A model generated the notes under the pieces. The model was not told the DNA's origin. It did no database searches and saw only the letters and a program-made list of their open reading frames with translations. A DNA stretch of 64,000 nt from a virus, in the IMG/VR virus record IMGVR_UViG_3300025634_000001, positions 1 through 64,000 of that record. One strand, given 5' to 3'. Positions 1 through 64,000 of this stretch are shown one piece after another. Position 1 is the first letter of the stretch. The number at the start of each line of letters is the position of its first letter. A program made the translations under genes and the position numbers.

Positions 1-2
1 TC

Positions 3-86
3 CGTCGCGGCGAGATCCTCCCGACGAAGCGCTACCTCGAGCAGCAAGAAGCGCTGGCGCGCAAGAAGGCCCGCACCAGCTCCTGA
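3..86 (+). CDS. 3' end of a gene entering from the left edge
   Basis: Open frame RRGEILPTKRYLEQQEALARKKARTSS* followed directly by a terminator hairpin. Confidence 0.45.
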   Translation, partial: RRGEILPTKRYLEQQEALARKKARTSS

Positions 87-98
87 CGACGCCAAGAA

Positions 99-135
99 GC
101 CCCAGCGGGTCACCATCCCCGCTGGGGCGCTTTCT
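99..135. terminator. intrinsic terminator between convergent genes
   Basis: GCCCCAGCGGG / CCCGCTGGGGC 11-bp stem followed by GCTTTCT. Confidence 0.7.
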
Positions 136-148
136 GCTGCCCGGACGA

Positions 149-307
149 TCACCCGGCCTTCTCCCTCGCTGCGGTCTCCGTGTCATCCGGTTCCTCGCGC
201 ACCCGCATGTCCGGTCTCAGTTCCCCGCAGCCGCATGACAGGACAGGACAGGAGCCCGGACTGTGACGGTGGGCACACAAGCAGACGCGTGACAGGTTGT
301 AGCTCAT
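149..307 (-). CDS. small Cys-rich hypothetical protein
   Basis: MSYNLSRVCLCAHRH...CPVLSCGCG; start overlaps the stop of the upstream MTase (ATGA). Confidence 0.55.
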   Translation of the reverse strand: MSYNLSRVCLCAHRHSPGSCPVLSCGCGELRPDMRVREEPDDTETAAREKAG

Positions 308-996
308 GCGGCGGCCTCCGCTGTCAGGTGCTCGAGCAGGCGGGTGCCGATGTACTCCGTGAATGCTGGCGGAATCGCCTGCGCTAGGCCGTCCCGGTTC
401 ATCCACGGGGCACGCATCCGCCGACGTCCTTCCTCGGCGTCACTGAAGTGCCCCGTCAGCTGCATGCACTCGCCGGGCTTGGGCTGGCGGCCCATCTTGG
501 TCTGCGGCCACTGATGCAGGACATGACCGGGCTGCGGGATGCCGAACGAGGCCTCGAACAGCCGGTCCTCGTACAGCAGGCCGCGGAGCTCGGAGAACAT
601 GCAGCCGCAGAGCGTCAGGCCACTGGAGCCGAACAGGTCATCCTGGTGCGGCAGGGGCGAGCCCGCCACGTTCTCCACGATCCACGGGACCGGGAAACCG
701 TGCAGTCGCTCAAGCGTGGCGGCGAGCAGCCACCCGGTGCCATGGTCGCCGCCGAAGTCCCGTGTCGGGGAGTGATCCTGGCATGGCGGGCTGGCATGGA
801 TCGCATCGAAGTCGCCGTGCGCCCAGCAGAACTCATCGAACGTGTCCAGCACCGTCAGCGCGTCGGCGCGGACGAACTCGAACGGGTACCGCGGCTGCGG
901 CTCGGTGTCCACGCCCACGACCTCGAACCCGGCCCGGTCGTAGCCCGTCGCGGCGCCACCCTGGCAGCAGTACAGGTCCAGTAGCCGCGGCCTCAT
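304..996 (-). CDS. short phage-type DNA (cytosine-5) methyltransferase
   Basis: Motif I LLDLYCCQGG, catalytic SPPCQ, motif VI ENV, C-terminal AQAIPPAFTEYIG; start MRPRLL overlaps the upstream stop. Confidence 0.85.
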   Translation of the reverse strand: MRPRLLDLYCCQGGAATGYDRAGFEVVGVDTEPQPRYPFEFVRADALTVLDTFDEFCWAHGDFDAIHASPPCQDHSPTRDFGGDHGTGWLLAATLERLHGFPVPWIVENVAGSPLPHQDDLFGSSGLTLCGCMFSELRGLLYEDRLFEASFGIPQPGHVLHQWPQTKMGRQPKPGECMQLTGHFSDAEEGRRRMRAPWMNRDGLAQAIPPAFTEYIGTRLLEHLTAEAAA

Positions 997-1685
997 GCCG
1001 CACCGCCCAGCTCTGCAAGCGCCTCGACCTCGGTCAGGTGCAGGACGAGCCGCCCTTTCGGGTAGATCGCGCCGATGGTGCACCAGATCCCGGCGACGTA
1101 CCGCGGGCACTCGTCGTCCTCGAGCACGCCCGCTTTCACGATCCCGTCGATCGCCGCTTTCCCGCTCGCAGCGCAGGTGTTCTCCGCGTCACGGTGCCTG
1201 CGGTCGGGGGGCTGGTACTCCACGACGACGGAGACGCGCTCGAGCCGCGGGATCTTCGCTTGCAAGGCGAGCGCCCAGGCGGCTTTCTTCAGCGCCTCAG
1301 TGCGCCGTGCCCGCTCGGACCAGTGCTCCCGGCCGTTGAGGGACAGCAGCTTGAGGCCGGGCGGCATGGCGATCGTGAACGTCCGCCTGGTTTCCCCCTC
1401 CGGGGCCGCGCTCGATTCCGAAGGCGCGGTCCCGGAGGATGCTTGTGCCCGCACCCGGCGCGGAGCGGAAGGCGCGATTGCAGGGCCCTCCGCTCCGGCC
1501 ACCGGGCCGGGCTTTCCCGTAGCCGTCCGTTCGCGGTCATGCAGCGGGAAAGATGGGGTGTCCCGCCCGTTCGCTACGGGGGTCGCGAACGGGCGGGACG
1601 TGCCCGTACGGCCGGGGTCAGCGGCGGCACGGGCGGCACGGGCCGGCGGGGGGCATGCCGGGCCCGTGCAGTCTGAGGGGGTCAC
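993..1685 (-). CDS. rusA: RusA-like Holliday junction resolvase (C-terminal domain, low-complexity N-terminus)
   Basis: LSLNGR..HW, PPDRRHRDAEN, KAAIDGIVKAGVLEDD match the RusA acidic motifs. Confidence 0.75.
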   Translation of the reverse strand: MTPSDCTGPACPPPARAARAAADPGRTGTSRPFATPVANGRDTPSFPLHDRERTATGKPGPVAGAEGPAIAPSAPRRVRAQASSGTAPSESSAAPEGETRRTFTIAMPPGLKLLSLNGREHWSERARRTEALKKAAWALALQAKIPRLERVSVVVEYQPPDRRHRDAENTCAASGKAAIDGIVKAGVLEDDECPRYVAGIWCTIGAIYPKGRLVLHLTEVEALAELGGAA

Positions 1686-2068
1686 GACGCGCTCCCGGCT
1701 GCGTACTCGTCCCTGTAGTAACGGGCGGCGCTTCTACGGACGCCGACTTGCGCCGCGGCATCGGCGTGGCTCACTCCCCGGTCGCGGAGCCCGGCGTACT
1801 GCCGGACCCGTTCCTGCCGCCGCTCGCGGCTCGCGTTGCGACGCGGCCTGGGCTGCTGCGGGTCCCGGGCGGCTACCCTGGCTGCGAGCAGTGCCTGCTT
1901 CTCGGCTTCCGCGGCTTCGGCGCGGCGCACCAGCAGGGCATTCTCCGGGGACTGCCTAGCGAACCGGGCGCGGACCCGGGCGACGATCTCGGCGGGTTCC
2001 GGCTGGCTCCCGGGCAGGGTGTACTGGTGTCCGCCGAGCTGGCGGGCGGGCTCGTAGGTGCGTGTCAC
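1682..2068 (-). CDS. hypothetical protein with a C-terminal HTH-like segment
   Basis: GVSHADAAAQVGVRRSAARYY; translationally coupled. Confidence 0.55.
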   Translation of the reverse strand: MTRTYEPARQLGGHQYTLPGSQPEPAEIVARVRARFARQSPENALLVRRAEAAEAEKQALLAARVAARDPQQPRPRRNASRERRQERVRQYAGLRDRGVSHADAAAQVGVRRSAARYYRDEYAAGSAS

Positions 2069-2226
2069 CCGAACCTCCCGGTCAGCACCGACATCCACAT
2101 GGACGTGAACCCGGACAGTCCCGCAAGGGCAAGCCACACCGCCTGGCCGTTCAGAGTCCGGGCGTTGCGGGCCCTGCCGTAGAAGACGGGGATTGCGGCG
2201 ATGAGAGGAACGGAGAAGATGATCAC
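2065..2226 (-). CDS. small membrane protein
   Basis: MIIFSVPLIAAIPVFY...AVWLALAGLSGF; GTGA overlaps at both ends. Confidence 0.5.
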   Translation of the reverse strand: MIIFSVPLIAAIPVFYGRARNARTLNGQAVWLALAGLSGFTSMWMSVLTGRFG

Positions 2227-2393
2227 GACGCCGCTCCCGCCGCCGGCTCCCTGGCATCTCGCTGCTTCCGGCGTGGCGTTATGAGCGCGTCCAGGGTCGC
2301 GTCGCGTTCCTCCGCCGTTCCGTAGCCAGGCGTGACCTTCAGGCCCGCCCAGCCGCCGATGAGTGCTCCGATGACGACGATGCGGCGGGTCAC
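2223..2393 (-). CDS. small hypothetical protein
   Basis: Coupled ORF with a hydrophobic N-terminus. Confidence 0.5.
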   Translation of the reverse strand: MTRRIVVIGALIGGWAGLKVTPGYGTAEERDATLDALITPRRKQRDAREPAAGAAS

Positions 2394-2602
2394 GCGACCT
2401 CCCGCAGCGGCTTGTCGGCGGAGCTTTCGGCGGCCGGTTCCGTCTTCGCCTCGGCGTCGGGCTTCGGCAGTACCGGGGCCTTCGGTGCGGCGATCTGGAA
2501 CCGGGGCGCGACGGCGAGGGCGATCTTCAGTCCCGCTCCTATGCCTGCCAGCCACAGGACCGTGCGGGTGATGGTGTCGACGATGGTGACGGCGGTGTTC
2601 AC
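2390..2602 (-). CDS. small membrane protein
   Basis: One hydrophobic helix; 4-bp overlaps; GGGAGAGG RBS. Confidence 0.6.
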   Translation of the reverse strand: MNTAVTIVDTITRTVLWLAGIGAGLKIALAVAPRFQIAAPKAPVLPKPDAEAKTEPAAESSADKPLREVA

Positions 2603-2844
2603 TGCGCCTCTCCCTGCCTGTGTCCGAACTGCTTCTTGCCGGGCGGCACCGGATACCAGAGCGCCCCCACGGCTTCCAGAACCTCGCGGAGCATCGGTTT
2701 CGCCGCTTCCGGGTCACCGCCCGCCGCCTTCAGCGCGAGGCCCGCGAGGTTGATCCCGGCTTCGCGCTGCTGCGCCTCGGTGATCACGGCCTCTTTCAGC
2801 AGGGCCTCAGCGCGGTCGATGCCTGTGCCCCTGTCCGGGCTCAT
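2599..2844 (-). CDS. hypothetical protein
   Basis: Coupled ORF in the early operon. Confidence 0.6.
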   Translation of the reverse strand: MSPDRGTGIDRAEALLKEAVITEAQQREAGINLAGLALKAAGGDPEAAKPMLREVLEAVGALWYPVPPGKKQFGHRQGEAQ

Positions 2845-3038
2845 CGCCGGTCTCTCTTCCTGATGGCCAGCGGGGGTGCCCCGCAGGGATCGAAACGCTG
2901 ATTAACAGGACCGCTCATCGACCACCTGTTCTCGTGAGGGTCAGGCGGGCGGCGTTCCTGCGGGCGCGGCGGCATGTCCTCGGGGGGCGCGATGGAGACA
3001 GGCCCGGGGCCGTGGAACCACGGACGGAACCGCGTCAC
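2841..3038 (-). CDS. Pro-rich hypothetical protein
   Basis: Coupled ORF in the early operon. Confidence 0.5.
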   Translation of the reverse strand: MTRFRPWFHGPGPVSIAPPEDMPPRPQERRPPDPHENRWSMSGPVNQRFDPCGAPPLAIRKRDRR

Positions 3039-3244
3039 GACGCAGCCCCCGTCCCGGCCGGGACGAGAAGCTCCGCTACCTCATCCGCGGTCGCGTCCGC
3101 GATGAGCGCGGCGACCTGCTGCTCCTGCCGTGCCCGCGCTTCCCGTGCCTCGCGGCGATGCCTGAGCTGCCTCGGTGCGCCCGCCAGCCAGTAGCAGGCG
3201 AGACCGGTCCAGATGATGAGGAAGGTCCAGTCCAGGAGGGTCAC
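3035..3244 (-). CDS. small membrane protein
   Basis: N-terminal TM LLDWTFLIIWTGLACYWLA; coupled. Confidence 0.6.
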   Translation of the reverse strand: MTLLDWTFLIIWTGLACYWLAGAPRQLRHRREAREARARQEQQVAALIADATADEVAELLVPAGTGAAS

Positions 3245-3603
3245 GGCGCACCGCCGAAGCCCGGCTCAAGCGGCTCGTCTGCTTCCCTGGCGAGCTTCTC
3301 GGCGGTGAAACCGAGGATGCTGGTCATGAGCTGTAGCGGGTCGATCTCCCGCATCGTGTCGGCGGGCACGTCCAGTACGGCCCCGACGGCGGTCATCGCC
3401 GCTGCTGCGATGGCTCGCCCTGCGGTCTCCCGGTGGCCGGGGAACTGCCTGGCGATAGCGTCGGCGGTGATCGTGGCGACGGACACCGCGATGCACGTGG
3501 CGACGTCTTCCCCGTCCCAGGCGTCGCGGTGGATGGCGAGGAACTGGTCGGTGCTGGCGTCCATGAACGGGCCGACGGCTTCCGGGTCTAGCGGCCTGAT
3601 CAT
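3241..3603 (-). CDS. hypothetical protein
   Basis: Coupled ORF with typical GC3-rich codons. Confidence 0.65.
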   Translation of the reverse strand: MIRPLDPEAVGPFMDASTDQFLAIHRDAWDGEDVATCIAVSVATITADAIARQFPGHRETAGRAIAAAAMTAVGAVLDVPADTMREIDPLQLMTSILGFTAEKLAREADEPLEPGFGGAP

Positions 3604-4055
3604 GCTGCACCGTCCCCGTCAGCGTCCCAGCTGTGAACCAACAGCCCAGCTGCATAAGCCCAGCCGAGTTCGCTCTTGGGCTTGAACGTGATCTCGTCAT
3701 GGCACTCGCGGGCGAGCGGAATCGCGTTGGCAACGTCGGTGATAGAGCCGCCCCGTGCCCGCGTGAGGGGCTCGTGCAGGTCCACAGCCGGCCGGTTGCA
3801 TTCGGGTCGGCCGCATCCGCACATCACGGTCCCCTCGCGGCGGTCAGGCCAGAGCCGGTCTGCCATCGCGGCCCGTTCCCGGTTCTCTGCGCGCCGCTTG
3901 GCGCTGACCGGCTGCAGGCCTTTCCCCCTCGCCGCGCCTTCTCTAGGTGCGGAGCCGGTGAGCGGGGTGTGGCGTGCGGGGGGCTGTCCGGGCTGCAAGG
4001 GCTTGGTGCCGGGCAGCAGCCGCGAGGTACGGGCGAGCTGGGTGCGGCGGATCAT
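3600..4055 (-). CDS. HNH-family nuclease
   Basis: CGCG..C...DLHE...RARGG...N...LARECHDEI. Confidence 0.7.
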   Translation of the reverse strand: MIRRTQLARTSRLLPGTKPLQPGQPPARHTPLTGSAPREGAARGKGLQPVSAKRRAENRERAAMADRLWPDRREGTVMCGCGRPECNRPAVDLHEPLTRARGGSITDVANAIPLARECHDEITFKPKSELGWAYAAGLLVHSWDADGDGAA

Positions 4056-4417
4056 GCCCGCACCGCCCCGTACATCGCGTTGACGCTCTTGAGGATCGCC
4101 TGCCAGGCGAACAGTTCCTTCTCAAGCGCGTCAGCGGTCCGGTTCGCATGCTTGTATGCGATCTCCGCGTTGTCGGCTTCCTCGCGGTGTGGCATCGTCT
4201 TGATGTCCGCGGCGTACTCGCGGTCCTTGATGGACCCATCGGAGTTCTTGTACGCGTTGGCGTAGGCCAGGTCGAAGTCCCGCTTCTTGGCCTTCATCTC
4301 CTTCTCGCAGCCGGTGATGATCCTCACCCCGGCCGCGATCCGGTTCGCGGTCTCCTGGATCTTGTTCTCGACGTCGGCGGGATTGTGCAGGTCACCGCGG
4401 ACGATGGTCTCGGTCAT
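4052..4417 (-). CDS. coiled-coil phage protein of the recombination module
   Basis: Helical, charged; coupled to the exonuclease gene. Confidence 0.65.
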   Translation of the reverse strand: MTETIVRGDLHNPADVENKIQETANRIAAGVRIITGCEKEMKAKKRDFDLAYANAYKNSDGSIKDREYAADIKTMPHREEADNAEIAYKHANRTADALEKELFAWQAILKSVNAMYGAVRA

Positions 4418-5370
4418 GCCGCCGCCTTCGGGGTCTTGATCTTGGTGACGGTCAGCCGGGGCGCATTGCCGGGCTTGAAGGTCGTAGGCACCTGCTCGCC
4501 GCGCGCTGCGTAGCCGGCGTACACAGCGGCCTCGTCAAGGACTTCCTTGTCGTCGCCGGCCTCGCCGGTGGACACCCGCCAGCCGTCCGCGATGCCGCGC
4601 AGTCCGCGGAGCATCGGCGCGAGCGCTTTCTTCTCCTTGTCCAGCGGTCCCACCGTGGCGTTGATCTCGCCGTAGCGGGCGACGGCGCTGGCCAGCTCCG
4701 GGTCGGTGATCGGCTCGCCTTCGGGCTGCCCGGTCTCGCGGCACAGCGAGAAGAAACTGCACCAAGAGGCGCACCAGGCGTAGGGCTTGTCCTTCGGCAG
4801 CGACTGCCCGGCCGCCATGCGGTCGCGGACCCACTCGAGCCGGTCGGCTCCCTCGTCGGCTAGCGAGCGGTCGAACGGCTCCTCGTACGCCCACCAGTCG
4901 GCGAATGTCCCGTCCACGGGGATCACCAGGAGCCGCACCGTGCAGTCCGCTGGCAGTTCGCCCGCGTCGACCAGCCCGGCCGCGTAGCCGTGGACCTGGA
5001 CGCGCTTGGGGCACAGCAGGGAATGGTCGGAGGCCCACAGCTTGGAGTTGGCGAGGCTGGTGGTCTTGAAGTCCACGAGGTAGTCCGGTCCCACGAGGTC
5101 GGCGTGGCCGGGGATGCCCCGGTAGATGGTGTCTACCTCGATGCGGACGCCGGGGCCGTCGAGGATCGGCTCCAGGTACTCGTGGATCGCGGTCCCGCGC
5201 TGTGCTGCCCATGAGTCGGTGTCGTCGGTGGTGAACGCGCCGTCGAGCCGGAAGCCGAGCGCTGACCGGCAGCCGCCGACCTCGGACCAGCCGACCGCGC
5301 TCTGGAGGGACCGCGGGCGCGCGGCGTCATGGTCGCGCACCCGCTTCACCGTCTGCTCGATCCAGGTCAT
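4414..5370 (-). CDS. PD-(D/E)XK (Cas4/RecB-like) exonuclease
   Basis: GTAIHEYL, GHADL, VDFKT, QVHGY, C-terminal C...C.F...C; adjacent to ERF. Confidence 0.8.
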   Translation of the reverse strand: MTWIEQTVKRVRDHDAARPRSLQSAVGWSEVGGCRSALGFRLDGAFTTDDTDSWAAQRGTAIHEYLEPILDGPGVRIEVDTIYRGIPGHADLVGPDYLVDFKTTSLANSKLWASDHSLLCPKRVQVHGYAAGLVDAGELPADCTVRLLVIPVDGTFADWWAYEEPFDRSLADEGADRLEWVRDRMAAGQSLPKDKPYAWCASWCSFFSLCRETGQPEGEPITDPELASAVARYGEINATVGPLDKEKKALAPMLRGLRGIADGWRVSTGEAGDDKEVLDEAAVYAGYAARGEQVPTTFKPGNAPRLTVTKIKTPKAAA

Positions 5371-6329
5371 GCCGCTGCTCCCTGCATGTCCCGCATCGCC
5401 TGCGTTGCGTGCCGGAGCTGCGCCGCTGTCGCCGCGTCCAGCTCCGCGCCGGTAACCGACTTGACGTGAGTCTCAAGCTCACCGGGGGGGAAGCCTGTCT
5501 CTCCCATGGCGGCGTTCAGCGTGGCCATGGCGTCTTCGACTTCCTTGAGCTGCTTGCGGCGCCAGTCCAGGTAGACGGCAAGCTTCCCGGTTCCGCCGCC
5601 GGACGGGTTGCGGACGAACGCCGTGACCATGCCCTTCTCGCGCGCCCTGCGGTGGATGTCCTCCAGCGCGCCGAGAGTCAGGGCCTGGTGGGCTTCGTCG
5701 GCGAACGCCTGGGCGTCGATGTCGATGTCCTCAGGTGCCGCCGCGACGGCCGGCTTGGGCTGTGCCGGGCGGGACACCTGACCGCGCTGCCCGTTCTCGC
5801 TGCTGCCGTTCTGGCGGGGTGGCGCGGGGGTGGACTGGTCGAAGACGTCGCCGGCCGACTGGCGGCTGCTGTGGTCGTTCTGGGCTCGCTGCCCGTCGTC
5901 GTCGTCCTCGACCACGATGTTGATGGCGGCGCTGAAGGAGTACCGGCGGCCGTAGGTGATCATGCTGCCGAGCGTCTGCGGCTTCTGGCTCACCGGGCCG
6001 AGCGGCCACTCGCCGGACTTCTCCTCGCCGGACTCGTGAAGCAGTGACCACGCGAGGATCATCATGCTGCGGTTGGCGGGGTCAATGGTCGGCGCGCAGT
6101 GGAACGCCAGCCCGAACTTGGCCAGCAGCGGCCCGACCTCTGCGACGACATCGGCTAGGTCGGCGTATTTGTAGGTGTACGAGAAAGACTTCCCGCTGTT
6201 CTTGCTCTCGCCTTCGACCTTGCCTTCCTTGGTCTTGGTGACCTTCGGCAGTTCACCCTGAAGCTGAGACAGTGCTTTGTTCAGGTTGGGCGTGCCAGTG
6301 ATCGCAGCGGCGATCGTCTCGGTGCTCAC
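5367..6329 (-). CDS. erf: ERF-family single-strand annealing protein
   Basis: YKYADLADV, LLHESGE, PQTLGSMITYGRRY, EDDDDGQ. Confidence 0.9.
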   Translation of the reverse strand: MSTETIAAAITGTPNLNKALSQLQGELPKVTKTKEGKVEGESKNSGKSFSYTYKYADLADVVAEVGPLLAKFGLAFHCAPTIDPANRSMMILAWSLLHESGEEKSGEWPLGPVSQKPQTLGSMITYGRRYSFSAAINIVVEDDDDGQRAQNDHSSRQSAGDVFDQSTPAPPRQNGSSENGQRGQVSRPAQPKPAVAAAPEDIDIDAQAFADEAHQALTLGALEDIHRRAREKGMVTAFVRNPSGGGTGKLAVYLDWRRKQLKEVEDAMATLNAAMGETGFPPGELETHVKSVTGAELDAATAAQLRHATQAMRDMQGAAA

Positions 6330-6583
6330 GACTGTTCCCCCTCGTCCCCGAGTAGCGCAGCCAGTTCTTCCGCCGCGTCAGGGTCGGCCGTAGACCCCTC
6401 GATCTGCTTGCGGGCCCGCTCGTAATCCCGTGCGAGTCCTGCATCTTCCTGGTGTTCTGTGCAGGCCCCAGCGGGGTGCTTGCGGCAGGCCGGGCATTCC
6501 TCGACCCTGGCTTGCCGCATCCAGTACGAGTCGTGGAGGCTGTCCAGGAGGATTTCCCGCAGCGTGATGGTCGGGGTGCTCAT
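6326..6583 (-). CDS. hypothetical protein (CxxC)
   Basis: CPACRKHPAGAC..H; coupled. Confidence 0.6.
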   Translation of the reverse strand: MSTPTITLREILLDSLHDSYWMRQARVEECPACRKHPAGACTEHQEDAGLARDYERARKQIEGSTADPDAAEELAALLGDEGEQS

Positions 6584-6885
6584 GCGATCGCCTCCGCAGT
6601 GAAGGTGAAGGGAGAGACGGGATTGTCGCCGTCCCAGTCGAAGGCCAGGGCGAAGGCGTCGGCTTCAGCGGGAAGGGCGAGCTGAGTGACGCTGCCGTTG
6701 TTCATCCAGACGGCGGCGCGGATCTGCGGCTCGTCAATGTTGAGATAGAAGACGCTCGCGTCGACGGCTCCGGGCATCGCGGCGAGGATGGCCAGCGCGA
6801 TAGGGCATTCATGGCAGCGGGCAGGCTTGCCTTGGTCGATGTGCTCCTGGGTCACGCTGACGGTGACCGTGGTTGCGGCGGTCAT
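6580..6885 (-). CDS. hypothetical protein
   Basis: VSVTQEHIDQG...CPIALAI; coupled. Confidence 0.65.
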   Translation of the reverse strand: MTAATTVTVSVTQEHIDQGKPARCHECPIALAILAAMPGAVDASVFYLNIDEPQIRAAVWMNNGSVTQLALPAEADAFALAFDWDGDNPVSPFTFTAEAIA

Positions 6886-7118
6886 GAGATCGCCGCCTCA
6901 GTGTCGGATGCCGCAGGTTCGGCTGCCGCCTCAACCCATGCCTTGTATTCGGCGAGGGGGAACATCCCGGCCGCGCTCTGCATGAGAGCCGTAGCGGCAG
7001 CGAGGGCGAGAGTGGCGTGGGCCTGCGCCGTTTGCAGGTGGTAGTTCCTGTAGTGGTCCTCCAGGAAGGTCCGCTCCAGGATCCGTTCGGCTTCGCGGTA
7101 GTGCTCGGGGCCTGTCAT
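6882..7118 (-). CDS. hypothetical protein
   Basis: MTGPEHYREAERIL...AQAHATLALAAATA; GGAGGAG RBS. Confidence 0.7.
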   Translation of the reverse strand: MTGPEHYREAERILERTFLEDHYRNYHLQTAQAHATLALAAATALMQSAAGMFPLAEYKAWVEAAAEPAASDTEAAIS

Positions 7119-7423
7119 GCCGTCTCCTCCATCGCTGCCGGGACCGGGTTGAGTTCGTCGTATGCCGCGACTCCGGCCTCGGCCAGGCAGGCGAACCACT
7201 TCGCGTCTGGGGTGCGGACGATCACGTGGGCGTCCGGGCCGAACCCGATGAGCAGGCGGGCGTACCTGACGCCATCGCCGTCGGTCCTGGTGTCGAGGAA
7301 CCGGGGGAAGCCGGTCAGGCCCACTCCCTTGCCGCTGGTGCCGTCGGTGTACATGGGTTCCAGGGCGGCGGTCAGGTCTCCGGCGGGGACGGGGCGGCGG
7401 CGGAGACTGGTCCAGGGGAACAT
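7115..7423 (-). CDS. hypothetical protein
   Basis: Coupled ORF; start uncertain (7423 or 7426). Confidence 0.55.
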   Translation of the reverse strand: MFPWTSLRRRPVPAGDLTAALEPMYTDGTSGKGVGLTGFPRFLDTRTDGDGVRYARLLIGFGPDAHVIVRTPDAKWFACLAEAGVAAYDELNPVPAAMEETA

Positions 7424-8169
7424 CACGCTGCCTCGCTTCCTGCGGGGAGGGGAGTAAGGTCCACGCGCGTCTCGTCGCAGGCTGCCGCAGCGGGCCATAC
7501 GAACGCGGTGGCGGACAGGTCGGGCCGCAGGATGTGACCGGCCGCGCAGACCATCCGGCTGCCCCACGTCCCGCCGGGCACCTGTGTGTTACGCCTCTCG
7601 CCATCGGCTTCCGCAGTGCACAGGCACTCGCGGGCGCCGTTGCGGGTGCGGCGGCTCACGGCCTCGCGGAACGCGGGCAGGTTCCGCAGGTCGCCCGAGT
7701 CGCCCCCGAAACCCCACGCGTCGGTGGTGACGGGCGGCATCTCCAGGGTGAGGGGCTGGTCCCAGTCTCCCCAGCTTGTGTAGGGCCGGTTCAGCGGCAG
7801 GTCCGAACTGGTCCTGTCCTGCTCTTCCAGTTCCGCCAGCCTGCGGGTCTCAGCGACGATGGCCGCCTGCTCCGCGGCCTGCGCCTGGATCGCGGCGAGA
7901 GTGTCCGGGGTGGCAACCCCGTGGGCGTCCGGGCCGAAGATGCTGGCGACTTCCTGGCGCGCAGCCTCGGTGTTCCACTCGCCGAAGGTGGCGTGCGGTG
8001 CGGCATGGAACGTCTCGGTGCTGGCCTCCGCGACGGGGGCGGAGGCGAGGGACGCCGATGGCGGGGCGTAGCCGGGCGGGATGACCTCGCGGGCCTGCGG
8101 CGGTGCCAGCAGCCGCGAGACGGGGGCGGCTTCACGGTGGCCGAACAGGCGACCCCAGCGGGCGCTCAT
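7423..8169 (-). CDS. hypothetical protein
   Basis: 248-aa ORF in the operon. Confidence 0.6.
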   Translation of the reverse strand: MSARWGRLFGHREAAPVSRLLAPPQAREVIPPGYAPPSASLASAPVAEASTETFHAAPHATFGEWNTEAARQEVASIFGPDAHGVATPDTLAAIQAQAAEQAAIVAETRRLAELEEQDRTSSDLPLNRPYTSWGDWDQPLTLEMPPVTTDAWGFGGDSGDLRNLPAFREAVSRRTRNGARECLCTAEADGERRNTQVPGGTWGSRMVCAAGHILRPDLSATAFVWPAAAACDETRVDLTPLPAGSEAA

Positions 8170-8654
8170 GCCGCATCCTTAGGGGCCAGCGCGAGGATCG
8201 AGCCGCACCGCCAGGTCACGTCTTCGATGATCTTGGTGACCTCGACCTCGGGGACGGCGGCGAGGGCGTCGGGGTCCTTGACGGTCTCGGTGACCTCGCG
8301 GGTACCGGTGACGACCCGCTCGCATACGGCGTCGCGGTAGGCGGTCAGCTTGATGCTGAGGCCGTGCAGCTCGCCGATCAGGTCGAGGTAGCTGCCGTAC
8401 TGCTCGCTCTCGCGGACGTCCTTGCTCCAGTTGCACGGGAGGGCCCTGGCGGCTGCGGCGAGGGCGGCACGCGGGTCCTTGGCGAACAGGAAGTCGCTGA
8501 TCGTGATCGCGGTGCCGGTGCCGTGATAGGGCAGCGGCACCTCGGGGTGCCCGTCCAGCACGTCGGCGAGGGCACGCAGGCCCGCGGTGTAGGCGCCACG
8601 GCAGGTCTCTTCCGCCTGCCCGGCGTCCGCTGGCGCGGTTGCGGTGATGGTCAT
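8166..8654 (-). CDS. hypothetical phage protein
   Basis: AGGAGA RBS; CERVVTGTREVTE...EDVTWRC. Confidence 0.75.
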   Translation of the reverse strand: MTITATAPADAGQAEETCRGAYTAGLRALADVLDGHPEVPLPYHGTGTAITISDFLFAKDPRAALAAAARALPCNWSKDVRESEQYGSYLDLIGELHGLSIKLTAYRDAVCERVVTGTREVTETVKDPDALAAVPEVEVTKIIEDVTWRCGSILALAPKDAA

Positions 8655-8743
8655 ATCGGCTCGTTCTCCTATCGTTGCGTTACCATTTGCATGCGGACTC
8701 GTTCTCCGCCCCCGGCTGGTGACACAGCCGGGGCACACTCTTT

Positions 8744-8959
8744 TCAGGGGCCTTCCGGCTCCTCCAGGTCTCGTCCGGCCCGCCGCTCGTACATCGCGTC
8801 GAGGCCGGGCCGCAGGAGCAGCGGGGCGAACGCGAACACGGCGAGGATGATCTCGGCGGCGAACACCCAGCGGGTGACCGACGACCGCGACATGACGGCC
8901 TGCAGGCCCGTGACCCCGGCTACGGCGACGGTGAGGATCCGGGACTGGCGGGGGGTCAT
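8744..8959 (-). CDS. small two-TM membrane protein
   Basis: Coupled to cro; two hydrophobic stretches. Confidence 0.6.
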   Translation of the reverse strand: MTPRQSRILTVAVAGVTGLQAVMSRSSVTRWVFAAEIILAVFAFAPLLLRPGLDAMYERRAGRDLEEPEGP

Positions 8960-9192
8960 GCTGCGGCCTTGGCGTAGAAGTCGGTGACTTCCATGGCGAG
9001 GACTTCGGAGAGAACCAGCAGCGCGCGGGGGTGCGGCCACCTGAGGTCGCCGTTCTCCATGCGCGAGAGGTTGTAGACGGCGTGACCGCTCCGGGCGCAC
9101 TCCAGCTGGACCTCTTCTTGGGTCATTCCCTTGCGGAGACGCGCCTCGCGGATCACCTCACCGTTGATGGGTGGCCTGCGGGGTGGCTTCAT
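8956..9192 (-). CDS. Cro-like XRE HTH regulator
   Basis: IREARLRKGMTQEEV...LSRMENG; heads the early operon, divergent from the repressor. Confidence 0.8.
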   Translation of the reverse strand: MKPPRRPPINGEVIREARLRKGMTQEEVQLECARSGHAVYNLSRMENGDLRWPHPRALLVLSEVLAMEVTDFYAKAAA

Positions 9193-9345
9193 GGATAGGA
9201 ATTTACATGTAATCACGTGTGGAAGCAACCCTAATCCGGTGTTTCCATATCCCCGGATTCGGGGTTACATAGAGCGCGGGGGGTATAACCGCGCAAGATC
9301 GGCATAGCGATGCGTCGTCATGTATCGCCATGTAGAATCCGGCGC
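9193..9345. promoter_or_regulatory. divergent lysis/lysogeny switch promoters
   Basis: Minus strand TTGCTT-N17-TAAATT-N7-ATG; plus strand TAGAAT-N7-ATG; AT-rich. Confidence 0.7.
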
Positions 9346-9882
9346 ATGACGAGCAGGAGTCCGAACGTGCCGATCACCCCGGAAGCCCGGCAGCGCCTCG
9401 CCGGGCGCATGGAAGACCGCCGCATCGAACTGCGCCTCCGCTGGCAGGACGTCGCCGAAGCAGGCGGCCTGTCCCTCAAAACCCTCCACAGCGTCCGCAC
9501 GGGCAGCGCCGGCATCGCGCCGCTCACCGAACGCGGCATCGACCAGGGCCTTCAGTGGGAGTCCGGCTCCGTCCGCAGCATCATCGGCGGCGGCGAGCCG
9601 CGGCCTGCCCAGCGCGGTACCAGCAAGCCTGTCTCGCCGCTTGCTGCCGAGCTCCTTGACGAGCCGGGCATCGAGCGGTACCGACCGGCGGTTAACGCTG
9701 AGCGCGACGGTCTTGCCGAGGCCAGGGAAGAGAGCGAAGACGAAGCCCGCATCTGGGCTAACCCCCGGATACCCGAGGAAGACAAGCGCATCCTCATCGC
9801 CTACACGAGGCTTCTCGCGGACAGAGGCGGCCGGTCCGAGCGGCAGAACGCGGGCTTACTGCGCAGCTACAGCGCAGCATGA
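9346..9882 (+). CDS. immunity repressor (XRE-like HTH)
   Basis: RRIELRLRWQDVAEAGGLSLKTLHSVR...LQWESGSV; leaderless start. Confidence 0.75.
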   Translation: MTSRSPNVPITPEARQRLAGRMEDRRIELRLRWQDVAEAGGLSLKTLHSVRTGSAGIAPLTERGIDQGLQWESGSVRSIIGGGEPRPAQRGTSKPVSPLAAELLDEPGIERYRPAVNAERDGLAEAREESEDEARIWANPRIPEEDKRILIAYTRLLADRGGRSERQNAGLLRSYSAA

Positions 9883-10039
9883 TAACGAAACCATCACAAT
9901 GGCCGCATACGCTCCGCTTTCGATCGTATGCGGATAAGGCTGAGCGCGCGCCGCGTGAGAGTTGGGAGAACTCCCGTGCCGCGCGAGAATAGACAGAAGC
10001 ACAGTGACCCCATGGGGGGGTCGGGACAGGGGTTAACCA

Positions 10040-10377
10040 TGCGCGGAGGCGCGGCAGCACGACTACAGGAACCGGCACCGGCAGGCCCGGACCTGGATGC
10101 ATGGCTCGGCAGGGCACTCGCCAGCGTCGAGCGTGTCCTGGCCAAGATCAGCGGCAACCCCGCCGCAGCGGAGGCGGTCCGGGAGCTGGCCGACCTCGAC
10201 CTGACGCTCCTGGAAGTCCGCACCGCCTACAACGTCAGCACCGTGCAGGCGTCCATGGCGGATGAGCTGGTCGCCCTCGGCCGCCAGCTCGAGCGTGCCG
10301 CGCAGTCCTCCCGCCCGGCACCCGCGCCGCGGTCCAGGAAAACGAGCCAGCCGCCGCTGATGCTGGTCCAGCCCTGA
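10040..10377 (+). CDS. hypothetical protein
   Basis: Helical ORF downstream of the repressor; start uncertain. Confidence 0.5.
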
Positions 10378-10530
10378 TCGCCCCTCCGCTGCCGGAAAAT
10401 GGCGCGCAATACGACCTGTATTACAGCACCTTTCCGGTAAACTGTTCGTAGCGGCCTCATCCGAATGTCCTACCACTCGAATGAGGCCTAATCCTCGCAT
10501 CCCTGAATCACAGAGCAGGAAACGAGAACT

Positions 10531-11367
10531 ATGGAACAGATTGTCATGTGCTTCGATGAGCCGGAGCGCTGGCTCCCGATCGCCGGCTACGAGGGCATGT
10601 ATGAGGTCTCGGACCTCGGTCGCGTGCGCAGTCTTCCGCGATTTCATGCCGGCGGCAGGGTGCTTAAGCCTAGTTATTGCGGACCCGTTGCCAGCGTCGG
10701 CCTGCGTCGTGACGGCAGGAGCCGGACCTTCAGTATTCATGGCCTGGTCGCTAGGGCTTTTCTTGGTCCGTGCCCCGAAGGCATGGAGGTCTGCCACGGG
10801 CCGGCAGGCAGGCGCGACAACAGGCTGGTCAATCTGTCTTACGGAACGAAGCTGAAGAACAACGGCGAGGACAAGCGCCGCGACGGGACGGCGCCTATCG
10901 GGATCCGTAACCCCAACGCACGCCTGACCGACGAGATCGTCCGCGAATGCCGCAGGCGGGTGGCGGTCGGCGAATCCTGTGCCGCGCTCGCCCGCGAGTT
11001 CGGCGTTGAATACACGTCCATGCAGAATGCAGTGGCCGGTGACGCCTGGCGGCATGTCACCACGCCTCAGGCAGCTTCCCCCGGCCCGCAGTCGGCGGGA
11101 CGCCGCAAGGGAAGGCCGCGCGTGAGGCCGATTCCCGGGCACCCTGAGGCGTTTGACCCAGAGGCGGCAAAGAGGCCGCGCGTGGCGCCCCCAGGGCAAC
11201 AGGTAGTCACGGTCCGCTGGGATGCGCACCTACTGCAGGCGGCCCGGATGCACGCCGCGAGCAGGGGCCTGACATTCAGCGACGTGGTGAGGCTCGCGGT
11301 CGTCAACTACCTGGAAGAGAACTCCGACGGGGTGCCGATGCCCGGCTCCTCGCAGCTAAGCGCTTGA
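10531..11367 (+). CDS. NUMOD4-HNH homing endonuclease with a C-terminal ribbon-helix-helix-like extension
   Basis: ERWLPIAGYEGMYEVSDLGRVRS (NUMOD4), HGLVARAFLG..PEGMEVCH..N.L.NL (HNH), VVTVRWDA...GLTFSDVVRLAV (RHH). Confidence 0.85.
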   Translation: MEQIVMCFDEPERWLPIAGYEGMYEVSDLGRVRSLPRFHAGGRVLKPSYCGPVASVGLRRDGRSRTFSIHGLVARAFLGPCPEGMEVCHGPAGRRDNRLVNLSYGTKLKNNGEDKRRDGTAPIGIRNPNARLTDEIVRECRRRVAVGESCAALAREFGVEYTSMQNAVAGDAWRHVTTPQAASPGPQSAGRRKGRPRVRPIPGHPEAFDPEAAKRPRVAPPGQQVVTVRWDAHLLQAARMHAASRGLTFSDVVRLAVVNYLEENSDGVPMPGSSQLSA

Positions 11368-12154
11368 TCCCGACCCCGCCGAGCATCATCGCGTCCCTGG
11401 TCACCCCGGACGCCGCCATCGGCCACGAGTGCACGTTCATCACCCGCTCCGAGACCAGCTCGAGCCCGGCGGCAGTGAAGAAGGACGCGACGGCGGCCCG
11501 GTCGTGGTTGCGCAGCTTCGCCGCCGTGTAGCAGCGCGTTATCCTCGCGGCCATCTCGGGCTCCGCGTACCAGACGGTCGAGATCACCGCGCAGGACCCC
11601 GGCGCCAGCCGGGCCGTCAGCCGGGCCGTGACATCCGCGGCCTGGCCGGCGTCCATGAAGTGCAGGATGGCCCCCAGGACGGCGCACACGGGCTCCCTGA
11701 GGTCGATGGCCTCCAGCAGTGCGGGATCGGCGAGGATCGCCTCAGGTTCCCTCACGTCCCCGGCGAGGACCGTCACGCCCGGGTCCCCGGCTGCGGCGGC
11801 CCCGGCGTGGCAGACGACCAGCGGGTCGATGTCGACGCACGCCACCCGGGCGGGCGGGTCGTATGCCCTGGCCGTGGCGGTGACAGATGCGGGCGACGGG
11901 AGCCCGCAGCCGATGTCGAGTACCTGCCGTATCCCGCCTGCCAGCGCCCAGGTCGCGGCCCGGTTCTGGAAACCGCGGTTGTCCGCGATGAGGCGGCGCA
12001 GGCCGGGGTAGCCTTCCCGCGGGTCGGTTATCCGCTCGGCTAGCTGCCGGTCGGCGTCATGCCAGTCGCATCCGCCTGCCAGGAAGTCGTAAACCCTGGC
12101 GATGCTGGGCGCTGTTGAGCCGGTCAGGGTGTGAGGCCCAGGCACCGGGCACAT
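11303..12154 (-). CDS. actinobacterial SAM-dependent methyltransferase (Methyltransf_19 type)
   Basis: PSIARVYDFLAGG, IRQVLDIGCGLP, VDIDPLV, ILHF, LAPGS. Confidence 0.85.
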   Translation of the reverse strand: MCPVPGPHTLTGSTAPSIARVYDFLAGGCDWHDADRQLAERITDPREGYPGLRRLIADNRGFQNRAATWALAGGIRQVLDIGCGLPSPASVTATARAYDPPARVACVDIDPLVVCHAGAAAAGDPGVTVLAGDVREPEAILADPALLEAIDLREPVCAVLGAILHFMDAGQAADVTARLTARLAPGSCAVISTVWYAEPEMAARITRCYTAAKLRNHDRAAVASFFTAAGLELVSERVMNVHSWPMAASGVTRDAMMLGGVGIKRLAARSRASAPRRSSLPGS

Positions 12155-12194
12155 CCTTCTCTCGCCGCTGAGATCGTGAACGCTAATCCCGTGG

Positions 12195-12288
12195 CCCGGC
12201 TGGATGCCAGCCGCATAGGCATCCAGCCGGGCGCCGTTAAGCGGGGCCGCGCCGGCGGAAGGAGAGCACGGAGCCGGCGCGGCCCCTG
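12195..12288. other. two tandem perfect hairpins upstream of the methyltransferase
   Basis: CCCGGCTGGATGCC/GGCATCCAGCCGGG and GGGGCCGCGCCGGC/GCCGGCGCGGCCCC, 14-bp stems. Confidence 0.7.
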
Positions 12289-12365
12289 TCGCGGCGGCCG
12301 GTCCTAGCCAAGGTCACCACCGGGGGGCTGGTGTGCCTTCCTCGCGCCGCCACGCAACCCTCAAG

Positions 12366-12647
12366 CTAGTCCGGATGGGCTCGCGGGTCACCGCCGGCGC
12401 AGATGATCTCCGCGTCGTCCAGGAGGTAAGTGAGGTCGGCGCGGTGCAGGAACCGTTCGCCGTCGCGGAGCGGGAACCTGGCGTTCCAGCCGCTGCGGAA
12501 CCCGGACTTGCCTACGACCACGCCGGGATGCTCGTCACGGAACTCGTCGAGGCGGATGAGTTCCTCGGGCTGGTTCGCGCCCGGATCGTGGCCGCGTTCT
12601 GGCGGCTGGCTTGCTTCCGGTTCTGAGCAGGCGTGGTCCGAGTGCAT
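12366..12647 (-). CDS. hypothetical protein
   Basis: GGGAGGG RBS; RLDEFRDEHPGV...WNARF...LLDD. Confidence 0.6.
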   Translation of the reverse strand: MHSDHACSEPEASQPPERGHDPGANQPEELIRLDEFRDEHPGVVVGKSGFRSGWNARFPLRDGERFLHRADLTYLLDDAEIICAGGDPRAHPD

Positions 12648-12795
12648 GGTGCGTTCCCTCCCCGGCGGACTCCCCAGGCCGCCCTTTCGTGTGCCCCGCG
12701 GATTTCACTGGGTGAAAACCCGAGCAATTGCCACGGTATGTGGTGAAGGCGTCACGGGGGGGCTTGCATACAGTATTCAATCCTGCGGCGGACCG

Positions 12796-12811
12796 GTGAC
12801 AGAACTGTCAC
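12796..12811. promoter_or_regulatory. palindromic operator candidate
   Basis: GTGACAG-AA-CTGTCAC in the divergent intergenic region upstream of the GntR gene. Confidence 0.5.
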
Positions 12812-12944
12812 GTTCGCTCACCTGCTGGAATGCCGGAACTGGACACAAGTGATTTTCGCGGCCAGGACGCGCCCGGACGCGGTGGGTCACACTGAGACGC
12901 GTCCGGTATGTCCGGGTCGTGCCCCGGCGTCCTACGTTGCATTC

Positions 12945-13202
12945 ATGGCCCGCGTACCGGAATGGGAACCCCAGGACTCACCGGCGTACGTTTACGAACA
13001 ACTGGCCGCGCACCTGCAGGCCCGGATAGCCGCGGGCGAGTTCGCCCCCGGCGCGCGCCTGCCCAATGAGCGGGAGCTGCGAAGCGAGTACGCCGTGTCG
13101 TTCGGGACCGTCAGGAGCGCCATGCGGCTGCTGCAGGAACGCAGGCTGGTGGTCGTGCGGCCATCGAAGGGCGTGTTCGTGGCATTCGGGGCGCGGGAGT
13201 AG
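12945..13202 (+). CDS. stand-alone GntR-family winged-helix regulator
   Basis: YEQLAAHLQARIAAGEFAPGARLPNERELRSEYAVSFGTVRSAM...KGVFV; no effector domain; TACGTT-N6-ATG leaderless start. Confidence 0.9.
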   Translation: MARVPEWEPQDSPAYVYEQLAAHLQARIAAGEFAPGARLPNERELRSEYAVSFGTVRSAMRLLQERRLVVVRPSKGVFVAFGARE

Positions 13203-13205
13203 CGA

Positions 13206-13430
13206 TCAGGTCAGGGCCTTGAGCCCCGCCGTGAACCGTGCCCAAGCCTTGGCGTCGACCACCAGCACCGGGGAGCGCTCGAGCTTGCTGTCCCGGACGA
13301 GGACGACCGCCTCCCCGTTGCCGATCTCGACGCACGCACCGCCCTCGCAGCGGGAGGACACCCGCCATGCCGCCACCTCCGCGCAGTTGCCGTTGGCCTT
13401 GCTGCGGGAGCTCTTACGCCAGCCGTTCAT
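13206..13430 (-). CDS. DUF397 protein with a duplicated N-terminal motif
   Basis: WRKSSRS..NGNCAEVA, WRVSSRC.GGACVEI, VRDSK, AWARF; GGGAGG RBS. Confidence 0.9.
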   Translation of the reverse strand: MNGWRKSSRSKANGNCAEVAAWRVSSRCEGGACVEIGNGEAVVLVRDSKLERSPVLVVDAKAWARFTAGLKALT

Positions 13431-13514
13431 GGTGCCTCCCTCTGTCCCGGACGTGCAGCAGGGCCGGGTGTCTTCAGGTCAGGTTTCCCCGTCCAGCGCA
13501 CACCGGCCCTGTGC

Positions 13515-13553
13515 GGGATAGCCTATCGCGGCGGGCGGCGGCTACCCTTTCTT
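13515..13553. terminator. hairpin after the peptide gene
   Basis: GGGATAGCC...GGCTACCC followed by TTTCTT. Confidence 0.5.
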
Positions 13554-13563
13554 GCCGCGCCGC

Positions 13564-13686
13564 TTACTCGACGTGGTGGGTGGCGGGAGCCAATGCGACC
13601 GACCCGCCGGTTACGGCGGCGGTGACGGCCCCCATGCCTGCCAGGGCGGTGACGGCGATGAAGGCGGCTGCGATCCTCTTGCGCAT
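13564..13686 (-). CDS. 40-aa secreted pre-peptide (candidate signalling peptide)
   Basis: MRKRIAAAFIAVTALAGMGAVTAAVTGGSVALAPATHHVE*; AAAAGGAG RBS 6 nt upstream; basic n-region, hydrophobic h-region, short polar tail; too short for the ORF track. Confidence 0.8.
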   Translation of the reverse strand: MRKRIAAAFIAVTALAGMGAVTAAVTGGSVALAPATHHVE

Positions 13687-13813
13687 AGTGCGCTCCTTTT
13701 CCCGGTGTGGCGCTCTGTCACGGACGTTAACACAAGAGATCGCATGAAGTCACTACCTGATTACACATTGGCGGGTCTAGCACTTTTGGTGACGGCATGC
13801 GTACAATCTCCGC

Positions 13814-14344
13814 ATGCCTGGTTTGCTACAGAACGTACAGATTCACTCACAGAGCGTAGGCGAAGTGCTCGCCGCGATCCTCGCCGCCAGCGCCCGCCCC
13901 GCCACGGAAGTCCTCGAGCGCCTCTCCGGGCAGACCCTCGGCATCAAGGTCGTCGCGTCCGGTGAACGGCCCCTCGACATCACCGAGCAGAACCGGCTCG
14001 ACGCTGAGGGCATCGTCGCCTGCCGCTACCGCACCGGCCTGCTCAGCACCAGGGACGGCACGGTAGCCGCCGGCGTCTTCCTGCTGTGGCTCCCGGCCCG
14101 TCTCCCGTTCGCTGCCTGCCGGGAACTGGACGAGGGCGCTAAGCCCGCAGGGAAGATCCTGGGGCCGTACGGGATGCGCCGCGCGGACCGCAGGGCACTG
14201 GCCACCGACGGCATCGAGGACATCACCGGGGCTGACGCCGTAGCGAGGTCCAGCGCGGTCCTGATGGTCGGCGGGGTGGCGGTCGGGATAGCGGAGGAGA
14301 ACGTGACCCGCGTGTTCGCTGAGGCCTTGGCGGGGGGATGCTGA
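13814..14344 (+). CDS. chorismate-lyase / UTRA-fold protein (DUF98/Rv2949c-like)
   Basis: ATEVLERLSG, R..LL, LPARLP...L.EG.KPAGKIL pattern; TACAAT-N6-ATG leaderless start. Confidence 0.65.
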   Translation: MPGLLQNVQIHSQSVGEVLAAILAASARPATEVLERLSGQTLGIKVVASGERPLDITEQNRLDAEGIVACRYRTGLLSTRDGTVAAGVFLLWLPARLPFAACRELDEGAKPAGKILGPYGMRRADRRALATDGIEDITGADAVARSSAVLMVGGVAVGIAEENVTRVFAEALAGGC

Positions 14345-14615
14345 CGGCATGCTGATGCAGTGGGTTGAGGATCCGGCGGTCCTGGCGGTCCTGTCGCGAG
14401 CCCGGGAACCCTGCCCGTGCAGATGGTGTACGGCTACCACCACGTCCCGATGGTCCTGGCTTCGCAGACGGAAGGCGCAGCCGCTGTAGGCTAGCCTCGG
14501 TTCTTGCGGCTGAGGCCGCGCGATCTAATTCGGCCCGTATCCGAATGCCGGGGGAAACGCCTGGCATCCTCGCCTCGTGCGAGGTGCGGGCCGGGCGCCC
14601 CATCTCGGTGCCACG

Positions 14616-14861
14616 TCACGCTGCGGCTGTCATCCGCGCCGTCATTTCCTCGTAGGCCGCCATCACGGCCAGCGCCTCGCACAGGGCAAGGGCGTCGGCG
14701 GCGATCTGCCGTCCGCTCGAGCGGACGAGCCGGCCGTGGGCGATGTCGAGGAGGATCTGGTTGGCCGCGGCCTTGATGCGAACGGCGGACTGCCGCGCGA
14801 ACTGGGTGTTCTGGTACTGGGCGCTGACGATGGAGCGGGGGGCCGGCCGTGGTGCGGTCAT
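14616..14861 (-). CDS. hypothetical protein
   Basis: AAGGAG RBS; helical 81 aa. Confidence 0.6.
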   Translation of the reverse strand: MTAPRPAPRSIVSAQYQNTQFARQSAVRIKAAANQILLDIAHGRLVRSSGRQIAADALALCEALAVMAAYEEMTARMTAAA

Positions 14862-15010
14862 CGGGGTCTCCTTTGTCGCAACAGAAAAACGCGGCCCGTT
14901 TTGGAGCCGCGCTGCTAATTGGATGGTCAGGCCGGGTGCCCGGCGCGTCAAGGCGGCGGGGACGTGCGGATTGTCTCGTTTGGCCGGCCGTGTCGAAGGG
15001 TACTGATCGC

Positions 15011-15115
15011 TTACCGTTCAGTGGGGTACTTCGGGTGACGGCGGGCCACCAGGGCAGTCACCGCGATCACGACGGCCAGCAGGGCGAGCCACAGCCAGTC
15101 CAGGCCCGGGATCAC
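15011..15115 (-). CDS. 34-aa single-TM peptide
   Basis: MIPGLDWLWLALLAVVIAVTALVARRHPKYPTER*; GTGA overlap with the upstream gene. Confidence 0.55.
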   Translation of the reverse strand: MIPGLDWLWLALLAVVIAVTALVARRHPKYPTER

Positions 15116-15450
15116 CGCCAACGGTTAGCCTCCCTCGCTGCCGCCCTGGCTTCCCTGCCGCGGCTGGCCTCGGTCCTGATGTGCTCGGCTCCCCACCGGC
15201 CGGCTCCCCAGCGGACAATCCGGCCTCCCTGGCAGCCCGGACATTTACGATGAACCCACGTGAAGACGGCGCCCCTGTGCTCGCCTGTGCCGTTACAGCT
15301 GCCGTGCCTCATCCGCGGATGGACGCGCAGCGACAGGAAGTAGGCGATGAGCAGGCCGATCGCGGCGAGGATCAGGCCGAGGATGCGCCCCGCTATGAAC
15401 CCGAAGGCCAGGATGGCGGCGAGGATGAACGGGAAGTGGTTCTTCTGCAC
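15112..15450 (-). CDS. membrane protein with a DnaJ-like zinc-finger segment
   Basis: N-terminal TM, HGSCNGTG...CPGCQGG; TACCGT-N6-GTG. Confidence 0.65.
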   Translation of the reverse strand: MQKNHFPFILAAILAFGFIAGRILGLILAAIGLLIAYFLSLRVHPRMRHGSCNGTGEHRGAVFTWVHRKCPGCQGGRIVRWGAGRWGAEHIRTEASRGREARAAAREANRWR

Positions 15451-15482
15451 ACTCGCACGGTAACCGCGAGTGGCGGGCAGGT

Positions 15483-15620
15483 CTAGGGGGCGCCGCAGGT
15501 GACCAGCGCCGGGTCCAGGGTGATCCGGTCGGTGCTCGGCACCTCGAACGGGGTCAATCCGCAGCAGGGCATCACGCCGCCCTCTGGCGGGCACTGATGG
15601 GTGGTCTCGGTCACGGTCAC
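15483..15620 (-). CDS. small Cys-rich hypothetical protein
   Basis: HQCPPEGGVMPCCGLTPFE..TDRITLDPALVTC. Confidence 0.55.
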   Translation of the reverse strand: MTVTETTHQCPPEGGVMPCCGLTPFEVPSTDRITLDPALVTCGAP

Positions 15621-15731
15621 GTGTCCATCTTCCCCTCTGCTTCCGCCACCGGAGGCTCAGGCGTGTCCTCAGAGGTGCTGCATACCGCAGCGAGGATGAC
15701 AGCAGCAGCGAAAGCGGCAGCGGCGGACGGT

Positions 15732-15965
15732 CTAGCGGTCACGGGGGTCTCCTGTCCTGCCCCCGCGCTCGGCCTGATGCCTGTCGATCGCGGCCTTGAG
15801 CGCGGGCCAGTCGCAGACGTGGATCGTGTCCCACGTGCCGTCGTGGTTGTCCTGGTAGATGCTGAAGCAGTCCTTGTCCTGGTTATCGCCGATGGTGATG
15901 CCGGAGTTGTTCCCGCCGCCTGCTGGCGTGCTGTGGGCGGCGCTGCACTCGGTGGTCTCGGTCAT
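15732..15965 (-). CDS. hypothetical protein
   Basis: Coupled small ORF. Confidence 0.55.
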   Translation of the reverse strand: MTETTECSAAHSTPAGGGNNSGITIGDNQDKDCFSIYQDNHDGTWDTIHVCDWPALKAAIDRHQAERGGRTGDPRDR

Positions 15966-16330
15966 GGTGTCAGCCCGAGCGCGTCCAGCGCGATGCCGTG
16001 CTCATTCTTGCGATCGCATCCCGCTGCGGGCCAGTCTGACGCCGGGGCGCCGCAGCTCAGGCATGGCCGCATAAGCGCGGCGTACTCGGGGTGCGTCTCC
16101 TGGCCGGCGCAGTCCTCCATGTGAGCGCTGCACTCGCCGAACTCGGCATCCGGAAACGAGGTGTTCCAGCCGAACTCTGGCAGCCCGGCTGTGGCCCGCA
16201 TCTCGTTGGCCAGCGTCTGCAACCGCCCGGCTAGGCCGATCACCATGCGGTTGTGCTGGGATGTGTGCCAGAGGTGGCGCGTCCAGCGGTCGATATCCGC
16301 TGCCGATGCAGTGGTCTCGGTCTCGCTCAT
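15962..16330 (-). CDS. hypothetical protein
   Basis: Coupled ORF with CxxC. Confidence 0.6.
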   Translation of the reverse strand: MSETETTASAADIDRWTRHLWHTSQHNRMVIGLAGRLQTLANEMRATAGLPEFGWNTSFPDAEFGECSAHMEDCAGQETHPEYAALMRPCLSCGAPASDWPAAGCDRKNEHGIALDALGLTP

Positions 16331-16614
16331 AGCCTCGACCTCAGTTCGCGGATCTCGGCCCGCAGGCTGCGGAGCATGAGGCCCTGGAAGTAGCCGCTGA
16401 TGGCCATCGCGGCGACAGTGGCCAGCAAAGCGATTACCTCCCAGCGTTCCAGCGCCGGCCGGGCGATGACCTCAATGACGATCAGGATCACCGCGACTGC
16501 CCCGGTGGCGATGTCGCTGCGCATGATGCCGCGGGCGTTCCGGTTCAGGCGGGTGTCGATCGCCGCTAGCTGCTGGTCGATAGCGGCCAGTCTCGCCGGC
16601 TGATCGTCGGTCAT
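16327..16614 (-). CDS. two-TM membrane protein
   Basis: MTDDQPARL...; two hydrophobic helices; AGGAG RBS. Confidence 0.65.
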   Translation of the reverse strand: MTDDQPARLAAIDQQLAAIDTRLNRNARGIMRSDIATGAVAVILIVIEVIARPALERWEVIALLATVAAMAISGYFQGLMLRSLRAEIRELRSRL

Positions 16615-17051
16615 GGTGTTTCGTCTCCTAGCTTCCACTCTGGCCGGTAGTGCGGATGGTCGTTCCAGGCGGCAGCCAGATGCTTCAGCATGTCCGTCCA
16701 GACGCCCCATGCGTTAAGTCCGGGGATGCCGTTGCGGGCTTCATACGTCAGGATCGCCCGCATGGCCGCGACCTCGCGCAGCGTACGGTGCGGATCGTGC
16801 AGGCTCAGCGGAATCATGCGCTCGCGGATGGCCTTGGATGCCCATCGCATAGCATCGGCCTGCCCGTGGCTGTAGGGCGTATCCCGGCAGGGGAAGGTCT
16901 TCCAGTCTTGTTCCTCGCGGAGAGCTTCAATCATGAAATGCTCCTCCATCGCGCCGACCGGATCAGAGGCTGCCCTGCTGGCGCACGCCTCAAGCTCGTC
17001 CAGGCGGGCTGCCAGGAACGCTGCCAGGGAATCTGCGACGGTCTCGGTCAT
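16611..17051 (-). CDS. hypothetical protein (DUF6221-like)
   Basis: LAAFLAARLDE...HDPHRTLREVAAMRAIL...LAAAWNDHPHYRPEW. Confidence 0.7.
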   Translation of the reverse strand: MTETVADSLAAFLAARLDELEACASRAASDPVGAMEEHFMIEALREEQDWKTFPCRDTPYSHGQADAMRWASKAIRERMIPLSLHDPHRTLREVAAMRAILTYEARNGIPGLNAWGVWTDMLKHLAAAWNDHPHYRPEWKLGDETP

Positions 17052-17302
17052 GCTGTCCCGTCCCCCTTCGGCAAGATCTCTTGACAGCGTCGGCAGTACC
17101 GGGTGCCGGGCTCGATCCGCTGCCCGTAGCCGAGGTACGTGACGCGCCCCTTCTCCGCTATGGCCTCGTCGTGCTCGCCGTCCTCGCAGCGTGCGCTCTG
17201 CGCAGCCGCAGCGGCGATCAGGGCGCCGGCCGGATCCAGTCGTGCCCCCACCCGACGGTTGTAGTTGGTGCCGCGCTTGAAGCCGTCCTTGTAGCCGCTC
17301 AC
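17048..17302 (-). CDS. hypothetical protein
   Basis: MSGYKDGFK...YCRRCQ; coupled. Confidence 0.5.
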   Translation of the reverse strand: MSGYKDGFKRGTNYNRRVGARLDPAGALIAAAAAQSARCEDGEHDEAIAEKGRVTYLGYGQRIEPGTRYCRRCQEILPKGDGTA

Positions 17303-17454
17303 GGTCTCAGTCTCCCTGGGTCTCGCGCCTGCTCGCCGGTCAGCTTCACCGGCACCGGGGTCATGACCGTCCATGCTGCCACTGCACACGCACGGCAGCA
17401 CCAGCCCTGCTCCTGCCAGTCCTCGGGGTAGCCGGGCTCGGTGGTCACGGTGCC

Positions 17455-17916
17455 TCACCCGCCGAACTCGTGCCCGTAGGCGGCAGTCCACGCCTCATCA
17501 AGCGCGTAGGCGACGGTCTCGCGGACCATCGTGTCGCGGACCTCGCTCATGCCAGTCACGGGATGCCCTGCGCGCTTGTGCGGGCGCTCGGCCGCGTCTG
17601 CGGCCATCCGCCCCTTCTCGGCCTGCACCCACGCCAGCACCTCAGCTTCAGGTTCGCTGCGGACTTTGAGCCGGGCCGTCTTCACCATCGCGGCGACGCG
17701 GGCGTTGCCTTCTGCGGTGAACATCGCGAAGTCGTCCGAGTCCGAGTCCCAGGCGGCGTCCCCCGTGACCTTGAAGCCCCAGGGAGCGGCGTCGAGGTTC
17801 ACGTCCGCTGCGGTCTTGCCGGGAGCGCGGTTCCAGTTCGGACCGTCTTCGGGGACGCTCTCCGAGTAGCCCTCCCATGGCTCGTCTACCGGGATCGGCT
17901 CGCTGTCGTCGCTCAT
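17455..17916 (-). CDS. hypothetical protein
   Basis: 153-aa ORF; DFAMFTAEGNARV...EVRDTMVRE. Confidence 0.65.
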   Translation of the reverse strand: MSDDSEPIPVDEPWEGYSESVPEDGPNWNRAPGKTAADVNLDAAPWGFKVTGDAAWDSDSDDFAMFTAEGNARVAAMVKTARLKVRSEPEAEVLAWVQAEKGRMAADAAERPHKRAGHPVTGMSEVRDTMVRETVAYALDEAWTAAYGHEFGG

Positions 17917-17950
17917 GCTTCCTGCTCTCCTAGGTATGCCCGCGCGAGGT

Positions 17951-18175
17951 TCAAGGCGCAGGCGAGGTGCCCTCGGTCAGCGTGACCACGCACCCGCTGA
18001 TGGTGACGCCGTTGCCGAACGTGACGTCTTGAAGGAACGGGTCGGGGTCGGGCGGGTCGGGAACGTAGTTCTTGCTGACCAGTTCAGCCTCGAATGAGCC
18101 TTCAACGCAGCAGTCACTGAATGTGACCCGGTAGACCTTGCCGATCTCCGCGTCCACGATGGTCTCGGTGGTCAC
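17951..18175 (-). CDS. hypothetical protein
   Basis: MTTETIV...FSDCCVEG; GAGG RBS. Confidence 0.55.
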   Translation of the reverse strand: MTTETIVDAEIGKVYRVTFSDCCVEGSFEAELVSKNYVPDPPDPDPFLQDVTFGNGVTISGCVVTLTEGTSPAP

Positions 18176-18334
18176 GTCGCCTCGGCTCCCTTCGTTGCCG
18201 CAGGAGCGCCGAAGATCTGGGCAAGATCTTCGCGGCAATGCAAGCAGAGCGCTACCGGCTGATGGCTGCGGCTCAGCTCAAACTTCTGGCAGTGCTCCCG
18301 GGCGGTCGCACGCCCGGCTCTGCTGTTTCCGGGG

Positions 18335-18742
18335 CTACCTTCGGCCGGGCGCGGCCTCCGTCACGCCGATGGCCTCGCTCGCCCAGTACTCCCTGAGGCT
18401 GGAGATCAGCCGCCCTTCGAAGGTGAGCACGGCTATCTCCCGCATCCGCTTACGCAAGCCCTGGGCTACATCGTCAAACTCGGCAGACCATTCGGCGATC
18501 GCGGTGGTCCCGTCGAGGTACAGCGCGTCCAGGTGGCACGTGATGTTGGCCTGATCCCGCGCGACCTTCGTCTGCCAGTACTCGCGGATGGCTTCCCGGT
18601 CGGGGATGGGATCGCCCATCACCCTTTCGTGGTACGTCGCGGCCGGGGTGAAGATGGTCGTAATCAGGTCCGGGTCCTGAGACGTCCAGGCCTTGATGTA
18701 GACGCCGATCACCTCGCGTACGTCCTGCTTGGTCAGCCCCAT
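18335..18742 (-). CDS. NTF2/SnoaL-like protein
   Basis: YIKAWTSQDPD..TIFTPAATYHE, AIREYW, GRLISSLREYW; TGATG coupling. Confidence 0.85.
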   Translation of the reverse strand: MGLTKQDVREVIGVYIKAWTSQDPDLITTIFTPAATYHERVMGDPIPDREAIREYWQTKVARDQANITCHLDALYLDGTTAIAEWSAEFDDVAQGLRKRMREIAVLTFEGRLISSLREYWASEAIGVTEAAPGRR

Positions 18743-19548
18743 CAGTCGTCCCCTCTCACGTCCGCCAAGGTCAGCGGAGCACCGTATTCCGAATGTGCCA
18801 TCACCAGGTCGTGCAGCTCGTGCGGGTCGCGCAGCGTGAATCCGGCGGCCGGGATCGGCCCGGTGTCGAGCCGGACCCATCGCCAGAGACTGCCGGAAAC
18901 TTCCACGTCGCTGGCGACTCCCGAATACATGCCCTCCATCACGGTCTCGCCTTGAAGGACGGCCAGCGTCAGTGATCCGAAGTAGCGCGTGTCACTGGTG
19001 TTCATCCACACGCCGACCAGATGGCGGTGACGGAGCTCGGCTTCGATCTCGTTGCGGAACGCCCGTCCGCGGCCCTCGCTGCGGGGCTCCGGTGGATGGT
19101 TCGCGGCGCGGATGCGATTGCCGGGCCCGACGACAACGTGGGCGATGTCGGCGTGATAGTGCGGCTGGCCGGCGTGCATGAACTGGTAGCTGGTGACCCA
19201 CGTCCCGGCCAGTACCTCAGCAGGGAAGGCGGGCGGCACGCCGTCTAGCAGGCGCGCAGAAGTCGCAGGCAGGCTCTGTGTCATCGCCTGACAGAAAACC
19301 ACCAGATCGCCGGGCGGATCCTCATCGGTTTCCCATGCCGTGATGGTCTCCGGGATGACATCCCACTTGGTCCGCTCGCGGATGTACTCGGCGAACTCCG
19401 CGCGGCTCAGGTCAAGCGCGAGGCGTGCCGCAGCAACATGACCGCAGGCAATGCTCAGCCAGTCGGGCTCCCGGTTTACGCCGAGCCCGATGCTGACGAC
19501 TTCGGCGTTACCGCCGCCCACCGCCGGCCGCTGCCTCTGCCTGCTCAC
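18742..19548 (-). CDS. XRE-like HTH fused to a C-terminal beta-barrel domain
   Basis: ARLALDLSRAEFA...ITAWET; LAGTWVTSY...LVGVW...YFGSLTL...MEGMYSG...WRWVR; GGAGG RBS. Confidence 0.7.
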   Translation of the reverse strand: MSRQRQRPAVGGGNAEVVSIGLGVNREPDWLSIACGHVAAARLALDLSRAEFAEYIRERTKWDVIPETITAWETDEDPPGDLVVFCQAMTQSLPATSARLLDGVPPAFPAEVLAGTWVTSYQFMHAGQPHYHADIAHVVVGPGNRIRAANHPPEPRSEGRGRAFRNEIEAELRHRHLVGVWMNTSDTRYFGSLTLAVLQGETVMEGMYSGVASDVEVSGSLWRWVRLDTGPIPAAGFTLRDPHELHDLVMAHSEYGAPLTLADVRGDD

Positions 19549-19903
19549 GACTGCCTCCGCGAGGCTTCCCGGCCACGGTCGCGAGCCGGGCATCCATGCG
19601 CCCGATGCGCTCGCGCAGCTCGTTCAGTTCCTGCCGCATCTCGGCGACTTGATCCTTGAGCGGCCGGTCGTCCAGCCGGGCCGCTGCTGCCTCGTCGGCC
19701 GTGACCCGCACCGTGTAGGGCGCTCCGGGGTGACTCTCCAGGACGCCCGCGCTCACCAGCTCTTTCGTGACCTTGCGGGACGTGGAGTCCGTCGCGCCGG
19801 TCATCTTGCGGATCTGCCCCAGCGTGACCTCGCCGTCGATCTCGCCTGACGCGATCTTGGCCAGGACCGTCTCCGCGATCTGCTGGTACTTCGGTCCGGT
19901 CAT
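19508..19903 (-). CDS. GntR-like winged-helix repressor (KorSA/TraR-like position)
   Basis: PKYQQIAETVLAKIASGE...L...GVLESHPG plus coiled coil; AAGGAG RBS; divergent from the transfer operon. Confidence 0.7.
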   Translation of the reverse strand: MTGPKYQQIAETVLAKIASGEIDGEVTLGQIRKMTGATDSTSRKVTKELVSAGVLESHPGAPYTVRVTADEAAAARLDDRPLKDQVAEMRQELNELRERIGRMDARLATVAGKPRGGSREQAEAAAGGGRR

Positions 19904-19987
19904 GTCGGGGCTCCTTGACGACACTGTGCATCACTGTGCGCTTAGTGGTCACGGTACAGCACACCCCTCCGGCGCGTCTCTCTCGGC

Positions 19988-20024
19988 TTGACACCATGTC
20001 GCCATTGTGACACAGTGGCGACAT
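19988..20024 (+). promoter_or_regulatory. promoter with overlapping palindromic operator
   Basis: TTGACA-N17-CACAGT overlapped by ATGTCGCCATTGTG-A-CACAGTGGCGACAT (13/14 paired). Confidence 0.7.
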
Positions 20025-20063
20025 ACATTCAAACCGATCGTACTCACTAAGTAGGCGGCAACG

Positions 20064-20279
20064 TTGGAAACAGCTGAGTGGCTTAACGCGGCGGAAGTGT
20101 CCGCGCTGTTCGTAGAGGCTGGCCTGTTTCGCGTCCCCCGCAGCACTCTGCGCAGGTGGACCATCACCGGCCGCGTCACCAGCGTGCGCACCGCAGGCGG
20201 ACACCGGCGCTACAAGGGGTCCGCCGTCCGCGCCCTCATCGCCGAGACCTTGAACCCGGCAACTGCGGCGGTGGCCTGA
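20064..20279 (+). CDS. BldC/excisionase-like HTH protein
   Basis: WLNAAEVSALF...TLRRW...G.V.SVRTAGGHRRY...VRAL. Confidence 0.8.
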   Translation: METAEWLNAAEVSALFVEAGLFRVPRSTLRRWTITGRVTSVRTAGGHRRYKGSAVRALIAETLNPATAAVA

Positions 20280-20280
20280 G

Positions 20281-20445
20281 ATGCCCGACCTCTACGCCGC
20301 AGGCCGCGAATGGCTCGCCGAGCTTGAGTGGCGCGACGACCCCGACTTCGACACCGTGACCGACTACAAGGTCCGCCGTGTGGTCGACCATCTGCACGAC
20401 GGCGGCTGGGCCGCCTTCGTCCGCGCCGAGATGGCGGTGGCCTGA
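20281..20445 (+). CDS. small hypothetical protein
   Basis: MPDLYAAGREWLAELEW...HDGGWAAFV. Confidence 0.55.
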   Translation: MPDLYAAGREWLAELEWRDDPDFDTVTDYKVRRVVDHLHDGGWAAFVRAEMAVA

Positions 20446-20537
20446 TGCTCGCCTCAGACATGCAGAAGGGCCAGCGCGTCAACGCCGGCCCCTCTTACAG
20501 CAATGACCGGCCTCGACCGCCAAGAGGAGACAAGCCA

Positions 20538-20822
20538 ATGCAGACCGTACCATCCGCCCCCGTCACGCAGGCCGACCTAGACCTAGGTGTCCACATGCTG
20601 GCCAGCGCGGGCCACTACCCCTCCGCCATCGCATCGCTTGACGCGGCGGCCATCGTCAAGTCCGGCGCGGACCCGTTTCCCGCCCTCGTCGCTGCCGTCC
20701 TGGCCGACACCCGCCGTCCGCTCACGGATCTCGCGGACTTCCTCCCCGCCGAGGCCTACTACGAGGTCGAGGCCCTGATGTCCGCTGCCGGTTCCGCAGC
20801 GGTACTGGAGGCGAGCCGCTGA
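20538..20822 (+). CDS. hypothetical protein
   Basis: GAGGAG RBS. Confidence 0.6.
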   Translation: MQTVPSAPVTQADLDLGVHMLASAGHYPSAIASLDAAAIVKSGADPFPALVAAVLADTRRPLTDLADFLPAEAYYEVEALMSAAGSAAVLEASR

Positions 20823-20937
20823 TGCCCGGCTCCGGCTACACCATCTACGAGCGCTGGCTGCGCGGAGAGCCCGCCACCACCGCCGAGGAACGCTCCCGCT
20901 ACCGCGAGTACGCCTGCGAGCAGAAGGCGGCAACGCC

Positions 20938-21540
20938 GTGAACCGCAGCGACCGCGCAGCGTGGGCCTCGGCCCGGACTCTCGCCGACCTGTGCGAGCTG
21001 ACCGCCCGCTGGCTCGAGGGCACCGTCACCGGGCAGCCCGGCTACTGCGGCCCGTCCGACATCGAGGACCCCAAGCTCGTCCCGCTCCTGGCAGCCCTGA
21101 ACCGGGCCGGGTTCATGACCACGACCAGCCAGGTCGGCCTCATCCAGCACGGCAGCGGGGGGACGCACGCGGAGCAGCGCGCAGCCGTCGAGGGCTTCGC
21201 GTCACCCGAGGTCGCGGCGTGGCTCATCGCCGCCGCGCAGGACGCTGGCCTGTCCGTCGTCGCCTACGACCCGGCCAGCCGCCCCCGCTGGCGCTACCGC
21301 TACGACCGGGCCGTCACCGTGACCCAGGTCAACGGCAGGCGCTTCACGGCGTTCGGCGTCCAGCTCCCCCGCCGCCACATCCGCGACGCGCACATCGGCT
21401 ACGGCGTGTGCGGCCGGGACGCGGTGAAGGCCCTGTGCTCGGCGTGGCAGGTCACGATCATCGACCCTGAATGGGGCCAGGAAACGTTCCTCTGGGACGT
21501 GCTCGCCGCGGCGCTGGCCGAGAACGGGGCATCGTCGTGA
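20938..21540 (+). CDS. hypothetical protein (DUF6919-like)
   Basis: WASARTLADLCELTARWLEG...LNRAGFMTTTSQ...QRAAVEGF...IIDPEWG. Confidence 0.7.
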   Translation: MNRSDRAAWASARTLADLCELTARWLEGTVTGQPGYCGPSDIEDPKLVPLLAALNRAGFMTTTSQVGLIQHGSGGTHAEQRAAVEGFASPEVAAWLIAAAQDAGLSVVAYDPASRPRWRYRYDRAVTVTQVNGRRFTAFGVQLPRRHIRDAHIGYGVCGRDAVKALCSAWQVTIIDPEWGQETFLWDVLAAALAENGASS

Positions 21541-21836
21541 ACCCCTACGGAGTCAGCGCCTACCCTGCGACGCTCCCGCTCGACGCCGACGCGGGTGCCG
21601 AAGACCTCGCCTGGCAGGACGACGCGCTCTGCATGCAGGTTGACGGTGACGTCTTCTTCCCTGACAAGGGCCAGCCCAGTGCGCCCGCCAAGCGGGTCTG
21701 CCAGGACTGCCCGGTCAAGGCCGAATGCCTGGAGTACGCGCTGGAGAACGACATCCACCACGGCGTGTGGGGTGGCGAGTCCGAGATGGACCGCCGCCGC
21801 ATCCGTCGCCAGCGGAACAGGCGGTTGCCGGCATGA
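21537..21836 (+). CDS. WhiB-family Fe-S transcriptional regulator
   Basis: WQDDALC...FFP...AKRVCQDCPVKAECLEYAL...GVWGG. Confidence 0.92.
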   Translation: MNPYGVSAYPATLPLDADAGAEDLAWQDDALCMQVDGDVFFPDKGQPSAPAKRVCQDCPVKAECLEYALENDIHHGVWGGESEMDRRRIRRQRNRRLPA

Positions 21837-21843
21837 GCCACTC

Positions 21844-22059
21844 TCAGGCGCGCACCTTGCCGAGCTTGTCGCCCCGTCCCGCGACACGCGCGATGAGCTC
21901 GAACTCGCCCCAGTGGGACTCGGCCCACTTGTGGCCCTGGAGCCAGCCGCGGAGCTGCCGTTGCAGCCACGCGGAGTCGTCGGCGTCCCCGGTCACCTGG
22001 AACGTGTCCTCGTGCCGGTTCTTGCGGAGCACATCAAGGTCAAGCGCGCGTGCGGCCAT
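21844..22059 (-). CDS. antisense leaderless hypothetical protein
   Basis: TACCAT-N7-ATG; fills the gap between plus-strand genes. Confidence 0.55.
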   Translation of the reverse strand: MAARALDLDVLRKNRHEDTFQVTGDADDSAWLQRQLRGWLQGHKWAESHWGEFELIARVAGRGDKLGKVRA

Positions 22060-22110
22060 GGCTTCGATGGTAAGCCCGTCCGCCCGATCCGTCACGGGGG
22101 CGAGCGCGTG

Positions 22111-22383
22111 ATGGCGGGCCACCGGAACGGCCAGCCTCGCCGGGACACGGCCCGCGCCGAGCGCATGCAGGCCCGGATCGCCGCCTCGAGGGACGAGCTT
22201 CAGGCGATGGGGCACGCGTTCGACTGGCTCCGCATGGAGCTTGCCCACCTCGGCCGGGCCGGGCAGCACGGCGACAGGTCCAGGCCGCACACCGCCGAGG
22301 CGAACGCGATAGCCGCCGAGGTGACCCGCGAACTGCTCGACCGCACGAAATACGTGATCAAGAGAAGCGGAGACGCACAGTGA
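22111..22383 (+). CDS. hypothetical protein
   Basis: Coupled to the next gene (GTGA). Confidence 0.55.
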   Translation: MAGHRNGQPRRDTARAERMQARIAASRDELQAMGHAFDWLRMELAHLGRAGQHGDRSRPHTAEANAIAAEVTRELLDRTKYVIKRSGDAQ

Positions 22384-22814
22384 TCGAGACGACGCCCGAA
22401 CTGGCGGAGGAAGTGAGGGAAGGAAGTCCCGAAACTGCCTTCCCCGACGCCCAACCGGAGAGCGCGCAGCGCGCGAGAAGTGTAACACTGCCCCCACTGC
22501 CGTCACTGACTGCCGTTACTGAGCGTGTCCGCAAGGCGGGTGCTGCCGTGTCGAAAGCGGGCGCCCTGCTGGACAAGCCGGGTTCCCTGATCCACGCTCA
22601 GCCGCCGACGTTCAAGCAGGCGAAGGACCGTCACCACGAGTGCGCCGGCCACATTCGCACGTGGACGATCCTCCGGGTCGGCCGTTACGCGTGGGGCTGG
22701 TTCCACCTGCTGGTGATCCTGCCGCCGCTGTACCTGCTGGCGTGGGTCACCGAGTCCCCGCTACGCCTGTTCATCGCCGCGGCTCTCGCCGCTGCGGTCC
22801 TCTACTGGAGCTAA
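22380..22814 (+). CDS. membrane protein of the transfer module
   Basis: C-terminal TM helices; operonic with the FtsK gene. Confidence 0.65.
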   Translation: MIETTPELAEEVREGSPETAFPDAQPESAQRARSVTLPPLPSLTAVTERVRKAGAAVSKAGALLDKPGSLIHAQPPTFKQAKDRHHECAGHIRTWTILRVGRYAWGWFHLLVILPPLYLLAWVTESPLRLFIAAALAAAVLYWS

Positions 22815-22817
22815 GTC

Positions 22818-23243
22818 ATGAACCTGAGTGTTACCGAACTGGCCGCCCTGTTCCTGCTGCTCTACGGCCTGCTGCACTGGCTCGGGATCATGCCGGGCAC
22901 CCGTGCCGTCCTGGCGCTGCTGGGCACCGTCACGCTCGGCACGCAGGGTTTCGCCGGCCGGATCCTCGGCGATATCGGAGCCTGGCTGAGCAGCATCGGC
23001 GGCGCGGTCACGCAGTGGCTGTTCGGGGTGTCGATCTCGGCGGCGGTGTTCCTCATCGCGCTTGTGATCCTGCTCCATGACTTCCACCCGAAGAACTCGG
23101 CTGCCAAGCGCACCGGCTACGCGGCGATCGTCGTCGGCATCTGCCTGGCGAGCGCCATCGCCACAATCCCGGCCCTGGCGCCTGTCGCCGGGGCGATCCA
23201 CTCGCTGATGAGCACTCTCGTCGGCTTCGTCAACTCACTGTGA
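22818..23243 (+). CDS. multi-pass membrane protein (Spd-like)
   Basis: About four hydrophobic helices. Confidence 0.7.
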   Translation: MNLSVTELAALFLLLYGLLHWLGIMPGTRAVLALLGTVTLGTQGFAGRILGDIGAWLSSIGGAVTQWLFGVSISAAVFLIALVILLHDFHPKNSAAKRTGYAAIVVGICLASAIATIPALAPVAGAIHSLMSTLVGFVNSL

Positions 23244-23250
23244 GCTAGCC

Positions 23251-24486
23251 ATGGAAGTCATCCTGTTTTTCGTCCTCGTCTATGCCGCGAAGCGCGGCTG
23301 GGACGACGCCAAGTCAGGTGCCGCGAAGTCACGCGCCGCGTACATGAAACGCGCTGACGCGAAGCACCCGGACATGCCCAAGTCAAGGCGCACGGCCCAC
23401 GCCCTGCGTCATGACTTCGGCTACGCCCTGAGTCAGGTCGCCCAGGGCTTCCCTCAAGTCAGGCACGGCTTCGGCGCGGGGTGGCATGAAGGCAGGCAGG
23501 CGCATGCTCAGGCTAGGGCCGAGTACGAGCGCGCCAAGACAGACCACCTGGAGACCAGGGCTGGCCTGATCCCTGACCTGACCGACTACCGCAGGCGGCA
23601 GAAGGAGGCGCTGGAACGGATCCGTTCAGGTCAGGCCTGCACTGACGGCAGCGACGCCGAAGAGGAAGCCGACCAGGAAGACCACGCGGAGGCACGCGAG
23701 CCGTCGTGGTCATGGGGGCCTGACGGATTCCGATGGGAAGGGGCACGTCGCCTTGACGGCAAGCCTGAGACTGACGCGGATGACGAGGAGCCATCCGCCG
23801 GCGACGTCCGGTATTCCTACGGCTCCATCCACCGTCCGCTGGCGTGGCCGACCGATGACCTCGATGTCGCCCGGAGGCAGGCCGCGGCCATGTCGCAGGA
23901 CGGCACTCCGCAGCAAGTGCACGAGTATCACGACGGCGGCCCAGGCGAACTGCTGGACACCTACGTCAACGGCGAACCTGTCTCGCCCGAGGAAGGCCGC
24001 GAGCTTGACGTCCAGTATGCGGGCGAGCGGGACGCTGCCCGCCGCGAGTGTGCCGGCCAGGGCTGGCCCGGCGCTGCTGCGCTGCTCGACCCACTTCCAG
24101 GCGAGGACGACCGGAATCAATCCGCATCACCAACCGAAGGGAACACTATGCCTACTGGCACCGCATCCGATGTCACCTACGACGCCGTGCTCGCGAAGAT
24201 GAACGACGCCGTTCAGGTCGCCGAGCAGCACGCCGCCGATGTCACCGCCGCGAAGAACGAGGCGGACCAGATCGCCGACCAGATGCAGGCCCTGGACGTG
24301 GACCCCGCCACCCTCAGCGCGATGGCCGATCACGCCGACGCCCTGGACGAGGCCGAGACGGCGCACCAGAAGGTGCTGGAGACCGCCCAGAACGTGCAGC
24401 ACGTGCTCGAAGCCGAGCAGGGCCAGCTCGCCGAGGCACACAAGAACACCGCCCACGCCGCCGAGAAGGCCTTTTTCGAAGAGTGA
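23251..24486 (+). CDS. transfer-region protein: N-terminal anchor, C-terminal helical domain (TraA-like)
   Basis: Directly upstream of FtsK; C-terminal acidic coiled coil with a possible internal start at 24148. Confidence 0.65.
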   Translation: MEVILFFVLVYAAKRGWDDAKSGAAKSRAAYMKRADAKHPDMPKSRRTAHALRHDFGYALSQVAQGFPQVRHGFGAGWHEGRQAHAQARAEYERAKTDHLETRAGLIPDLTDYRRRQKEALERIRSGQACTDGSDAEEEADQEDHAEAREPSWSWGPDGFRWEGARRLDGKPETDADDEEPSAGDVRYSYGSIHRPLAWPTDDLDVARRQAAAMSQDGTPQQVHEYHDGGPGELLDTYVNGEPVSPEEGRELDVQYAGERDAARRECAGQGWPGAAALLDPLPGEDDRNQSASPTEGNTMPTGTASDVTYDAVLAKMNDAVQVAEQHAADVTAAKNEADQIADQMQALDVDPATLSAMADHADALDEAETAHQKVLETAQNVQHVLEAEQGQLAEAHKNTAHAAEKAFFEE

Positions 24487-24529
24487 CACAGGACCGCAAT
24501 GACCTGACCGAAGCACTATCAAGGAGCTG

Positions 24530-26539
24530 ATGACAATGCCGCGCTCGAAGACGCGGGAGGTTCCGCGCTGGAAGCGCGGCAAGGCCAAGAAGCCGGGCGC
24601 GCCACCGGTCCAGCTGCGAGGCCGCAGTGCCCGCGAGTTCGCCCGCGAGTTCGCGAAGGCAACCCAGCCGCAGGCCGGCGGCGCGGCCACTCCGGCTAGC
24701 GGCACGATTACCCGGACGGGGGCGTGGCGGTTCCGCCGTCACCTGCCCCCGTTCGGGTGGCTCGCCGCCCTCATCGCCAGTGCCGGGCTGCATTCGGCGC
24801 CGCACCCGCTGCTGTGGGGCCTGCTCGCCAGCCTCGCCGCCCCCGCGGTCATGGTGCTGTTCACCCGGCACCTGCAGGACTTCACCCGCCGCGCGGTCGA
24901 CGTCGCCGCGCTGATCACGTCGCTGTGGGTGCCGTTCCTCGCCGCCCGCGGCCTTCACTCGTGCATCGCGTGGCTGCTGCTCACCTGGGCGCCGTGCTGC
25001 GCCCTGTGGGTGCGCCACTACCGCTGGCACCCCGACGCCGCGGCTGCCGTCGCCATCCCGGTTGCGGGCGACCACGAGCAGTGGAACGCCCTGGCCGCCC
25101 AGCAGAAGTGGAACGCGACCCTCGGCAGTGCAGAGCAGCTTCCCGGCGGCGGGCGGCGCTACCCGATCCAGTGCGACGGCATCAAGACCGTCCTCAAAAA
25201 CATCCTGTCGTCCAGCGAGAACGTCGCCGGGGCATGGCATAAGCCGATGACCGAGGCGTACGCCGAACGTCACCCGCACGGCGTCACGTCCAGGGGATAC
25301 CTGACGATCCTGGGCAGCGAGACCCTGATGCGCGGCCGGGAATGGAACGGCGCCGGGATGGACCCGAAGACCGGCCTGGCGGTCATTGGCCGCTACGCTG
25401 ACGGCTCCCCGGCGCACGTGAAGATGTACACGCCCCGGTATGGCGTACGGCATGCCCTGCTCAGCGGCACAACAGGCTCTGGCAAGAGCACCCTGCTGGA
25501 CCTGCTCTGCTTCATAGCGATCACGACCGGCTGGTTCGTGCCGGTCGTCCTCGACCCGCAGGAAGGCCAGAGCCTGCCGTTCTGGCGGGACCGCTGCCTG
25601 TACGCCGCGGGGACCGACGAGTGCTACGGCATGCTCCGCGGCCTGCATGCCGGGATGCTCGACCGGTCCCGTTACCTCGCGTCGCTGCGCTGGGATGACG
25701 ACGGCGTTTCGATGCGCGGCATGCCGTTCTTCGACTACGAGATGACCGGCCTGCCGATGCCGCTGATCATCCTCGACGAGGCCCACATGGTCCTGAAGGG
25801 CAAGACCAAGACCGAGCGGGACATCGTGGAGAAGGTGATGGAGGTCGGCCGTCTCGGGCGGAAGACCGGGACGGCGCTGTGGCTCGCCACGCAGCTCCCG
25901 TCGCTGAAGGATCTCGGCGGGGAGCAGGCGCTGCGGGACATGCTCCGCGGCGGGAACGTCATCTCGATGCGGACCGCGAACAAGGTCGCCAGCGGCATGC
26001 TGGGCCTGGAGAAAGACCCCAGCGAGATCCCGCCGTACTTCACCAACGGCAAGGAGACCTACGGGCTCGGCTATACAGCGGGCCCGGACGCCCGGCCTGA
26101 CGCGCCGATGCGCAGCGACCTGGTGCCGAAGTCGATGCTCAAGAAGGTCCCGGCGATCCCGCAGCTTGATGACCGGTTCCGCGAGGCGATGGATCTCGCG
26201 ATGGGCGGCATGCCGCTGGTGACGGCGGCTCCGGTACTCAGCTCGCGCCCCGCGAGCGCCGCTGCGCCGCCCGTCGATGATGCACCCGAGGGACGCCGCT
26301 GCGCCGATGCCGTCTGGAAGGCCCTGTGCGAGGCGGGCAGGCCGCTTGAGCGCGGCGAGGTCATCGCCCGGGCCAACCACGTCGCAACCGGCGAGTGGGG
26401 CCGCGACCGGGGGTTCAGCATCCGCGCTGTCGGCGAAGCCCTCCGCGATCTTGCTGCCGGCAAGTACCCGGACCGGCCAATCGCCAAGCCGGGCGACGGC
26501 GTGTACGAATCCCTCGCGCCGCGCGGCGTCGGCGCGTAA
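24530..26539 (+). CDS. FtsK/SpoIIIE-family DNA translocase (TraB-like)
   Basis: N-terminal TM helices, Walker A GTTGSGKS, Walker B IILDEAH, GRKTG, ATQ, C-terminal wHTH-like region; AAGGAG RBS. Confidence 0.85.
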   Translation: MTMPRSKTREVPRWKRGKAKKPGAPPVQLRGRSAREFAREFAKATQPQAGGAATPASGTITRTGAWRFRRHLPPFGWLAALIASAGLHSAPHPLLWGLLASLAAPAVMVLFTRHLQDFTRRAVDVAALITSLWVPFLAARGLHSCIAWLLLTWAPCCALWVRHYRWHPDAAAAVAIPVAGDHEQWNALAAQQKWNATLGSAEQLPGGGRRYPIQCDGIKTVLKNILSSSENVAGAWHKPMTEAYAERHPHGVTSRGYLTILGSETLMRGREWNGAGMDPKTGLAVIGRYADGSPAHVKMYTPRYGVRHALLSGTTGSGKSTLLDLLCFIAITTGWFVPVVLDPQEGQSLPFWRDRCLYAAGTDECYGMLRGLHAGMLDRSRYLASLRWDDDGVSMRGMPFFDYEMTGLPMPLIILDEAHMVLKGKTKTERDIVEKVMEVGRLGRKTGTALWLATQLPSLKDLGGEQALRDMLRGGNVISMRTANKVASGMLGLEKDPSEIPPYFTNGKETYGLGYTAGPDARPDAPMRSDLVPKSMLKKVPAIPQLDDRFREAMDLAMGGMPLVTAAPVLSSRPASAAAPPVDDAPEGRRCADAVWKALCEAGRPLERGEVIARANHVATGEWGRDRGFSIRAVGEALRDLAAGKYPDRPIAKPGDGVYESLAPRGVGA

Positions 26540-26557
26540 CAGGCCAAACACACACAG

Positions 26558-27715
26558 ATGATCTCTAGTGAAGGGCACGATTACCGCATGCCTTCCATCA
26601 AGCACCTGTCCGCAGGTGCCCTCAAGCGGGCCGATGGCCTGGCCGGCGTCGTCCGCGAGAACCCGCTTCTGGCGGGAGTCGCCGGCATCGGCTTCTCGGT
26701 CTCCTTCCAGACTGTCGCCCACATCGCCTGGCAGCAGGGAATGCCCGGGCCGCCGGTGCTGTACCCGGTCGGCATCGACATCGGCATCCTCGCGCTCATC
26801 ACCGAGGCCCTGCACCTGATCCGCGAGGGCCGCAGCGACTTCGTGCCCCGCCTCCTGGCCTGGCTGCTGACCGGCTTCACGATCTACGTCAACGTCCACG
26901 GCTCCCCGGCCGGCGACTGGCTTGGCGGCAGCCTGCACGTCGTCATGCCCGCCCTGTGGGTGGTCTGCCTCGAGCTGGTCCGCCACCGCCGTGTCGCCGC
27001 GGGCCGGGCTGACTCCATCCCGGCCGGCCGGTGGGTCGCGTCCCCGTTGCCGACGCTGAGGCTGTGGCTGCGGATGAAGCGCGACGGGATCACGTCCTAT
27101 CCGCTGGCGCTGGAGCTGGACCACGCGCGGCTGTTCGCCCGTGACCTGATCCGCGCCGCGCCGAAGCAGTACCGGCCGCGCCGCTCGTCGCTGATCTGCA
27201 AGCGGGTCCGCACGGGCAGGCTGCAGGAAGACGTCCGTAAGGCGGTCGCCGCCACCATCGGCAACGACTGGGCGCCAGGCTGGGAATCCGCCGTCGCCGG
27301 CTGGATCACCGATGCCCTGGGCCTGTCTTCGCGCATGGCGGCAAGCCTGGAGAACGCCAACCGGGAGATTGCCCTGAAGGCGGCTCAGGTCACGGCTCAG
27401 GCTGAGGCTGAAGCCATCGCGCAGGCACCCGCCGCGCCTGCCCCCGAGACAGTTTCAGGCCAGCCCTCCGGTCAGCCTCCGGTCACCGCTCAGGCCACGC
27501 CCAGGGTCAGGACGGCACGCAAGCCCAAGGCGGCACAGCGGATCATCCCGAAGGCTGACCTGGAGCAGCAGGTGCGGGCGCTGTTCGACGCCGACCATGA
27601 CGTGACGATCGCCTACGCAGCCGCCAAGCTCGGCCGCGGGCGGGACACCATCAGGCCGATCCTGCAGGAGCTCCGGCGGAACGCCAACGTCGTGCAGATG
27701 GAACGGAGGGCCTGA
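26558..27715 (+). CDS. DUF2637-like membrane protein with C-terminal HTH (spreading protein)
   Basis: GFSVSF, YPVGIDIGI, TIYVNV, DSIPAGRW..SP..TLRLW.RM; C-terminal TIAYAAAKLGRGR. Confidence 0.75.
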   Translation: MISSEGHDYRMPSIKHLSAGALKRADGLAGVVRENPLLAGVAGIGFSVSFQTVAHIAWQQGMPGPPVLYPVGIDIGILALITEALHLIREGRSDFVPRLLAWLLTGFTIYVNVHGSPAGDWLGGSLHVVMPALWVVCLELVRHRRVAAGRADSIPAGRWVASPLPTLRLWLRMKRDGITSYPLALELDHARLFARDLIRAAPKQYRPRRSSLICKRVRTGRLQEDVRKAVAATIGNDWAPGWESAVAGWITDALGLSSRMAASLENANREIALKAAQVTAQAEAEAIAQAPAAPAPETVSGQPSGQPPVTAQATPRVRTARKPKAAQRIIPKADLEQQVRALFDADHDVTIAYAAAKLGRGRDTIRPILQELRRNANVVQMERRA

Positions 27716-27716
27716 C

Positions 27717-28433
27717 GTGCTCGGCCACACTCACGCAGCGAGCGGCCTGGTCACTGGCCTAGCGCTCGGTTCCCTCGTCCTGCATGAGCACCCGGCGCCC
27801 TTGCTGCTGCTGACCGGGCTCACAGCCGCGTACGCCCTCGCGCCCGACCTGGACTCTTGCGGTGGCACTGAGGCCCGCAGCTTCGGCTTCATCACCTGGT
27901 GCCTGGCCTGGTTTGTGCGCAAGGTCAGCGGAGGGCACCGGCACGGCAGTCACTCCCTGCTAGGCGTCGCCGCGTTCACTGGCTTCGCGTGGCTAGCCTG
28001 CCTAGCCCGCCACACCTGGCCCGGCCGCGTCATGCTGTTCGTGATCCTGGCTGTCGGCCTGGCCTCTGCCGTGGATGCGCTCACCCCCCGCGCCGCCCAC
28101 ACGGGCAACGTCCTGGCTCTCGCTGGCGCCGCGGCGATGTGCTGGACCGGCTACGGCCTCGCGCTCGTCCCCCTCGCTGCTGCGCTCGGATGCGCAACCC
28201 ACCTGGCCGGAGACAGCCTGACCCGCTGCGGCGTGCCCTTGCTCTGGCCGGCGACCATGCGCGAGTTCCACGTCCTGCCGCACCCGCTGCGCTTCACCAC
28301 CGGCAAGCTCGCCGAGCACGTGATCGTGACTCCGCTGCTGATCGCCGCTCTCGCCGTCCTCGCCTGGCACGACGCCGGGGCATTCGCCATCACCCACGTC
28401 CACGCAACCCTGACCGCAAGGAGCGCCCCGTGA
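27717..28433 (+). CDS. membrane-bound metal-dependent hydrolase (YdjM-like)
   Basis: GHTH, PDLD, GHRHGSHS, THLAGDSLT..GVPLLWP. Confidence 0.85.
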   Translation: MLGHTHAASGLVTGLALGSLVLHEHPAPLLLLTGLTAAYALAPDLDSCGGTEARSFGFITWCLAWFVRKVSGGHRHGSHSLLGVAAFTGFAWLACLARHTWPGRVMLFVILAVGLASAVDALTPRAAHTGNVLALAGAAAMCWTGYGLALVPLAAALGCATHLAGDSLTRCGVPLLWPATMREFHVLPHPLRFTTGKLAEHVIVTPLLIAALAVLAWHDAGAFAITHVHATLTARSAP

Positions 28434-28909
28434 GCGCCACGACCGTGACCAAAGGACGCTGGTACCCGTCACCCGTCCCGGCCCTCGACGGCGAGACCGA
28501 CGACGCCTACACCGTCCGGCTCACCGGAGCGGACGGGACCGGCCGCCGCCCCTACGATCATCCCCGGAACCGCCAGTGCTCGATCGGCTGGCACATGGAA
28601 TGCAGCGGCCGGCGCGGGGCCTCCGGGTGCGAGTGCCCGTGCCACACCGACACCGCGCCCGGCGCGGAGCACCTGCCCCCGGTACTGAAGGCCGGCGCGG
28701 TGAAGCTCGCCAGCCTCTACGACCTCCCCGACGCGACCGGCCTGAAGGTGATGGCCATCGCGTCCCACGCCGCCCAGGGCGGTGCCAGCGCGCCGCCGGA
28801 TGCCCTCGCGGCCGGCCTGGAGGCCGCCTACGGGTGTGCGCAGTCGGACAGCTTCCTCACCGATGTCGCGGGCGTCTACCACGATGCGGCCACGGGGACG
28901 CTCCAGTGA
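28430..28909 (+). CDS. hypothetical protein
   Basis: CSIGWH.EC...CECPCH; AAGGAG RBS. Confidence 0.6.
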   Translation: MSATTVTKGRWYPSPVPALDGETDDAYTVRLTGADGTGRRPYDHPRNRQCSIGWHMECSGRRGASGCECPCHTDTAPGAEHLPPVLKAGAVKLASLYDLPDATGLKVMAIASHAAQGGASAPPDALAAGLEAAYGCAQSDSFLTDVAGVYHDAATGTLQ

Positions 28910-29184
28910 CCTCCCCGCCCCTTGAGTCCGAAGCCCAGGCCCGGACCCTTCCCGCCGTCGAGGCCGCCTATGCAGCCGCGGACCGCGACCGCCGCCGCGG
29001 CGTCCTGGGCGAGCAGAACCACCGCCTGCTGTGCGCTGCCCTGTCCTCCGCCGGGGTGGAGCTCGGCCACTACGACCACCGCAAGGTCATGTGGGTCGCG
29101 AGCTGGGAGCCTGAGCTGGCCGGGACGATAGCAAGGTGGATCGGGGAAGCGGCACGCGGACGGGAAGATGACGGGCATGGCTGA
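28906..29184 (+). CDS. hypothetical protein
   Basis: AGVELGHYDHR...WVASWE; coupled. Confidence 0.6.
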   Translation: MTSPPLESEAQARTLPAVEAAYAAADRDRRRGVLGEQNHRLLCAALSSAGVELGHYDHRKVMWVASWEPELAGTIARWIGEAARGREDDGHG

Positions 29185-29374
29185 GATCCTGACGCCCCGC
29201 TGCCCTCTATGTGACCGGCCGCCCAAGATGACGTTCGGCGTGCAATCGTTCTGCGGGAACGACGCCTGCACCATTCTCTGCTGGGATTCCGCGCTCAGCC
29301 TCGACGACAACCTGATGGATGCGGGCGTGATCGAGCTCCCGCCGATGGACGGCGGCAGCGATGACGCTCGATGA
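29177..29374 (+). CDS. small zinc-finger protein
   Basis: CPLC...FCGNDAC. Confidence 0.55.
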   Translation: MAEILTPRCPLCDRPPKMTFGVQSFCGNDACTILCWDSALSLDDNLMDAGVIELPPMDGGSDDAR

Positions 29375-29528
29375 CGAGGCGACCGCCATCCGCCTGCTCG
29401 AGGAAGCCCTGCATCTCCGCCAGAACGGGGAGCGCGCACCGGGCGGCAACGAAACCTGGCGCGACTGGGATAAACGAGCTGACCGGTTCATGCACGAGCG
29501 CCTGGACCGGCTGCATCCCGGCGCCTGA
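29361..29528 (+). CDS. small hypothetical protein
   Basis: LLEEALHLRQNGERAPGGNETWRDWD. Confidence 0.6.
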   Translation: MTLDDEATAIRLLEEALHLRQNGERAPGGNETWRDWDKRADRFMHERLDRLHPGA

Positions 29529-29651
29529 CCCCCGCACTCCGGTGTTCACACCACCCGCACCGGTAGCCGATCATTACCGCATGAGCACCGAGACCCCGTG
29601 CCCAGGTGGCGCGCTTGCTGTAGCTCCTAGCATTCCTATAGGATCTATAGC

Positions 29652-29909
29652 ATGGATGAAATCGGAATCGAACGGGCACGGAACCTGCTCGGCGAGATCC
29701 TTGACAAGGCGCGGTTCACTGACGAGCCAACCGCGATCACCCGTCAGGGCAAGCCTGCTGCCGTCGTGGTCAGCGCCAAGTGGTACGACGCCACTCTTGA
29801 CTACATTGACTGCACCGTGCGCCTCGCTGACTACGAGGTCATCCACCTCGACGGCGATCCGCGCAACAACGACCCGACCAACCTGGAGCTACGCGAGCGG
29901 CCTGCCTGA
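29652..29909 (+). CDS. Phd/YefM-like antitoxin domain with a C-terminal HNH-like fragment
   Basis: IGIERARNLLGEILD...ITRQGKPAAVVV; HLDGDPRNNDPTNLE; TAGGAT-N7-ATG. Confidence 0.75.
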   Translation: MDEIGIERARNLLGEILDKARFTDEPTAITRQGKPAAVVVSAKWYDATLDYIDCTVRLADYEVIHLDGDPRNNDPTNLELRERPA

Positions 29910-30600
29910 GCGCACATGCAGCGAGGACGACTGCGAACGACCGTCCCATGCGCGAGGACTGTGCGGAACGCATCATCAGCTGCGGCGCAAGGCCGAACTC
30001 AAGGAGTCGGGCCTTACGTGCGTCATGGACGACTGCGGCAAGCCGGTTCACAACCTGAAGCGGCGACTATGCGAGGGACACTACGGGCGGTACCTCAAGC
30101 ACGGCGACCCGTCGATCACCAGGCGGCCAGATCTCGGCAAGTCCCTCGCGGAGCGCTTCTGGGAGAAGGTCGACAAGAACGGCCCGGTCCCGCCGTACCG
30201 GCCGGAACTCGGCCCGTGCTGGATCTGGACTGCTGGACTTGTTAACGGCTATGGCCAGTTCATCATCATGCGCGGTGACCGGGGTCGGCCGATAGGTGCC
30301 CACCGTCAGGCGTGGCTACTCACGCGAGGCGAGATCCCTGATGACCTGGATCTTGATCACCTCTGCCGGGTGCACGCCTGCTGCAATCCGGACCATCTGG
30401 AGCCGGTCACCAACGAAGAGAACAACCGGCGCGGGATCAGCCCGTCTGCGATCAACGGACGCAAGACCTACTGTGACTACGATCATGAGTTCACCCCGGA
30501 GAACACCTACAGGCCCCCGAGGCGTCCGCACACACGCCAGTGCCGTAAGTGCGCGCGTCGCCGCGAACAGGAGCGCCGGCAAAGGCGGAAAGCGGCATGA
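29902..30600 (+). CDS. HNH endonuclease with zinc-binding repeats
   Basis: ERFWEKVDK, CWIWT, GYG.F, AHR, LDHLCR..CCNPDHLEPVT..EN, C..HEFTPENT; start uncertain (CTG 29902 or ATG 30025). Confidence 0.85.
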   Translation: MPERTCSEDDCERPSHARGLCGTHHQLRRKAELKESGLTCVMDDCGKPVHNLKRRLCEGHYGRYLKHGDPSITRRPDLGKSLAERFWEKVDKNGPVPPYRPELGPCWIWTAGLVNGYGQFIIMRGDRGRPIGAHRQAWLLTRGEIPDDLDLDHLCRVHACCNPDHLEPVTNEENNRRGISPSAINGRKTYCDYDHEFTPENTYRPPRRPHTRQCRKCARRREQERRQRRKAA

Positions 30601-31316
30601 GTAGCGATGACGTTTGCCCAGGTCAATGCAACCGCAGGTACCGGGAAACCCGCCAGGAGTACCGGCAGGCCCTCGCCGACTACGACCCGCTGGACGCTTC
30701 CCAGTCCCGGCCCGAACCTCCCGAGATCCAGCCGTGGCTAGGCGATCCGGTCTGGTGCGGCCCGTGCGCTTCCCGTGTCCGCCTCCGCCTCGCCGAGCTC
30801 GACGACCTCATCGCCCTGCACAAGGCGACCGCCGACGGCCAGAAGCAGTCCGACGCCGCCGAGCGTGTCTCCGGCTCGTCCGCCGACCCCCGGTCCCCGT
30901 CACAGGCGGGCGATGACGAGGACGAGGCCGCGGCGATGCTCACCGGGTGGGAGGGCACCTACCGGGACCTGAGGAAGTGGGGATCCCCGGCGCCGCGCGG
31001 CGACCTCGCCAGCGTGACGACCTCGTGCATCGCGTGGCTGCTGCACCACTTCGAGGGCATCATGCGCTCGCCGATCGCCGAGGACTTCGGGCTGGAAATC
31101 CTGCAGTGGCACCGGGAGATCACCGGCAGCACCAAGGCGGGAGTACGCACGGTCCGCAAGCCGCTGCGCTGCCCGTCATGCCAGTACCTGACCCTGATGT
31201 GGACTGAAGGCGAGCAGCAGGTGACATGCGCTAATCCCTCTTGTAACCGCATCCTGTCGCTGGCCGAGTATGACGCGGAGGTCGACGCGCTGGCGAAAGG
31301 CCTGCGTGTGGCGTGA
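30597..31316 (+). CDS. zinc-binding phage protein, possible late-gene regulator
   Basis: CPGQCN, CGPC, CPSC...CANPSC; just upstream of a promoter/terminator pair. Confidence 0.6.
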   Translation: MSSDDVCPGQCNRRYRETRQEYRQALADYDPLDASQSRPEPPEIQPWLGDPVWCGPCASRVRLRLAELDDLIALHKATADGQKQSDAAERVSGSSADPRSPSQAGDDEDEAAAMLTGWEGTYRDLRKWGSPAPRGDLASVTTSCIAWLLHHFEGIMRSPIAEDFGLEILQWHREITGSTKAGVRTVRKPLRCPSCQYLTLMWTEGEQQVTCANPSCNRILSLAEYDAEVDALAKGLRVA

Positions 31317-31387
31317 GACACGCGGGCCGGAAGTGGACAGGGTTAGTAAACACGTTTAGTCTGATGCCACGGCAGTCATGCCCTGAA

Positions 31388-31416
31388 GCCCCTGGGATTC
31401 CCGGGGGCGTTTTTTC
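31388..31416 (+). terminator. intrinsic terminator at the head of the late region
   Basis: GCCCCTGGGA/TCCCGGGGGC stem followed by GTTTTTT. Confidence 0.7.
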
Positions 31417-31438
31417 ATGTCCAGGGGAGGCCGCCGGA

Positions 31439-31693
31439 ATGCCCGATCTTGACCTGAATGCGCTCCTGACGGCCAAGGAAGCGGCGCAGTACGCGGGCAA
31501 GTCCGTCGCCGTGATCTGCAACTGGCGCAATCGCGGTCACCTTCCGGTGGCCACCGACGCGCAGGGTAATGAGATCCGCGATGACCGCGGCCGGCCTCGC
31601 TACCGCCTCCTTGATGTGGCCAAGGCGGAGAACGCGACGCGGCAGCGCGGCGAGCAGATGGCGCGGGGAATCCTGCAACGCCAGGCGGCCTGA
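31439..31693 (+). CDS. HTH DNA-binding protein
   Basis: LLTAKEAAQYAGKS...ICNWRNRGHL...GRPRYRLLDV; GGGGAGG RBS. Confidence 0.75.
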   Translation: MPDLDLNALLTAKEAAQYAGKSVAVICNWRNRGHLPVATDAQGNEIRDDRGRPRYRLLDVAKAENATRQRGEQMARGILQRQAA

Positions 31694-31947
31694 GCGACCG
31701 ACCCGGAATGGTAGGATAACAGCAGGTCAATCGGCCTTTCGCCCTGCTGAAATCCTTCCCGATCGGTGCCGTGTTCCATGCTGTCCGCGCTCGCCCGCAT
31801 ACCCCCTTCGAGTCTCATCCTCGCCGCCTCGATCGCCGGCATGTCCGGCTTCGTCTTGCTAGCCGAGTTCTGGCCGCGCAGGAAACGGGACGACAGCGAT
31901 GGCACTGGTGAGCTTCCCTTGCCCGCCTGACCCGAACGGGAGGCGTC

Positions 31948-32187
31948 ATGGCCGCACAGTGGATCGGCGACGGCAGCGAGATCCCCGCGACGCCGCTGAA
32001 CCCCGCACCCGTCCTCCCGTACCGCGAATGGCGGATCGGCCGGTATGAGTTCCGCTGGACCCGCAGCCGTGGCCGCTGGACGGTCCAGACCGCGGAGGGC
32101 ACCGGGATGATGTGCGGCGCGGCCGGCTACCGGACCCCTGTCGCCGCGTTCTTCGCTACGTGGCGCACCCTCCGGAGGCAAGCGTGA
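31948..32187 (+). CDS. hypothetical protein
   Basis: GGGAGG RBS. Confidence 0.55.
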   Translation: MAAQWIGDGSEIPATPLNPAPVLPYREWRIGRYEFRWTRSRGRWTVQTAEGTGMMCGAAGYRTPVAAFFATWRTLRRQA

Positions 32188-32281
32188 AAATCTGCGCTGC
32201 ATGCCGCGAGCCCTGGCCGTCTGAGTGCATCTGCGACGACGACGAACCGGACGCCCCCCAGGACGACAGCGAGGACGCGGC

Positions 32282-32479
32282 ATGACCATCATCACCGCAG
32301 CTGAAGCCCGGCCCGGAGACGTCCTCCTGGACGAGTCCGAGAAGGTGTGGCAGCGGGGCTCCGAGCTGTACTTCTGGGCGACGTTCGACGGCCCTGTCGG
32401 CTTCTACGGCCCGTGGGATCCCTCGTACGGACCTCAGGGACCGCTGTTCCTCCTGGTCCGCGGCGGGAGGCGGGTGTGA
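32282..32479 (+). CDS. hypothetical protein
   Basis: MTIITAAEARPGDVLLD... Confidence 0.55.
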   Translation: MTIITAAEARPGDVLLDESEKVWQRGSELYFWATFDGPVGFYGPWDPSYGPQGPLFLLVRGGRRV

Positions 32480-32742
32480 GCGACAGCCTGCCCACCGCCT
32501 ACTGCGCGACCGGCCGCAAGGACGCCTCCGCCCTGCTCCTGGTCCTCAAGGACGAGCCGGTAGCCGGCGTCATCGAGTCCGCGCTGATCGAGGGCCCGGA
32601 CGTGATCCTCGTCAGCCCGCAGGCGGACCTGTCCGGACCCGTGAAGCTCGAGCCCGTCCCGCGGTCGCGGCTTGAGGCTATGGCCCGGCTGCGGCACTGG
32701 CCGGTACCGCCGTCGCCGCTCGTGCTGACCGCCGTCATCTAG
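32476..32742 (+). CDS. hypothetical protein
   Basis: Coupled; GGGAGG RBS. Confidence 0.55.
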   Translation: MSDSLPTAYCATGRKDASALLLVLKDEPVAGVIESALIEGPDVILVSPQADLSGPVKLEPVPRSRLEAMARLRHWPVPPSPLVLTAVI

Positions 32743-32751
32743 GCTCACGTC

Positions 32752-32913
32752 ATGCCCGACCCTGCTGCCGACCCCATCGCATCCGAGGACTCCGCTTACG
32801 TCACCATCGTGGCCGAGTTCGAGGGCTACCGCCGTGCTGGAGCGGGACTGTTCGGGGCTGCTGTCCTGACGTGGGCTAAGCACCTGCTGGCCGGCACGTC
32901 CGGGGAGTCATAG
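32752..32913 (+). CDS. small leaderless hypothetical protein
   Basis: TAGGCT-N6-ATG. Confidence 0.45.
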   Translation: MPDPAADPIASEDSAYVTIVAEFEGYRRAGAGLFGAAVLTWAKHLLAGTSGES

Positions 32914-32937
32914 CCGTATACCTGTATGCTTAAACGT

Positions 32938-33291
32938 ATGGCCAGACCCAAGAGCCCGGACGGCAAGCGCGTCCCGATGTCCACCCGGTTCAGCGAACCC
33001 GAAGCCGCCGCCATCGACGCGGCGCGCGGCAACACGGATCGCTCGGTATGGCTTCGCGAGGTAGCGCTTGCCGCCGCCCGCTCTTCGGGTCGCAAGCCGC
33101 TGCCGACCGACGTCATCACCATCACCGCGGACGACCGGATGCCTCCCGGCACTGCCGCTCTCGTCAGCCGGGGCAAGGTCACCGCGTTCAACATCGGCGC
33201 CACCCCTGAGCCTGCCCGCAAGTCCGCCGCCTGCCCCCACCGTCTCCCTGTCGGTGCCTACTGCAAGACATGCGGGCGGACCAAGACCTGA
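32938..33291 (+). CDS. ribbon-helix-helix-like protein with C-terminal Cys/His cluster
   Basis: MARPK...STRFSE.E.AAIDAARG..RSVWLRE; TATGCT-N7-ATG. Confidence 0.65.
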   Translation: MARPKSPDGKRVPMSTRFSEPEAAAIDAARGNTDRSVWLREVALAAARSSGRKPLPTDVITITADDRMPPGTAALVSRGKVTAFNIGATPEPARKSAACPHRLPVGAYCKTCGRTKT

Positions 33292-33306
33292 CGTGCGGGA
33301 GGCTGC

Positions 33307-33840
33307 GTGCCTGTCGAACGGCTCGGCGAGCGTGACGTCCAGATCTCAGCGCTGACCTTCTTCCCCGGCAACGCCCGTCGCGGCAACCTCGCCGAGATCC
33401 GCAAGTCCGTCCGCCGCCTCGGCCAGTACCGCTCGGTAGCCGTCCGCGACACAGGCGACGCCCTCGTCATCCTCGCTGGCAACCACACCGTCCAGGCGAT
33501 GCAGGCCGAGGGCTTCGAGACGGTGCACTGCGGTGTCATCCGCTGCACCGACGACGAGGCCCGGCGGGTGGCGGTAGCGGACAACAAGATGGCGGAACTG
33601 GGCGGCTACGACGACGACGCCCTCGCCGAACTGCTGTCGTACCTGGATGACGACTACGACGGCAGCGGCTGGACCGAATCGGAAGTCGAGCGGCTGATCA
33701 ATCCCGAGCTGCCGGACGGGTTCCGCGAGTTCGACGAGGACGACGCCGGCGATGCGCCGCTGTCCATCCCGCTGATCGTGCCGTGCCCCAACTGCGGGCA
33801 TGTCTTCGACGCCAAGGCCGTCACTGCCCGCGATGACTGA
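33307..33840 (+). CDS. ParB-like nuclease domain protein
   Basis: PGNARRGN, LGQYR, ILAGNHT, ADNK, C-terminal CPNCGHVF. Confidence 0.8.
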   Translation: MPVERLGERDVQISALTFFPGNARRGNLAEIRKSVRRLGQYRSVAVRDTGDALVILAGNHTVQAMQAEGFETVHCGVIRCTDDEARRVAVADNKMAELGGYDDDALAELLSYLDDDYDGSGWTESEVERLINPELPDGFREFDEDDAGDAPLSIPLIVPCPNCGHVFDAKAVTARDD

Positions 33841-34909
33841 CTACCCGGCCACGCTCCGCGCCGCATGGCGGGACCACCTCGCACCGCGTGCCCCAGATGC
33901 ACCGACCGTCATATCGACGTTCGCTGGCTGTGGCGGCTCATCCCTCGGCTGGTCGATGGCCGGGTACCGGGAGCTGCTCGCCGTCGAATGGGATGATCAC
34001 GCGGCCGAGGTGTTCAGGCTCAACTTCCCGGACGTGCCGCTGCATCATGGCGACATCGCTCACGTGGATCCCAGCCGGCTCGGACTGGAGCCCGGCGAGC
34101 TTGACGTGCTTGACGGTTCGCCGCCATGCCAGGGATTCTCCCAACTCGGCCGCCGCCAACTCGATGATCCCCGCAACCAGCTATTCCGTCAGTTCATCCG
34201 GCTGCTCAGCGCATGGCAGCCGAGGGCCTTCGTGATGGAAAATGTCGCCGGCCTCGTAGAGGGTCCCATGCTGCCGCTATTCGCGGAGATGATGACCGAA
34301 CTGAAGGCGGCAGGCTACCGGGCCGCCGCCCGGCTGGTCGATGCCTCATACATCGGAGTGCCACAGCGGCGCAGGCGGCTGATCTTCACCGGAGTACGCG
34401 CCGATCTCGCGCTAGACCCGGTGCATCCTGTACCCAGCATGCGGCCGGTCACTGTGCGCCAAGCATGGGCGCGCCTTGATGATCCCGGCCTTTTCGATGT
34501 GCCAACCGGGAAGGGTATGGCGGTCGCCCGACTGACCAAACCGGGCGGACAGGGCTCCGATGCGCTCTATGCGCGAGGCGGGAAGCGCTCCCATTGGGGA
34601 TGCAAGCGCCTCGCCTGGGATCGGTCATCCAACACGATCAGCAAGGAGACCCGCGCCGGCGCGGGTGCCGGATTCCTGCACCCCTCCGAAGATCGGTTCT
34701 GCGGCGTGCGCGAACTAGCCCGGCTCCAGTCCTTCCCCGATGAGTTCGACTGGGGCGACGGCACCTACAAGCAGATCCACGCCCGCATCGGCAACAGCGT
34801 CCCGCCGCTGATGATGCGGGCGGTCGCTACCGAGATCCGAGACAAGATCCTGCATTCCGCGCGTGTCCTGGAGGACGGCACCACCGAGCCCGTCTCGTTC
34901 GCCAGCTAG
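33833..34909 (+). CDS. DNA (cytosine-5) methyltransferase
   Basis: FAGCGG, GSPPCQGFS, MENV, QRRRR, RLQSFPD, IGNSVPP. Confidence 0.95.
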   Translation: MTDYPATLRAAWRDHLAPRAPDAPTVISTFAGCGGSSLGWSMAGYRELLAVEWDDHAAEVFRLNFPDVPLHHGDIAHVDPSRLGLEPGELDVLDGSPPCQGFSQLGRRQLDDPRNQLFRQFIRLLSAWQPRAFVMENVAGLVEGPMLPLFAEMMTELKAAGYRAAARLVDASYIGVPQRRRRLIFTGVRADLALDPVHPVPSMRPVTVRQAWARLDDPGLFDVPTGKGMAVARLTKPGGQGSDALYARGGKRSHWGCKRLAWDRSSNTISKETRAGAGAGFLHPSEDRFCGVRELARLQSFPDEFDWGDGTYKQIHARIGNSVPPLMMRAVATEIRDKILHSARVLEDGTTEPVSFAS

Positions 34910-34956
34910 CCCGATTCACTGAATCCCAAGCAACCCTGAACTGCGGGAGGTGACCG

Positions 34957-35436
34957 ATGGCCCGTAAGCGGTCCCTCGCCACCCGCGAGTCAGACGCCCG
35001 CGCCCTGGAGTTCCGCCGCCGCGGCCTGTCCTATGAGCAGATCTCCGCCCAGATGGAATGGCGTTCCCCGTCCGCCGCCCACCAGGCCGTGCAGCGTGCC
35101 CTCGCCGACAGTGCCCGCGAGGCCGGCGAGGAAGTCCGCCAGATCGAAGCGGCAAGGCTGGACGAGCTCACCCGGACCCTGATGCGGGTGCTCGCCACCA
35201 AGCACTATGTCGTCTCGGTCGCCTCGGGAGTCGTCGCACGCCACCCCGAGACCGGGCAGCTGCTCCAGGACGACGCGCCGGTCATCCATGCTATCGCCGG
35301 GCTCGTGCGCATCAGCGAGCGGCGGTCGAAGCTCCTCGGCCTTGACGCACCGAAGCAGGTTGAGGTCCGCACAATTGACGCCATCGACTCCCGCCTCATC
35401 GAGCTTGCGGACCAGATGGCAGCAGTGGACGCCTGA
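34957..35436 (+). CDS. terS: terminase small subunit
   Basis: N-terminal HTH, ERRSKLLGLDAP; immediately upstream of TerL. Confidence 0.75.
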   Translation: MARKRSLATRESDARALEFRRRGLSYEQISAQMEWRSPSAAHQAVQRALADSAREAGEEVRQIEAARLDELTRTLMRVLATKHYVVSVASGVVARHPETGQLLQDDAPVIHAIAGLVRISERRSKLLGLDAPKQVEVRTIDAIDSRLIELADQMAAVDA

Positions 35437-36904
35437 GCGGCGCCGCGAGTTCCTCCGCAGGCTAGACGCGGAGGAACGTGAACGGCTGCTCGCGGTCCTC
35501 GACGCCCCCGAGCCGGGACCGCCCTGGACGCAGATCGCCCGGCCCGAGCAGCTCCCGCCCGATGGCGACTGGCTGCTGTGGCTCTACATGGCCGGCCGAG
35601 GCGCTGGCAAGACCAGGGCCGCAGCGGAATGGGTTCACGGCCGGGCGCAGGCTTACCCCGGCTGCCGCATAGCGCTGGTAGGCCGTACCCCTGCAGACGT
35701 CCGTGACGTCATGATCGAGGGCGACTCCGGCATCCTGTCTGTCGCGAGGGATGCCCGGCCCGCCTACCAGCCGACGAAGCGGCGCCTGACGTGGCCGAAC
35801 GGGTCGATGGCCTACACCTACTCGGCTGAGGTTCCCGCGCAGCTCCGGGGCCCGCAGCATCACTACGCGTGGTGTGACGAGCCCGCGTCGTGGACTGACG
35901 CCCGCAAGGGCGACGTGCTGGACACCGCGTGGAACAACCTGATGCTGGGGCTGCGGCTCGGCCGGTCGCCGCGGTGCGCGGCCACGACCACGCCGAAGCC
36001 GCTGGCGCTCATCCGCACGCTGCTCGGCCGCCCGACGACGGTCGTGACCAAGGGCAGTACCTACGACAACCTCGACAACCTCGCGCCGTCGTTCCGCGCT
36101 GAAGTGCTGGCCGCGTACGAGGGAACCCGGATCGGCCGGCAGGAACTTCTCGGGGAACTGCTCGAGGACGTCGAGGGCGCGCTGTGGACGCTGGCGCTGC
36201 TCGACGGGAACCGCGTCACGTCCGCGCCGGACATGCGGCGCATCGTCGTCAGCATCGACCCCTCTGGCGGGTCGGGCCCTGACAATGACGAGCAGGGCAT
36301 CATCGTCGCCGGCCTCGGTGTCGACGGCGAGATCTACATTCTCGCGGACAGGTCATGCCGCCTCTCGCCGCACGGCTGGGCATCGCGTGCCGTCGGCGCA
36401 TGGCAGGAGTTCAGCGCCGACCGGATCGTGGCCGAGAAGAACTACGGCGGGGACATGGTGGAGTCCACCATCCGGCAGGTCTCCAAGGTGGTCCCCGTCA
36501 AGGTCATCACCGCCTCGCGTGGCAAGGTCCAGCGGGCCGAGCCGGTCGCGGCGGCTTACGAGCAGGGCCGCGTGCATCACGTCGGGGCGATGGCCAAGCT
36601 TGAGGACCAGCTGACGACGTGGACCCCCGCTGACGGGACGAGCCCGGACCGCCTAGACGCCTTGGTGTGGGCCGTGACAGAGCTGACGGACAACTTCAGT
36701 GCCGACGCCTGGATCGCATGGGCGAAACGCAAGGCCGAGGAAGCCGCCGCCGACCGGGACGCACCCCCGGAACCCCGCGCGAACGGCGCCGTGCCCGCCG
36801 CTGAGACGCCACCCGGACCAGACGCGGACGTTGTTCCCCTCACCCCGGCTGAAGCCCGCAGGGCGGCGAGGAACGCTGCGTTCGCGGCTGGCTCGTGGAC
36901 CTAG
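35375..36904 (+). CDS. terL: terminase large subunit
   Basis: AGRGAGKT, LRGPQHHYAWCDE, TTTPKP, IDPS, SPDRLDALVW; TTG start inferred. Confidence 0.93.
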   Translation: MTPSTPASSSLRTRWQQWTPERRREFLRRLDAEERERLLAVLDAPEPGPPWTQIARPEQLPPDGDWLLWLYMAGRGAGKTRAAAEWVHGRAQAYPGCRIALVGRTPADVRDVMIEGDSGILSVARDARPAYQPTKRRLTWPNGSMAYTYSAEVPAQLRGPQHHYAWCDEPASWTDARKGDVLDTAWNNLMLGLRLGRSPRCAATTTPKPLALIRTLLGRPTTVVTKGSTYDNLDNLAPSFRAEVLAAYEGTRIGRQELLGELLEDVEGALWTLALLDGNRVTSAPDMRRIVVSIDPSGGSGPDNDEQGIIVAGLGVDGEIYILADRSCRLSPHGWASRAVGAWQEFSADRIVAEKNYGGDMVESTIRQVSKVVPVKVITASRGKVQRAEPVAAAYEQGRVHHVGAMAKLEDQLTTWTPADGTSPDRLDALVWAVTELTDNFSADAWIAWAKRKAEEAAADRDAPPEPRANGAVPAAETPPGPDADVVPLTPAEARRAARNAAFAAGSWT

Positions 36905-36913
36905 GATGCTGCC

Positions 36914-37267
36914 ATGACTGGCGGCGAGGACATGGACGCGTTCGAGGCCGAGCTAAAGCGGCGCGGTGACGCATTGCTCGCTGGCCGTAACTTCGGCTAT
37001 CCCGAGGACTACTGCGACCCCGCGTACGACGGCACTCCCGCAGGCTTCCGTGACGTGGTGATCCCGGCACGGCTCAAGGCGCTGGAGCGGTCGATCAACG
37101 AGACGTTCGCGGACCTGCTGCCGGAAGGCTGCCGGTTCGAGTACGCCCCCGTCGAACCATCGCGGACTGAGCGTGTCGCGGACCTGGTCCGCAATGGCCA
37201 CCTGAATGACGCCTCGGATCGGGTGGACTGGCGCGCAGCACTAAGCCTGCTACCCGACGAGGACTAG
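36914..37267 (+). CDS. moron-like hypothetical protein
   Basis: TAGGAT-N6-ATG between TerL and portal. Confidence 0.55.
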   Translation: MTGGEDMDAFEAELKRRGDALLAGRNFGYPEDYCDPAYDGTPAGFRDVVIPARLKALERSINETFADLLPEGCRFEYAPVEPSRTERVADLVRNGHLNDASDRVDWRAALSLLPDED

Positions 37268-37485
37268 GGCGCCGCGGCCCCCTCGCCGCCGTCTTTGACC
37301 GTCCACGTTCCCGTCTCCCGGTACTCGGCATGCTCCCGGCGGCACTCACCGCACATGACCTCATTGACGGTGCCGTGCCACGTGCACACCCACGGGACCG
37401 GCTGCGGGAGACGCGGGATCAGGTTCCACATCGGCTCGTGCGGCAGCGTGGCCACGTACCGCGCGTAGTCCTCCCGATAGCTCAT
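37264..37485 (-). CDS. antisense moron, small Cys/His protein
   Basis: CATGAT-N6-ATG; CTWHG...CGEC. Confidence 0.55.
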   Translation of the reverse strand: MSYREDYARYVATLPHEPMWNLIPRLPQPVPWVCTWHGTVNEVMCGECRREHAEYRETGTWTVKDGGEGAAAP

Positions 37486-37516
37486 CCGCCCATCATGGCA
37501 GCGAGGGGGCGGCTGA

Positions 37517-40500
37517 ATGGGCGTCCGCACTCGCATCGGGAACGGCCTGACCCGCGTGGCGAAGACCTTCGGCACGTCGGTACCGGAGTCCTTCACGCAG
37601 GGTGAAGCCGCCAGCCAGATGACCCCGGCGTCCCCGTTCAGCCCCGGCACGCCCATCGGCCCGTACGACGGCTACGACCGGCACACCCGCCAGTTCAATT
37701 TCCAGACCGGCTACAACATCAGCACCCGGCCGCGGCTTCACGAGGCAGTGTCGTTCTCCACGCTCTCTGGCTTGGTAGAGTCTTACGATGTGGCTCAAAT
37801 ATGCTGCACGCCAAAGACTGAGATCATCACCAAGCGCGGCCTCGTCCCGATTGAGGACGTAGTTGTCGGCGATGAGGTAATCACGCACCTGGGCCGCTGG
37901 CGGCGCGTAACCGAGACGATGGTCAACAGGCCGCATACTCCCGTGCGGACGATGAAGACGAGCGCGTTCGAGGATCTGTCGGTCACCGGCAACCATCCTG
38001 TCTATGCGGTTGACTATGGCCTGAGTCAGACCAATAGGCGCGCAGCCAAGGGGATCGGCTGGGTTAGCGCCGACCGGTTGCGTCCGCGAGGGCCGAAGTC
38101 CCCCGGCAACCGCCGCTTTGACGGGCTTGTACTGCCCGCGCTCGCCTTCCCAGACGGATGCCCCGTACTCGACATAGGGACGATTGCCGGGGACGCATAC
38201 ACGGCCAACCCTGACGGAATGCTGGTCCGGACCCTCGGGGGACGGCTCACGCCGGTTCCCGCTCAGGTCAAGATGGACGCCGCCCTCGGCCGGCTGCTCG
38301 GCTGGTACCTGGCCGAGGGGTCGCAGGGCCATAACCGCGACGTACATTTCACCCTGGGTGCGGGCGAGCGCGATTACGCAGAGCAGATCGTCGCCGACGC
38401 CACCGCCGTTTTCGGCCTGGGTGGCACCATTAGTCCGGTGACCGGGGGCGCCAGCCTAGGCGTCCGCATCCACTCGACTATCCTCGCGTCGCTGTTCCGT
38501 TGCGGCACTGCGCACACCAAGCGGCTGCCGGAGTGGGCGTGGGCCGGCGGCCGGGAGTTCTTCACCGCCATGCTTGAGGCGTGGGCCCTCGGTGACGGCT
38601 GCCGCAGTATCCGCGAGGGCAAGGAAAACTGGTCACCCCGCATCATGGTGATCACTGTCTCGCGGGACCTGGCCTGGCAGATGCGGATGATCGCGATCGC
38701 CCTTGGCCTGTCTGCGTCCGTGGTCACCTCGCGGGGGCGCGACAAATACAAGTCCTCCGTCATCAACGGGCGAGAGCTTGCCAGTTCACCCATCTGCTAC
38801 CGGGTGGAATGGCGAGAGAAGCCGACCCGCTGGGGCCGTGAGTCCTTCGAGTTCGATGGCCGGTACCTCGCGACCGCGCTCGTCTCCGCCGAGCAGTCGG
38901 ACTACGACGGCCCGGTCTACAACCTCGAAGTCGAGGAAGACGAGTCCTACGTCACGACCGGCGGCACTGTCCACAACTGCATCTGGCATCGCATCGACTC
39001 CATCCGGTCCCTCGACTGGAAGCTGCTCCCGGCTGAGGGCTACAAGGGCGATGTCACCGACGCGATCCCGCTGGGCCTCGCCGCGCTGAAGAAGCCTGAC
39101 CGGAAGAACTACTTCAAGACGTGGCTCGCGAAGTACCTGTACGACATCCTCGCGTGGGACGCGGGAGCGATGTACCGGCTGCGGAACCGCGGCGGCCGGT
39201 GCATCGGCCTGCAGCCGGTTGACGGCCGGACCATCGCGCCGCTGCTCGACTACTGGGGCAACTCCCCCGACGAGCCCGCCGAGGCTTACGTCCAGTACGT
39301 CAACGGCCTGCCGTGGAACTGGCTGACCCGCGCGGACCTGATCTACGAGCCGTTCCGCCCGGTGACGAATTCCCCGTACGGGCGCCCGCCGATCGAGTCC
39401 GTGATCCTCAACGCGAACACGGACCTGCGGTTCCAGGCGTACTTTTTGCAGCGTTTCACCGCCGGGAACCTTCCCGCCGCGTTCGCGTCATCGCCTGAGT
39501 CGTGGTCACCGGACCAGATCGAGCAGTTCCAGAGCTACTGGGACGCCATGCTGTACGGCGACCAGGCCGGCAAGCACCAGATCAAGTGGATGCCGGGCGG
39601 CACCAAGATCGCCTGGTCTGATGAGAAGGACTTCTCGGACCAGTTCTCGCTGTTCATGATGCGGAAGACCTGCAGCGCCTATCACGTGGTGCCATCTGAC
39701 CTGGGCTTTACCGAGTCAGTGAACCGCTCGTCTGGCGAGTCGCAGGCCGACGTGCAGCACCGTGTCGGCGACCTGCCGCTGATGGAGCATGTCGAGGAAA
39801 TCGTCTCGATGTTCCTGCAGGACGACCTGGGCCTCCCGCTGCGGCAGGAGTTCGACCGCGGCGAGGAGCAGGTTGACCAGTACGCCCAGGCGCAGGCCGA
39901 TGTGCTGTACATGGACCGCGCGGTGGTGGGCTCGTCCGAGATCCGGGAGATCCGCTACGGCCTGACCGACACGACGCCGGTCCCGCGCTCGTTCTTCACG
40001 ACCCGCGCCGGCCCCATCCCGCTGTCGTCGCTGATGGCTGTTGCCGGGGCAGTGGACCCGGTGACCGCCGCCCCGGAACCGGGCGCCCCGCTGCCTCACC
40101 AGGTGTTCGAGGAGGCTCCGGGTGTCGCCCCGAACCCGCCGCTGTACGGGCAGCCGCTCGCGGAGGAGATCTACGGCCCGTCGGCTATCCCGGCGCACAC
40201 GGAGACGCAATCCACGATGCCGGTCGCCAAGGAAGGCGAAGGCGCGGGGATCACGGCGGAGACGGGGATCTACAGCTACGACCTCGACGGCAAGGACGAC
40301 GACGAACCGCGCACGGCAGAGACCAGTCTCCTGAAGCCGGCCGACTCGCAGGCGGTCATCAAGTCTGAGCTCGCTGCTTTCCGCCGCTTTGAGCGCACCC
40401 GGCGCAAGTCTGGTGAGTGGCGGGACTTCAAGTTCAGTGCCGTCGCTGACGTGCAGGCCCACAACCTCAACGACGACGGCAGGCTCGCTGTCCGCAAGGC

Positions 40501-40594
40501 TACGGGTGAGGTGGCCGTCGCGGGGCTCGCGGTGATGGCTGCGGACACGGGACGAGTGCTGATGCTTCAGCGAGCGCTAGATCCCGAGGATTAG
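37517..40594 (+). CDS. portal protein with intein; C-terminus carries the first strands of a NUDIX domain
   Basis: Position after TerL; SPYGRPPIES, F..GNLP motifs; ends AGLAVMAADTGRVLMLQRALDPED*. Confidence 0.88.
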   Translation: MGVRTRIGNGLTRVAKTFGTSVPESFTQGEAASQMTPASPFSPGTPIGPYDGYDRHTRQFNFQTGYNISTRPRLHEAVSFSTLSGLVESYDVAQICCTPKTEIITKRGLVPIEDVVVGDEVITHLGRWRRVTETMVNRPHTPVRTMKTSAFEDLSVTGNHPVYAVDYGLSQTNRRAAKGIGWVSADRLRPRGPKSPGNRRFDGLVLPALAFPDGCPVLDIGTIAGDAYTANPDGMLVRTLGGRLTPVPAQVKMDAALGRLLGWYLAEGSQGHNRDVHFTLGAGERDYAEQIVADATAVFGLGGTISPVTGGASLGVRIHSTILASLFRCGTAHTKRLPEWAWAGGREFFTAMLEAWALGDGCRSIREGKENWSPRIMVITVSRDLAWQMRMIAIALGLSASVVTSRGRDKYKSSVINGRELASSPICYRVEWREKPTRWGRESFEFDGRYLATALVSAEQSDYDGPVYNLEVEEDESYVTTGGTVHNCIWHRIDSIRSLDWKLLPAEGYKGDVTDAIPLGLAALKKPDRKNYFKTWLAKYLYDILAWDAGAMYRLRNRGGRCIGLQPVDGRTIAPLLDYWGNSPDEPAEAYVQYVNGLPWNWLTRADLIYEPFRPVTNSPYGRPPIESVILNANTDLRFQAYFLQRFTAGNLPAAFASSPESWSPDQIEQFQSYWDAMLYGDQAGKHQIKWMPGGTKIAWSDEKDFSDQFSLFMMRKTCSAYHVVPSDLGFTESVNRSSGESQADVQHRVGDLPLMEHVEEIVSMFLQDDLGLPLRQEFDRGEEQVDQYAQAQADVLYMDRAVVGSSEIREIRYGLTDTTPVPRSFFTTRAGPIPLSSLMAVAGAVDPVTAAPEPGAPLPHQVFEEAPGVAPNPPLYGQPLAEEIYGPSAIPAHTETQSTMPVAKEGEGAGITAETGIYSYDLDGKDDDEPRTAETSLLKPADSQAVIKSELAAFRRFERTRRKSGEWRDFKFSAVADVQAHNLNDDGRLAVRKATGEVAVAGLAVMAADTGRVLMLQRALDPED
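37802..38977 (+). mobile_element. intein with LAGLIDADG homing endonuclease (392 aa)
   Basis: Starts CCTPKTEI, block B TGNHP, LLGWYLAEG and AWALGDG, ends VYNLEVE...VHN followed by Cys +1. Confidence 0.92.
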
Positions 40595-41127
40595 CGGCCA
40601 TCGGGTGCCGTCGTCCCCGCGAGGATCCCGGCCCGCACGGCTGCGTACCGGTCGACTGGCGGCCGGCGCACTGGCACCGACAGCTCCAGGATGACCGACT
40701 CCCATTCGGCGCCCTGCTCTACGGCCTCGGCGGGTACTTCGCGGGAACGGCAGGGCGCATCGACGTCATCGGCGCCCGGGTAGAAGAACCGGTCCATGTA
40801 CATCAGCGCCTCGGCGGGCAGCGCAAGCGGAATGTATCCCTGCTGGGCAACGGTGTCGATCAGCTTGTGCCGCATGTCGTGCCGGATGTGCTCGCGGTAT
40901 GCGTCGATCGCCCACTCGTGCTTGAGAGCCGCCTGCCGGATATGCAGGACGCTGTCGCTGAAGGACAGTGCTACCTCGGCGATGAGTCGGGCCTGATGCT
41001 CGGCCACGCTGATGCCCTGGAGCCACGCTGCCATCTGGACGGCCTCGGTAACGCTGTGGGCGCGCTGCCTGATGTGGGCGCACTTCTCCTGGTCCGACAT
41101 ATGAGGGTACGGAATCTCGGGTGCCAT
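40591..41127 (-). CDS. antisense moron inserted inside the NUDIX coding sequence
   Basis: TACGAT-N7-ATG; its stop overlaps the portal stop. Confidence 0.65.
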   Translation of the reverse strand: MAPEIPYPHMSDQEKCAHIRQRAHSVTEAVQMAAWLQGISVAEHQARLIAEVALSFSDSVLHIRQAALKHEWAIDAYREHIRHDMRHKLIDTVAQQGYIPLALPAEALMYMDRFFYPGADDVDAPCRSREVPAEAVEQGAEWESVILELSVPVRRPPVDRYAAVRAGILAGTTAPDGR

Positions 41128-41155
41128 GCCCTGAATCGTAGCCACGGGAGGGCGC

Positions 41156-42700
41156 ATGTCCGACCCTGCTGCGGGCAAGTTCGAATTCGCCGGCGGGCAC
41201 ATCGAAGGCGCGGAATCCCCTCGCGCCGCAGCGATAAGGGAATGGCAAGAGGAGACGGGCCTCCCGTTTGTCGATGGCGAGTTCACTGGCTCCTGGGTAT
41301 CCGCTAACGGCATCTACGAGGGCTTCGTCTACACGATCCCCCGCGAGGCCGACCTTGACATTTTCGCCCGCCAGCTCGGCACCGACCCGGACGGCGACGT
41401 AACGGGATCGGAAACGATCGCCTGGTGGGATCCGGCGACTCTGCCCGGTAACGCCGCCGTCCGGCCTGAGTTGCTACAGGACATCGACGCCGTGATGGCT
41501 GCTCTCGGCTGCGATGAGGGGGCAGCCGAGGACTGCTGCGGTGCTGAGTGCTGTGCCGGAGGGTGCTGTAACGGCTCGTCCGGATGCCAGTGCGGGACAG
41601 GCGCGACACCCGCCGAAGGTGACGAAGCCACCTGCCCGTGCGGGACGCCGGTCGTGTACGACGAGATGAACGGCTGGCAGCACGCCGACGGCTCCATCAG
41701 CCACGATGACGGCGAGTCCGTCAGCGACAAGATGGCGGCGATAGCCAAGGCTGGTGGTAGCAGCGCAGTCCCAAAAGGTGACCCGGACGACTGGTCCGGC
41801 ATCTGGGCCAGGACGCACGCGCGCCGGGAGAAGCTGCTCGCCGGGCACGAGAAAGCCGTCCTCGCCGCGTGGAACGACCTCGCGGGGGACCTGAGCCCGC
41901 GCGTTCTCGTCCGCCAGTTCAAGGCCGACGCGGGACTGGTCGCCAAGCTGGCCGACCCGGACCGGCCATGGTGGAAGGACCGCGGCAGGGACGCCGCGCT
42001 CGCGTGGCTGACCGCGATGCAGCAGCGGAAGGGCTGGGCCGCTCTCGTCGCCGCGATCGAGGCCGCCATCGCCGACGGGATGGCCGAGGGCGAAGCTGAC
42101 TCGCTCGCGGTCGCCGCTGACCGGCAGGGCGTCAAGGGCTTCCCCGTCGCCGCCGCTTTCACCGCTGCGGCGCAGGCGCTCCAGGGTGACCCGGACGTAG
42201 GCCAGAAGGCACAGGAGACCGCGCAGGGCATCCTCGGAGGCGTCGCGGCGGCCCTGTCCGTGACACTGGCGGACGGCGCCGGCAACGGCTCCAGCGACGC
42301 CGAGATGGCCGATGCGGTCACCGGCACCGTGACGGGCCCGGACGTGGCCCCGGTGAAGTACGGGCTCGCTGACGCGCTCTGGGCGGCTGCCGGCGCCGGG
42401 CTGACACGGCTCATCGGCAAGCTGCTGACGGGCACCCCGGCTCCAGCGGGAACAACCACGGAGACCGGTCCGGCTGCCCCGCCAGTTCCGCCGCCGGACG
42501 AGCCGGAACCCGGCCTCGCGATGATCAACTGGGTGTGCGAGGGCGGCAACCCGTGCGTTACCTGCCAGGACAACCAGGATGGCAGTCCGTATGCGCCGCA
42601 GGACGTGCCGGCCTATCTGGCGCATAACCACTGCATGTGCGCCCTGTACCTGGCAAGCGACGTTCCGTCATCGTTCTTCGCCGCCTACCTGCTGAACTGA
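41156..42700 (+). CDS. NUDIX-box, Cys-rich linker and MuF/gp7-like minor head protein
   Basis: GGHIEGAESPRAAAIREWQEETG; CCGAECCAGGCC; C-terminal W....PC..C..N...HNHCMC; GGGAGGG RBS. Confidence 0.8.
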   Translation: MSDPAAGKFEFAGGHIEGAESPRAAAIREWQEETGLPFVDGEFTGSWVSANGIYEGFVYTIPREADLDIFARQLGTDPDGDVTGSETIAWWDPATLPGNAAVRPELLQDIDAVMAALGCDEGAAEDCCGAECCAGGCCNGSSGCQCGTGATPAEGDEATCPCGTPVVYDEMNGWQHADGSISHDDGESVSDKMAAIAKAGGSSAVPKGDPDDWSGIWARTHARREKLLAGHEKAVLAAWNDLAGDLSPRVLVRQFKADAGLVAKLADPDRPWWKDRGRDAALAWLTAMQQRKGWAALVAAIEAAIADGMAEGEADSLAVAADRQGVKGFPVAAAFTAAAQALQGDPDVGQKAQETAQGILGGVAAALSVTLADGAGNGSSDAEMADAVTGTVTGPDVAPVKYGLADALWAAAGAGLTRLIGKLLTGTPAPAGTTTETGPAAPPVPPPDEPEPGLAMINWVCEGGNPCVTCQDNQDGSPYAPQDVPAYLAHNHCMCALYLASDVPSSFFAAYLLN

Positions 42701-43423
42701 CTAGCCCCTGGGGATGAGCTGGTCAACGCTGACGCCGTGCTCGCCGAGCCATTCCAGGACGCTGAACACGGTCCGGGGCGTGATGTCGAATGATCCCCAG
42801 CTGGCGTTCGCCTGATCCTGGGCGCGGAGGATTTCACTGACGAGCTCGTGGCGGCTCAGGAATCGCGCCGGACCGTAATCCTCCAGCCCCCACTGATCGC
42901 CATTCAGGGTCAGCGGCGCGATCTCCACCGACTCATACATGACCGGAGCGCCGAAGCGGCTCGGCGGCAGGCTGATGTCGGCTCCCGGATAGAGGGTGTC
43001 CCGGCTGAAGCGGACCTCTGCGGCGATCTCGGCGTACTTCACCGGGTGGCGGCGCAGGAACCACGGGATGAAGTAGACGCGCGGCACGATCGTGAGGATG
43101 TCGAGCGGCAGCCAGAACAGCAGATACCGGCTGAGGGGCTTCTGGAGCCACGCCGCGTGCCATTCGTCGGCCGTCTTCTTCAGGTGCTGCCACCCGCTGG
43201 CGGGCACCTTGACTGACGCCCGTTGCTTCTCGGTAACAGTCCGCCCGGACAGGATGCTGGTTGTGAACCGCAGCATCATCTCCCCGAACGCCCGGTCTCG
43301 CATCTCCTCCACCTGGAGCAAGTCCCGGCTGTAGCTGCCCACGTAGCCGAACTGCTTCGAGGTGAGTTGCATCTGCCGCTGGAAATAGCCCGGCATGCTG
43401 AGAAGCCGGTTCTCTTCGCTCAT
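42701..43423 (-). CDS. antisense moron, hypothetical protein
   Basis: CATCAT-N6-ATG; 240 aa. Confidence 0.65.
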   Translation of the reverse strand: MSEENRLLSMPGYFQRQMQLTSKQFGYVGSYSRDLLQVEEMRDRAFGEMMLRFTTSILSGRTVTEKQRASVKVPASGWQHLKKTADEWHAAWLQKPLSRYLLFWLPLDILTIVPRVYFIPWFLRRHPVKYAEIAAEVRFSRDTLYPGADISLPPSRFGAPVMYESVEIAPLTLNGDQWGLEDYGPARFLSRHELVSEILRAQDQANASWGSFDITPRTVFSVLEWLGEHGVSVDQLIPRG

Positions 43424-43441
43424 CCCGCAATGATGCCCGAC

Positions 43442-43711
43442 CTACCTGCTGTCCTGACTGGCCTTCGGCTTCCTGCCGCCGCCCGCACCCTGGCCGGGCA
43501 GCGACGCTTTCCATGCCCTGATCTCGCCCATGCGTTCCGGCAGCCAGCCGGGGATGGCTTTCTCGTCGTCTTCGTCTTCGCCGGTCCACGCGTCGGGCTC
43601 GGGGAACGGCGTGGCCGTGTCGCGGTATCGGTTGCGCCACGTGGCGACGAGGTGGCGACTAGCGCCGAGCCTGCGGCCGATGGCGGCCTGTCCGAGGTAA
43701 CGGGCGGTCAT
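43442..43711 (-). CDS. HTH DNA-binding protein
   Basis: YLGQAAIGRRLGAS..LVATWRNRY...PFPEPD...PGW; GGGAG RBS. Confidence 0.7.
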   Translation of the reverse strand: MTARYLGQAAIGRRLGASRHLVATWRNRYRDTATPFPEPDAWTGEDEDDEKAIPGWLPERMGEIRAWKASLPGQGAGGGRKPKASQDSR

Positions 43712-43756
43712 GGTTGTCACTCCCTGAGTTTACTTCTGTCGCAAAGTTTTACGCGG

Positions 43757-43996
43757 TCACCACGCCCGCCGGGTCACGGTGGGCGCGTAGCTCATCCGGG
43801 GATCGTGCTGGACTGCGTGCCGGACGCACGGGGGCAGGAACGCCGGGTCCGTGTGGTGTACCTGGACTAGCTGCCGGGCGACCGCGCATGTGCACTGCCC
43901 GGTGTCCCTGAGCTTGCCCAGGATGAATTCGGGCGTGATGCGCGCTTGCTGCTGTGCCGTGATCCATGCCGGCTGCCTGCGGTGCTTGCCGTTCAC
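43757..43996 (-). CDS. hypothetical protein
   Basis: GAGGAG RBS; follows a strong promoter. Confidence 0.5.
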   Translation of the reverse strand: MNGKHRRQPAWITAQQQARITPEFILGKLRDTGQCTCAVARQLVQVHHTDPAFLPPCVRHAVQHDPRMSYAPTVTRRAW

Positions 43997-44016
43997 TGGA
44001 TTCTCTCCTCGTCTGC

Positions 44017-44069
44017 TTAACCTCGCTTACTTATGTCTCAAGGTTAAGGCGAGGATAGGTCTATGTCAA
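44017..44069 (-). promoter_or_regulatory. housekeeping-sigma-type promoter with inverted repeat
   Basis: TTGACA-N17-TAACCT on the minus strand; CTTAACCT/AGGTTAAG inverted repeat. Confidence 0.65.
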
Positions 44070-44098
44070 CACGTGTCGCAAGGTTTTAGGGGGCATGC

Positions 44099-44323
44099 AT
44101 GGCCGCAGCCGAGTGCTCACCCTGCGGCGAGTCATTTACCGGCGTGACCAGCTTCGACGCACACCAGGACCGCGACTACTCCCGCACGCCCGCCATCATC
44201 TGCCACCCCCCGGCTGAGGCCGGTCTCGTCCTGAACGAGCACGGACGGTGGGGCTTCCCGCTCAACGAAGCCGGACGCGCCTACTTCGCATCGCTGGCAG
44301 GCAAGGGGGCATCTGATGCCTGA
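44099..44323 (+). CDS. small zinc-binding phage protein (FDxH motif)
   Basis: CSPCGESFTG..SFDAH...C.PP..AGL. Confidence 0.65.
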   Translation: MAAAECSPCGESFTGVTSFDAHQDRDYSRTPAIICHPPAEAGLVLNEHGRWGFPLNEAGRAYFASLAGKGASDA

Positions 44324-44696
44324 CGAGCCGCAAAGATACGTTTTGTCCATCGCATACAAAGCCGGGAAAGACCCGCGCATAACCAAGGGCGCTGACGGCG
44401 GCCGGGACTTCCTGACGGCCGAATCGCTGGAGCTCGCGGCGTGGAATTACCTAGCCAAGGGTGACCCGCAGGTTGGCATCGGTCACCTAGACGGCACGAC
44501 CGGCGCCGCGACTGTTGTCGAGAGCTACATCTGGCGTGGCCCTGACTGGGATCTCGGCGACGGCATCATCGTCACCAAGGGTGACTGGCTCGTCGGCATG
44601 ATCCTGGACGAGCGCAGCTGGTTTTTGGCGCAGCAAGGGAAGCTGAACGGGCTAAGTCCGCAGGGAATCGCGAGGCGACGCCGAGCCGTCCGCTAG
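44316..44696 (+). CDS. XkdF-like prohead protease domain
   Basis: DF.TAE.LE.AAW, H, VVESYI, KGDWLVG, GKLNGLSPQG. Confidence 0.8.
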   Translation: MPDEPQRYVLSIAYKAGKDPRITKGADGGRDFLTAESLELAAWNYLAKGDPQVGIGHLDGTTGAATVVESYIWRGPDWDLGDGIIVTKGDWLVGMILDERSWFLAQQGKLNGLSPQGIARRRRAVR

Positions 44697-45011
44697 CTAG
44701 CAGCGGCAGTCCGGCTTGACGTGGGCCATCGACCCGCTGGCTAGCCGGTAGCACTTGGCGACGCGCGGGATGCGATCCCGGAACGGCGTCCAGTGCTCCG
44801 CTGATGGCCCCGGCCACTTCGGCAGCACCATGTCATACACGAGCACGCCAGCGTCCCGGTTCCGCAGCGGAACGTTGACCGGCCAGGGATTTGCGGCCAC
44901 GCAGGTAGCGCACCCGCTGACCACGCTTAGGTGCCGCTGATATCCCGGCGTCCCGCACTCGCCGCAGTTCTCAGACAGGAACCGGCTCAGGTCGGCGTGT
45001 CCGTAGCTCAT
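44697..45011 (-). CDS. antisense moron, Cys-rich protein
   Basis: GACGAT-N6-ATG; CGECG, CATC, HVKPDCRC. Confidence 0.6.
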   Translation of the reverse strand: MSYGHADLSRFLSENCGECGTPGYQRHLSVVSGCATCVAANPWPVNVPLRNRDAGVLVYDMVLPKWPGPSAEHWTPFRDRIPRVAKCYRLASGSMAHVKPDCRC

Positions 45012-45041
45012 CCCGCCATCGTCCCACTGTGAGGTGACACC

Positions 45042-46817
45042 GTGACCGCGCTCGCTGACGACGACGAGATGACCGAGCTGGTAGACGCAGACTTCCCGCG
45101 CGTAGACCTCGTGGGGAAGGGCGCCAACGGCATCCCCCGGTTCCTGGTCATGAAGAACGCGGACGGCGACGCTACCGGCCTGCTGGAGCCTGATTTCGTC
45201 CGCGACCTCATCGCGAAGGCCGAGCCCGAGCCTGCCCGTGAGCGCGCTGTGCTGTCCAACGGCATCACCCTGAACGGTTCCCCGGCTGACATCGCCGCTT
45301 TCATCCACAAGGCCGCGGAGCGCGCCGCAGTCACCGAAGTTCCCGAGGAGGCGGCCATGGCCGACACAGTGAGCAAGGCTGACATGGGCCCCGAGCTCGA
45401 TGACGGCATCGACGGCATGGACCCCACCGTCCCCCTCGCCGAACCCGACGAGATGGGCGCCGGTGACCCCACCGACCCCGGCAGCCCCGCGTGGGAGTCC
45501 ATCGACGCGGCCACCGCCCAGAAGTGGACCTCCATCCTCGCCCGCGCCCGGGTAGCCGTCGACATCCTCGCCGAGCGGGAGATGCTCGAGGCCGCCAGTG
45601 CGGACCCCGACGACATGTGCAACGCGATGGACCTCCAGGACGTGTGCAGTGCCATCGACTACGCCATCGGCGTCCTCGCCCCGTTCGCGGTCGCTGAGCA
45701 GTCGGAGGCTGACTGCGGCGAGGCGGACATGATGGCGATGGTCGGGAAGTCCGCGGGCACCGACCCTGCTGTCTTCGCCCAGGTCGCCAAGGCGATGGGC
45801 GCCGCGGACCTGAGCCTGCCGCTGCAGCAGCTGGAGTACTTCGGCGCTGTCGTCGCCAAGTCCGGCCGGGTCCTGTCCTCCGTCAACGAGGCCCACATCC
45901 GCGAGGCCAGCGCACGGCTGACTACGGTCCTGTCGTCGCTGCCGCAAGCCCCCATCACCGATGACGGCCAGCCCGTCGCCAAGGAACAGGAGAACGCCGT
46001 GGACGCAACCGAGACCGCGCCGGTCGCCAAGGCGGACTCCGCTGAGGCGCAGGCCAAGAACAGTGACCCCGTGAACGCGGGCGGGACGATGGGCATGGGT
46101 ACCCCGAAGGGCGGCGACGTCGAGGCGCTCCCCGGCGACGCGCAGACCCCCGGCCGTGAGGTCATGAAGGCCGACGGGGACGGCGGGAAGCCCGCCCAGG
46201 TCGCCGTCTACGACGCGGACGGGAACCTCGTCGGCGTCGCCAACCCCGATGACATCACGCCGCTGGCCAACGTCAAGGCCCCCGCCAGCGACGACCCCAG
46301 CCCCGACGGAGCCGAGGCGGCACCCGCCCCCGACCCCGCCGACATGACCCCGGCCCCGCCAGCGGAGACCGGAACACCGGCCGATGCCGTCGACCCTGAC
46401 GACGTGGCCAAAAGCGGAGAGCTGATCTCCGCGACCAGTCACCTGATCTCGCCTGATGCGCTCGAGAGCATCATCGCGAAGGCAGTGGCAGCAGCGCTCG
46501 GCGCGCAGGCCCCGGCACAGGACATCGCCAAGCAGGCTGATGTCGCCGGGCTCAGCGAGCAGGTCGAGACGCTGAAGGCCCGCCTCGCGACGGTGGAAGA
46601 GCAGCCCGCGGCGCCGAAGGTGTTCACCAACGGGGCGGTCCCCCCGGCGCACCAGCTGCGCGGACAGGACCAGGGTGAGGCCCGGCCGGTCGACGTCGCC
46701 AAGGCGCTCGACCTGAAGCACAAGATGTACACCGCAGAGCCGGGCGAGGCCAAGCAGATCCAGGACGACCTGACGCAGATGGCCATCGACCAGCTCGCGG
46801 CGATCCACCGCCGGTAG
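45042..46817 (+). CDS. capsid scaffold protein
   Basis: Acidic, Ala/Pro-rich; TELVDAD..RVDLVGKGAN, KSGRVLS..NE; directly before the capsid gene. Confidence 0.75.
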   Translation: MTALADDDEMTELVDADFPRVDLVGKGANGIPRFLVMKNADGDATGLLEPDFVRDLIAKAEPEPARERAVLSNGITLNGSPADIAAFIHKAAERAAVTEVPEEAAMADTVSKADMGPELDDGIDGMDPTVPLAEPDEMGAGDPTDPGSPAWESIDAATAQKWTSILARARVAVDILAEREMLEAASADPDDMCNAMDLQDVCSAIDYAIGVLAPFAVAEQSEADCGEADMMAMVGKSAGTDPAVFAQVAKAMGAADLSLPLQQLEYFGAVVAKSGRVLSSVNEAHIREASARLTTVLSSLPQAPITDDGQPVAKEQENAVDATETAPVAKADSAEAQAKNSDPVNAGGTMGMGTPKGGDVEALPGDAQTPGREVMKADGDGGKPAQVAVYDADGNLVGVANPDDITPLANVKAPASDDPSPDGAEAAPAPDPADMTPAPPAETGTPADAVDPDDVAKSGELISATSHLISPDALESIIAKAVAAALGAQAPAQDIAKQADVAGLSEQVETLKARLATVEEQPAAPKVFTNGAVPPAHQLRGQDQGEARPVDVAKALDLKHKMYTAEPGEAKQIQDDLTQMAIDQLAAIHRR

Positions 46818-46845
46818 CCCCGCCGCCCTTAAACGCACACCTCCA

Positions 46846-46888
46846 GCCCCCGGAGAGCGCACCGCGCCCGGGGGCTTCCGCATGCCCC
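46846..46888 (+). terminator. hairpin followed by TTCCGCATGCCC
   Basis: GCCCCCGG/CCGGGGGC stem; same tail motif recurs at about 48517. Confidence 0.5.
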
Positions 46889-46901
46889 CGAAGGAGGCAT
46901 C

Positions 46902-48395
46902 ATGGCTCCACCTCTCGGCCAGATGACCGAGGACACCATCGCCGCCATCGCCAAGGCGCAGACGACGGGCATCCTCGAGTCCACCGGCATCTACTCCTAT
47001 GACCTGTCCAACCTGATCTCCCTGATCCCCGTCGTCACGCCGTGGCGTGACATGGTGTCGCGGGTCAAGAGCCCTGACGGTAACCCGTACGCGATCTGGC
47101 GGGCCATCCTCAACCTCACCAACAGCCAGCCTGACGGTTCGATGGGCTTCGACTACGCGGCTCAGGAAGTCCAGTTCCAGGAGCAGGACTTCCAGGCCAG
47201 GTACAAGCCGACCGGTTACGCGGGCCTGGTCACCCAGGACGCCTACGACATGGCCACGGGCTATGCCGACCCGTACGCGGTGTCCACGTTCAACACCCTG
47301 AACCAGGTGCTGATCATGGACGACCGCAAGCTGATGGGCGCCCAGTCCTTCGCGCTCGCGTCGGCGTCGGCGCCGACCCTGACCGGCCACACGACCGGCG
47401 GCACCATCTCCGCGTCCAGCTGCTACGTCGGCGTCGCCGCCCGCACCGGGTCCGGGTACTACTACGGTTCCGGGAACAGCCAGGGGAACAGCACCCAGAT
47501 CACCGGCCTGACCGGCTCGACCAACTCGGTCACCGCGTCCGTCACGTCGGTCAAGGGCGCGGTCGCCTACGACTGGTTCTACTCGGCGAACGGCTCGACC
47601 TGGTACTACTACAGCACCACGACCACGAACACGGTGCTGATCACGACCACCATCACCAGCAACAACTCGCTGACGTCGGCGACGGTCTGCCCGGACATGT
47701 CCACCCAGTGGAAGGGCTCGGCGGGCGTCCCCACCTACAACGCCGCCGCCGACAACGGCAGCGCCAACAGCAACGACTACGACGGGCTCCTCGCGAACCT
47801 GGCCGGCGACTACAACGGCTCCGGGCAGTGGGTCCAGCCCGGCACCGGCACCGCCAACCCGGCGATCAACGCCAGCCTCGACGGCGCCGCGCTGACCCTG
47901 ACCGGCGGGACCATCACCGAGATCGAGTCCAAGCTGTTCGTCCCGCTGTGGAACCAGGTCAAGTGCTCCCCGACCGCGCTGATGGTCAACGCGGCACAGG
48001 CGCAGGAGATCGCCAACCTCATCCTGGGCGCCAACTCCGCGACGACCTACCTGCAGACCGACTCCTCGGGCCGTATCAACGTCACCGCGGGCGGCCGGGT
48101 CGGGTCCATCGTCAACGCCCCGGCAGGCGGCATGACCGTCCCCATCGAGGTCCACGTCTCCATCCCGCCGGGCACCATCGTCGCGCGCGCCGACCGGGTT
48201 CCGTTCCCGCAGGCCAACATCTCCAGCGTGTTCGAGTACCGCGCGCTGCGGGACACCGCCCAGTTCGACTACGGCATCTCGCGTGTCGCGAACACGGTCG
48301 GCGGAGGGCCGCGTAAAGAATATGAGATTCGCAGTATGGGTTCGTTCCTGTGCAGGGCTCCTGTTGCCCAGGCGGTGCTCCAGAACGTGGCCTAG
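46902..48395 (+). CDS. major capsid protein
   Basis: AAGGAGG RBS, extreme codon bias, position after the scaffold; Ser/Thr-rich insertion domain. Confidence 0.85.
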   Translation: MAPPLGQMTEDTIAAIAKAQTTGILESTGIYSYDLSNLISLIPVVTPWRDMVSRVKSPDGNPYAIWRAILNLTNSQPDGSMGFDYAAQEVQFQEQDFQARYKPTGYAGLVTQDAYDMATGYADPYAVSTFNTLNQVLIMDDRKLMGAQSFALASASAPTLTGHTTGGTISASSCYVGVAARTGSGYYYGSGNSQGNSTQITGLTGSTNSVTASVTSVKGAVAYDWFYSANGSTWYYYSTTTTNTVLITTTITSNNSLTSATVCPDMSTQWKGSAGVPTYNAAADNGSANSNDYDGLLANLAGDYNGSGQWVQPGTGTANPAINASLDGAALTLTGGTITEIESKLFVPLWNQVKCSPTALMVNAAQAQEIANLILGANSATTYLQTDSSGRINVTAGGRVGSIVNAPAGGMTVPIEVHVSIPPGTIVARADRVPFPQANISSVFEYRALRDTAQFDYGISRVANTVGGGPRKEYEIRSMGSFLCRAPVAQAVLQNVA

Positions 48396-48478
48396 TTCTA
48401 GCTGCGGAAACGCGCTAACGCGTGCCGAGAACACGCGGATGCGCAACCATCGCCGCACCTAGCCCGCTTCACCTGACC

Positions 48479-48529
48479 GGAAGGCCCGGACGGCGCCTGC
48501 TCCCGCCCTCCGGGCCTTCCGCATGCCCA
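48479..48529 (+). terminator. hairpin after the capsid gene
   Basis: GGAAGGCCCGGA/TCCGGGCCTTCC 12-bp stem then GCATGCCC. Confidence 0.6.
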
Positions 48530-48550
48530 CCTAACCCAAGGAGCAAATCA

Positions 48551-48847
48551 ATGCGTCTTTACTCGCGCACTGGCGCGGCATCGGTCCAGCACGGCGGCCA
48601 GCGGTACGAGCCCGGCAAGTCCGGCGGGTTCGACTTCCCCGACCACGTGTCCGACGTGCTGCACCCGTTCGCGGTCCGCGGCGAGAAGCTGTGGGAGACC
48701 GACATCGAACGGCAGCGCCGCATGCTGGCCGAGGAGATGGACCGCCGCCGCGACCCCGCGTCCCTGTACGACGCGGTGGAGAAGATCATGCAAGCCGCCG
48801 AGGTGGCAGGCGCGAAGCCCTCGCGGGCCAAGTCCGAAGCGAAGTAA
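48551..48847 (+). CDS. hypothetical head-associated protein
   Basis: AAGGAG RBS; MRLYSRTGA. Confidence 0.7.
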   Translation: MRLYSRTGAASVQHGGQRYEPGKSGGFDFPDHVSDVLHPFAVRGEKLWETDIERQRRMLAEEMDRRRDPASLYDAVEKIMQAAEVAGAKPSRAKSEAK

Positions 48848-48899
48848 CGAACCCCTGCGGGGATCTCCCGCGCCCCTTACATGACCCTGGAGGTCTCCC

Positions 48900-49562
48900 G
48901 TGCCCAATGCCAATGACGGCCTGATCGCCGCGTACGGCAACACCATCAACTCGACCTCGACGTCGCCGCAGACGGTGGCGGGCCTGATCGTCGCCCAGTC
49001 CGGCGTGTCCACCCAGGCGCTCCCCGCCGGGTACCTCGGGCAGTCGATCGCCCCGGAGGTGCTGTCTTCGACCGCCGTGGTCCTGACGACCGCCTACGGG
49101 TACCTGACCCGGATCAACGTCCCCGTCTCGGGCACCTCCACTTACCTGGATGTGGTCCTGACCACCGGGAACACGGTCACGAACGCGATCTGGGGGCTGT
49201 ACACCGGGTCGGGTGTCAACCCGGTCGCGTGGACCGCGGAGGCTCACGCCACCGTCACCGGCACCGCGAACCTGTACTCGATCCCGTGGGTGACCCCCGT
49301 AGCGCTGACCGCGGGAACCTACTACGTGTACCAGGAGCTCACCGGCACTACCCCGTCGATGCCGGGGGTGACGGCGACCGCTACCGGGTCGATCGGCGCG
49401 ACGATCCTGAACCCGAACTGCTCCCTGTCCGCCACCGTGCCGACGCTGAACGCCGCGGACCTGACCTCCGGCGCCCCGACCACGATCGGGTCGACCACCA
49501 CGCTGGCGTGGGGGACCTCGTGGGCGCTGACCGCCACGAAGCTCTGGTACGGCCTGCGGTAG
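48900..49562 (+). CDS. Thr/Ser-rich virion (decoration-like) protein
   Basis: GGAGG RBS; beta-rich, very few charged residues. Confidence 0.7.
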   Translation: MPNANDGLIAAYGNTINSTSTSPQTVAGLIVAQSGVSTQALPAGYLGQSIAPEVLSSTAVVLTTAYGYLTRINVPVSGTSTYLDVVLTTGNTVTNAIWGLYTGSGVNPVAWTAEAHATVTGTANLYSIPWVTPVALTAGTYYVYQELTGTTPSMPGVTATATGSIGATILNPNCSLSATVPTLNAADLTSGAPTTIGSTTTLAWGTSWALTATKLWYGLR

Positions 49563-49655
49563 GGTGCTTGACCTGAACCGCCAGCCCTGCGCGTATCGCG
49601 GGGTGGCTGGCGGTTCAGGCCGGCGCTGCCGCGGAAACGATGGAAGGCGATCCAG

Positions 49656-50795
49656 ATAAAGATCCTCTGGCATTCAAACGGGCCGTGGAACCGTAGCGGG
49701 TACGGCAAGCAGACCGCACTGTTCGTCCCCCGGATAGCCGCCCTCGGGCATGAGGTCGTCATCGCCTCCCCGTACACCTTCGGCGGGACGCCGCTGGAAT
49801 GGGAAGGGTTCACCGTCCTTCCGTGCTCGCGGGACACCGCCGGGAACGACGTCTTCACCGCCAACTACGAGTACTTCGGCGCGGACCTCGCCATCACCCT
49901 GTGCGATGTGTTCGGGCTGATGAAATGCGCCCCGGAACTCGCCGGGCTGAACGTGGCCCACTGGTTCCCCGTGGACACCGACCCGCTCGGCGAAGGTGAC
50001 GTCACCGTCCTGCGGGAAGGCCAGGGCGTCCCTGTGGCCATGTCCCGCTTCGGTGAGCGTGTCCTCCGCGGTGAGGGCGCGGACCCCCTGTACGTGCCGC
50101 ACGGCACCGACACGGCGGTCTACTGCCCCGGCGACCCGGCTCCTTACCGGGACACCGTTCCGGGGATCGGGCCGGGCACGTTCGTCATCGGGCTGTGCGC
50201 GATGAACAGGGACCCGCAGCGCAAGGGCTTCCACGAGCAGATGCTGGCGTTCTCCCGGTTCCACGCGAGGCACCCCGACTCGTTCCTGGCGCTGCACACG
50301 TCCCCGGTGAACAATCCCGGCATCAACCTGCCCGGCATGGCGGCCAGGCTCGGGATCTCCGGTGCCGTCGCGTGGCCCGACTCCTACAGCTACGACATGG
50401 GCCTCGTCACCGAAGAGCAGATGGCCACCTGGTACCGGGGCCTGGACATCCTGTCGCTGTGCTCCTACGCGGAAGGGTTCGGCCTCCCGCTGGCAGAGGC
50501 CCAGGCGTGCGGGATTCCCGTGGTCACGACCGACGGGTCCGCGATGTCTGAGCTGTGCGGCGCCGGATGGGTGGTGTCCGGGACGCCATTCTGGGCCAAC
50601 GGGCACGGGGCATGGTGGAAACGGCCCGACGCCGACGACATCGACCAGGCGTACGAGGCGGCATGGCAGGCCCGCGAAGCCGGCCAGCTGCCGCGCAAGC
50701 AGGCCCGCGACTTCGCGATGCTGTATGACGCCGACCGGGTGTTCACCCAGTTCTGGAAGCCGGTCCTCGCCGAGCTCGAAGCCCGCATCACCTAG
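49656..50795 (+). CDS. GT-B (GT4-like) glycosyltransferase, probable ATA start
   Basis: KILWHSNGPW..SGYG N-terminus in frame with RKG and EGFGLPLAEAQACGIPVV. Confidence 0.88.
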   Translation: MKILWHSNGPWNRSGYGKQTALFVPRIAALGHEVVIASPYTFGGTPLEWEGFTVLPCSRDTAGNDVFTANYEYFGADLAITLCDVFGLMKCAPELAGLNVAHWFPVDTDPLGEGDVTVLREGQGVPVAMSRFGERVLRGEGADPLYVPHGTDTAVYCPGDPAPYRDTVPGIGPGTFVIGLCAMNRDPQRKGFHEQMLAFSRFHARHPDSFLALHTSPVNNPGINLPGMAARLGISGAVAWPDSYSYDMGLVTEEQMATWYRGLDILSLCSYAEGFGLPLAEAQACGIPVVTTDGSAMSELCGAGWVVSGTPFWANGHGAWWKRPDADDIDQAYEAAWQAREAGQLPRKQARDFAMLYDADRVFTQFWKPVLAELEARIT

Positions 50796-50809
50796 GGAAG
50801 GGCACGCCG

Positions 50810-51025
50810 ATGGCCGAGGTCAACGAGACCACCCAGCGGAAATGCGACCGCTGCGGCGAACTGTCCGCCCCGGCCGCGAAAGGAGGCGTGCCGGACGGGT
50901 GGCTGACGGGCCTGGGCCTGCGGGTGCCGGGGACGTTCGACGTCTACGACGACCTCGACCCCGCGTGCGCGTCGCTGGCTGTGGTGCAGGCGGTCGTGCC
51001 GGTACCTGCGGAGGACGCGGTTTAA
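50810..51025 (+). CDS. small zinc-finger-like protein
   Basis: CDRCG...PDGW; RBS. Confidence 0.6.
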   Translation: MAEVNETTQRKCDRCGELSAPAAKGGVPDGWLTGLGLRVPGTFDVYDDLDPACASLAVVQAVVPVPAEDAV

Positions 51026-51027
51026 CG

Positions 51028-51636
51028 ATGCCGCTCGCCCGCACCTTCGACCCCGCCACCGGCAAGGTCATCACCACCCTGCACGACGCGTACCTGGACA
51101 GGCTGTCCCGGTGGAGCGACATCCAGGAATACCTCCCGTTCCTGCACGAGCAGGCCCGGTCCCGCAAGGGCGTGCGGGTGCTGGAGCTGGGCAGCAGGCG
51201 GGCGAACTCCACCCTGACGTTCCTCGCGGGGGCAACCGAGTCCGGCGGGCACGTCTGGTCGGCGGACATCGACAACATACTGACCCACGCCGGCGGGATC
51301 GGCCCGTGGGCGGACTGCCCCCGGTGGACGTTCATCTGCGGCGACGACATGAACCCCGCCCTGCAAGCGCTCCTCCCGCCTGAGGTTGACGTGTTCTTCC
51401 TCGACACCAGCCACGAGTACGAGCACACCCTCGCCGAGCTCCGCGCCTACATGCCCCGCGTGGCGGCGGGCGGGATCGCCCTGTTCCACGACACGAACCT
51501 CATCGGCTGGCCCGGCTACCAGTGGGACCGGGACATCCCCCCGGTACGCGCGGCGCTGGACGACTACTGCGCGGAAACCGGGATCACCTGGGAGAACATG
51601 CCGGGTGATTACGGGCTCGGGGTCATCCGGCCGTGA
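51028..51636 (+). CDS. class I SAM-dependent methyltransferase (Methyltransf_24-like)
   Basis: VLELG...ST, FFLDTSHEYEHT..EL, GGIALFHDT. Confidence 0.85.
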   Translation: MPLARTFDPATGKVITTLHDAYLDRLSRWSDIQEYLPFLHEQARSRKGVRVLELGSRRANSTLTFLAGATESGGHVWSADIDNILTHAGGIGPWADCPRWTFICGDDMNPALQALLPPEVDVFFLDTSHEYEHTLAELRAYMPRVAAGGIALFHDTNLIGWPGYQWDRDIPPVRAALDDYCAETGITWENMPGDYGLGVIRP

Positions 51637-51768
51637 CCGTGAACCCGCGGCTGCTGGACCTGCTGGACCGGGACGAACTCGACTGGGATGACCCGAGGCA
51701 CCGCGAGGCGTACCTGCGCGCATGGGTGAACCGCGACCTGCCCGTGAAGGCGGAGGGGAGAGAACCTG

Positions 51769-52476
51769 ATGACCAGCGGTGACCTGCTCGTGATCGTCCC
51801 CTCTCGCGGACGGCCTGGAAATATCGCCAGGCTCCTCGACTCCGTTCACGCCACCGCCAGGGCGCAGACGCACCTGCACGTCGCCGTGGACGACGACGAC
51901 GAGAAACTGCCCCAGTACCGGACGGTCATGGACCATGCGGGCCGGGACGGCGACACCCTGGAGACCGGGCCGCGTAAGGGCCTGTGCGCATGGACGAACG
52001 AGGTAGCCGTCCGCCGTGCGGGCGAGTACCCGTTCCTCGCCAGCTTCGGTGATGACATGGTGCCCCGCACCCCCGGCTGGGACGCGGCCCTCCTGCGCGG
52101 GATCGCGCACATGGGCGGGACCGGGACCGTCTACCCGTGGGACGGCGCCAGGGAAGACATCCCCGAGGCCGTCGCCCTCTCCAGTGACATCGTGACCGCG
52201 CTCGGCTGGATGTGCGAGCCGACGCTGAAGCACTGGTACCCCGACAACGTGTGGGCGGACCTGGGGCGCGGAGCGGGCTGCCTGCGGCACCTCCGCGCCG
52301 TCGCCGTCGATCACCTGAACGTGGCCGCGCAGGCTAAGCCCGACGCGACCGCCCGCGACAACGGGCGATCCCTGGACGATGACCGTGAGGCGTACTGGCA
52401 GTGGCGGGCCACCCGGATGGCCGGTGACATCGCGACGATCGTGAAGCTCCGCGAGAAGACGCTTCAGCCTGCTTAG
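51769..52476 (+). CDS. GT-A (GT2-like) glycosyltransferase
   Basis: VIVPSRGRP, VDDDD, GDD..PRTPGWD, HWYPDN. Confidence 0.8.
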   Translation: MTSGDLLVIVPSRGRPGNIARLLDSVHATARAQTHLHVAVDDDDEKLPQYRTVMDHAGRDGDTLETGPRKGLCAWTNEVAVRRAGEYPFLASFGDDMVPRTPGWDAALLRGIAHMGGTGTVYPWDGAREDIPEAVALSSDIVTALGWMCEPTLKHWYPDNVWADLGRGAGCLRHLRAVAVDHLNVAAQAKPDATARDNGRSLDDDREAYWQWRATRMAGDIATIVKLREKTLQPA

Positions 52477-52603
52477 GCCAGGCGTCCGGAAAGCGCCGAG
52501 ATCGAAGAGCGCGCCCATAGCCTCGCCCGGCGCCTGCTTTTCCCGCACTTCCGGCTTGCGTGCCGGGTAAAGAAAACCAACCTGACACAAGGAGAGGGTT
52601 AAA

Positions 52604-53125
52604 TTGGCGATCGGCCGCACATATAACGTCGACAGTGGTCAGACGACCGGAATTTCGATCGGCACGGGCGGAGTCGGGGGCACTGAGTATGTCCTGATGT
52701 ACGGCGGGACTGCCGGCGAGTTCAACATCAGCGCCATCCGCGTCGGCACCTACTCCGGCTCCTCGGCGTCGTACCCGTCGAACGGGACGATCACGTGGCG
52801 GATCCGCAGGGTGTCCTCCACGAACTCCGCCACCCTCGTGGGTACCGGCACCGCGTACCCGGTGAGCCAGTCCACGACCGCCGCCTCGAGCGTGTGGATC
52901 TACTCCACCGCGAACGGGTCGGGCACCGCGACGTTCGCCACTCCCGGCAACGTGCTGTGGTCCCAGACGACCCCGTGCACCGCCGGCGCGAACTGGGGTG
53001 AGTGGTTCACCCCCGGCTTCGAGCTGAACTGCACCAACTCCACCCTCGCGATCACCTACGAGCTCGGTGCGGCGGGTACCACGTCCGCGGTGAACCTGAT
53101 GCCGGAACTGGTCATCTCCGAGTAA
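52604..53125 (+). CDS. Ser/Thr/Gly-rich virion protein
   Basis: AAGGAGAGG RBS, TTG start, strong codon bias. Confidence 0.7.
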   Translation: MAIGRTYNVDSGQTTGISIGTGGVGGTEYVLMYGGTAGEFNISAIRVGTYSGSSASYPSNGTITWRIRRVSSTNSATLVGTGTAYPVSQSTTAASSVWIYSTANGSGTATFATPGNVLWSQTTPCTAGANWGEWFTPGFELNCTNSTLAITYELGAAGTTSAVNLMPELVISE

Positions 53126-53207
53126 CGATGCCGTCGCGTAACAAGTAAGGCAGGTGCCTCTGGAGGTGTGCTGTGATTGCAACGCACTTCCAGGATAGAC
53201 GGCAGTC

Positions 53208-56200
53208 ATGAGCATCGGCTTCAGGGCTGCAGCTAACGCCAGCTCCGCCGGGGCAGTCGCCAGCCAGGCCATCACGATCCCCTCGACGGTGCAAGCCGGG
53301 GATGTCCTGTTCCTGGTTTTCAACGCCTACAGCGGGGCATCCGGCTCGTCCACGCTGACCGTCACCTCCACCGGGTCGGCGTGGACGCAGCTGGGCACTA
53401 CCCAGTTCGAGAGCGCGGCCAGCGCCGAGACGAACTCGGCGATTTTCTACCTCCAGGCGGGCTCCTCGGACGCCAGTGCGACAGTAACGTGTCACACGTC
53501 GGTGAGCCTGTTCGTCAACGCCACGATATCCGCGTATTCCGGGGCGAACTCGTGGAAGTTCCTTGACGTAACGAACACCACCGGGTCGGCGACGCTGACC
53601 TCGACCATGGCAGTCTCCTCGGTCGCCCCCGCCGGGACCGCCGACTGGATTATCTACGGGCTGTCCTGCTGTAACGGGGCCACCGGGTATTCCTCCTGCA
53701 CCGCGCCCGCCGGCACGACGATGCGGGAAGCGAACTTCGGGTCGGCTTCCGGGATCGCCGCCATCGCCGACTCCAACGGAGCGGTGGCCCCCGGGAGCAG
53801 TAACGGCGGCGGGCATTTCACCCCCGATCAGACAGGCACGTACACCACCTGGACGATCGGGCTCGCCGCAACGTACGTCCCTCCCGCGGGAACGCCGGCC
53901 AAAGCCAGGTTCCCGCTGCCCGCCCGCGGTCGCACGTATCCCCTGAATCCCCCCCGGACCCTGCGGATCGTCAACAGCTCCGAGGGCGGCGCCTCCGGGA
54001 CGACCGCTACCCGCGCCAACAGCGGGGGGCTGTCCGGGAGCGCGTTCGATGCCGTCGCGATCGCCGCCGGCGGGACGATGGCGTTCAACAGCACGCGCAC
54101 CGCGCACGGCCTGCGGTCATACAAGGTCGCTGTCGGGGGGACAGCCGGCACGTCGGTGCTGGAGTGGACTACTTCACTCGGCGGGCCGCAGCCGGTCATC
54201 TACTACCGGGCGTACCTCTACTACACGGCGTTCCCGGCTGTAGCTTCTTCGCCCGTCAGTACCCGTACGGGCGCGTCGGTGAGCTCGGCTTCCATCTCGG
54301 TCAGCAGCACCGGCAAGATCAACATCCGCGACGCCGCCTTCACGACCCGCGCCATCGTCGCACAGCCGATCCCGCTGAACCAGTGGTTCCGGGTCGAAGG
54401 CTATTTCGTCGGGAACGCGGTAAACGGCGCTGCCAGCGCCAGCCTGTACTACCCGATGGATTCCGTCACCGCCGCCTCGACGGCGACCGCCACCGGCATG
54501 AACAACGCCGGGCCGGCGAACGCGGTCTGGTTCGGGGAATCGAACAGCGGGACAAACGAGGGTCCCTGGTGGATCGACGACATCGGGATCTCCAACGCCG
54601 GGTACCTCGGTCCCGCCGGCCCCCCGTCCGGTGCGGTCTTCTACCCGCCAAGCCAGGCGGTCAGGGCGAGGCTCCCGCAGCAGCCGCTACTGCGCGGCCG
54701 GGTCACCTCCAGCCCCGGGTCGGTACCCCCGGTGGCCGTCAGCGGGTCCGCGAAAGCGCTCCAGCGGAATGCCGCCGACAAACTCGCGTACCTGTACGAC
54801 GGGTCCCTGATATTCGGGTACTGGAGCGGCACCCAAGGGCAGGTCGGCCACGTCACCAGCCCGCTTGCCGGGCTCTCGGTCACGAACCTGATCTCCACGG
54901 CCGAAGACGGCATCTCGATCTGGGTTGACAACAGCGCCGGTACCTCCAGCGACATCTGGGTCTGCTCCTCCGACGACGACGCCTCCGGCGGCGCCGGCCC
55001 GTCCCTGCACGTCCGCCACGGCACCTACACCGGGGGCGTCTTCACCTGGGACGCCTCCACCCTGATCTCCGGCACCACCACCGCCGCCACCATCCAGTCC
55101 ACGATCACGTGGAACGGCACCTACCTGATGGTGTTCTGGTGGGACGGCGCATCCGGCTCGGACCGGGTGTCGTACGCCTACACCAGCACCAAGAACGGCA
55201 CGTCGGGCTGGACCGCGGCAGCGACGTTCTCCGAGTCCGCCACCTGGTCCACGATCGTGCAGGTCTGCGCCCGGCACTCGTACAAGCTCGGCGCGACCGT
55301 CGTGGTGTACGGCGGCAACAGCCAGATGCACTACGCATGCCTGGCCGATTCCGCTGCCAGTCCCGCGACCGGGAACTGGGGCGGCCGGACGGTCTACGAC
55401 CAGTTCGATGATTCCCTTGAGCTGTTCGGCGGCCCGCAGGTCGTCATCGACGAGTCTTCCGGTGCCATCCACGTGGCCAGGGCCGTCGCGAACCTGGGCG
55501 GGCCGTCCTGGGATGGCGTCATCTACTGGCATGGCACCTACACCCCGGGGGCGTCAGGCTCGGTCAGCTTCGCCGCCCGTGTCACGGTCGCGTCCGCCGC
55601 GTCCGCCACGGGACCGGCGGATATCGCCGCCGCCGTCGACGCCACCGGCACCGTCTGGGTGCTGTGGACGGATAACGCTGCCCAGGGGAACCTGAAGTAC
55701 GCGACGCTGACAGCCCCCTTCACCTCGGCGTCCGCCGCTACGACGCTGATCGCCGGCAGTGCCACGTCGAACCCGCGCTGGCCGCACGTCCCGGCGGTCT
55801 CGGCGGCCCAGGCGGGGCTCGCCACGTTCCTGCCCGTGCTGTACATGGACACCACGGGCAGCCCGTTCCCGGTCCTGCTGAACACCTCGATCGCGCTGCC
55901 CGCCACCCCCGGCCCGGTGTTCTGGCCGGCATCTCAGGCGGTCCGCGCCCGCCTCCCGCAGCCGCCCATCGGGACAGGCGCCTTCCGGGGCCGGGTCAGC
56001 TCCAACCCCGGGACCCCGGTCCGCAGCGTCCCGACGCAGGGCCCGGTCTTCACCCAGAGGCCCGCCCCGGTCAGGTACGCCCTGCCTGCATGGCAGCCCC
56101 GCGCGGGCCGGATCGGGTCGAGTTTCGGCGCCCCGGTCATCAACCCGGTCCACGGGCCTCCTGTCTACCCGCTGCAGGGCGAGGTAAGAGCCCAGCTTCC

Positions 56201-58193
56201 CCCGCTGCAGCCGCGCGCCGGCCGCAGCGCGTCCTGCCCTGGCAGTCCGCCCCGGAACCCCTCTGCGGGGCCGGTGTTCTACCCTGCGGTGCGCCCGGTA
56301 CGCGCCCCGGTACCCCCGGTTTTCTCCAAGGGCCGCGTCCGCTCCGGTCCTGGCAGCGCCGCACGGAATCCGTCCGCAGGCCCCGGGGTTTACGCCCCGG
56401 CGGGCCCGGTCCGGATCAGGACCGCCCCCCCGTTCTCCAAGGGCCGCGTCACTTCCGGTCCCGGATCGCCCGCCCGTAACCCCTCAGCCGGCCCTGCCGT
56501 CTACGCGGCGCAGGGTCCCGTCCGCGCCCGGACCGTACCCCCGTTCAGCAAGGGCCGCACCGGATCTAACCCCGGCGGCCCTGTCACCGCCCTCCCGGTG
56601 CCAGGCCCGGTGTTCCGGCAGGCGCCGGCCCCGGCACGCATCCGGCCCGCCCTGCCGTTGCGGGGCCGGATCAGCTCGAACCCCGGCGGGCCCGTCCAGA
56701 ACCCGCTGCCGCCGATCTTCGGCCCGGTGTTCCGCCCGTTCCGGTTCCCGGCCAGGGCGAGGATCATCCCGCCGCCGCGCGGCAGGGTCACCTCCAGCCC
56801 GGGGTCTCCGCCCCGGAACCCGTCCGCAGGCCCCGTCTTCGTCCAGGCGCCCCGCCCGGCCAGGGCTCCCGTCCCGCAGGTCTTCTCCAAGGGCCGGGTC
56901 AGCTCCGGTCCCGGCACCGCGCCCAGGAACCCCTCACCGGGCCCGGTGTTCCGGCAGGCCGTCCGGCCCGCACGCGCCCCCGTCCCGCAGGTGTTCAGCA
57001 AGGGCCGCGTCGCATCTTGCGCGGGCGCGCCAGCACGGAATCCGGTCTCCGGTCCCGTCATCTACGCTCAGCATGGCCCGGCCAGGGCCAGGACCGCCCC
57101 CCCGTTCTCCAAGGGCCGGGCCGGCTCTAACGCCGGGGCTCCCGCCCGGAACCCCGGTACCGGGCATGTCTTCATCCAGGCCGTCCGCCCGGCCCAGGCC
57201 AGGCTCCCGCTGCCCGCACGGGGCAGGATCAGCTCGAACGCGGGCGGCCCGGTCAGGAACCCGGTCCCGCCGATCTTCGGGCCCCCGTTCTATCCCGCGA
57301 GGTCCCCCGCCCGGATCAGGGTCACCCTCCCGCCGCGAGGCCGCATCGCCTCCGGATCAGGGGCACCTGCCCGGAACCCCGGTACGGGACCCGCCGTCTA
57401 CGCGGCGCACGGCCCCGTCCGGGCCCGCGTCCCCCAGGTCTTCTCCAAGGGCCGGGTCCGGTCCGGCCAGGGGACTCATGTCCCGCAAGAAGCCCCGGTC
57501 TACCCGCAGCACGGGCCCGTCCGGGCACACCCGGTCCCGCCTGCTCGCGGGCGTATCGCCTCCGGTCCGGGCATCCCGGTCCCCGCGACCGTCCCTGTTC
57601 CCGCCTTCGCGCAGCACGGGCCGGTCCGGGCCAGGATCACCCTTCCGGCTCGCGGGCGGGTCAGCATCTTCCGGGCCCCGGCAATCCAGCCGGTCCCGGC
57701 CCCGGTCTACCCGCAGCACGGGCCGGTCGCGGCCCGCCAGCCCCTGTCCCGCAGGGGCCAGGTCCGGTCCGGTGCAGGCACCCCCGTCCGGCATCCCGCG
57801 CCGGCCTACCCGCTGCGGCGGCCGGTCCAGGCACGCATCCCGCTGCCAGCGCGCGGCAGGACCGCAGGCAACCCGGGCGCCCCCGTCCGGAACCCCGGAA
57901 CAGGACCGAAGGTCTACCCGCAGCACGGGCCCGCAGGCCTCGCATGGCGGGCACCCGGCCCGTTCCGCAAGGGATCCGCGCAGGGCAGCCCAGGCAGGTT
58001 CACGGCCACGCCGGCCATGTCGCCCCCGTTCGCCGCCGGCCCCGCCCGGTGGGCGTGGGAAGCGGGAAGCGCCCGCCCGGTATGGGCCGCCGGCCCCGCC
58101 CGGTGGGCGTGGGAAGCGGGAAGCGCCCGCCCGGTATGGGCCGGCGGCCCCGCCCGGAAGACATGGAACCCAGGCTCCGGCCGGAACCAGTGA
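53208..58193 (+). CDS. 1661-aa virion protein: three beta-rich domains plus Pro/Arg repeats
   Basis: Single long ORF between head and neck genes; repeats visible in the translation. Confidence 0.8.
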   Translation: MSIGFRAAANASSAGAVASQAITIPSTVQAGDVLFLVFNAYSGASGSSTLTVTSTGSAWTQLGTTQFESAASAETNSAIFYLQAGSSDASATVTCHTSVSLFVNATISAYSGANSWKFLDVTNTTGSATLTSTMAVSSVAPAGTADWIIYGLSCCNGATGYSSCTAPAGTTMREANFGSASGIAAIADSNGAVAPGSSNGGGHFTPDQTGTYTTWTIGLAATYVPPAGTPAKARFPLPARGRTYPLNPPRTLRIVNSSEGGASGTTATRANSGGLSGSAFDAVAIAAGGTMAFNSTRTAHGLRSYKVAVGGTAGTSVLEWTTSLGGPQPVIYYRAYLYYTAFPAVASSPVSTRTGASVSSASISVSSTGKINIRDAAFTTRAIVAQPIPLNQWFRVEGYFVGNAVNGAASASLYYPMDSVTAASTATATGMNNAGPANAVWFGESNSGTNEGPWWIDDIGISNAGYLGPAGPPSGAVFYPPSQAVRARLPQQPLLRGRVTSSPGSVPPVAVSGSAKALQRNAADKLAYLYDGSLIFGYWSGTQGQVGHVTSPLAGLSVTNLISTAEDGISIWVDNSAGTSSDIWVCSSDDDASGGAGPSLHVRHGTYTGGVFTWDASTLISGTTTAATIQSTITWNGTYLMVFWWDGASGSDRVSYAYTSTKNGTSGWTAAATFSESATWSTIVQVCARHSYKLGATVVVYGGNSQMHYACLADSAASPATGNWGGRTVYDQFDDSLELFGGPQVVIDESSGAIHVARAVANLGGPSWDGVIYWHGTYTPGASGSVSFAARVTVASAASATGPADIAAAVDATGTVWVLWTDNAAQGNLKYATLTAPFTSASAATTLIAGSATSNPRWPHVPAVSAAQAGLATFLPVLYMDTTGSPFPVLLNTSIALPATPGPVFWPASQAVRARLPQPPIGTGAFRGRVSSNPGTPVRSVPTQGPVFTQRPAPVRYALPAWQPRAGRIGSSFGAPVINPVHGPPVYPLQGEVRAQLPPLQPRAGRSASCPGSPPRNPSAGPVFYPAVRPVRAPVPPVFSKGRVRSGPGSAARNPSAGPGVYAPAGPVRIRTAPPFSKGRVTSGPGSPARNPSAGPAVYAAQGPVRARTVPPFSKGRTGSNPGGPVTALPVPGPVFRQAPAPARIRPALPLRGRISSNPGGPVQNPLPPIFGPVFRPFRFPARARIIPPPRGRVTSSPGSPPRNPSAGPVFVQAPRPARAPVPQVFSKGRVSSGPGTAPRNPSPGPVFRQAVRPARAPVPQVFSKGRVASCAGAPARNPVSGPVIYAQHGPARARTAPPFSKGRAGSNAGAPARNPGTGHVFIQAVRPAQARLPLPARGRISSNAGGPVRNPVPPIFGPPFYPARSPARIRVTLPPRGRIASGSGAPARNPGTGPAVYAAHGPVRARVPQVFSKGRVRSGQGTHVPQEAPVYPQHGPVRAHPVPPARGRIASGPGIPVPATVPVPAFAQHGPVRARITLPARGRVSIFRAPAIQPVPAPVYPQHGPVAARQPLSRRGQVRSGAGTPVRHPAPAYPLRRPVQARIPLPARGRTAGNPGAPVRNPGTGPKVYPQHGPAGLAWRAPGPFRKGSAQGSPGRFTATPAMSPPFAAGPARWAWEAGSARPVWAAGPARWAWEAGSARPVWAGGPARKTWNPGSGRNQ
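55911..57995 (+). repeat. about 19 degenerate 33-43-aa Pro/Arg coding repeats
   Basis: Consensus GPVF/Y.Q..PVRAR.P..(FSK/PAR)GRV.S.PG.P.RNP. Confidence 0.85.
58032..58157 (+). repeat. exact 54-bp tandem duplication (2 copies plus a partial third)
   Basis: 58032-58085 is identical to 58086-58139 (AAGPARWAWEAGSARPVW). Confidence 0.9.
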
Positions 58194-58204
58194 CAGGAGG
58201 CTGA

Positions 58205-58528
58205 GTGAACACGATCTCCCAGTCCGTCCTGTCCACGAACTACATCCAGGTCCCCGTCACGATCCAGTCACCGGGGGCTTATGACCCCAGCACGGATGTC
58301 GTGCAGTTCGCGTTCCCGCCGTCCACCTACCCGCCGACCTCGCCCGGCACCTGGTACACGGGCTCATGGGCCGTCTTCCCCGGCCCGGTGTACTGGGCTC
58401 AGTGCCTCGTGGGCCCCGCTAACGGGGGAGTGTCGCTGGCCATCGGCCGGTACCAGGGGGCAGTGAAGATCACCGACAGCGATGCAGTGCCGGTCGAGTA
58501 CCCGTTCCTTCTGGTCATCACCCCGTAG
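58205..58528 (+). CDS. virion structural protein
   Basis: AGGAGG RBS; VQFAF...W..GSW...LVGP..G. Confidence 0.7.
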   Translation: MNTISQSVLSTNYIQVPVTIQSPGAYDPSTDVVQFAFPPSTYPPTSPGTWYTGSWAVFPGPVYWAQCLVGPANGGVSLAIGRYQGAVKITDSDAVPVEYPFLLVITP

Positions 58529-58579
58529 GTATTCCGCATCCCCCGTACCGCTGATGCAACGAGGGCGAGGTGATGCCCC

Positions 58580-59527
58580 TTGTCCACCCCCCTGCCTGTC
58601 GCTGGCCTCACTCCGTACGTTTCGCCAGAGCTGCTAACCCAGGCCAGTACAGGCGTTTCCTGGAATACCGTGCCCCCCGGCGCCAATGTTTCCCCGGCTC
58701 AGCGCCTCGCGGAGCAGTCGAACATCTGCGCCCGCGCGACGGCCGAGGTCGACAAAGCCGCGAAACAGCCGCTCCGCGCCACCATCGACACCCTGCCGCT
58801 CTACGGGCCCGGTGTCCGCGTCGGCGCGCAGGGCAACGGCCCGGCGACTCTCATCATGACCCGCTGGCCGGTGCTCGAGGTCGTCTCCGTCCAGGTGTCC
58901 CGCAACTGCCTGCCCTACGTGTGGACCACCGTCCCGTCCGACCTGGTGCAGGTCCAGTACCCGCCTGTCGGTCTCTACGGGAGCACAGCCCCCCCGGCGG
59001 CAGGCGAAGGCGGGCAGGGGATCCTCGTCTCCCAGGAGTACGTCAACTGGGCATACGGGCGCAACGGGCTCGCCATCCAGGTCGAGTACATCAACGGGTG
59101 GCCCCACTGCGGGCTGCTCGCCAGCGCCGCCCAGGGCGCGGTGTCCCTGTCCGTCGATGACTGCACCGGCTGGGCGGTCACCTCCCCGCTGACCGGCTAC
59201 AGCGGGGCCACGGGAACGGTCTACGACGCCGGCTACCAGGAAGTCATCCAGGTCACCGCCTCGTCCGTAACCCAGGGGCCGGGAACGCTGACCCTCGCCA
59301 CGCCGCTCCAGTCCGCCCACGCGGCCGGGGTGATGGTCTCCACCCTCCCGCAGACCGTGGTGTGGGCCGCCACCCTGTTCGGTGCCGCGCAGGCACTCAC
59401 CCGCGGCGCGACGTCCACCACGGTCCGGCAGATCCCCGGCACCTCATCGTCGGGTGCGAGCCGGATGGCGGACCTGAAGAAGGAAGCCACCTGCCTGATC
59501 GAGGGCACCTTCGACCGGATCATCTGA
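58580..59527 (+). CDS. head-to-tail adaptor
   Basis: PYVSPE, RATAEVD...QPL, V.YINGWP; position. Confidence 0.7.
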   Translation: MSTPLPVAGLTPYVSPELLTQASTGVSWNTVPPGANVSPAQRLAEQSNICARATAEVDKAAKQPLRATIDTLPLYGPGVRVGAQGNGPATLIMTRWPVLEVVSVQVSRNCLPYVWTTVPSDLVQVQYPPVGLYGSTAPPAAGEGGQGILVSQEYVNWAYGRNGLAIQVEYINGWPHCGLLASAAQGAVSLSVDDCTGWAVTSPLTGYSGATGTVYDAGYQEVIQVTASSVTQGPGTLTLATPLQSAHAAGVMVSTLPQTVVWAATLFGAAQALTRGATSTTVRQIPGTSSSGASRMADLKKEATCLIEGTFDRII

Positions 59528-59540
59528 ACGGGGGCGGGCA

Positions 59541-60059
59541 ATGCCGATCGCCTCGGTGATGGGGTACGTGAAGGGGCTCCTCGACGGCCTCCCGATGCCC
59601 GGCTACGCGCCGCCCATGTCAGCGCAGATCAACGCGCAGGACCCCAACACCGAAACCGACATCCCCACCGCGTACATCTGGCCGACGCGAGGCCATGAGT
59701 CCCGCGACGACCAGAACTACGCCGGCACGATGTCCCGCAACACCGGACCGGGAACCTCCAGCGGCGAAAAGACCATCCTGCACTCCGTTGACATCTACAT
59801 CGTGTGGATGGAAGCAGGCGACGACGAAGACGCCGACTCGATGTTCCCCGGCATCGTAGACGCCGCCATGTCGGCCCTGCGGACCGCGTACCCGATGCCC
59901 GCGCTCGCGACCGACCCCTACACCGGGGCCGAGACGCTGATCTCGAACATCGGCGAAGTCCAGGACTACCAGATCGTCGTCAGCGCGCTCGAGGACCAGG
60001 CCTACAACCGCTGCGACTCCCTGATCACCCTGCCGGTCATCGAGGTCATCCAAGCCTGA
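59541..60059 (+). CDS. tail terminator/completion-like protein
   Basis: Position before the tail tube; acidic, 172 aa. Confidence 0.6.
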   Translation: MPIASVMGYVKGLLDGLPMPGYAPPMSAQINAQDPNTETDIPTAYIWPTRGHESRDDQNYAGTMSRNTGPGTSSGEKTILHSVDIYIVWMEAGDDEDADSMFPGIVDAAMSALRTAYPMPALATDPYTGAETLISNIGEVQDYQIVVSALEDQAYNRCDSLITLPVIEVIQA

Positions 60060-60112
60060 CCGCCCCGCCCGACACCTCCCCTTTCTTCCTCGCTGCGCTC
60101 TCTGGAGGCCCC

Positions 60113-60331
60113 ATGCCGCCCGCCTACTGGACGATGACCGATTCCGGGGTTCGCTACTACCCCGCCACCAGGGACGCCTACGGCGTGCCCCTGGGCGACG
60201 TGAAGCCCGGCGACGTCATTGAACGCGACGAGGCCCCCGACCAGTACTGGGCGCCCTACGACGGCGAGCCGCCCCGCACCGACACCCCCGAGACCGACAC
60301 GGCCGGCGAGACCGGCAGCGAGGAGAACTAG
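60113..60331 (+). CDS. small virion-associated protein
   Basis: GGAGG RBS; RYYP...VKPGDV...PD..W. Confidence 0.6.
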   Translation: MPPAYWTMTDSGVRYYPATRDAYGVPLGDVKPGDVIERDEAPDQYWAPYDGEPPRTDTPETDTAGETGSEEN

Positions 60332-60333
60332 AC

Positions 60334-61605
60334 ATGGTTGCTCCCAACCCGCCGACCGCCGTATACCCCGTCTGCACGCAGCTGCTGCAGATCGGACTGG
60401 AGCAGGGCGGCTTCGGCGTCACCCCGGCTCAGGCCGCGTTCGCGTCGGTGCCCATCGCCAGCTTCATGCCGGACAACAAGATCATGCCCTGGATCGAGGA
60501 TTCGTCCATGTGGGGCGACTTCGTGAAGACCCATGATCTTCAGGAAGGTCCGCGCTGGGCCGAGTCTGAGATCAAGGAGTCCCCTCTCTACGGGGATACG
60601 TTCGGTCACTTTCTGTATAACCTGATGGGTGACCTGGTAGAGACCGGGACCGCGAGCACCCCGACGTGGATGACCTCCGGCGCGCTGTCGGCGGGCGCGG
60701 GCCCGATCCCGGTCACCTCCGGGTCCACCGCCGTCGCCGGGACCTTCGTCCAGGTCGACACGGGCGTCAACGCCGAGGTCGTGAAGGTCGGCACGGGCTC
60801 CTCGGCAACGAGCATCGTGCTGGACGCCACGACGCCGCTCCGGTTCTCCCACCTGACCACCATCGCGGTCGTCACGGTCATCGCACCGTACAGTCACGTG
60901 CTTTCCCTGCTCAATCCCTACGGCAGCACCGGGAACGTCACCGGCCAGGGCCCGACCCACTCCCTCATCCACCGCACGGGCATCCCCGGCTCGGGCAACA
61001 ACTACTCGTGGCAGTTCGCGTACGGCTGCATGAGCGAGATCATGATCTCCGGCAAGGCGACCGGCGCTCTGACGTGGAGCGGGAAGGTCACCACGTACAT
61101 CAAGACCTATCCGAGCTTCGTTCCCACTCCCAGCTTCTCGTCCGTGCGGATGATCCCCGCATGGAACAGCACGACCACGGTAGCCAGCGCGGCCGTGAAC
61201 GACATCACCGAGTGGTCCGTCACGCTGACCAGGGACCTCGACGTGATCCCGACCGCGGACGGATTCCAGCAGCCGTACCTGATCGGCCGCGGCAACCTGT
61301 CCGCCCCGTTCAAGCTCAAGTACTCGCCGGCGCTGGACGAATCGCCCTTGACGGCGATGCTGTCCAACACCCAGCCGACACTGGCGTGGTCGATCTCCAA
61401 CGGGCTCAGCGGGTCAAGCCTCGTGTCCTTCGCGCTCGCCGCGAACCAGGCCGCCTACAAGCAGACGCCGCTGGACAGCGGAAAAACTTTCTGGGGCTGG
61501 GACGTGGACGGCGAGTTCATCGCAAACACGACAAACGCGGGCAATTCGGGCGGTCGCTCTCCGCTTAGCATTACACTACAGAATGCTGTCCCGACCTACG
61601 CCTGA
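60334..61605 (+). CDS. major tail tube protein
   Basis: IGLE..FG N-terminus, ends ITLQNAVPTYA; Thr/Ser-rich; precedes the chaperone. Confidence 0.8.
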   Translation: MVAPNPPTAVYPVCTQLLQIGLEQGGFGVTPAQAAFASVPIASFMPDNKIMPWIEDSSMWGDFVKTHDLQEGPRWAESEIKESPLYGDTFGHFLYNLMGDLVETGTASTPTWMTSGALSAGAGPIPVTSGSTAVAGTFVQVDTGVNAEVVKVGTGSSATSIVLDATTPLRFSHLTTIAVVTVIAPYSHVLSLLNPYGSTGNVTGQGPTHSLIHRTGIPGSGNNYSWQFAYGCMSEIMISGKATGALTWSGKVTTYIKTYPSFVPTPSFSSVRMIPAWNSTTTVASAAVNDITEWSVTLTRDLDVIPTADGFQQPYLIGRGNLSAPFKLKYSPALDESPLTAMLSNTQPTLAWSISNGLSGSSLVSFALAANQAAYKQTPLDSGKTFWGWDVDGEFIANTTNAGNSGGRSPLSITLQNAVPTYA

Positions 61606-61607
61606 CC

Positions 61608-62852
61608 TCAGAACAGCGACTCCGTCTCCACCTGCTCCCGGCCCTGCGCTGAGTGCTGCCGGGCTGCGAGCAGGCTAGCGAGCCGATCCACCTCGGCGGC
61701 GAGGCCTCCTATCGTCGCGTCACGGTCAGCTAGATCGCGGGTGAGCGCGGCTATCTTCCGCTGGTTCTCGTTCTGCTCGCGCTTGGTCGCCCATCGGCAG
61801 TTGGGTGGCCAGCCGTTCCGCTCGCACTCCTCGCAGCGACCGCAGAGGTAGCCCTTGTCATTGTCCCGCCGGTCGACACTGTGGGACCGGCTAGGCCGCG
61901 GACCCAAGTCCGCAGCGAAGGCCAGCAGCCCGTCCGGGATGCCGCGATACCCCTGGCAGACCGTGATCTCACGGGGGTCGCCGCCGTACTTCGGCCATGC
62001 AGCGTTGTTCGGGTCGGTGCACCGGCCGATGATCCCGCGCCAGATGCCGTAGAGCGGGTGCCTGCTGAGGCCGTGGGTGAACTTCCCCTTCCCGCATCCG
62101 CACGACCTGACCTTGCCGTCCCTGACCATCCCGGCCATCTTCGTCGTCACTCTGCCGCACTCGCAGCGGACCGTGACGAGGTCGCAGTACAGGTAGCCGG
62201 CTTCCAGAACCTCCAGTTTCCCGAAGCTGTCGCCCGGATTCACGATGGCGGTCTTCCGGTTCTCGCGCGGTCCGCTAAGGCATGAGCAAGAACGGCTGGT
62301 GCCTATCTGGAGCGACTTGGCGCGGACGCGCCTAACCCTCCCGCAGTCACATCGGCAGAGAACGCTGCCGTCGCCTCCCTTGTAATCCTCTAGCGTCATC
62401 CACAGTCCGAAGAACTCGCCGGCACTGATGACGATCGGGTGATACTTCGGGCCGATCGGGCCGAGTTCGCCGGTGGTCTTGAGCCTGACTGCGTGCATGT
62501 TGCACAAGCCGCCGGTACGGCTGGGCACCGGGCAGCCATCGGGGTGACTGCACGTGCCGCCCTTGGGCTGCACACCCCGCGCCCGCCGCGCTCTGGTCGC
62601 TCGCTCACGCAGGCACGCGTTGGTTTTCTTGCAGAGCCCCGTGGTGTTGTCGCGCCGCAGGGGGCTACCGCAGACCTGGCAGTGACCTGTCGCCGGCCCG
62701 AACCTGCGGTCAAGTGCGTCGCGGGCGCGGGCCGCCTTGCATGCGGGACTATTCCGGCTGTCGCAGATGCCCGACTTATTGTCATGGCGCAGATGTTTGC
62801 CGCAGACCTTGCAGCTCCGGGGTGCCGGAAGGAGCTCGGGGACGGCCATCAC
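61608..62852 (-). CDS. free-standing HNH-type homing endonuclease with multiple Cys repeats
   Basis: CRCDCG, SCGC, HPLY.IW..RC, YGG, SVDRRDNDKGY, NCRWAT..Q..N. Confidence 0.85.
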   Translation of the reverse strand: MMAVPELLPAPRSCKVCGKHLRHDNKSGICDSRNSPACKAARARDALDRRFGPATGHCQVCGSPLRRDNTTGLCKKTNACLRERATRARRARGVQPKGGTCSHPDGCPVPSRTGGLCNMHAVRLKTTGELGPIGPKYHPIVISAGEFFGLWMTLEDYKGGDGSVLCRCDCGRVRRVRAKSLQIGTSRSCSCLSGPRENRKTAIVNPGDSFGKLEVLEAGYLYCDLVTVRCECGRVTTKMAGMVRDGKVRSCGCGKGKFTHGLSRHPLYGIWRGIIGRCTDPNNAAWPKYGGDPREITVCQGYRGIPDGLLAFAADLGPRPSRSHSVDRRDNDKGYLCGRCEECERNGWPPNCRWATKREQNENQRKIAALTRDLADRDATIGGLAAEVDRLASLLAARQHSAQGREQVETESLF

Positions 62853-63193
62853 GCCTCTCCGTCCTCAAGGTCGAGCATCGCCTGCAGGATGACTGCCTCG
62901 GCCTGCAGTTCCGCGCACTCGGCGAGCAGTTCTTCCGTCTGGGCTTTTATGGCGGCGGTCCGCCCCTCATCGACTTCGCCCGTGAGCACCATCTCCCGGT
63001 AGTCGTCCTCGGCCTCGTCAAGGATGAGCTGGGAGTAGCCGACGTCCAGGCCGATGTGGCAGGACTCCTCCAGGAGATCCATTGCGGACAGCACACGGGC
63101 CCGAGCCTGCTGGACTGAAACGGGCGCCTTCATGATCCGGCCGGACGGATGGCCGGCGGGGTAGCTCTCGCCGAGGTCTGTACGATTAGTCAT
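62849..63193 (-). CDS. hypothetical protein co-transcribed with the HNH gene
   Basis: GAGGAAGG RBS; coupled to the HNH start. Confidence 0.6.
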   Translation of the reverse strand: MTNRTDLGESYPAGHPSGRIMKAPVSVQQARARVLSAMDLLEESCHIGLDVGYSQLILDEAEDDYREMVLTGEVDEGRTAAIKAQTEELLAECAELQAEAVILQAMLDLEDGEA

Positions 63194-63231
63194 AGCTGGG
63201 CCTTCCTCTGCTAAGGGTTGAGGTCGAGCAC

Positions 63232-63269
63232 GCGAGGCGATGGGGTGCAATCCTGTCGCCTCGCTTTTT
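63232..63269. terminator. hairpin with T-tract (plus strand); 5' leader hairpin of the HNH operon (minus strand)
   Basis: GCGAGGCGA/TCGCCTCGC then TTTTT; TAGAAT -10 on the minus strand just beyond. Confidence 0.6.
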
Positions 63270-63338
63270 AATGCCTTCACATTCTACCGCAATTCCCTCC
63301 CTTAAATGGCATCGAAACGAACACGGAAGCGAGCATCA

Positions 63339-63740
63339 ATGACCCGTCACAATGTCCCCGGCGACGGCGGCTGGTTCGAGCTGCGGGACATCAGGGAACT
63401 CAACGAGGACCACCAGATTGAGTACCTGGACCTCGCGGACAAGCTGCGCCAGGACAAGCGCGACGCCACTGCGGCGCGGCCCCCGGAGAACCCCGCCGTG
63501 ATGCCGGTCCCGGGGGACGAGGCCCCGGTCAGGCTGACCCGCGCGGAACTCGCCCCGGTCCGCGAGCTGGTAGAGGGCTGGGTAGTCGCCGATTCCTCGT
63601 TCGGGATACCGCTGCCGCACCCGCTGCCCCTCGTTGCCGGCAACGTCTTCCGCGAGGCCATTGATTTCTACTACGGGGCCCTGAACGGCGAAACCCCAAA
63701 AGAGAATCCGGGTTCGGACTCCACCTCTACCAGTACCTGA
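63339..63740 (+). CDS. tail assembly chaperone (short form)
   Basis: Follows the tail tube; G.WFELRD, W..DS; slippery C CCA AAA at 63695-63701. Confidence 0.75.
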   Translation: MTRHNVPGDGGWFELRDIRELNEDHQIEYLDLADKLRQDKRDATAARPPENPAVMPVPGDEAPVRLTRAELAPVRELVEGWVVADSSFGIPLPHPLPLVAGNVFREAIDFYYGALNGETPKENPGSDSTSTST

Positions 63741-63922
63741 ACGGTGACTGCCACTGCTGTCCCCGCCCCGTAGGCGCCGGGACTATCCGTCATTGCGTGT
63801 GGATCATCCGGGGCCGGCTGCATCCGCAGACACCCAGGGACATCCCGCTGCTGGTCGGCAACTACCTGGGGCCGGTCGCTGAGGTGCTGGACGGCATCGA
63901 TGAGGCCCGGCGCCGGAAGTGA
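63695..63922 (+). CDS. -1 frameshift extension of the tail assembly chaperone
   Basis: The -1 frame is open from the slippery site to TGA at 63920-63922. Confidence 0.7.
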   Translation, partial: PKRESGFGLHLYQYLNGDCHCCPRPVGAGTIRHCVWIIRGRLHPQTPRDIPLLVGNYLGPVAEVLDGIDEARRRK

Positions 63923-63928
63923 GGTCCC

Positions 63929-64000
63929 GTGAATTTCTCCGAGGCCGCGGCGAGATTCAAGGCCGCCACTGACCGGGCTGAAGCGTCGATGGCCCGTGAC
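63929..64000 (+). CDS. start of the next tail-region gene (truncated)
   Basis: GTG start, MNFSEAAARFKAATDRAEASMARD. Confidence 0.5.
   Translation, partial: MNFSEAAARFKAATDRAEASMARD

What the first reader, a model, noticed from the sequence alone, without database searches (positions are those of the whole stretch)
12945..14344. Candidate phage peptide-communication system: 40-aa secreted peptide, divergent UTRA/chorismate-lyase-fold protein, stand-alone GntR wHTH and DUF397
Seen: an ORF missing from the track (13564-13686, minus strand) has a strong AAGGAG RBS and encodes MRKRIAAAFIAVTALAGMGAVTAAVTGGSVALA-PATHHVE. It is essentially a Sec signal peptide, a short pro-region and a polar 5-8-residue tail, with no room for a folded domain. 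It is followed by a hairpin and shares a 127-bp AT-rich divergent promoter region with a chorismate-lyase/UTRA-fold gene. A GntR winged helix without an effector domain lies about 360 bp away, and the locus is about 3 kb from the Cro/repressor switch. Known: Phr/AimP (arbitrium) precursors have this architecture, with the mature signal at the C-terminus, but they use RRNPP/TPR receptors, and none is visible here. HutC-type GntR regulators are wHTH plus a ligand-binding UTRA domain. Inference: an exported, processed peptide (for example ATHHVE or PATHHVE) is re-imported and sensed by the UTRA-fold protein, acting with the separate wHTH, to tune lysis/lysogeny or conjugation by population density.
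Basis: partly seen in the sequence, partly recalled or inferred. Interest (0 to 1): 0.9.

Follow-up and report, generated by a model that had tools for sequence, protein, structure and literature searches.

The report
Phage exported-peptide and chorismate-lyase-fold gene pair
A temperate soil actinophage carries a conserved, undescribed gene pair, a small exported peptide with a fast-changing five-residue aromatic tail next to a cytoplasmic ligand-binding-fold protein, which looks like a peptide signalling module of a kind not known in these phages, though nobody has shown what it does.

Summary
The 40-aa ORF (13564-13686, minus) is a real gene. It has an AAGGAG ribosome site and coding-type GC3, and it belongs to a family of at least 25 precursors. 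Each has a signal-peptide-like N-terminus, an Ala/Ser/Pro linker and one or two copies of a C-terminal unit [A/S/T]P-x-T-aromatic-aromatic-[Y/H/R]-[G/A].

In all 9 related loci outside one derived clade that had enough upstream DNA, this peptide gene lies next to a homolog of the 176-aa protein. That protein folds as chorismate lyase/UTRA (Z 16 to DUF98, about 13 to UTRA domains and UbiC).

There are 21 distinct cores among the 25 precursors. All 7 two-copy precursors carry the same core twice, one of them despite four synonymous differences.

The host genome is a 105.7-kb temperate tailed actinophage from peat.

I read it as a peptide signalling cassette, arbitrium-like in logic and not in parts (confidence about 0.4). 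The receptor role of the 176-aa protein is the weak step: its invariant Arg/Glu residues suggest one conserved anionic ligand, and the GntR helix and DUF397 are frequent neighbours but not constant ones. A derived clade has an XRE-DUF5753 gene in place of the peptide.

The scan noted this stretch once before, as a 'split HutC'.

The parts
12945..13202 (+). Stand-alone GntR-type winged helix (85 aa; the ORF could start at 12849), with no effector domain
   Evidence: Pfam GntR E 7.5e-20, residues 17-79. NCBIfam matches only the N-terminal wHTH of HutC, PhnF and MocR-type regulators. Homologs lie near the 176-aa gene in L001, L008, L009 and L030.
13206..13430 (-). DUF397 (BldB-like) small protein, downstream of the peptide gene on the same strand
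   Evidence: Pfam DUF397 E 3e-21. It is the only DUF397 in the phage, and the phage has no DUF5753 partner. The same position after the peptide gene is seen in L001, L018 and L030.
13530..13563 (-). GC-rich hairpin directly after the peptide stop codon
   Evidence: Seen in the RNA fold of 13431-13575. There is no T-run and the region's z-score is only -1.5, so function as a terminator or attenuator is only inferred.
13564..13686 (-). 40-aa exported pro-peptide: signal-peptide-like N-terminus, linker, and a C-terminal A-P-A-T-H-H-V-E unit
   Evidence: RBS and GC3. Member of a 25-sequence family. It is the only match in the 105.7-kb genome to the motif-plus-hydrophobic scan. Other peat samples carry a Leu32Ser variant that brings it closer to the family consensus.
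13693..13698 (-). AAGGAG ribosome-binding site of the peptide gene
   Evidence: Read directly from the sequence. GGAG-type sites stand before the peptide ATG in the related loci too.
13717..13733 (-). Conserved element upstream of the peptide gene (contains GTGTTAAC, with a TAnnnT-type -10 candidate)
   Evidence: GTGTTA is shared by 4 of 9 regulatory regions against a background of 0.017 per window. It aligns by eye with L006 and L009. Promoter function is inferred.
13775..13807 (+). Conserved promoter of the 176-aa gene: a GTCTAG/TCTTGA box at the -35 position, about 18 nt of spacer, then TACAAT ending 6 nt before the ATG (a leaderless mRNA is predicted)
   Evidence: The same layout stands before the start codon in WIN, L001, L011, L017, L018, L019, L021, L022 and L026. 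GTCTAG occurs in 6 of 9 regions against a background of 0.064.
13814..14344 (+). 176-aa cytoplasmic protein of the chorismate-lyase/UTRA superfamily, in an uncharacterised stand-alone branch
   Evidence: No Pfam, PHROG or NCBIfam hit. AF2 pLDDT 90.6. VIA Z 16.3 to AF1396 (DUF98), 13.6 to PhnF, 13.0 to UbiC. Profile against PDB: 2nwi E 0.0047. 62 close homologs and 272 clusters at E<=1e-3.

Best explanation
The core of the locus is a conserved two-gene cassette of temperate soil actinophages.

Gene 1 encodes a 36-50-aa pre-pro-peptide. It is exported by a Sec-type signal sequence, inferred from its basic/hydrophobic/A-x-A shape. It ends in one or two copies of a short unit, [A/S/T]P-x-T-aromatic-aromatic-[Y/H/R]-[G/A]. 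The five-residue core differs from phage to phage.

Gene 2 has its own conserved promoter and is predicted to give a leaderless mRNA. It encodes a cytoplasmic chorismate-lyase/UTRA-fold protein.

Most likely reading: the peptide is released outside the cell, trimmed to the core unit, and acts as a diffusible, phage-type-specific signal. That signal feeds back on the phage's early or lysogeny regulators. In this phage those would be the domain-less GntR helix and/or DUF397. The chorismate-lyase-fold protein is the best candidate for the intracellular sensing step, after peptide uptake by a host oligopeptide permease.

Shown here:
- the gene family exists;
- it is linked to gene 2;
- gene 2 has this fold;
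- the cores have diversified, and repeated cores stay matched within a precursor;
- the setting is a temperate phage.

Inferred only:
- export and cleavage;
- diffusion and re-import;
- binding to the 176-aa protein;
- the regulatory output.
For: 1. Linkage. A motif-plus-hydrophobic scan finds exactly one such peptide ORF per locus, always within 127-360 bp of the 176-aa homolog. This holds in WIN, L001, L006, L009, L016, L017, L018, L026/L029 and L030. It finds none elsewhere in those loci or in the 105.7-kb phage.

2. Linkage survives rearrangement. Seven loci are divergent and two are co-directional, and the second neighbour varies: DUF397, a small acidic ORF, or a tRNA. These loci span the deepest splits of the 176-aa tree.

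3. Family and diversification. There are 25 precursors and 21 distinct cores. Precursors average 37% identity while their partner proteins average 59%. L017 and L018 are 46% and 84% respectively.

4. Matching repeats. In 7 of 7 two-copy precursors both cores are identical, although cores of different precursors are 54% alike. In L016 the two copies differ at 4 synonymous sites, so the peptide sequence itself is under selection. This is what one expects if the unit is the released product.

5. Topology variant. L026/L029 has the two units at the N-terminus and a C-terminal anchor followed by Arg residues. That still places the units outside the cell.

6. Gene 2. It has a ligand-binding fold that serves as the effector domain of HutC regulators, and it has no signal peptide.

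7. Setting. The cassette lies among regulators in the early region of a phage with a tyrosine integrase, WhiB, terminase and portal.

8. Neighbours. A DNA-binding partner without a sensor domain recurs nearby: GntR wHTH in 5 loci, or XRE-DUF5753 immediately upstream in the clade that lacks the peptide.
Against: There is no experimental evidence of any kind, and no RNA data set holds this sequence.

The invariant residues of the 176-aa protein (R73, R123, R126, E162, plus near-invariant R52, R61, R96, D125) are kept even in distant relatives that have an extra N-terminal domain. That points to one conserved anionic small ligand or to catalysis, not to recognition of variable, neutral or basic peptides.

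No UTRA or chorismate-lyase-fold protein is known to bind a peptide (my knowledge).

One whole clade of the 176-aa family has no peptide gene in up to 4 kb of flank.

The hydrophobic segment is unusually well conserved for a mere signal peptide. The inverted variant lacks a signal-peptidase site. Both fit a membrane-anchored product as well as a released one.

Adjacency with divergent promoters is also what a regulator and its target gene look like.

All loci are related phages, so part of the synteny is shared ancestry.
Confidence: 0.4

Rival explanations
1. The peptide is an exported or membrane-displayed effector, not a signal. It would act at the cell surface, for example in superinfection exclusion, receptor masking, or engaging a host membrane sensor. 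The chorismate-lyase-fold protein would be a metabolite-sensing co-regulator, acting with the wHTH or XRE proteins on the divergent promoters.
For: The hydrophobic segment is highly conserved. The inverted-topology variant keeps the units outside but has no signal-peptidase site. The divergent regulator/target layout has conserved promoters. The invariant basic pocket residues suggest a fixed small ligand. Fast tail evolution also fits an arms race at the surface.
Against: A-x-A|S cleavage-type sites are conserved in most members. Tandem identical units flanked by Ala-Pro look like a multi-copy pro-peptide. An Ala/Ser/Pro linker of 10-15 residues separates the units from the membrane segment.
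Confidence: 0.3
2. The 176-aa protein is an enzyme of the chorismate-lyase family that makes a small aromatic acid from chorismate or a related compound. The neighbouring peptide is functionally independent, or only co-regulated.
For: The nearest structure is a stand-alone DUF98 protein (Z 16.3), and this is the only significant sequence-profile hit in the PDB. ESM Atlas neighbours are chorismate-lyase-family clusters. Some JGI homologs are named chorismate-pyruvate lyase. R73 aligns with the substrate-binding Arg of E. coli UbiC in a weak hhalign match, and an invariant Glu lies in the last strand, where UbiC has its catalytic Glu (my knowledge of UbiC R76/E155).
Against: Pfam Chor_lyase does not match the gene or the genome. 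No quinone or aromatic-pathway genes are nearby. Every context found is regulatory DNA of mobile elements, including an operon-like position behind XRE-DUF5753. The family was not found in 400 sampled Actinomycetota genomes. The residue equivalences rest on low-confidence alignments.
Confidence: 0.12
3. This is a HutC-type GntR regulator split into a wHTH gene and a UTRA gene that reassemble and sense a small metabolite. The peptide and DUF397 are just genes under its control. This is the scan's other reading, e1-6040159.
For: A GntR wHTH without an effector domain lies within 0.2-2.3 kb of the 176-aa gene in WIN, L001, L008, L009 and L030. UTRA domains match the model at Z 12-13.6.
Against: The two genes are never adjacent and co-directional. 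Their relative position and strand differ in every locus. The GntR gene is missing from L006 and L018 despite several kb of flank. The protein is closer to stand-alone DUF98 than to UTRA. No fused form turned up among 62 near-length homologs, in the longer-protein search, or among 150 representatives, and the longer relatives carry a non-HTH helical extension.
Confidence: 0.1
4. The 40-aa ORF is a chance open frame and not a gene.
For: It is short and Ala-rich in a high-GC genome where spurious ORFs abound.
Against: RBS, GC3 of 0.88, 24 homologs with a conserved motif, and conserved position.
Confidence: 0.01

Closest known systems
Arbitrium (AimP/AimR) and other RRNPP peptide systems (Phr-Rap, PapR-PlcR) of Firmicutes and their phages
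   Same: A short pre-pro-peptide gene with an N-terminal secretion signal and the conserved or variable functional unit at the extreme C-terminus. It sits next to a cytoplasmic protein with no signal peptide, in the regulatory region of a temperate phage. The core diversifies between elements, and some precursors carry multiple copies.
   Different: No TPR/RRNPP receptor is among the neighbours. The adjacent protein has a chorismate-lyase/UTRA fold and no DNA-binding domain. The peptide gene is mostly divergent from its partner, not downstream of it. The hosts are high-GC Actinomycetota, whereas RRNPP systems are described for Firmicutes (abstract of PMC10075063). The core is aromatic/His-rich.
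HutC/FarR subfamily GntR regulators (DasR, NagR/YvoA, PhnF)
   Same: GntR-type wHTH and a chorismate-lyase-fold ligand-binding module. The structural match to their effector domains is Z 12-13.6.
   Different: The two modules are separate, non-adjacent genes. Pfam UTRA does not match. Sequence and structure are nearer stand-alone DUF98. The known ligands of this subfamily are small metabolites, not peptides.
Chorismate pyruvate-lyases (UbiC; Rv2949c-like/DUF98, e.g. AF1396, PDB 2nwi)
   Same: Best structural match (Z 16.3, 152 residues, rmsd 2.7). Similar size, stand-alone. There is a conserved Arg in the central strand and a Glu in the last strand.
   Different: 16% identity. No Pfam match. 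Carried by phages in a regulatory context with no pathway genes. Activity is untested.
XRE-DUF397 pairs of Streptomyces (Scr1/Scr2, WhiJ/BldB-type loci; PMC10364602, PMC6262351, PMC10294661)
   Same: A DUF397 gene is present. In a sister clade the 176-aa gene takes the place directly behind an XRE-DUF5753 gene, where DUF397 normally sits.
   Different: This phage has no XRE-DUF5753 gene. Here DUF397 follows the peptide gene instead.

Membership tests
RRNPP/arbitrium-type peptide communication system | Small pro-peptide with a secretion signal and a C-terminal mature unit | tested here: met
   Basic/hydrophobic/small-residue N-terminus and a conserved C-terminal unit in 25 family members. Judged by sequence rules only, because SignalP was not available.
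RRNPP/arbitrium-type peptide communication system | Adjacent cytoplasmic receptor built of TPR repeats, usually with an HTH | tested here: not met
   The adjacent protein has a chorismate-lyase/UTRA fold. No TPR family was found in the neighbours. The rest of the genome was not scanned for TPR proteins.
RRNPP/arbitrium-type peptide communication system | Peptide binds the receptor and switches its activity | not testable with these tools
   Needs binding and reporter assays.
HutC-subfamily GntR regulator (split form) | GntR winged helix-turn-helix | tested here: met
   Pfam GntR E 7.5e-20.
HutC-subfamily GntR regulator (split form) | UTRA effector domain belonging to the same regulator (fused, or an adjacent co-directional half) | tested here: not met
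   No Pfam UTRA hit. Two opposite-strand genes separate the two genes here, and their arrangement varies in other loci. No fused relatives were found.
Chorismate lyase (UbiC / Rv2949c-like DUF98) | Chorismate-lyase fold | tested here: met
   Z 16.3 to 2nwi and 13.0 to 1fw9. Foldseek probability 1.00.
Chorismate lyase (UbiC / Rv2949c-like DUF98) | Sequence membership (Pfam PF04345 or PF01947) | tested here: inconclusive
   No Pfam hit at E<=0.1, and PF04345 is not found in the genome. However, the family profile reaches 2nwi at E 0.0047, and ESM Atlas neighbours carry these families in 17-38% of members.
Chorismate lyase (UbiC / Rv2949c-like DUF98) | Catalytic/substrate-binding Arg and Glu, and lyase activity | tested here: inconclusive
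   Invariant R73 aligns with the UbiC Arg only in a probability-0.2 hhalign match and with an Arg of AF1396. The equivalence of E162 was not established. Activity cannot be tested here.
XRE-DUF397 regulatory pair | DUF397 gene directly downstream of an XRE-DUF5753 gene | tested here: not met
   DUF397 is present, but the phage has no DUF5753 gene. Its upstream neighbour is the peptide gene.

The most novel reading that the evidence does not exclude
This would be the first peptide-based communication system of actinobacterial phages, unrelated to RRNPP. A Sec-exported, multi-copy-capable pro-peptide yields a five- or six-residue aromatic signal in many phage-specific variants. After uptake, a stand-alone chorismate-lyase/UTRA-fold protein senses it and modulates sensor-less DNA-binding proteins (GntR wHTH, XRE-DUF5753, via DUF397-like partners) to set the lysis-lysogeny decision.
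Probability: 0.22. Interest if true: 0.9.

Novelty: new variant of a known kind. Interest (0 to 1): 0.72.

Why it matters
Phage-to-phage peptide signalling (arbitrium) is known only from Firmicutes phages and always uses TPR-type receptors. A conserved, diversifying exported peptide paired with a different sensor fold in temperate phages of soil Actinomycetota would widen the known reach of viral communication. It would add a new receptor class for peptide signals and give a use to the many sensor-less wHTH, XRE and DUF397 proteins of Streptomyces-like bacteria and their phages.

Even if the signalling reading fails, two things remain new: an undescribed exported-peptide family with matched tandem cores, and an uncharacterised phage-borne branch of the chorismate-lyase superfamily. 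The peptides are short enough to synthesise, so the idea can be tested directly.

Tried and rejected
- **Co-folding.** Complex prediction of the 176-aa protein (alignment A1) with the 40-aa precursor (A5) gave 'no answer' (score 0.00). This is not evidence either way.
- **HutC operator idea.** GTCTAG is enriched in the regulatory regions (6 of 9) and resembles a HutC/DasR half-site. Aligning the upstream regions on the start codons shows that it occupies the -35 position of a conserved promoter (TCTTGA in sister loci, about 18 nt, then TACAAT). I therefore dropped it as an operator.
- **The consensus promoter scan** found nothing in 12700-14600. Its -35 rule is too strict for this promoter.
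- **Fused forms.** None were found in the near-length search, the longer-protein search or among the representatives. The 60-80-residue N-terminal extension of some distant relatives has no Pfam match and does not look like an HTH.
- **More loci.**
  - The peptide alignment found no IMG/VR loci, and the window protein alone found none.
  - The species-representative genome scan gave one locus.
  - 400 sampled Actinomycetota genomes gave none beyond that one.
  - PF01947 was not found in 81 sampled genomes, so no enzyme-family alignment could be built for a better residue comparison.
- **Expression.** No RNA holder is listed for this stretch. Laying peat DNA contigs on it showed only presence and one coding variant.
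- **ESM Atlas** search with the peptide gave scores below 0.85 and nothing usable. Megablast against GenBank phages found no match.
- **RiPP precursor idea** (biarylitide-like Tyr/His cores, from my knowledge). I set it aside because the precursors carry secretion signals and no modifying enzyme is near.
Full report
**What the DNA is.** The window is the first 64 kb of a 105,737-bp IMG/VR virus record with a 99-bp terminal repeat. CheckV rates it complete. GC is 68.6%.

It encodes:
- an ERF recombinase and an exonuclease;
- an HNH/NUMOD4 endonuclease, WhiB and a MerR-type excisionase-like HTH;
- an FtsK-like ATPase;
- a large terminase and a portal;
- a tyrosine integrase at about 89.5 kb.

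It is therefore a temperate tailed phage of a high-GC actinobacterium. The same sequence occurs in several peat metagenomes.

The 40-aa ORF (13564-13686, minus) has AAGGAG 6 nt before its ATG and a GC3 of 0.88. A GC-rich hairpin follows its stop codon, but the fold is not statistically unusual and there is no T-run. The 127-bp spacer to the 176-aa gene is 54% GC. An XRE HTH gene divergent from another gene lies 3.7 kb to the left.

The 176-aa protein has no Pfam, PHROG or NCBIfam match. It does fold with high confidence (pLDDT 90.6) into the chorismate-lyase/UTRA fold:
- VIA Z 16.3 to the stand-alone DUF98 protein AF1396;
- Z 13.6 to 12.2 to the effector domains of PhnF, YvoA/NagR, DasR and HutC;
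- Z 13.0 to E. coli UbiC;
- the next unrelated fold scores Z 5.3 (Foldseek).

A profile of the family reaches AF1396 by sequence at E 0.0047. ESM Atlas neighbours are actinobacterial chorismate-lyase-family clusters.

**The peptide is a family, and it travels with the 176-aa gene.** The 176-aa protein has 62 close homologs, nearly all from soil and peat metagenomes. There are 272 clusters at E<=1e-3 in the 1.8-billion-protein library. It was not found in 400 sampled Actinomycetota genomes, apart from one MAG.

I fetched 27 neighbourhoods and scanned them. A search for the tail motif together with a nearby hydrophobic stretch finds exactly one ORF per locus. It is always next to the 176-aa homolog, and there is nothing else in those loci or in the whole phage.

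The nine distinct loci with a peptide gene are:

| Locus | Orientation to the 176-aa gene | Gap or layout |
|---|---|---|
| WIN (this window) | divergent | 127 bp |
| L001 | divergent | 175 bp |
| L016 | divergent | 199 bp |
| L017 | divergent | 172 bp |
| L018 | divergent | 165 bp |
| L026/L029 | divergent | 150 bp |
| L030 | divergent | 183 bp |
| L006 | co-directional | peptide, small acidic ORF, tRNA, then the 176-aa gene |
| L009 | co-directional | same layout as L006 |

That is every locus outside one derived clade that had enough upstream DNA. L002, L003, L008 and L010 are cut off just where the peptide would be, but they show the same tRNA layout, and L002 and L010 also keep the acidic ORF.

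On the maximum-likelihood tree of the 176-aa proteins, these loci span the deepest splits. The loci without a peptide form a single supported clade (98/96). In that clade an XRE-HTH_31-DUF5753 gene stands directly upstream instead.

*Provenance caveat:* L001 lies in a genome flagged as unpublished (G001). Only the statement that L001 shares the window's exact four-gene layout rests on it. The same peptide and protein are also present in NCBI nr as P0064 and P0012.

**Anatomy and evolution of the peptides.** Searching the protein database with the seven-member alignment gave 23 members at E from 7e-13 to about 6. All show the same plan:
- Met, one to three basic residues, and a 14-16-residue hydrophobic stretch that is well conserved;
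- a small-residue stretch that in most members ends in A-x-A followed by Ser;
- an Ala/Ser/Pro linker;
- one or two copies of [A/S/T]P-x-T-aromatic-aromatic-[Y/H/R]-[G/A] at the very end.

Among 25 precursors there are 21 different five-residue cores. The window's T-H-H-V-E is the most divergent. Peat variants carry Leu32Ser, which restores the common S-A-P lead-in.

Seven precursors have two units. In all seven the two cores are identical, although cores from different two-unit precursors are only 54% alike, and the residue just before the core differs between the two copies each time. In L016 the two copies differ at four synonymous sites. So the identity is kept at the protein level and is not simply the result of a fresh duplication. 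In L001, by contrast, the two copies are nearly identical in DNA.

Precursors diverge much faster than their partner proteins: mean 37% against 59% identity, and 46% against 84% for L017/L018.

L026/L029 has a circularly permuted form. Two units follow the initiator Met directly. A hydrophobic helix and three Arg residues come last, and a good AGGAGG site precedes the ORF. By the positive-inside rule, this still puts the units outside the cell.

**What this supports.** A short exported product is indicated, and its five-residue core is the part under selection. That core differs between related phages but is kept the same within a precursor. This is the signature of multi-copy pro-peptides for diffusible signals, and it matches the logic of Phr and AimP. 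No such system is described for actinophages in the literature I could search.

The persistent adjacency to a cytoplasmic ligand-binding-fold protein, across inversions and changes of the other neighbours, argues for a functional tie.

The 176-aa gene has a conserved promoter with TACAAT ending 6-7 nt before the ATG, so its mRNA is probably leaderless. The peptide gene has its own conserved upstream element. In the window the two promoters sit back to back within 127 bp.

**What it does not support.** The receptor step is open. The invariant positions of the 176-aa family are mostly charged: R73, R123, R126 and E162, with R52, E58, R61, R96 and D125 nearly invariant. They persist in distant relatives that carry an unrelated N-terminal helical extension. 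That pattern fits one conserved anionic small molecule, or catalysis.

R73 lines up with the substrate-binding Arg of UbiC and with an Arg of AF1396, but only in weak alignments. An enzyme therefore cannot be excluded.

A split HutC regulator is not supported as an origin:
- the wHTH gene is near in five loci, but always in a different place and strand;
- it is absent from L006 and L018;
- no fused relatives exist in the searches made.

DUF397 follows the peptide gene in four loci (WIN, L001, L018, L030). It is replaced by a small acidic ORF in L006, L009, L016 and L017. The phage lacks the XRE-DUF5753 partner that DUF397 proteins usually have (PMC10364602). DUF397 may therefore act on host WhiJ-type regulators or on the phage wHTH, which is inference.

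**Verdict.** This is a real, conserved and undescribed phage cassette.

| Reading | Odds |
|---|---|
| Peptide signalling, with the chorismate-lyase-fold protein as candidate sensor | about 0.4 (about 0.22 for the full chain, including the receptor role) |
| Surface-acting peptide under a metabolite-sensing regulator | about 0.3 |
| Enzyme | about 0.12 |
| Split HutC | about 0.1 |

The idea can be tested directly with synthetic peptides and one purified protein.

Noticed in passing
L006:566-638, L009:1491-1564, L010:198-271, L008:91-162, L002:241-315, L003:168-242 (all +); L016:290-361 (-): A conserved tRNA gene lies between the small acidic ORF and the 176-aa gene. It is tRNA-Arg(CCT) in L009 and L010. 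In the other loci ARAGORN reports odd anticodon loops (two-base 'ct' or four-base 'ttcg'). These could be decayed copies, frameshift-suppressor-like tRNAs, or attP-type tRNA mimics.
   Followed up: partly
L006:350-481, L009:1273-1401, L002:24-158, L010:8-145 (+); L016:445-588, L017:782-931 (-): A 42-49-aa acidic ORF family with no Pfam match takes the place of DUF397 directly after the peptide gene. Its first residues (aromatic pairs such as H-Y-W or L-Y-Y) resemble the peptide core.
   Followed up: partly
L026:3611-3784 (-) = L029:3177-3350 (-): A circularly permuted peptide precursor. Two core units lie at the N-terminus, and the hydrophobic anchor plus Arg-Arg-Arg lie at the C-terminus. It is divergent from a 176-aa homolog that is 77% identical to that of L018.
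   Followed up: partly
L004:2954-3874, L011:1455-2285, L022:823-1647 (+): In one clade the 176-aa gene sits immediately behind an XRE HTH_31-DUF5753 gene. That is the slot DUF397 occupies in Streptomyces XRE-DUF397 pairs, which suggests the two small proteins are interchangeable partners of sensor-less regulators.
   Followed up: partly
P0119, P0121, P0123, P0127, P0132, P0153, P0157 (protein ids): A sister family of 223-300 aa carries the same domain behind a 60-80-residue helical N-terminal extension with no Pfam match. The Arg/Glu invariants are kept.
   Followed up: partly
window 13802-13816 and the same place in L001, L011, L017, L018, L019, L021, L022, L026: A -10 hexamer TAC(A/G)AT ends 6-7 nt before the start codon of the 176-aa gene, and there is no ribosome site. 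A leaderless mRNA is predicted. The co-directional loci (L002, L006, L008-L010) have a ribosome site instead.
   Followed up: partly
window 13206-13430 and whole genome: The phage's single DUF397 gene is an orphan: no DUF5753 gene exists in the 105.7-kb genome.
   Followed up: yes
window 15112-15594 (-): A 160-aa protein with a Cys-rich C-terminal half and no Pfam family recurs 0.6-1 kb downstream of the 176-aa gene in L012-L015 (56% identity). It marks shared synteny between the peptide-type and XRE-type phages.
   Followed up: no
window 11303-12154 (-): A SAM-dependent methyltransferase (Pfam Methyltransf_19, E 2e-50) lies 0.8 kb left of the GntR gene. Homologs also lie near the cassette in L006 and L018.
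   Followed up: no
genome ends (G000 1-99 and 105639-105737): The 'direct terminal repeat' is exactly 99 bp. That may be an assembly overlap of a circular or circularly permuted genome rather than true phage ends.
   Followed up: no
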